This document shows, in pieces, positions 1-10,959 of a stretch of DNA of 10,959 nucleotides. This DNA comes from Candidatus Micrarchaeota archaeon (GTDB taxonomy: Archaea > Micrarchaeota > Micrarchaeia > Norongarragalinales > UBA8480). The notes under the pieces are model-generated. The model had not been told where the DNA came from. It saw only the letters and a list, made by a program, of their open reading frames with translations, and made no database searches. Where the stretch lies: the NCBI GenBank assembly GCA_043805855.1, contig JAZDHP010000050.1, positions 1-10,959 of the forward strand, read 5' to 3'. The translations under genes were made by a program, and so were the position numbers. Within the stretch, counting starts at the first letter, position 1; every line of letters begins with the position of its first letter.

Positions 1-118
1 CATAAAGTGGCTTAAAGGTAAACGCTGTTGCTGGCGTTGGCTGTGTTGAATTATAGAGAAAAACGCCAATAAGTGCAACAACGAAAAGCACAATTGCAAT
101 TAAAGTAAGTGACTTCAT
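1..118 (-). CDS. 5' part of a membrane-anchored or secreted hypothetical protein (runs off the left edge)
   Basis: Manual translation from ATG at 118: MKSLTLIAIVLFVVALIGVFLYNSTQPTPATAFTFKPLY, with no stop before the window edge. N-terminal hydrophobic helix followed by an NST sequon and a P/T-rich linker; TATA-like box ~32 nt upstream. Not in the ORF track. Confidence 0.8.
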   Translation of the reverse strand, partial: MKSLTLIAIVLFVVALIGVFLYNSTQPTPATAFTFKPLY

Positions 119-146
119 TTTTACTACAAGTGGAATTACGAGAAAC

Positions 147-166
147 GCGTATTTATAGCAATACGC
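147..166 (-). promoter_or_regulatory. Putative archaeal TATA box (TATAAATA, minus 157->150) embedded in an inverted repeat
   Basis: GCGTATT(147-153)-TATAGC-AATACGC(160-166) is a 7-bp inverted repeat. The minus-strand TATAAATA ends 32 nt before the ATG at 118. Confidence 0.5.
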
Positions 167-191
167 TGCAAAATGAACCAGTCAATTTACA

Positions 192-515
192 CTACACACG
201 GTACACTTGCAAATGGGGAATTCCGGCAATTTTCTTGCTGTTTTTCACGTTGAAAAACTTCCCCGCAACTGTAATAGCTTCCTTGCCGACAAAATTAAAA
301 GAAACATATTCATTTCCCTCGAGTTCAACTTTGATAACTTCGCTTGCCTTTGCCGCGGTTATCTTTTCGCCAGTGTAAAAAGCGCCGTAGGTTTTCAAGT
401 CCAACACTTTACCCCCTTCAGAGTATCTTTTTCCAATTAAATTAATGTCAGCCATTGCAATTACAACTGAAGTTCGGCCGCTGTAGTTACGTAAATGTTT
501 TTTAAAGTAAATCAT
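192..515 (-). CDS. DUF424 family protein (archaeal, function unknown)
   Basis: 107 aa with the DUF424 motif order recognised by eye: Y.K.H, V.A.AD..LIGK...EG...L, FY.GE, NFVG..AI, I.GIPHLQ at the C-terminus. Starts 4 nt after the upstream stop. Confidence 0.85.
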   Translation of the reverse strand: MIYFKKHLRNYSGRTSVVIAMADINLIGKRYSEGGKVLDLKTYGAFYTGEKITAAKASEVIKVELEGNEYVSFNFVGKEAITVAGKFFNVKNSKKIAGIPHLQVYRV

Positions 516-519
516 AAAA

Positions 520-1155
520 TTAGCACTTGAAATTGTTCACTACGTAATCTGCAACTGGCAAATCTTGAGTTAACTCTTGCGGAATTATTACCATTACCAT
601 TGCAACATATTGCTCGCGTTGTTCGTTTAATCGCTCGCAATTGTACGTTGCTTGGTAAATTGTAAAAGTGGAATTGGAAACGGACGAAAGCGCTGGGAAC
701 GAAGTGACTGTTTTTACTAAATGTGTTGCCACGCCGTTTGCGTTTGTAAACGTACTTGCAACTCCAGTGCTTTGCTCGGCGATTATTTCGTTGAACTGCT
801 GTTGCGCAGTTGTAGTTGTTGAATTGTCAACAAGAACTTCAATTATTTCCGGCATGCTGTTAACCATAGAAGCGTGGGCGCGGAAAACTGCCGTGTCTTC
901 AACTGGCTCTTCTACAATTAACCCTTGTGGATACTGTAAAGAAAAGCCCCATTCTTCGCTGTTGTATTTTAAAAATTTGTGCGTCTCGTTTACAGGCGTT
1001 GGCTTAAAAGACGGAAATAAAGTTTCGCGTGCGCTTGACGGTTTTAACTGTTGTACGCCGTTAAATGCAAATAACCAAATTGCAAAAATAAGCAATATAA
1101 TTAAAGTAACTGCAATGTAAATTCCATTTTTCTCATTTACTTTACGTTCAGCCAC
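520..1155 (-). CDS. Single-TM membrane-anchored protein with a PsbP/DcrB(Mog1)-like extracytoplasmic domain, ~211 aa
   Basis: TM helix GIYIAVTLIILLIFAIWLFAF. Motif KYNSEEWGFSLQYPQG is typical of the start of PsbP-like folds. Three sequons (NET, NST, NST). The ORF track starts at TTG 1206, but GTG at 1155 has AGGTGG 5 nt upstream and overlaps the giant gene's stop (GTGGCTGA), so it is the preferred start. Fold call is motif-based only. Confidence 0.7.
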   Translation of the reverse strand: MAERKVNEKNGIYIAVTLIILLIFAIWLFAFNGVQQLKPSSARETLFPSFKPTPVNETHKFLKYNSEEWGFSLQYPQGLIVEEPVEDTAVFRAHASMVNSMPEIIEVLVDNSTTTTAQQQFNEIIAEQSTGVASTFTNANGVATHLVKTVTSFPALSSVSNSTFTIYQATYNCERLNEQREQYVAMVMVIIPQELTQDLPVADYVVNNFKC

Positions 1156-4100
1156 TTGAACCACCTGCTGTTCCACCAACTGTACCGCTCTTCGTTGCTT
1201 TGCCAATTCCTTTTAATGCACTTTCGCTGCCCTTGTCCATTTCAAAGTCTTCACTTATATATTGGCTAACTTCTTCGCGTGTAATGTCGCCAACTTTGTA
1301 AGCGCCGTTTAAAATTGAACTATCTAGCGGCCTTTCTTCTGGAACCATTATAGAGTCAAAGAACAACTGGGCAGGTAACTTTGGACTGTTTATAACCGCG
1401 AACAAGAAGAAAGAATTGGATTGTAAAACTTGCTTGTAGTTCAATAAACACGCATCAGTACTTGAATCGCATAAATTAGCCAAGTAGAAAGACTCTGACT
1501 TGCATGTGCCATCCGCGTTTTGCCAGCATATCTTGTGAATTGAAGGCAACGTAGTTGCAGTTATTGGATTTTCAATGTGGTAAACGACCAAAACGTTCTT
1601 TGCGCTTTCTGGAACTTTTATTTCAACAGGCTGCACGTCAACATCTAAACCCAATTGAGTTGCAACTTGGGCGAGTAAACCACCAGCTGGACGAGCTACT
1701 TTTTTAGCCGTGCCTTTTATTTTACTCCACGTCGACGCTTTTTCTGCAGCAGTTTGAGTAGCTACAGTACCAACAGCAGTACCCGCTGCACTAACAGCAG
1801 CTGGTTTCAAAGCAGCTTTCGTAGCTTCCTCTAGTTCAGTTAACGCTTTGTTAACATCCTTAACAAAGCCCAGCGTCATTTTTCCATCTTTACCTACCAT
1901 CAGTTCAGTGAAATAAATTTGTTTACTAGCCACTCTCTTTGCAACCGCGTCTTTAACAACCGAAACTATTTTATCATCTTTTCCATTAGCAGCAAGCGCT
2001 TTCAAGTAAACCTCTCTAAGCGTTTGCTCCTGAATTCCAACTCCGTTTCTAAGCTCAGTTCCAAAAGTCATTTTTCCAAAAGATCTATCTAAAGTGGTTA
2101 CAGTCACACTTGCTTTAAGCGCATTAGTATTTCCACTTAACTCATTTACAATTCTTTGCAATTGATACTGATTACGAATATCCGTCCAGAAAGACAATTC
2201 CTTAGGTAAAACCTCCCTTTGGTTAGCTATTTCGGAAACTGCAAATTTAAACACTCCTTCGCCAGCATTTCTTTTTTCAGCTTTTAACAACGCACCAACC
2301 AACTGTTCACCACGATTGGTAAACTTACCCGCTTGCGAAAGTTGCTCATAACTATTAATTTCACTTAACACACTATCTACCGTTAGTGATTTAGACGCAG
2401 CAGCTGCAGTTCCTGTGCTTCCAGGTACGATTGTCTGCTTTGCTCCATATACCGCTGCTCCAGCTGCTCCTGGCGGAATTGCAGGCGATCCATCTCCGAG
2501 CCACGTTTCAACACCGTAAGTTGCTGCAACTGCAAGTGTACTGTAGCCAACCCAACCGCCTATGCTTGGAATTGCTGATCGGAAACTACTACCAGCTGCA
2601 GCAACTCTAGCACCAACTCCTCCCGTTCCTGCAACGCCGACAGGTGCGATTAGCCCGCCAACTGCGCCGAAAACAGCCGCGCGAACGCACCCGTTTAAAA
2701 CAGGACAAGAATCGTAACTACCGCCAGTTGTTAAATATGAACCGCCTTCGCCAACTATGCTTAATCCACATACAACTGCCGCTTGGCCTAAACCTTGGAA
2801 AATCTTCGCGGCAACAGGCGCGCCTATACCAGTAAGCACCGCGCCTATTCCAATTGCAGTGCCTGGACCAAGAATGGTCGTAATTTGTTCAACTGCTCTT
2901 TTGCCACAAAAGTGAGCTAAATTATAATGTTCCGGCAACGTGTATGAAATTTTCGGCGTATTTCTACCGTAAATTGTTTTTAGCAACGCGTTTGTCGTTG
3001 CGATGTCAGTTTTACTTGCCCCTTTTTGATACGGACCAAGCGAAAACCAACCTATAAACGAAGATAAGCCTTCGCCTTTGTTAAACCCAGCGCCTAGCTC
3101 TCTACCTAGATAAATATTGAAATCATCTTGCTTTCCAGCTAGTAACAACGGTGCATTGGCAACGTTGTCCGGACATGACGCAAGTGGAGTTGCACCTGTT
3201 ATTTGAATCTTGTCTTTTGAAGTGTCAACTGTTCCCAAAGCACCTTCAGAACATCCCAGATCAAGCCGCGCTTGAATTGCATAAATTCCACAGCCTTTTA
3301 GTATAGGTACGTTTGCAACATCGTAGACGACGTTTTGCGCAGTTAACGGTTGGCGCTTTACGTACTCTCCAAAATCTTGCTCAGTGTTTGCCAAATGTAT
3401 AATTGTAGTTTTAACGTAATTTGCGCCTGGCCCGCCTGGCGCGCAGAATAACATCCTTGAATCCGAGTCAGCTTTCTCCTTTGCAATTGTTGACAACTCA
3501 GCGATAAACGCATTGAACGAAGCTTGCGCCTGTTCGTAAGTGCAATAGTGTTTTGCGCATTGCGTTACAGGTGCAATTGCAGGAGCTGCGGTTACAATAG
3601 TTGTTTTACCAAACTCATCAGCATCCGCAAATTTAGTTTGTGCAGTTGTTGCGGTACTCGTGTCAATTTCTTGCGGTGCAATTTCTCCCCACGGCGAGTT
3701 CTTGTAAATTTCACTGTTTCCATTGTAAACATTTACCCGCACGGTTTTAGTGTAAACAACTGTTCCGTCAGTGGCGGTTATTGTAAATGACTCTTCTCCA
3801 TTCGTAGTAGTTTGTGGAGTGCAAAAAACGGCCTGTGCTTCGCCTTGCGCCATACTTGAAGGAATTTGACAGTTAACCGCACTTGAACCAGCTACAGTTA
3901 AACTAACTGCATTCTCGTGGTTGTTCACTAAAGTTAAAACACGCTCGTGATCCTCTCCAGTCCCTTTAAACGCAAACACAAATGGCCTCCCAGTTCTCTC
4001 GTTTAGATTATCATTAGAATAAGCGTAATCTACAAAAAATGAACGCATTGCCATGCTAGTTTGCGCTTCTTGGTCGCGGCTGCATTTATTTCCAGGCAAC

Positions 4101-7100
4101 ACGGATATTTTTACAGGTAAACTTACAGAACCAACCCAACCACTGTTGTCAGTTGCTTTGAACTTAACCTCAACAATCTTTTCAATTGGAGTTATAATGC
4201 ATTTATCGTCATGCGTTTCAGGCGGGATTGATAAAGATAGAGAAAACTTGTTGTTACACTCATTGTTTTCAGAAGTAGATAACTTATCCTGAGTGTGAGT
4301 TGTAACTGGCGTTAATTTAAACAATTCACGAGGTACACTTGAATCTGAAACTCTATAAATAAAAGAATCTCCAGCAGGGTAAACAACTTCCTTCCTCTTA
4401 TTAATTAAACATATTTTTTGGTCAGCTGTACGCGGCGACTTTCCTATATCTGCTTCTGTAAATGTAAATGATAATTGTGAACCGTCTTCAGTGCGCGCTT
4501 CTATGCCATAGCCGGCAAATGAAGACACAGATGGAAATATAGATTTACATGAAAGGAACCCAACTCGCTCGCGGCCAGTTACTTCAACTTCCTGCGCTCC
4601 GTTTTCAAGCGGCGGTTGTTTTATTTTTGCAGTTTGCGGGAATTGTATTTTCTTCACATTTGTAACGCCGAGTTTATAGTCGCTCTTGTAAACAAGTTCA
4701 ACGCAATTCGGGAAGTTAGATTGCATTGCACTTTTACGCGGATCTGGAGTTCCAGGCGGTAGAACAAAAGTTGTACTTGCGCGTAGTTGTGTTTGGAACA
4801 GCTGTTCATCTTGTTCAACTTCATTGCACGGGCTTAGAGAAATTTTTCCACCTTGTGAAAGTTCAACTTTCTTTCCAGCAAGCCGTGCGTTTGTAATTGT
4901 AAATTGCCCAGATGCAGACGGAAGAATGTCAGTAATTTGCTGGCGCGAGCCTTTTGACTTTACAGTTAATTGCACGCAGTTTTGCAACGCAATGTTTACA
5001 TTTGCTCCTGATTGCTGCGCTTGTGCTTCTAGCGGTAAGTCAATGTAAACTTCGTCTTCGTAAACAATTTCAAACTTTTCTCCACCAGCTGCCAATCCAA
5101 CGGGAGTTAATCTTTGAATTATTTGAATTGATGTAAACTGTGGAATCGCGTAGGAGTACTGCGTTCCAAAGTTACTTGCAAATTGATTATAACCTTGTTG
5201 CGAGCCATATCCGCTGTACGGGTCAAACGAGCCATAGCGTGGAGTTAGTGAAGAGAAAGGTGAATTTACGCTGTACTGATTATTGTAAGTATTAGCGCCG
5301 TATTGATTGTAACTTGAGCCATAGGGATTAGAGTTAAACGCGTTCATTCCGCCAAACGAATCATAGGGCGAGGACATTGAATTAGTAAACGCGCGTTGTA
5401 TTCCCGGCGGCAAAATTACATCTGCAGTTGGCAGTGTGAATTTAATTGAACCATCTGGAAGTGTTGTCTGCTGTGCGTTTGGCAAAATGCTAATAAATGC
5501 AGGGAATGGAAAGTTAACTTGAAACATGTTGTTGCCGTTGGAAATATGCTGGGGAGCTAGTTCAATAGCACTACCTGCTGGTACAGTTGCACGTTGGTCA
5601 GTTACCATTGCACCTGGGTTGAATACAACTAATTCTGAGTACGGTAGTCTAACTGCTTGTGAGCCGTCTTCTGCAGTTGTCTTTGCGGAAATTGTTCCAG
5701 GGGGAAACATAAAAGTAGAGTCAAACGGGAGTACAACCGCCATTGCACCGGGTACAAAACAGCGCATCTTGGAAGTAGTTGCAACTGTCACTGCAACGTT
5801 TTTTACAGTTGTCATTCCTTGGAAACCAGCGATAAATTCAATTACTCCATTTTCGCTTAAGTCTTCAAAAACACATTGCTGCGCCATGAACAACTGCGAA
5901 GGCGAAGCACTTGCAGTAAATTCAACTGACCCTCCAGCTGGGATAACCGCCGAAGCAGGTTTAACATATAACCCAAGCAAATCATTTTGCTGGTTTACTA
6001 ATACAGGCCGTGGCGCGTTGTTTGTAATTTTTATCTTCTGAGAATCGCGAGATTTACGAGGCAAGTCAAGTGCAAAATCTAGCGAGTCAGCTGAAAAATC
6101 AACAAGTTGTTCAAAAGTTTCCTGCTGTAGAGAAGCAGTTGCTTTGAACGTTACAGTTTCCCGTTGCGAGTGACCTGCAACGCGCGCATTTACGTTAATT
6201 GTTCCATCATATTGCTCGCGAAGCACATTTGGCTTAGAGGCGAATGAAAGCACATTGTCGTTGATTTTTCCAAGTAGAGAAATTGTCTTTGTTTCGCCGC
6301 CTTTTAATTTTACTGTTGATCCGCTTAGCCTTACGTTTGAATATTTCGGCGCGTTGTTTGAAAATGCAGTGAGGGCAACTTTCACCTCTTTGTTTGGAAC
6401 TAAATTAGTAATTGCAAATGAAGCTCCTTCTGTTTCTTCAAATGAGTCAATTGCAATTGACATTACGTTTGTGCGGTCAATTGAAATTATTTGTTTTGCG
6501 TTTGAAACTATTTTACCGCTTTTAGCACGAAAGCCTTCAGCTTGAACACTATAAGAAATGTCTCCAAATGAAGATGGCGCTATTTCTGCAGTATATTCAC
6601 CTGGTTTTTCCTCTTGCGCTTCCGCCTGTGCTTCAAGAACTTCACCTTTTGCAAAAATAACCCTTGCACCCACAACTTTTGCACCAAATGAATCAGTAAC
6701 TTCAATTTTCACTTTGTTATCTTGAAACGCGATTAACTCTTGCGGTTCAACTTTTACTTTTAGCTGGTTGCCAGCGTTTGAAATTACAACGTGTAAATCT
6801 TCTTCAAAAGACGCGCCTCCGCTTGTTGTGAAAGTTATTGAAACGTCGTTTGAAAACTTCACTGCTTTTAGCGAGAAGAAACCTTCGCCGCCAGGCGCAA
6901 CTTTTGCAGTTGCTGAATTACCATTACCACTACCTAGCTGCACTGCATCGCTGTCAGTTTGCAACGAGAGGGAAATTTCCGCGTTTGTTCCGCGCAGTGG
7001 CTGCGGCGGCACAAGCACGCGGTAGTTTAGCTTGAACATTTCAGGCACAACTGCTTCGAACTGCTGGAAGCCGCTTTTCTTACCTGTTGACCCTTCGAAC

Positions 7101-9577
7101 CATAACTCTAGACAAGCGTTTTCACTGCACTTTCCTTCAAAGTGAATTAGGATAGCATCTGCTTCGCTTAACTGCGCGAGGTAAGGAGATTTGGAAACTC
7201 CAGCTGCTGCATCTTCGGGGTTACGGTAAACTTCGCTTGAACCACTTGAAACTGGAACAACGTACGCTGTGCGGTGAAACAGTTCAACATTTGCTTCTTG
7301 AACTGCGCTTGTTTCAATTTGTACTTTTAACTCTTTTGTACCTTCAAATTTATCAAAACTAAACTCCGCCCACTTGAACTTACTACTTGCAAGTGAAGCA
7401 CTTGTGCCAACTGTTGACGGCAACGGCGTTAAATCACCGTTTGCGCTTACGCTCGTGTTAGTTATAGTATTTACATTGTATTCCGCGTCTTGTTCAACTG
7501 GCTCAAAGTAATCTGCAATTGAATAGTCAATTCCACCAATTGCATTGCCGCCATCTGAACTAAAAGAAGTTATAGCAGCTGCACCGCTCTCAATGTCAAC
7601 ATCTTTTTCTCCAACTTGTATAAACGCTTTGCAACTTGTAAATTCAAGCGAAGGCGGGGATTTTAGTAAATATTTTGCAGTGTAGCGCGTTGCTGGGCTT
7701 AGTACAGAAACTCGTTTGTTTTTATCGTTGAAAACCCCAAGGAAAACTAATTCAGTTGAATCTGCAACGTCGCTTGAAATAAGTTCAAACACTTGCGCAT
7801 TGTTGTCACCGGGAACAACGGCTATCTTTGTTGTTAATTGTTCAAAACCAGACGCGGTTACTTTTACATTTACGTCGCCACTTTCAATAACTGCAATGCA
7901 CTGGTTGTTTTTCACTGTGCAGCTTGTTGCGTTGCCTGCGCTTGTAAGTTGAACAACTGCATTTTCAATAGCGTCGCGCGTAAAATGGTCAAGAACAGTT
8001 ACGTTTACAATTCCACTTGCTGGGCTTAATATTAATTCAACTTCTTGTTCGGTTTCATCAGTTTCGCTTGATGGAGTTACATTTACATTAACCTCTCCCT
8101 GGTACTCGCTGTTGCTTGCCTTGAAATTCGCCTCTCCAAGTGGAAGTGATTCAAACCGCGCTTTGCCGTCTAGCATAGTTGTTTTTGAAATTCCAGTTTG
8201 CTTTCCATTAAGAAATAACGCTACTGACACTCCGCCGACTTCGTTGCTGTTGCGATCAATTGTAATTATTGTAATTGCGCCTGAATTTGCACTGCTAGCT
8301 TGGTGCAAGATGAAATTTTGTTCAGTTGCGCTTGTCACTTCTTTTTGTAAAGGTAAATAACCGTCTTTTGAAACTGCAACTAAACACGTTTTACCAAGTT
8401 CAACGTCGAAACCAGCAATTCCACTTTCCGGCGTTTTAACTTCAGTAACATTACCACAGTACAGTGCAACGTTTGGCCTAGTTACTTCGTTTCCATCGTC
8501 GTCAATAATTTTGACAACTATGTTCTTTGAATTTTCAGCAGTGCGCATTGTAAGCCGCGCAACTATTTCTACTTGCGGTTCGTTTACAGTTACACTTGGC
8601 CTAACCCACGTTAAGAAATTAGTCGCAATTACGTTGATTGAAACGTTTGCCCCAACTTCAATTTCAACAGGCAACGCTGAACCGTCTTCGCCAGTTGTTG
8701 AAGAAGTAATTTGGCTGCCTGTAAAGTCGTTGATAAATTTGACAGTCGCGTTTGCAACCGGAGTTAGTCCATCTTCTTGATAAACTCTAACATACACTGG
8801 CGCAGTTCTCGTCTCGCCGTCGCGAAACATTCTAATTGGAACGTTTAAATTGCCAACTCCAATTTCGATAACTTTCACTTCTTGACGGTAACCTAACGCG
8901 CTGGCGATGATTGTATAGTTTGAATTAAACGCAACGTTGAACAACGCGCCGCTAGTTGCGTTTTGAACTTCAATAATTGAACTATTGCCCGCTAACAGCG
9001 TTATATCTGCGCTTGTGGGGCCAGTGATTGAAACTGAAATTGCCGCTAGGGGGTTGTCGTTGCGAGTTAAACTAATTGCAAAAGTTTTCTTGTTTTCGCT
9101 TTCTTTTAAACTAACTTCGCGCGTGGTTGTCTCGTGGTCAGGCGCGTTTACCGTCACCTTTGCACTAGTTGCCGGAATCTTGTCAAACTTCGCCCTTCCG
9201 TCAGCGCCAGTAACTAAATTTTGAGACTGTGTACCGTCTTTGTCAGTGAATTGCAGTTGTACCGCCGCACCTTCGATTGGCACATTGTCAATTCCCTTTA
9301 CTGTAAATTCAAAAGTTCTAGAAACTGGTGTTGAAAAAGATAGAAACGCAACGTAAATTCCAGCGACTATTAATAATAGTAAAACAATTAGCGCGGGTAA
9401 TGGAGGGATTCCTTTTTGTTCAAAGAAGTCACTTACCTTTCTTAATGGTATTCCTTTGTCGTCGCTCCAGTCTAGGAACTCTTGCCATTTGATTGATAGG
9501 CTTTCTAGGAACTCGTCGATTTTTTCACGTAGAGTAAGTGAAGACTCTTCTTTAACCCCAGAATCAAAATCCGCCAA
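1148..9577 (-). CDS. Giant (2809 aa) N-terminally anchored cell-surface protein with carboxypeptidase-regulatory-like repeats and a distal hydrophobic/helical module
   Basis: Uninterrupted 8430-nt ORF. TTG start directly preceded by an in-frame TAG, with AGGGGT just upstream. TM helix at aa ~60-79, six beta-sandwich repeats at aa ~87-599, further beta-rich domains, many paired Cys, and a Gly/Ala hydrophobic block at aa 2232-2379. Confidence 0.93.
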   Translation of the reverse strand: MADFDSGVKEESSLTLREKIDEFLESLSIKWQEFLDWSDDKGIPLRKVSDFFEQKGIPPLPALIVLLLLIVAGIYVAFLSFSTPVSRTFEFTVKGIDNVPIEGAAVQLQFTDKDGTQSQNLVTGADGRAKFDKIPATSAKVTVNAPDHETTTREVSLKESENKKTFAISLTRNDNPLAAISVSITGPTSADITLLAGNSSIIEVQNATSGALFNVAFNSNYTIIASALGYRQEVKVIEIGVGNLNVPIRMFRDGETRTAPVYVRVYQEDGLTPVANATVKFINDFTGSQITSSTTGEDGSALPVEIEVGANVSINVIATNFLTWVRPSVTVNEPQVEIVARLTMRTAENSKNIVVKIIDDDGNEVTRPNVALYCGNVTEVKTPESGIAGFDVELGKTCLVAVSKDGYLPLQKEVTSATEQNFILHQASSANSGAITIITIDRNSNEVGGVSVALFLNGKQTGISKTTMLDGKARFESLPLGEANFKASNSEYQGEVNVNVTPSSETDETEQEVELILSPASGIVNVTVLDHFTRDAIENAVVQLTSAGNATSCTVKNNQCIAVIESGDVNVKVTASGFEQLTTKIAVVPGDNNAQVFELISSDVADSTELVFLGVFNDKNKRVSVLSPATRYTAKYLLKSPPSLEFTSCKAFIQVGEKDVDIESGAAAITSFSSDGGNAIGGIDYSIADYFEPVEQDAEYNVNTITNTSVSANGDLTPLPSTVGTSASLASSKFKWAEFSFDKFEGTKELKVQIETSAVQEANVELFHRTAYVVPVSSGSSEVYRNPEDAAAGVSKSPYLAQLSEADAILIHFEGKCSENACLELWFEGSTGKKSGFQQFEAVVPEMFKLNYRVLVPPQPLRGTNAEISLSLQTDSDAVQLGSGNGNSATAKVAPGGEGFFSLKAVKFSNDVSITFTTSGGASFEEDLHVVISNAGNQLKVKVEPQELIAFQDNKVKIEVTDSFGAKVVGARVIFAKGEVLEAQAEAQEEKPGEYTAEIAPSSFGDISYSVQAEGFRAKSGKIVSNAKQIISIDRTNVMSIAIDSFEETEGASFAITNLVPNKEVKVALTAFSNNAPKYSNVRLSGSTVKLKGGETKTISLLGKINDNVLSFASKPNVLREQYDGTINVNARVAGHSQRETVTFKATASLQQETFEQLVDFSADSLDFALDLPRKSRDSQKIKITNNAPRPVLVNQQNDLLGLYVKPASAVIPAGGSVEFTASASPSQLFMAQQCVFEDLSENGVIEFIAGFQGMTTVKNVAVTVATTSKMRCFVPGAMAVVLPFDSTFMFPPGTISAKTTAEDGSQAVRLPYSELVVFNPGAMVTDQRATVPAGSAIELAPQHISNGNNMFQVNFPFPAFISILPNAQQTTLPDGSIKFTLPTADVILPPGIQRAFTNSMSSPYDSFGGMNAFNSNPYGSSYNQYGANTYNNQYSVNSPFSSLTPRYGSFDPYSGYGSQQGYNQFASNFGTQYSYAIPQFTSIQIIQRLTPVGLAAGGEKFEIVYEDEVYIDLPLEAQAQQSGANVNIALQNCVQLTVKSKGSRQQITDILPSASGQFTITNARLAGKKVELSQGGKISLSPCNEVEQDEQLFQTQLRASTTFVLPPGTPDPRKSAMQSNFPNCVELVYKSDYKLGVTNVKKIQFPQTAKIKQPPLENGAQEVEVTGRERVGFLSCKSIFPSVSSFAGYGIEARTEDGSQLSFTFTEADIGKSPRTADQKICLINKRKEVVYPAGDSFIYRVSDSSVPRELFKLTPVTTHTQDKLSTSENNECNNKFSLSLSIPPETHDDKCIITPIEKIVEVKFKATDNSGWVGSVSLPVKISVLPGNKCSRDQEAQTSMAMRSFFVDYAYSNDNLNERTGRPFVFAFKGTGEDHERVLTLVNNHENAVSLTVAGSSAVNCQIPSSMAQGEAQAVFCTPQTTTNGEESFTITATDGTVVYTKTVRVNVYNGNSEIYKNSPWGEIAPQEIDTSTATTAQTKFADADEFGKTTIVTAAPAIAPVTQCAKHYCTYEQAQASFNAFIAELSTIAKEKADSDSRMLFCAPGGPGANYVKTTIIHLANTEQDFGEYVKRQPLTAQNVVYDVANVPILKGCGIYAIQARLDLGCSEGALGTVDTSKDKIQITGATPLASCPDNVANAPLLLAGKQDDFNIYLGRELGAGFNKGEGLSSFIGWFSLGPYQKGASKTDIATTNALLKTIYGRNTPKISYTLPEHYNLAHFCGKRAVEQITTILGPGTAIGIGAVLTGIGAPVAAKIFQGLGQAAVVCGLSIVGEGGSYLTTGGSYDSCPVLNGCVRAAVFGAVGGLIAPVGVAGTGGVGARVAAAGSSFRSAIPSIGGWVGYSTLAVAATYGVETWLGDGSPAIPPGAAGAAVYGAKQTIVPGSTGTAAAASKSLTVDSVLSEINSYEQLSQAGKFTNRGEQLVGALLKAEKRNAGEGVFKFAVSEIANQREVLPKELSFWTDIRNQYQLQRIVNELSGNTNALKASVTVTTLDRSFGKMTFGTELRNGVGIQEQTLREVYLKALAANGKDDKIVSVVKDAVAKRVASKQIYFTELMVGKDGKMTLGFVKDVNKALTELEEATKAALKPAAVSAAGTAVGTVATQTAAEKASTWSKIKGTAKKVARPAGGLLAQVATQLGLDVDVQPVEIKVPESAKNVLVVYHIENPITATTLPSIHKICWQNADGTCKSESFYLANLCDSSTDACLLNYKQVLQSNSFFLFAVINSPKLPAQLFFDSIMVPEERPLDSSILNGAYKVGDITREEVSQYISEDFEMDKGSESALKGIGKATKSGTVGGTAGGSSG
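1161..1166 (-). promoter_or_regulatory. Shine-Dalgarno-like site for the GTG at 1155
   Basis: Minus strand reads AGGTGG-TTCAA-GTG, matching part of the archaeal GGAGGTGA consensus. Confidence 0.55.
7781..9319 (-). repeat. Six tandem ~80-aa carboxypeptidase-regulatory-like / prealbumin-like beta-sandwich domains (protein-level repeats)
   Basis: Recurring pattern V.V.D..G.P(I/V)..A.V.L ... T..DG.A.F ... V...G(Y/F), e.g. NVPIEGAAVQL..TGADGRAKF, TPVANATVKF..TGEDGSA, NEVGGVSVAL..TMLDGKARF, DAIENAVVQL..TASGF. A seventh similar unit lies at ~6510-6720. Confidence 0.75.
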
Positions 9578-9583
9578 CTAAAA

Positions 9584-9589
9584 ACCCCT
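9584..9589 (-). promoter_or_regulatory. Shine-Dalgarno-like site for the giant gene TTG start
   Basis: Minus strand TAGGGGTTTTTAG-TTG; the only G-rich patch in a T-rich leader. Confidence 0.5.
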
Positions 9590-9673
9590 ACAAATAAAGG
9601 AAAAACTAGCTTAAAAAAGCGAGCTTCTACAGGAGGAAAAACACCAATAAGCATAAAAACAAAAAACGTTAGG

Positions 9674-9700
9674 TGAAATTATATTTTCACCATATTTAAA
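9674..9700 (-). promoter_or_regulatory. TATA-N3-operator module 1 (degenerate operator TGAAATTATATTTTCA)
   Basis: Palindrome 9674-9689 (extends to GGTGAAA-N6-TTTCACC, 9672-9691), then 3 nt, then TATTTAAA 9693-9700 (TTTAAATA on minus). Confidence 0.6.
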
Positions 9701-9708
9701 CACCAAAG

Positions 9709-9757
9709 CTTAACTCCAGTTAAGGAAAAGTGAGCGAAAAGTTAAACTGGAGTTAAG
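9709..9757. repeat. 13-bp perfect inverted repeat with 23-nt spacer; each arm is itself a near-palindrome
   Basis: CTTAACTCCAGTT (9709-9721) / AACTGGAGTTAAG (9745-9757). TTAACT-CC-AGTTAA at 9710-9723 and TAAACT-GG-AGTTAA at 9743-9756. Confidence 0.8.
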
Positions 9758-9799
9758 GATTAGTAAGCCCTAATTACAAACATATCATGCTTCTGTTAA

Positions 9800-9949
9800 C
9801 TTACACCTCGCGACTCGCACCTAACAAGCGCCTAAAGGCGCTGGCTTATCTGACGCTCGTCTCTTGCAAGCGAGGTGTAAGGCCTTAACGAAGCGCGCTT
9901 CGTTAAGTAAAGCAATTTTGAACTTCACAAAAGCGCAATAAACGCGCCC
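9800..9949 (-). ncRNA. Candidate structured ncRNA, leader or REP-like element
   Basis: 12-bp perfect stem 9800-9811/9870-9881 enclosing hairpin AGCGCC-TAAA-GGCGCT (9827-9842); 24-bp perfect palindrome 9884-9907; hairpin 9931-9949. Additional pairs are G-U only on the minus strand. No family recognised. Confidence 0.4.
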
Positions 9950-9969
9950 TACAATATAAAAACAAGTAG

Positions 9970-9996
9970 TGAAAGTATACTTTCAGCCTATTTAAA
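9970..9996 (-). promoter_or_regulatory. TATA-N3-operator module 2 (perfect 16-bp palindrome TGAAAGTATACTTTCA)
   Basis: Palindrome 9970-9985, then 3 nt, then TATTTAAA 9989-9996; same spacing as module 1. Confidence 0.65.
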
Positions 9997-10011
9997 TACA
10001 AAACAATAAAG

Positions 10012-10048
10012 CAAAGTTATTTATATACTATGAAAGTATACTTTCATA
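10012..10048 (+). promoter_or_regulatory. BRE/TATA promoter of the ATPase gene with overlapping operator (module 3)
   Basis: CAAAGTTA (10012-10019), TTTATATA (10020-10027), 3 nt, TGAAAGTATACTTTCA (10031-10046; extends to a 20-bp perfect palindrome 10029-10048), ATG at 10048. Spacing fits a leaderless transcript. Confidence 0.75.
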
Positions 10049-10959
10049 TGCATAAAACACGTGAAGAAGAGCGGGAGCTTTTTGGCCAGCTTGAAAAAAA
10101 AGAAGCACTAGCTTTGATTGGGCCTAGGCGCGCAGGTAAAACTACAATTGCATTGCGATTACTGCGCGACTGGAAGGAAAATGGCGGGCAAGGTAATTAT
10201 ATTGACTTAGAGGCGCTTGGAGCGCCGTCTACCGCACTTGAACTAATTAAAGAGATTGAAAAAACACCTGCTGGAGGGCTAGTTGTACTGGATGAAGTTC
10301 AAGCAGTTGACAAGTGGGTAAAGGCAGTTCGTGGAGAAATTGAAACTGGAAAACGTCATTTAATTATTAGCGGTTCAAGCGCAGCGCTCTTATCTGCAGA
10401 AATAGCGTCTTCATTAGCAGGCCGGGCGGTTCCAGAAACTATTTTGCCGCTTTCTTTTCGCGACGCGGTTAACTGGGGAATAACTAGTTTAGATGAATAT
10501 CTTCGCATTGGCGGATATCCCGAATGTGTTTTGCGCCCATTGGACGCGCCTAAGTTACACAAATTATATTTTGAACTAACAATTCTACGCGACGTTGCAG
10601 CTAGAAAAGGAATTAGGGAAGTTAAACCACTATCTGACCTAGCGTTGATATTGTTATCCGAGTCAGGTAAGACAATTGCAGCGAAGAAAACCGCAGAAAA
10701 ACTTGGAATAAGCCAACCTACATTTCGCTCTTTCATAAGTGCCTTGAATGAAGCATTTCTCATATTGTCAATTGCACCGTTCGTAAGGTCTCCTAGAGAA
10801 AAGCTAATTGCAGATAGCCGGCATTACGCTTATGATACTGGCCTTCAGTCTACTGTGAGCGTTTCGCTTAGTGAAGATTTTGGCCGTAGGTTTGAAAATG
10901 TAGTTGCTATTGAACTGGTCCGGCGCGGCTATTCTTTATCTTATTTGCAGGAAGATGAA
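10048..10959 (+). CDS. COG1373-type AAA+ ATPase (AAA_14 + HTH + DUF4143), 3'-truncated by the window edge
   Basis: Manual translation, 304 codons open to the edge. Walker A GPRRAGKT (10120-10143), Walker B VVLDEVQ, ISGSS, SLAGR, LPLSF, GGYPE, ILRDV, HTH-like AAKKTAEKLGISQPTFRSFISAL, YAYDTGL and G..FENVVAIEL. An alternative in-frame ATG exists at 10030. Confidence 0.92.
   Translation, partial: MHKTREEERELFGQLEKKEALALIGPRRAGKTTIALRLLRDWKENGGQGNYIDLEALGAPSTALELIKEIEKTPAGGLVVLDEVQAVDKWVKAVRGEIETGKRHLIISGSSAALLSAEIASSLAGRAVPETILPLSFRDAVNWGITSLDEYLRIGGYPECVLRPLDAPKLHKLYFELTILRDVAARKGIREVKPLSDLALILLSESGKTIAAKKTAEKLGISQPTFRSFISALNEAFLILSIAPFVRSPREKLIADSRHYAYDTGLQSTVSVSLSEDFGRRFENVVAIELVRRGYSLSYLQEDE

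Follow-up and report, generated by a model that had tools for sequence, protein, structure and literature searches.

The window, the whole 10,959-nucleotide stretch of DNA analysed here, comes from a Micrarchaeota genome of 1.03 Mb (completeness 92%). It carries a gene for a giant surface protein at positions 1148..9577 on the minus strand, the strand of all features described below. The gene encodes 2809 aa between a TTG start, which lines up in the alignment with the methionine of full-length orthologues, and a TGA stop at 1148-1150. Collinear full-length orthologues measure 2704-2716 aa and are 45-49% identical to it; column conservation is based on an alignment of 23 sequences. Directly downstream lies a partner gene of 211 aa (520..1155). 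At the gene junction (1148..1166), an AGGTGG motif at 1161-1166 precedes the partner's GTG start (1153-1155), and the partner reading frame overlaps the TGA of the giant. Such an overlap had been reported in the initial annotation, which was made from the sequence alone, and it holds for the GTG at 1155, GTGGCTGA. This is also the start of the database's own 211-aa gene call; a mechanically called partner ORF of 228 aa, with a TTG start at 1206, is too long. From this arrangement, the partner gene is predicted to be translationally coupled to the giant gene.

A DUF424 gene (192..515; Pfam E 3.2e-5, just under the cut-off) follows the partner. It does so in only 14 of 30 loci, for which reason it was dropped as a component of the system; it is probably a neighbour by shared descent, outside the module. 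The upstream genes vary by locus (PIF1 helicase, unrelated large Cys-rich ORFs, a GalT-like gene), and a conserved third gene was likewise dropped.

The giant begins with a conserved N-terminal module (aa 1-60; 9398..9577) with the motif ..KW..FL.W..EKG.PL....LE.KGIP.LP. This module, presumably cytoplasmic, has no Pfam match and is common to at least four other large proteins of the same genome. It is followed by a single strong transmembrane anchor (aa 61-83; 9329..9397), in agreement with the N-terminal anchor that had been proposed: one strongly hydrophobic segment (aa 63-81) after the conserved module of about 60 aa. The segment scores 2.93 on the Kyte-Doolittle scale and -4.2 kcal/mol on the Hessa scale. 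The topology would be N-in/C-out, so that the tip would be the part farthest from the cell.

Beyond the anchor, the stalk (aa 86-603; 7769..9322) is made of six tandem CarboxypepD_reg-like beta-sandwich repeats (PF13620). The six repeats listed in the initial annotation were recovered by hhalign profile self-comparison at aa 86-172, 177-253, 258-345, 350-425, 432-519 and 521-603, together with a weak seventh stalk-type repeat at aa 955-1027. The whole giant matches the CarboxypepD_reg family in four stretches (E 4.3e-24; 85.1 bits, cut-off 32.3). Scanned singly, each of the six repeats has CarboxypepD_reg as its best or near-best Pfam match (E 9e-10 to 0.1), and the first alone exceeds the gathering score. 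The stalk carries nine of the ten N-X-S/T sequons of the giant.

The body (aa 604-1990; 3608..7768) contains conserved Cys pairs and weak Ig-like signals, of the Big_1/CarboxypepD_reg type near aa 955-1027 and, via homologues, of the MSP/PapD/Cep192 type near aa 1155-1245. It had been described as rich in beta structure and cysteine. The cysteines stand: there are 33, nearly all in columns kept in 16-23 of the 23 homologues. The beta character has its sole basis in the weak Ig-like Pfam matches of homologues. Conserved Cys columns extend to aa 2710 (16-23 of 23 homologues), and these residues may form disulfides; together with the two invariant cysteines of the partner, they speak for an extracellular tip. 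A Q/N/S/Y/G-rich low-complexity insert at about aa 1405-1475 (5153..5365), delimited by alignment, composition and low occupancy, is missing from the closest orthologues.

The tip has four parts, modelled together (820 residues) at a pLDDT of 69.8. The first is a conserved Cys-rich alpha/beta domain (aa 1991-2225; 2903..3607) with the motifs C..HYC, GCG.Y, ANAPL, GPY and Y.D..FC. It is present in all 19 giants reaching that region, is modelled with pLDDT values mostly of 76-96 and has no Pfam match. The second part is a Gly/Ala-rich, charge-poor hydrophobic region (aa 2226-2400; 2378..2902). Here too the initial annotation was sound, as Gly and Ala make up 35% of aa 2225-2414 versus 16% of the rest of the protein. 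Charged residues amount to about 10%, compared with 18-22% in the stalk, body and Cys domain, and charge-free stretches of 18-26 residues each succeed one another over about 130 aa (positions 2232-2356). The prediction places four or five helices within aa 2221-2358; the long apolar ones (aa 2221-2249, 2253-2283 and 2291-2309) are modelled as an antiparallel bundle with middling confidence (pLDDT 54-91), and aa 2314-2398 are modelled with pLDDT below 50. Conserved residues of the region include C2224, C2270, the C2291-x3-N-x-C2297 motif and, in the first helix-helix turn, a basic residue (K2258, R in homologues).

The third part is a variable helical domain (aa 2401-2635; 1673..2377) free of both cysteines and sequons. 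It corresponds to the charged Cys-free domain seen earlier: there is no Cys between 2297 and 2684, and no other part of the giant is less conserved. It ends in a cationic stretch (aa 2615-2635), which had been taken for an amphipathic helix. That description holds in part: the net charge is +5 and the helical moment about 0.5, but the model there is of low confidence. The last part is a conserved beta-rich cap (aa 2636-2809; 1151..1672; pLDDT about 90), whose cysteines had also been noted and of which four, C2684, C2692, C2703 and C2710, are kept in 22-23 of the 23 homologues.

The partner consists of a short N-terminal tail, a transmembrane helix (aa 8-31), a linker of about 30 residues and a PsbP/Mog1-fold domain (aa 59-211). 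The helix is strong, with Kyte-Doolittle values of 2.3-2.9 in 19 of 20 loci, and C173 and the C-terminal C211 are invariant in all 33 aligned sequences. Compared with known structures, the predicted model has the alpha/beta sandwich of the PsbP/Mog1 superfamily. At the profile level, the match to PsbP_2 (PF18933) reaches 17.2 bits, or 16.3 bits in a six-frame genome search, below the gathering threshold of 27; among the 33 relatives, five match PsbP_2 and two match PsbP (PF01789) at E <= 0.01. Both the coupling and the PsbP-like nature that had been assigned to the partner are borne out. The PsbP/Mog1 fold occurs across many proteins of unrelated function. Unlike its structural relatives (cyanobacterial PsbP, 2xb3; mycobacterial LpqN, 6e5d, and MTC28, 4pws; yeast Mog1p, 1eq6), the partner is tethered by an N-terminal transmembrane helix and has neither a lipid anchor nor a lumenal location. 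The final residue of the chain belongs to its invariant Cys pair, there is no photosystem context, and its gene regularly stands right behind that of a giant surface protein.

The same fold superfamily includes the Eag/DUF1795 chaperones of T6SS effectors (EagT6, 6xrf; SciW, 6xrr), which are described as shielding effector transmembrane helices (eLife 2020;9:e62816; Nat Commun 2026;17:1401). However, Eag chaperones are soluble cytoplasmic proteins that bind N-terminal transmembrane domains in a T6SS context, whereas the partner is predicted to be membrane-anchored and outside the cytoplasm, the apolar helices lie near the C-terminus of the giant, and this archaeon has no T6SS. The partner does not fit the Eag definition of a soluble cytoplasmic binder of transmembrane helices, and its model resembles PsbP itself more than the Eag chaperones.

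Both genes are restricted to a single order of Micrarchaeota. Of 48 further genomes from this order, 46 matched the tip profile, so that homologues retain the tip module as the initial annotation required, and 42 of the 48 contained the partner; neither was found in the 352 genomes sampled elsewhere in the phylum. The window's own genome has one copy of the tip. In 24 of 30 loci, the partner follows immediately on the C-terminus of the giant, and the partner's transmembrane helix starts 3-132 nt past the giant's stop in 16 of 20. In 20 longer stretches that were fetched, an ORF of at least 2556 aa was present in 17 and one of 1901 aa in another, and the remaining two were cut by a contig end. 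From these sequence comparisons, the giant and its partner are predicted to be a two-gene cell-surface module and a single-copy core feature of the order. Relatives of the giant are few (15 among 1.84 billion representative proteins), and the named homologues are all annotated as 'hypothetical protein'. Among public sequencing runs, no RNA run was listed as a source of the sequence, and two DNA runs contained small shares. No account of the family turned up in the literature on giant surface proteins, fusogens, adhesins and carboxypeptidase regulatory domains in Micrarchaeota and DPANN archaea.

The initial annotation had compared this layout with that of contact-dependent polymorphic toxins such as CdiA and Rhs. 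Its anatomy, the coupling to a PsbP-like partner and the retention of the tip in homologues all stand; the toxin comparison does not. In a CdiA/Rhs-type system, the stalk would deliver a C-terminal toxin via the hydrophobic translocation region, and the downstream gene would encode the immunity protein. The layout is superficially alike, as CdiA/Rhs proteins, teneurin-like type-II giants and the present protein are all long repeat filaments, anchored or secreted, in which a hydrophobic or pre-toxin stretch precedes the C-terminal end and a small gene comes next. A feature search with aa 1990-2400 also listed PT-TG (0.85, rank 23) and DUF637 (0.85, rank 30) clusters among scores of 0.83-0.85, which count only as leads because they lie below the required 0.9. 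However, no Pfam match to Rhs, YD, FHA, PT-VENN, DUF637 or PT-TG was obtained with the whole giant, 19 tips or 15 bodies, and the giant has no FHA, YD or Rhs repeats, no VENN-type boundary and no toxin domain. The variable part is internal, between two conserved parts, and the cap (aa 2636-2790), with its four cysteines, is conserved across the order. Rather than a variable immunity gene, the downstream gene is one conserved PsbP-fold family (33 sequences aligned), and each genome has one copy of the locus and no orphan toxin or immunity cassettes. With C-terminus and downstream gene both conserved at a single-copy core locus, the polymorphic-toxin reading is largely refuted, and we consider it very improbable.

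The tip differs from the rest of the giant in its sequons and in its divergence. Across 23 homologues, the stalk has 129 N-X-S/T sequons where about 109 are expected. The hydrophobic region has none (about 17 expected) and neither does the variable domain (about 29 expected), so that together they have none against an expectation of about 46, and the cap has five against about 27. The genome baseline is a seen/expected ratio of 1.11 (345 ORFs). The oligosaccharyltransferase STT3/AglB was detected in 48 of 60 further genomes of the order but not in that of the window, at its 92% completeness, so the sequon argument depends on relatives. In all seven close pairs compared, conservation is lowest in the variable domain (26-42% identity, versus 58-81% in the first part of the body), and the outer domain of the partner is 37-51% identical in four pairs. 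In a comparison with a genome of the same genus, identity is about 37-42% for the partner and about 55% for the DUF424 protein next to it; the pair is therefore considered to evolve faster only than the giant's own body, and not than the genome as a whole.

The apolar helices are marginal by both scales. No 19-aa window reaches a Kyte-Doolittle value of 1.6 in 10 of 19 homologues, and nine of 19 do reach it. The best Hessa window of the hydrophobic region scores between +1.5 and +4.8 kcal/mol in all 19, compared with -0.7 to -4.8 kcal/mol for the N-terminal anchors of 14 giants with a fetched N-terminus, with the proviso that marginal helices can insert co-operatively. By these measures, the helices appear too weak for ordinary stop-transfer transmembrane segments. 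In most homologues, a glycine-zipper (small-xxx-small) pattern was not enriched over shuffles.

Alternatively, the apolar bundle could be a second anchor in the cell's own membrane. Passing through it four times, an even number, the bundle would make the giant an arch held at both ends, with the variable domain and cap outside and bound to the partner. The partner's strong transmembrane helix and short linker would bring only membrane-proximal targets within reach, and a membrane-anchored partner fits a membrane-proximal C-terminus of the giant more simply, which is a point against a distal tip. The number of predicted helices and the conserved basic residue in the first turn are also in line with an arch, as are the weak Foldseek matches of the whole tip model in the PDB, all of which are polytopic transporters. 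However, those matches have E values of 0.39 or above and TM-scores of at most 0.23, and segments with positive Hessa and low Kyte-Doolittle windows are not expected to halt Sec translocation. In addition, the apex of such an arch would be the body, yet the body is the best conserved and the C-terminal end the fastest evolving. We regard a second anchor as improbable.

Other searches with the tip returned no known family. At E <= 5 the tip had no Pfam match, and 19 tips gave only two single, chance-level matches; no toxin or enzyme family was found in it. NCBIfam returned nothing for either protein, and neither the sequence of the whole giant nor the profiles of tip and partner matched any PDB chain below E 0.45. 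When the 820-residue model was searched whole with Foldseek, the best E value in BFVD was 0.18, and no fold match to known fusion proteins of class I-III or the fusexin/HAP2 type was obtained at E <= 0.001 in the PDB or BFVD. Language-model features in the ESM Atlas retrieved unnamed clusters of Bacillota proteins of about 180 aa (0.88-0.91), which, like the PT-TG and DUF637 clusters, count only as leads and probably reflect composition. Judged by these searches, the tip module appears to belong to no known family. The giant was also dropped as a candidate for the main S-layer protein: S-layer domain profiles (S_layer_N, PF05123) had no match in the giant, the tip or homologue bodies, and the main S-layer protein of cultivated Micrarchaeota is described as a different, 101-kDa PF05123 protein (bioRxiv 10.1101/2021.04.28.441871).

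It is possible, if on the unlikely side, that the giant is a structural or adhesive protein (a spacer, an adhesin or an S-layer-associated scaffold) that enters no membrane. Its apolar bundle would be permanently buried or would oligomerise, and the partner would be an assembly or docking factor. The marginal hydrophobicity, with 10 of 19 homologues lacking any Kyte-Doolittle window of 1.6 or more, is in keeping with a buried bundle, and the four conserved cysteines of the hydrophobic region could staple a compact fold. A core gene inherited vertically within the order is usual for envelope components, and the other large proteins of the genome, at least four, that share the N-terminal module and stalk and have other heads suggest a general display platform. 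On the other hand, serial charge-free stretches with so few charged residues are unusual for a soluble domain, the absence of sequons and the fastest divergence at the tip fit an interaction surface better than a scaffold core, and the separate PF05123 protein counts against an S-layer role.

The conserved gene pair is probably a candidate cell-contact device. The reading that we prefer, tentatively and at somewhat less than an even chance, is a core surface module with an exported apolar tip and a PsbP-fold helper that makes contact with another cell and is no polymorphic toxin. The apolar helices would be exported and kept soluble and glycan-free, because their hydrophobicity appears too low for Sec export to halt at them in the cell's own membrane. 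The partner would sit on the outside of the membrane, at the point where the tip, being C-terminal, would emerge last, and, by analogy with the Eag chaperones, might act as a holdase or assembly factor and perhaps protect the cell from its own tip. On contact, the tip would bind another cell via its variable domain, and the apolar helices would engage either a protein partner or the foreign membrane. That the tip might insert into the membrane of another cell is plausible. Such insertion is compatible with the marginal hydrophobicity, the absence of sequons and the fast evolution of the tip, all of which would suit a buried core, or a second anchor in the membrane of the cell itself, as well.

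Marginal Gly/Ala helices that are held soluble until triggered are known from viral class I fusion peptides, colicin/Bcl-2-type hairpins and phage tape-measure proteins. The giant resembles these membrane-active elements in its Gly/Ala-rich marginal helices, which have a C-x5-C loop beside them; it differs in having no sequence or fold match to them and in combining an N-terminal anchor with an apolar region near the C-terminus. A bolder version of the contact reading, which we hold to be a long shot, would make the pair a new archaeal device acting on membranes between cells. Here, a metastable, disulfide-stapled apolar bundle would be carried on a type-II-anchored stalk tens of nanometres long, loaded by a PsbP-fold holdase outside the cytoplasm that shields the cell's own membrane, and inserted into the host membrane. 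Insertion would lead to attachment, a pore or the beginnings of a cytoplasmic bridge, and host specificity would lie with the fast-evolving helical domain. Such a device would be analogous to the fusion machinery of viruses and to the Eag-effector pair of the T6SS, with sequence kinship to neither.

Among DPANN surface proteins, the SPEARE proteins of Ca. Nanohaloarchaeum antarcticus reportedly contain protease, adhesion and restriction endonuclease domains; none of these was found in the giant, which has its own tip and partner and occurs in one Micrarchaeota order only. Both are very large surface proteins in small-genome DPANN archaea, and SPEARE proteins have been suspected of host contact (PNAS 2019;116:14661).

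The means by which DPANN archaea attach to other cells and obtain their lipids and metabolites are a standing question, and we know of no defined contact protein in Micrarchaeota. One DPANN system has been imaged in detail, with connecting nanotubes described as being of host origin (Nat Commun 2024;15:7066). The present locus is a concrete candidate for a contact protein, conserved across one order and divisible into separable parts: the apolar helices, the variable domain, the cap and the partner. Its signature is unusual, a stalk with potential glycosylation sites bearing a tip whose hydrophobic and variable parts have none, and the partner would be a new context for the PsbP/Mog1 fold, extracellular and next to a giant protein. 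Even if the tip were inert, the giant family would represent an unnamed surface-protein architecture and a marker of its lineage.

The window spans an entire contig (10,959 bases) from a genome of 1.03 Mb that is 92% complete. Its longest ORF (1148..9577, minus strand) encodes a stalked surface protein of 2809 aa, hereafter the giant. Three full-length, collinear orthologues (2704-2716 aa) are 45-49% identical to it from end to end, and its TTG start coincides with their Met in the alignment, so the giant is a real gene. Among the species-level genomes, five of six related loci are labelled Candidatus Micrarchaeota or Micrarchaeia (the sixth only 'archaeon'), which supports the DPANN origin guessed in the initial annotation. 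All named homologues are annotated as 'hypothetical protein', and no RNA run among public data was found to contain the locus. Two relatives (G115:C2 and G225:C8) encode family members with open frames of 5182 and 5172 aa.

The N-terminal anchor and the six stalk-like beta-sandwich repeats proposed from the sequence were both borne out. A conserved module (aa 1-60), without a match in the Pfam scan and common to at least four other large proteins of the genome, is followed by the sole strongly hydrophobic segment (aa 63-81; Kyte–Doolittle 2.93). The stalk (aa 86-603) consists of tandem repeats delimited by profile self-comparison (86-172, 177-253, 258-345, 350-425, 432-519 and 521-603), which also revealed an extra weak copy in the body (aa 955-1027). 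CarboxypepD_reg matched the whole giant (E 4.3e-24) and all six stalk pieces when each was scanned separately. The family search with the body (aa 604-1990) gave no family above threshold, while weak Ig-like matches (Big_1, MSP/PapD/Cep192/HYDIN-type) recur in homologues. Specific to the giant of the window is a Q/N/S/Y/G-rich insert (~55 aa, around aa ~1405-1475) that the closest orthologues lack; it appears prion-like (5153-5365, minus strand), with 47 N+Q+S+Y within aa 1401-1500. In two relatives (L044 and L056) the early part of the body contains an insert resembling Cupredoxin_1 (E 6e-9 and 2e-4). Nearly all of the 33 Cys lie in columns kept in 16-23 of the 23 homologues, and the conserved ones occur as neighbouring pairs as far as aa 2710, for which disulfides of an extracellular protein would be the best explanation.

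At least four more large proteins of this genome combine the N-terminal module, a TM helix and a CarboxypepD_reg stalk with different distal parts [C5:15794-23098(-), C5:1-5142(-), C57:919-6360(+) and C30:3-4169(-)]. They range from 1389 aa upward, the longest having 2435 aa, and together resemble a stalked display family in which the heads are exchangeable.

Upstream, an intergenic stretch (9578-10029) separates the giant from a divergent gene encoding an AAA_14 (E 1.4e-24) and DUF4143 (E 3.4e-15) ATPase (10030-10959, plus strand) that runs off the contig. Relatives lack this ATPase at that position and have a PIF1-type helicase or unrelated genes instead, and comparison between loci found no conservation of the genes upstream of the giant. 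The GC-rich segment 9700-9950 (minus strand) folds at -93.2 kcal/mol (z -5.1, with none of 200 shuffles as good) and contains perfect 12-bp stems (9800-9811/9870-9881 and 9884-9907). No hits were obtained there with Rfam or ARAGORN; the segment may represent a structured RNA that lacks annotation, or an intron-rich tRNA. Three copies of the palindrome GTGAAAnTATAnTTTCA fall within 360 bases (9673, 9969 and 10030), two of them in a 46-nt direct repeat beside TTTAAA-type boxes and the last on the AAA_14 start codon (ATG). Only seven other loose matches (≤2 mismatches) exist in the genome, and the palindrome may be an operator for divergent promoters.

The tip (aa 1991-2809) has only 15 relatives, query included, among 1.84 billion representative proteins, all of them giants of the same family or fragments thereof. 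Pfam scans of this tip and those of 18 relatives gave no family matches, PDB sequence searches were empty and fold searches with the whole 820-residue model returned nothing specific. As initially suspected, the distal part of the giant matched no described family in these searches. Four parts can be distinguished. A Cys-rich alpha/beta domain (aa 1991-2225; pLDDT mostly 76-96) is present in all 19 giants extending that far. It is followed by a charge-poor hydrophobic region (aa 2226-2400) in which G+A reaches 25-35%, against 14-22% elsewhere, in all 19 homologues examined, and which has four conserved Cys (C2224, C2270 and C2291-x3-N-x-C2297). AlphaFold2 predicts three long helices here (aa 2221-2249, 2253-2283 and 2291-2309), which the structural aligner handles as a putative antiparallel bundle; the model of aa 2314-2398 is of low confidence. 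The third part (aa 2401-2635) is a helical, Cys-free domain of variable length, the least conserved of the giant, ending in a stretch of net charge +5. A beta-rich cap with four conserved Cys (aa 2636-2790; pLDDT about 90) completes the tip.

The hydrophobic region is more apolar than every other part of the ectodomain. However, 10 of 19 homologues have no 19-residue window with Kyte–Doolittle ≥1.6, and on the Hessa biological scale the best window scores +1.5 to +4.8 kcal/mol in all 19, against -0.7 to -4.8 for the N-terminal anchors of the 14 giants whose N-terminus was fetched. A halt in the translocon is therefore not expected, and the region may be either a buried core or an element that becomes membrane-active conditionally. 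These figures speak against the apolar helices being a second anchor in the cell's own membrane, with the giant forming an arch, as does the conservation gradient along the protein; the short tether of the downstream partner favours such an arch, which we consider quite unlikely.

The variable domain is the most divergent region in all seven close giant pairs (26-42% identity, against 58-81% for the first part of the body), and the hydrophobic region (39-56%) and cap (38-65%) also fall below the body. The outer domain of the partner is 37-51% identical in four close pairs. Since a neighbouring gene of housekeeping type shares only about 55% identity with its counterpart in the same genus, the claim is limited to a gradient within the giant and does not extend to unusual speed relative to the genome.

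N-X-S/T sequons, counted by region in 23 homologues, were slightly above expectation in the stalk (129 seen, about 109 expected) and below it in the body (111, about 249), the Cys-rich domain (18, about 42) and the cap (5, about 27), and none were seen in the hydrophobic region (about 17 expected) or the variable domain (about 29). All ten sequons of the giant in the window lie between aa 198 and 707. As the genome-wide seen/expected ratio is 1.11 (345 ORFs), a cytoplasmic tip would show about the expected number, not zero, and we infer an exported tip kept free of N-glycans by selection. The oligosaccharyltransferase STT3 was not found in the organism's own, incomplete genome (92%); elsewhere in the order it was detected in 48 of 60 genomes, two of the three same-genus ones among them. 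Large secreted-looking proteins of the own genome are either sequon-rich (69 seen against 37 expected) or sequon-free (0-3 against 9-21), examples being C55:8839-12780, C5:46016-50086, C29:50065-54042 and C11:2-3670, which suggests two surface-protein classes by N-glycosylation.

The partner gene (520..1155, minus strand) most plausibly starts at the GTG at 1155, with AGGTGG 5 nt upstream. It overlaps the stop codon of the giant, as had been noticed, in the form GTGGCTGA, and a 211-aa product identical to this call is present in the protein collection. Its fold compares best with cyanobacterial PsbP 2xb3 (15.8; rmsd 2.6 Å over 137 residues), followed by MTC28 (13.0), LpqN (11.8), EagT6 (10.6), Mog1p (10.3) and SciW with the Rhs1 TM domain (9.8). 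The Pfam PsbP_2 score is below threshold (17 bits versus 27), and 5 of 33 relatives match that family. The label 'PsbP-like' thus suits the fold, not membership of the family. Two Cys, including the C-terminal residue, do not vary across the 33 sequences, which points to a location outside the cell.

A sample of 400 further genomes from the phylum was searched. Of the 48 from the same order, 42 had the partner and 46 matched the tip profile, showing that homologues retain the tip; neither was found in the remaining 352. Each genome carries a single such gene, and in the organism's own genome the tip occurs nowhere else. In 24 of 30 loci (1.5-kb flanks) the partner comes immediately after the C-terminus of the giant, and an ORF of 2556-3805 aa precedes the partner in 17 of 20 longer stretches (of the other three, one has an ORF of 1901 aa and two are truncated where the contig ends). 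The TM start of the partner falls 3-132 nt past the stop of the giant in 16 of 20 loci. In the other four (L053, L057, L052 and L055), 396-1926 nt lie between giant and partner, and at least L053 has ORFs inserted there. DUF424 comes after the partner in just 14 of the 30 loci. The proposed analogy with the polymorphic toxins CdiA and Rhs fails on its defining features, since conservation extends to both the C-terminus and the downstream gene, the locus is passed on vertically in single copy, and the searches detected no Rhs, YD, FHA or pre-toxin family.

As a general class, giant surface proteins have been described from DPANN archaea; neither the literature searched nor any family library contained this family, its tip or its pairing with a PsbP-fold protein outside the cytoplasm. 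What remains is a stalked display protein whose exported, glycan-free tip, fast-evolving relative to the body, would be organised around apolar helices. That the giant is purely structural or adhesive, with its helices as a buried core, is a possible though doubtful reading. Our tentative preference, held at somewhat less than even odds, is that giant and partner form a contact device. The co-produced partner would be membrane-anchored on the side where the tip, at the C-terminus, is the last part to exit the translocon. By analogy with the cytoplasmic Eag chaperones of T6SS effectors, which share its fold superfamily, it would serve as holdase or assembly factor, holding the apolar helices soluble. 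Upon contact, these helices may then engage a foreign membrane or protein.

Follow-up and report, generated by a model that had tools for sequence, protein, structure and literature searches.

The giant C locus

The locus described here raises the question of why a giant archaeal surface protein should carry N-glycosylation sequons (N-X-S/T) at its base and none along the rest of its length. Descriptions of archaeal surface proteins usually stress their wealth of glycans, and the protein, termed giant C, is a strong and conserved case of the opposite that can be read from sequence alone. The window, meaning the whole stretch of DNA that was analyzed, is a complete 10,959-base contig of a 1.03 Mb genome, and its features are collected in Table 1.

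Table 1. Features of the giant C gene and its neighbor in the window (aa numbers refer to giant C; sequons are given as observed versus expected or as their ratio, O/E)
Feature	Positions	Strand	Basis or remark
Giant C gene, 2809 aa, single-anchor (type II) surface protein, one of three paralogues	1148..9577	-	ORF; orthologues
Acidic N-terminal piece, aa 1-60, predicted cytoplasmic, conserved W..F..W..KGIP	9398..9577	-	topology suggested by the single strong hydrophobic segment
Membrane anchor, aa 63-82	9332..9391	-	hydropathy 2.93 over 19 aa; in full-length orthologues
Stalk, aa 85-900, CarboxypepD_reg/Ig-like domains, sequons tolerated	6878..9325	-	ten sequons, aa 198-707
Sequon-free stretch, aa 710-2809, 0/103 Asn	1151..7450	-	family ban from about aa 900
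All-beta Ig-like domain chain, aa 901-1390	5408..6877	-	family O/E 0.18
Pro/Gly beta-repeat shaft, aa 1280-1750, variable length	4328..5740	-	no Pfam match
Low-complexity Y/S/N/G/Q linker, aa 1391-1480	5138..5407	-	0 vs 23.4 sequons, 41 orthologues
Cys-clamped, Gly/Ala-rich, nearly uncharged helical hairpin, aa 2221-2313	2639..2917	-	0 vs 17.4, 41 orthologues
Variable helical insert, aa 2314-2640, almost Cys-free	1658..2638	-	0 vs 56.0, 41 orthologues
Cys-rich C-terminal beta domain, aa 2641-2778	1244..1657	-	family O/E 0.14
PsbP-like membrane-anchored gene downstream of giant C, conserved neighbor	520..1206	-	internal control

A divergent intergenic region of the window holds two 46-nt stretches (9662-9707 and 9958-10003), 76% alike and each with TGAAA-TATA-TTTCA palindromes and TATTTAAA boxes, which are candidate promoters with a shared regulator site. 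Intergenic hairpins occur at 9800-9911, with 12-bp perfect arms (9800-9811/9870-9881) and a palindrome at 9884-9907; copies of the part at 9870-9915 lie on eight or more other contigs, and it probably belongs to a mini-repeat family of the genome. No Rfam matches were found inside the window.

Sequon counts in giant C

The initial annotation had listed ten sequons within aa 198-709 and none beyond, with about 107 distal Asn and about 16 sites expected. Automated counting with the regular expression N[^P][ST] returns exactly those ten, at aa 198, 206, 220, 276, 311, 376, 499, 525, 549 and 707. Between aa 712 and 2809, where S+T make up 16.4% of residues, there are 107 Asn, of which 103 are not followed by Pro, and none of these begins a sequon (16.7 expected). 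Shuffling of this part yields a mean of 16.65 sequons and a minimum of 5, with zero reached in none of 20,000 shuffles, and local shuffles over 30 residues give a mean of 17.6 and a minimum of 4. The longest sequon-free gap in 20,000 shuffles of the whole protein is 1363 residues, and a gap of 2098 was never reached. It is also the largest in the genome when measured by expected sites (17.0, followed by a runner-up with 11.6).

The absence is confined to a single spacing. Ser or Thr follows the 107 distal Asn 14 times at +1, never at +2, and 15, 17, 18 and 21 times at +3, +4, +5 and +6, such that the N-X-X-S/T control proposed along with the claim is normal (15/107) while the sequon position is empty. 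When 2400 spaced residue pairs of the distal part are ranked by depletion, N.S and N.T take the two lowest places. Reading the giant C DNA in its five non-coding frames gives 85 sequon motifs where 81.8 are expected, with one frame low (2 versus 7.8), and therefore a DNA motif is not what is avoided. Chance, composition or avoidance of a DNA motif as the cause is refuted by the shuffles, the motif controls and the orthologues described below, and retains hardly any probability. The proximal part has 10 sequons versus 8.2 expected, which is no excess.

Conservation across the order

Matches to the distal region of giant C were found in 61 of 68 genomes of its order. A profile built on aa 590-1390 found a match in each of the 49 genomes sampled from the order, four of these matches being weak and probably due to paralogues or fragments; of 352 Micrarchaeota genomes sampled from elsewhere in the phylum, none matched. 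Two homologues that carry names come from Candidatus Micrarchaeota, and the assignment to this phylum follows from them. An orthologue set of 41 sequences was assembled from giant C itself and loci from 40 of 60 other genomes, chosen for long open frames. Because kin are not independent, reliance is placed on consistency rather than on pooled p-values.

With the boundary drawn at aa 710, as initially annotated, 39 of the 41 sequences could be mapped, and the proximal part holds 215 sequons versus 193.7 expected and the distal part 129 versus 592.0. Alignment with a boundary at aa 760 gives 231 versus 218.0 proximally (O/E about 1.06) and 135 versus 616.5 distally (O/E 0.22), with the distal ratio below the proximal one in 36 of 39 sequences; the exceptions are two sequon-less proteins and L038. 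Positive selection for glycans on the base was considered and is unsupported by this proximal ratio. A binned family profile places the fall in sequon O/E at aa 800-900, and from this profile the boundary was moved post hoc to aa 900. Divided there, all 25 genera have the lower ratio in the distal part (38 of the 41 sequences being long enough), with medians of 1.11 proximally and 0.06 distally. Thus, the partition is repeated in homologues, but the family boundary lies nearer aa 800-900 than aa 710.

The loss in orthologues is specific to the glycosylation motif. Distal N-P-S/T is spared (45 versus 39.5 expected), and the look-alike motifs S/T-X-N, Q-X-S/T and D-X-S/T have ratios of 0.91, 1.04 and 1.11. 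Mean distal identity between genera is 24%. N and S/T exclude each other column by column (71 versus 218.7 expected), and a control with D gives 359 versus 351.1. The leftover sequons have no bias toward poor context, Pro at +3 being found after 1 of 100 distal sequons and 5 of 266 proximal ones. In the stalk, only the N276 sequon is kept in 24 of 41 orthologues, and counts in two distant homologues of the stalk are neutral (21 versus 18.3 and 14 versus 14.6 expected).

Seven orthologues are relaxed (L011, L020, L024, L032, L039, L040 and L046), with distal ratios of 0.5-0.9, and three further database homologues lack the depletion in aa 901-2220. In six orthologues the base is almost sequon-free too, with 0-1 sequon. 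L014, L016, L018, L019, L023 and L027, from two genera, have 0-2 sequons across a full protein of 2800-3300 residues. A quick tree of the homologues follows families, and because its groups were defined by the trait it is used descriptively only.

Since the loss in orthologues is specific and cytoplasmic proteins are neutral (see below), selection has acted against N-glycans rather than on composition, as the initial annotation had proposed for the distal part. Very probably, purifying selection has removed N-X-S/T from the distal 1900-4300 residues across the whole Micrarchaeota order.

Export and controls from the proteome

Giant C has one N-terminal anchor only, which predicts export past the oligosaccharyltransferase. 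The aglB gene, named as a check when the pattern was first described, is present in this genome; it is cut by the end of contig C38, retains its WWDYG motif and was recovered by tblastn with AglB of relatives (E to 4e-71). The AglB core Pfam match of the fragment falls slightly below the cut-off, and an STT3 family search of the genome missed the gene. An STT3 match occurs in 22 of 30 relatives, and most genomes with a relaxed giant C keep an STT3/aglB match. Passages of a study of a cultured Micrarchaeon describe a glycosylated S-layer protein and expressed N-glycosylation genes (10.1101/2021.04.28.441871).

The proteome control comprises 1010 ORFs from an in-house ORF caller. Of these, 712 lack a hydrophobic segment and contain 863 sequons versus 872.8 expected (O/E 0.99), so that the proteome-wide depletion that would have undercut the claim is absent. 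Predicted exported proteins average 1.11 and are over-dispersed (chi2/df 3.9-7.3, versus 0.89 for those 712 ORFs). Long surface proteins other than giant C are enriched over 1000-1300 residues (69 versus 37.5 and 53 versus 26.5 expected), and further exported proteins of this genome also hold sequon-free parts. The PsbP-like neighbor of giant C is enriched as well, with 54 versus 28.3 in 28 homologues. A sequon-rich 1021-aa protein has a match in 2 of 68 genomes only and is unusable as a family control. A cytoplasmic location of the distal part was rejected, because it predicts neutrality.

Strictness of the ban by region

The predicted structure of aa 590-1390 is an all-beta chain (pLDDT 85), for which Foldseek returns generic tandem Ig-like matches only. 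Across the 41 sequences, aa 901-1390 hold 32 sequons versus 182.4 expected, and loops (9 versus 69.0, 0.13) are purged along with strands (17 versus 75.6, 0.22). Insertion columns have 15 versus 95.4 (0.16), conserved distal Asn columns 1 versus 83.0 and the C-terminal tail 0 versus 7.7. Given that exposed loops, inserts and linkers are all purged, the ban would be set by quaternary context and not by fold.

The Pro/Gly shaft is 471 residues long in giant C and 2300 in L029, where it is also without a sequon. Pfam searches with five shaft segments gave no matches, and an Atlas search with the shaft gave no usable match.

The model of aa 1890-2809 (pLDDT 65) has a Cys-rich tip domain, three helices that form the Gly/Ala hairpin, a helical insert of low confidence and, at the C-terminus, a beta domain. 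Hairpin and insert have no sequon in any of the 41 orthologues (73.4 expected), nor in 12 additional homologues from databases, which partly overlap with the 41 (23.0 expected). The hairpin character is kept in 35 of 35 aligned C-termini, with moderate hydropathy (best 19-residue mean 1.3-2.15), and the insert ranges from 66 to 562 residues. Cys is nearly excluded from the insert (7 in 11,076 residues, 0.06%, versus 1.7-4.6% in the flanks). Since purging requires that a segment has passed AglB, hairpin and insert are presumably exported and not looped into the cell's own cytoplasm.

Foldseek found no match to the C-terminal model at E<=0.001, and the best VIA matches (Z 6.6) are generic helical bundles and Ig-like domains; such weak matching is no proof of a new fold. 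A homotrimer prediction for aa 1999-2324 scored 0.00 and is uninformative either way. Among 1.84 billion representatives, the tip domain matches 15 proteins, consisting of 14 family members and one repeat-rich protein that has no BLAST match to proteins of this genome.

Paralogous giants and a filament gene cluster

Giants A and B share aa 1-1110 with giant C. In 14 paralogous giants, taken from fetched neighborhoods and this genome, 137 sequons lie before aa 1100 (115.7 expected) and 52 after it (128.9 expected), and the boundary of the ban differs among giants, at about 900, 1120 and 1330. Giant C and paralogues occupy the same stretch in G004, G006, G017, G020, G023, G002 and G041. Where upstream DNA is long enough, at 32 loci, giant C comes directly after a giant paralogue in 7, and in four of the seven the match is to the very paralogue that served as reference. 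In this genome (G000), giant C has its own contig, behind an unrelated ATPase gene and away from the cluster.

Giant A adjoins a gene for a 495-aa pilin-like protein and lies near a T2SSE ATPase gene and a single T2SSF-like platform gene on G000:C5, a layout of giant A, pilin-like, ATPase and platform genes that recurs in many relatives. The ATPase matches T2SSE (E 1e-22) at aa 400-600 of 757 and thus has a long N-terminal part. The 695-aa T2SSF-like gene on this contig matches below the cut-off, and a platform gene match is found in 65 of 68 genomes.

Sequon loss extends to several of these neighbors. Five giant-linked pilin-like genes of this genome have no sequon where 10.4 are expected, a sixth that was missed by the pattern search has 1 versus 1.7, and seven other class III-like genes have 33 versus 16.8. 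In relatives, the 495-aa family has 40 versus 106.1 (32 sequences). Five linked minor pilin-like families have observed/expected counts of 3/11.5, 5/14.2, 9/16.3, 12/16.3 and 16/15.4, the last two without clear depletion. A linked, C-anchored 1354-aa family, present in 65 of 68 genomes, has 96 versus 215.7 at 25 loci, with a +3 control of 0.77.

Several further features of the cluster were observed. A second class III pilin-like set (G000:C64:12387-19983) is unlike the giant-linked set and is sequon-enriched, with 28 versus 14.8. Giant B occurs in this genome as two N-terminal fragments, both with 59% identity to the one copy that G002 has, and as one C-terminal fragment with 0 versus 9.4 sequons; the fragments (G000:C5:1-5139, C57:931-6360 and C11:2-3673) represent a duplication broken by assembly. 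In L018, L019 and L027 (genus g18), ORFs of 216-283 residues just upstream of giant C weakly resemble the N-terminal part of giant A. Residues 1180-1300 of giant A (e.g. G000:C5:15791-23071) are uncharged, low-complexity Gln/Gly/Tyr sequence with CxxC motifs, and akin Y/G/Q linkers occur in giants B and C. A small exosortase/archaeosortase-like gene (G000:C5:25325-25819) adjoins the pilin-like gene and giant A, and is nearby in G002, G004 and G017. The secretion ATPase (G000:C5:30967-33240) is 757 residues long here versus 1027-1258 in relatives, which suggests an intein or a split gene.

What keeps the distal part bare

It appears moderately probable that shaft and tip are kept bare because they pack in, or slide through, a pilus-linked surface apparatus. 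As topology and the presence of aglB suggest, Sec would export giant C with its N-terminus held in the membrane, the entire ectodomain would pass AglB, and any N-X-S/T on it would be glycosylated. The membrane-near Ig stalk would tolerate glycans, and its sequons may be occupied, as the initial annotation proposed for the base; their neutral density, the six orthologues with 0-1 sequon there and the limited keeping of sites other than N276 speak for caution. Shaft and tip may pack against giants A and B and against the pilin-like subunits of an envelope apparatus linked to a type IV filament, with which giant C would then assemble, or may instead slide through a narrow opening in that apparatus. 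Gene clustering and the shared depletion point to this step. Against it stand the position of giant C outside the cluster in this assembly, the small share of loci at which it directly follows a giant paralogue, the two linked minor pilin-like families without clear depletion, the relaxed orthologues and homologues, most of whose genomes have aglB in the case of the orthologues, and the unbiased context of the leftover distal sequons. The strictest ban, in hairpin and insert, may mark the business end, most likely a tip whose hairpin would contact a membrane.

A less exacting account is an ordinary purge of buried sites, in which glycans on distal Asn would disturb folding and no special geometry is needed. 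The principle is established, with a whole-protein precedent in BiP (PMC5562741), the near-total loss at conserved distal Asn columns agrees with it, and sequon-free parts occur in many of the genome's further exported proteins. However, sequons in eukaryotes vanish from buried sites and interfaces, and burial concerns about 17% of the sequon Asn of non-secreted proteins (PMC5562741), versus a loss of 78-93% here. Moreover, low-pLDDT, poorly conserved and inserted segments are purged equally or more, and the same kind of Ig-like domains is neutral in the stalk, making this account improbable. A loss of at least 78% that includes linkers exceeds what burial of about 17% could provide, and interfaces or passage through an opening would therefore be needed. 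Alternatively, the S-layer of the cell itself might set the rule for every protein, with glycans allowed beneath it and banned on whatever has to cross it. Six C-anchored proteins of the genome mirror the pattern, with sequons at most 100-350 residues from the anchor. One C-anchored family repeats it mildly (near the anchor 107 versus 97.4, 1.10; far 41 versus 79.5, 0.52; 24/29), but a second is mixed (near 63 versus 73.0, 0.86; far 75 versus 133.6, 0.56; 11/17), with two members enriched far out; 1 of 30 loci, which lacked the anchor, was dropped from the first family and 13 of 30 from the second. A general distance gradient exists and is weaker than the ban in giant C. The long surface proteins enriched along their length and the shifting boundary among giants speak against such a rule, which is thus quite improbable as the explanation. 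Stealth, with exposed glycans avoided since viruses or host lectins recognize them, is very improbable: S-layer glycans are reported to act as virus receptors (PMC13437554), but heavily sequon-enriched long surface proteins and pilins are found in the same cell.

A more elaborate possibility, although an unlikely one, is a penetrating spike with cargo, in which the distal part threads a target S-layer where glycans would block passage, the hairpin inserts in the target membrane and the Cys-free insert is delivered to, or faces, the target cytoplasm. Consistent with this, the ban in hairpin and insert is absolute even where the shaft is relaxed, a segment looping into the cell's own cytoplasm would be neutral, the insert is depleted of Cys relative to its flanks, and shaft length varies ruler-like from 470 to 2300 residues. 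Parts of the DPANN literature describe a host S-layer pore of 3.5 nm (PMC11329633) and attachment filaments of unidentified protein (PMC11420986), and Atlas neighbors with PT-TG (0.85) and DUF637 (0.84) fall short of the 0.9 mark and are no more than leads. On the other hand, the hairpin is only moderately hydrophobic, none of 35 C-terminal parts has a Pfam enzyme or toxin domain, folded and disulfide-bearing Ig domains would be hard to thread, and some Micrarchaeota orders may be host-independent, as stated in part of PMC12892359. Tight packing, oligomerization and threading through a host layer, as initially annotated for the distal part, are candidate reasons for the ban, and host threading is plausible. 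It is a rather doubtful extension that giant C is the penetrating subunit of an order-wide, pilus-driven and previously undescribed Micrarchaeota contact machine, in which a glycan-tolerant stalk would span the own envelope, a bare, length-setting shaft would reach the target cell, and the disulfide-clamped hairpin would enter the target membrane with the variable Cys-free domain. If so, sequon purging would serve generally as a sequence signal by which the components of DPANN host-contact machines could be found.

Significance and comparison with known systems

The proteins of DPANN attachment structures are described as an open question in a section of PMC11420986. A purged region must have met AglB, and purging therefore fixes topology and marks surfaces that are unable to carry bulk. 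The same read-out flags the paralogous giants and pilin-like partners, providing a parts list for a surface machine of an uncultured order. No report of the giant C family or of sequon purging in archaeal proteins was found in the full-text literature, a scope outside which most subscription journals lie; the principle is known from eukaryotes, and neither the family nor a purge on the scale of whole domains in a giant protein of archaea turned up in the literature covered.

Polymorphic toxins end in a variable toxin domain that is preceded by hydrophobic translocation helices, and the next gene encodes a variable immunity protein. Giant C shares with them, and with contact-dependent delivery systems, hydrophobic helices ahead of a variable domain; unlike in a polymorphic toxin, its variable part is internal and followed by a conserved domain, and the next gene is the conserved PsbP-like one. 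The SPEARE giants of Nanohaloarchaeota contain protease and endonuclease domains within the giant, of which Pfam detects none in giant C, returning Ig-like stalk domains only. In Plasmodium and Toxoplasma, Bushkin and coworkers reportedly argued in 2010 that N-glycans are selected against in proteins threaded into the apicoplast. The likeness is that proteins crossing a further membrane lose sequons, whereas the setting there is import into a eukaryotic organelle, with no surface apparatus.

The nearest match to the gene cluster is the archaeal T4F system 2 (PMC13705601), whose loci likewise have a single platform gene, an ATPase with a long N-terminal part, several pilin-like genes and large Ig-rich adhesin-like proteins nearby. 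Its main-text passages place it mainly in Methanobacteriati and name neither Micrarchaeota nor type II-anchored giants, a hydrophobic hairpin or sequon loss. A large protein inside the locus is seen with giant A in many genomes and with giant C in some, this assembly not among them. DPANN attachment organelles and nanotubes, as described in parts of PMC11420986 and PMC11329633, are also large envelope-spanning structures of small archaea with unidentified proteins, but they occur in Nanobdellota or are host-made, while the giant C profile matched none of the 352 Micrarchaeota genomes sampled beyond its order. S-layer and Ig-rich surface glycoproteins of DPANN share Ig-like folds, export and N-glycosylation machinery with giant C, but in the relevant passages have many predicted sites along their length (10.1101/2021.04.28.441871, 10.1101/2023.10.27.564410), whereas giant C is purged over two thirds. 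It lacks the S-layer domains and the sequons throughout that typify archaeal S-layer glycoproteins.

The closest parallel to the purge itself comes from eukaryotic secretory proteins, which in the sections of Medus et al. 2017 on this point are under negative selection on sequons, the ER Hsp70/BiP being sequon-free (PMC5562741). Both cases, as far as those sections go, involve loss of N-X-S/T with N-P-S/T spared, neutral cytosolic proteins, and exported proteins that are enriched as well as depleted. The two differ in that giant C is archaeal and has lost its sequons over a contiguous 2000-4300 residues of one protein. The loss in giant C is not confined to the core of the fold but extends to loops, inserts and linkers, with a sharp partition within the ectodomain.
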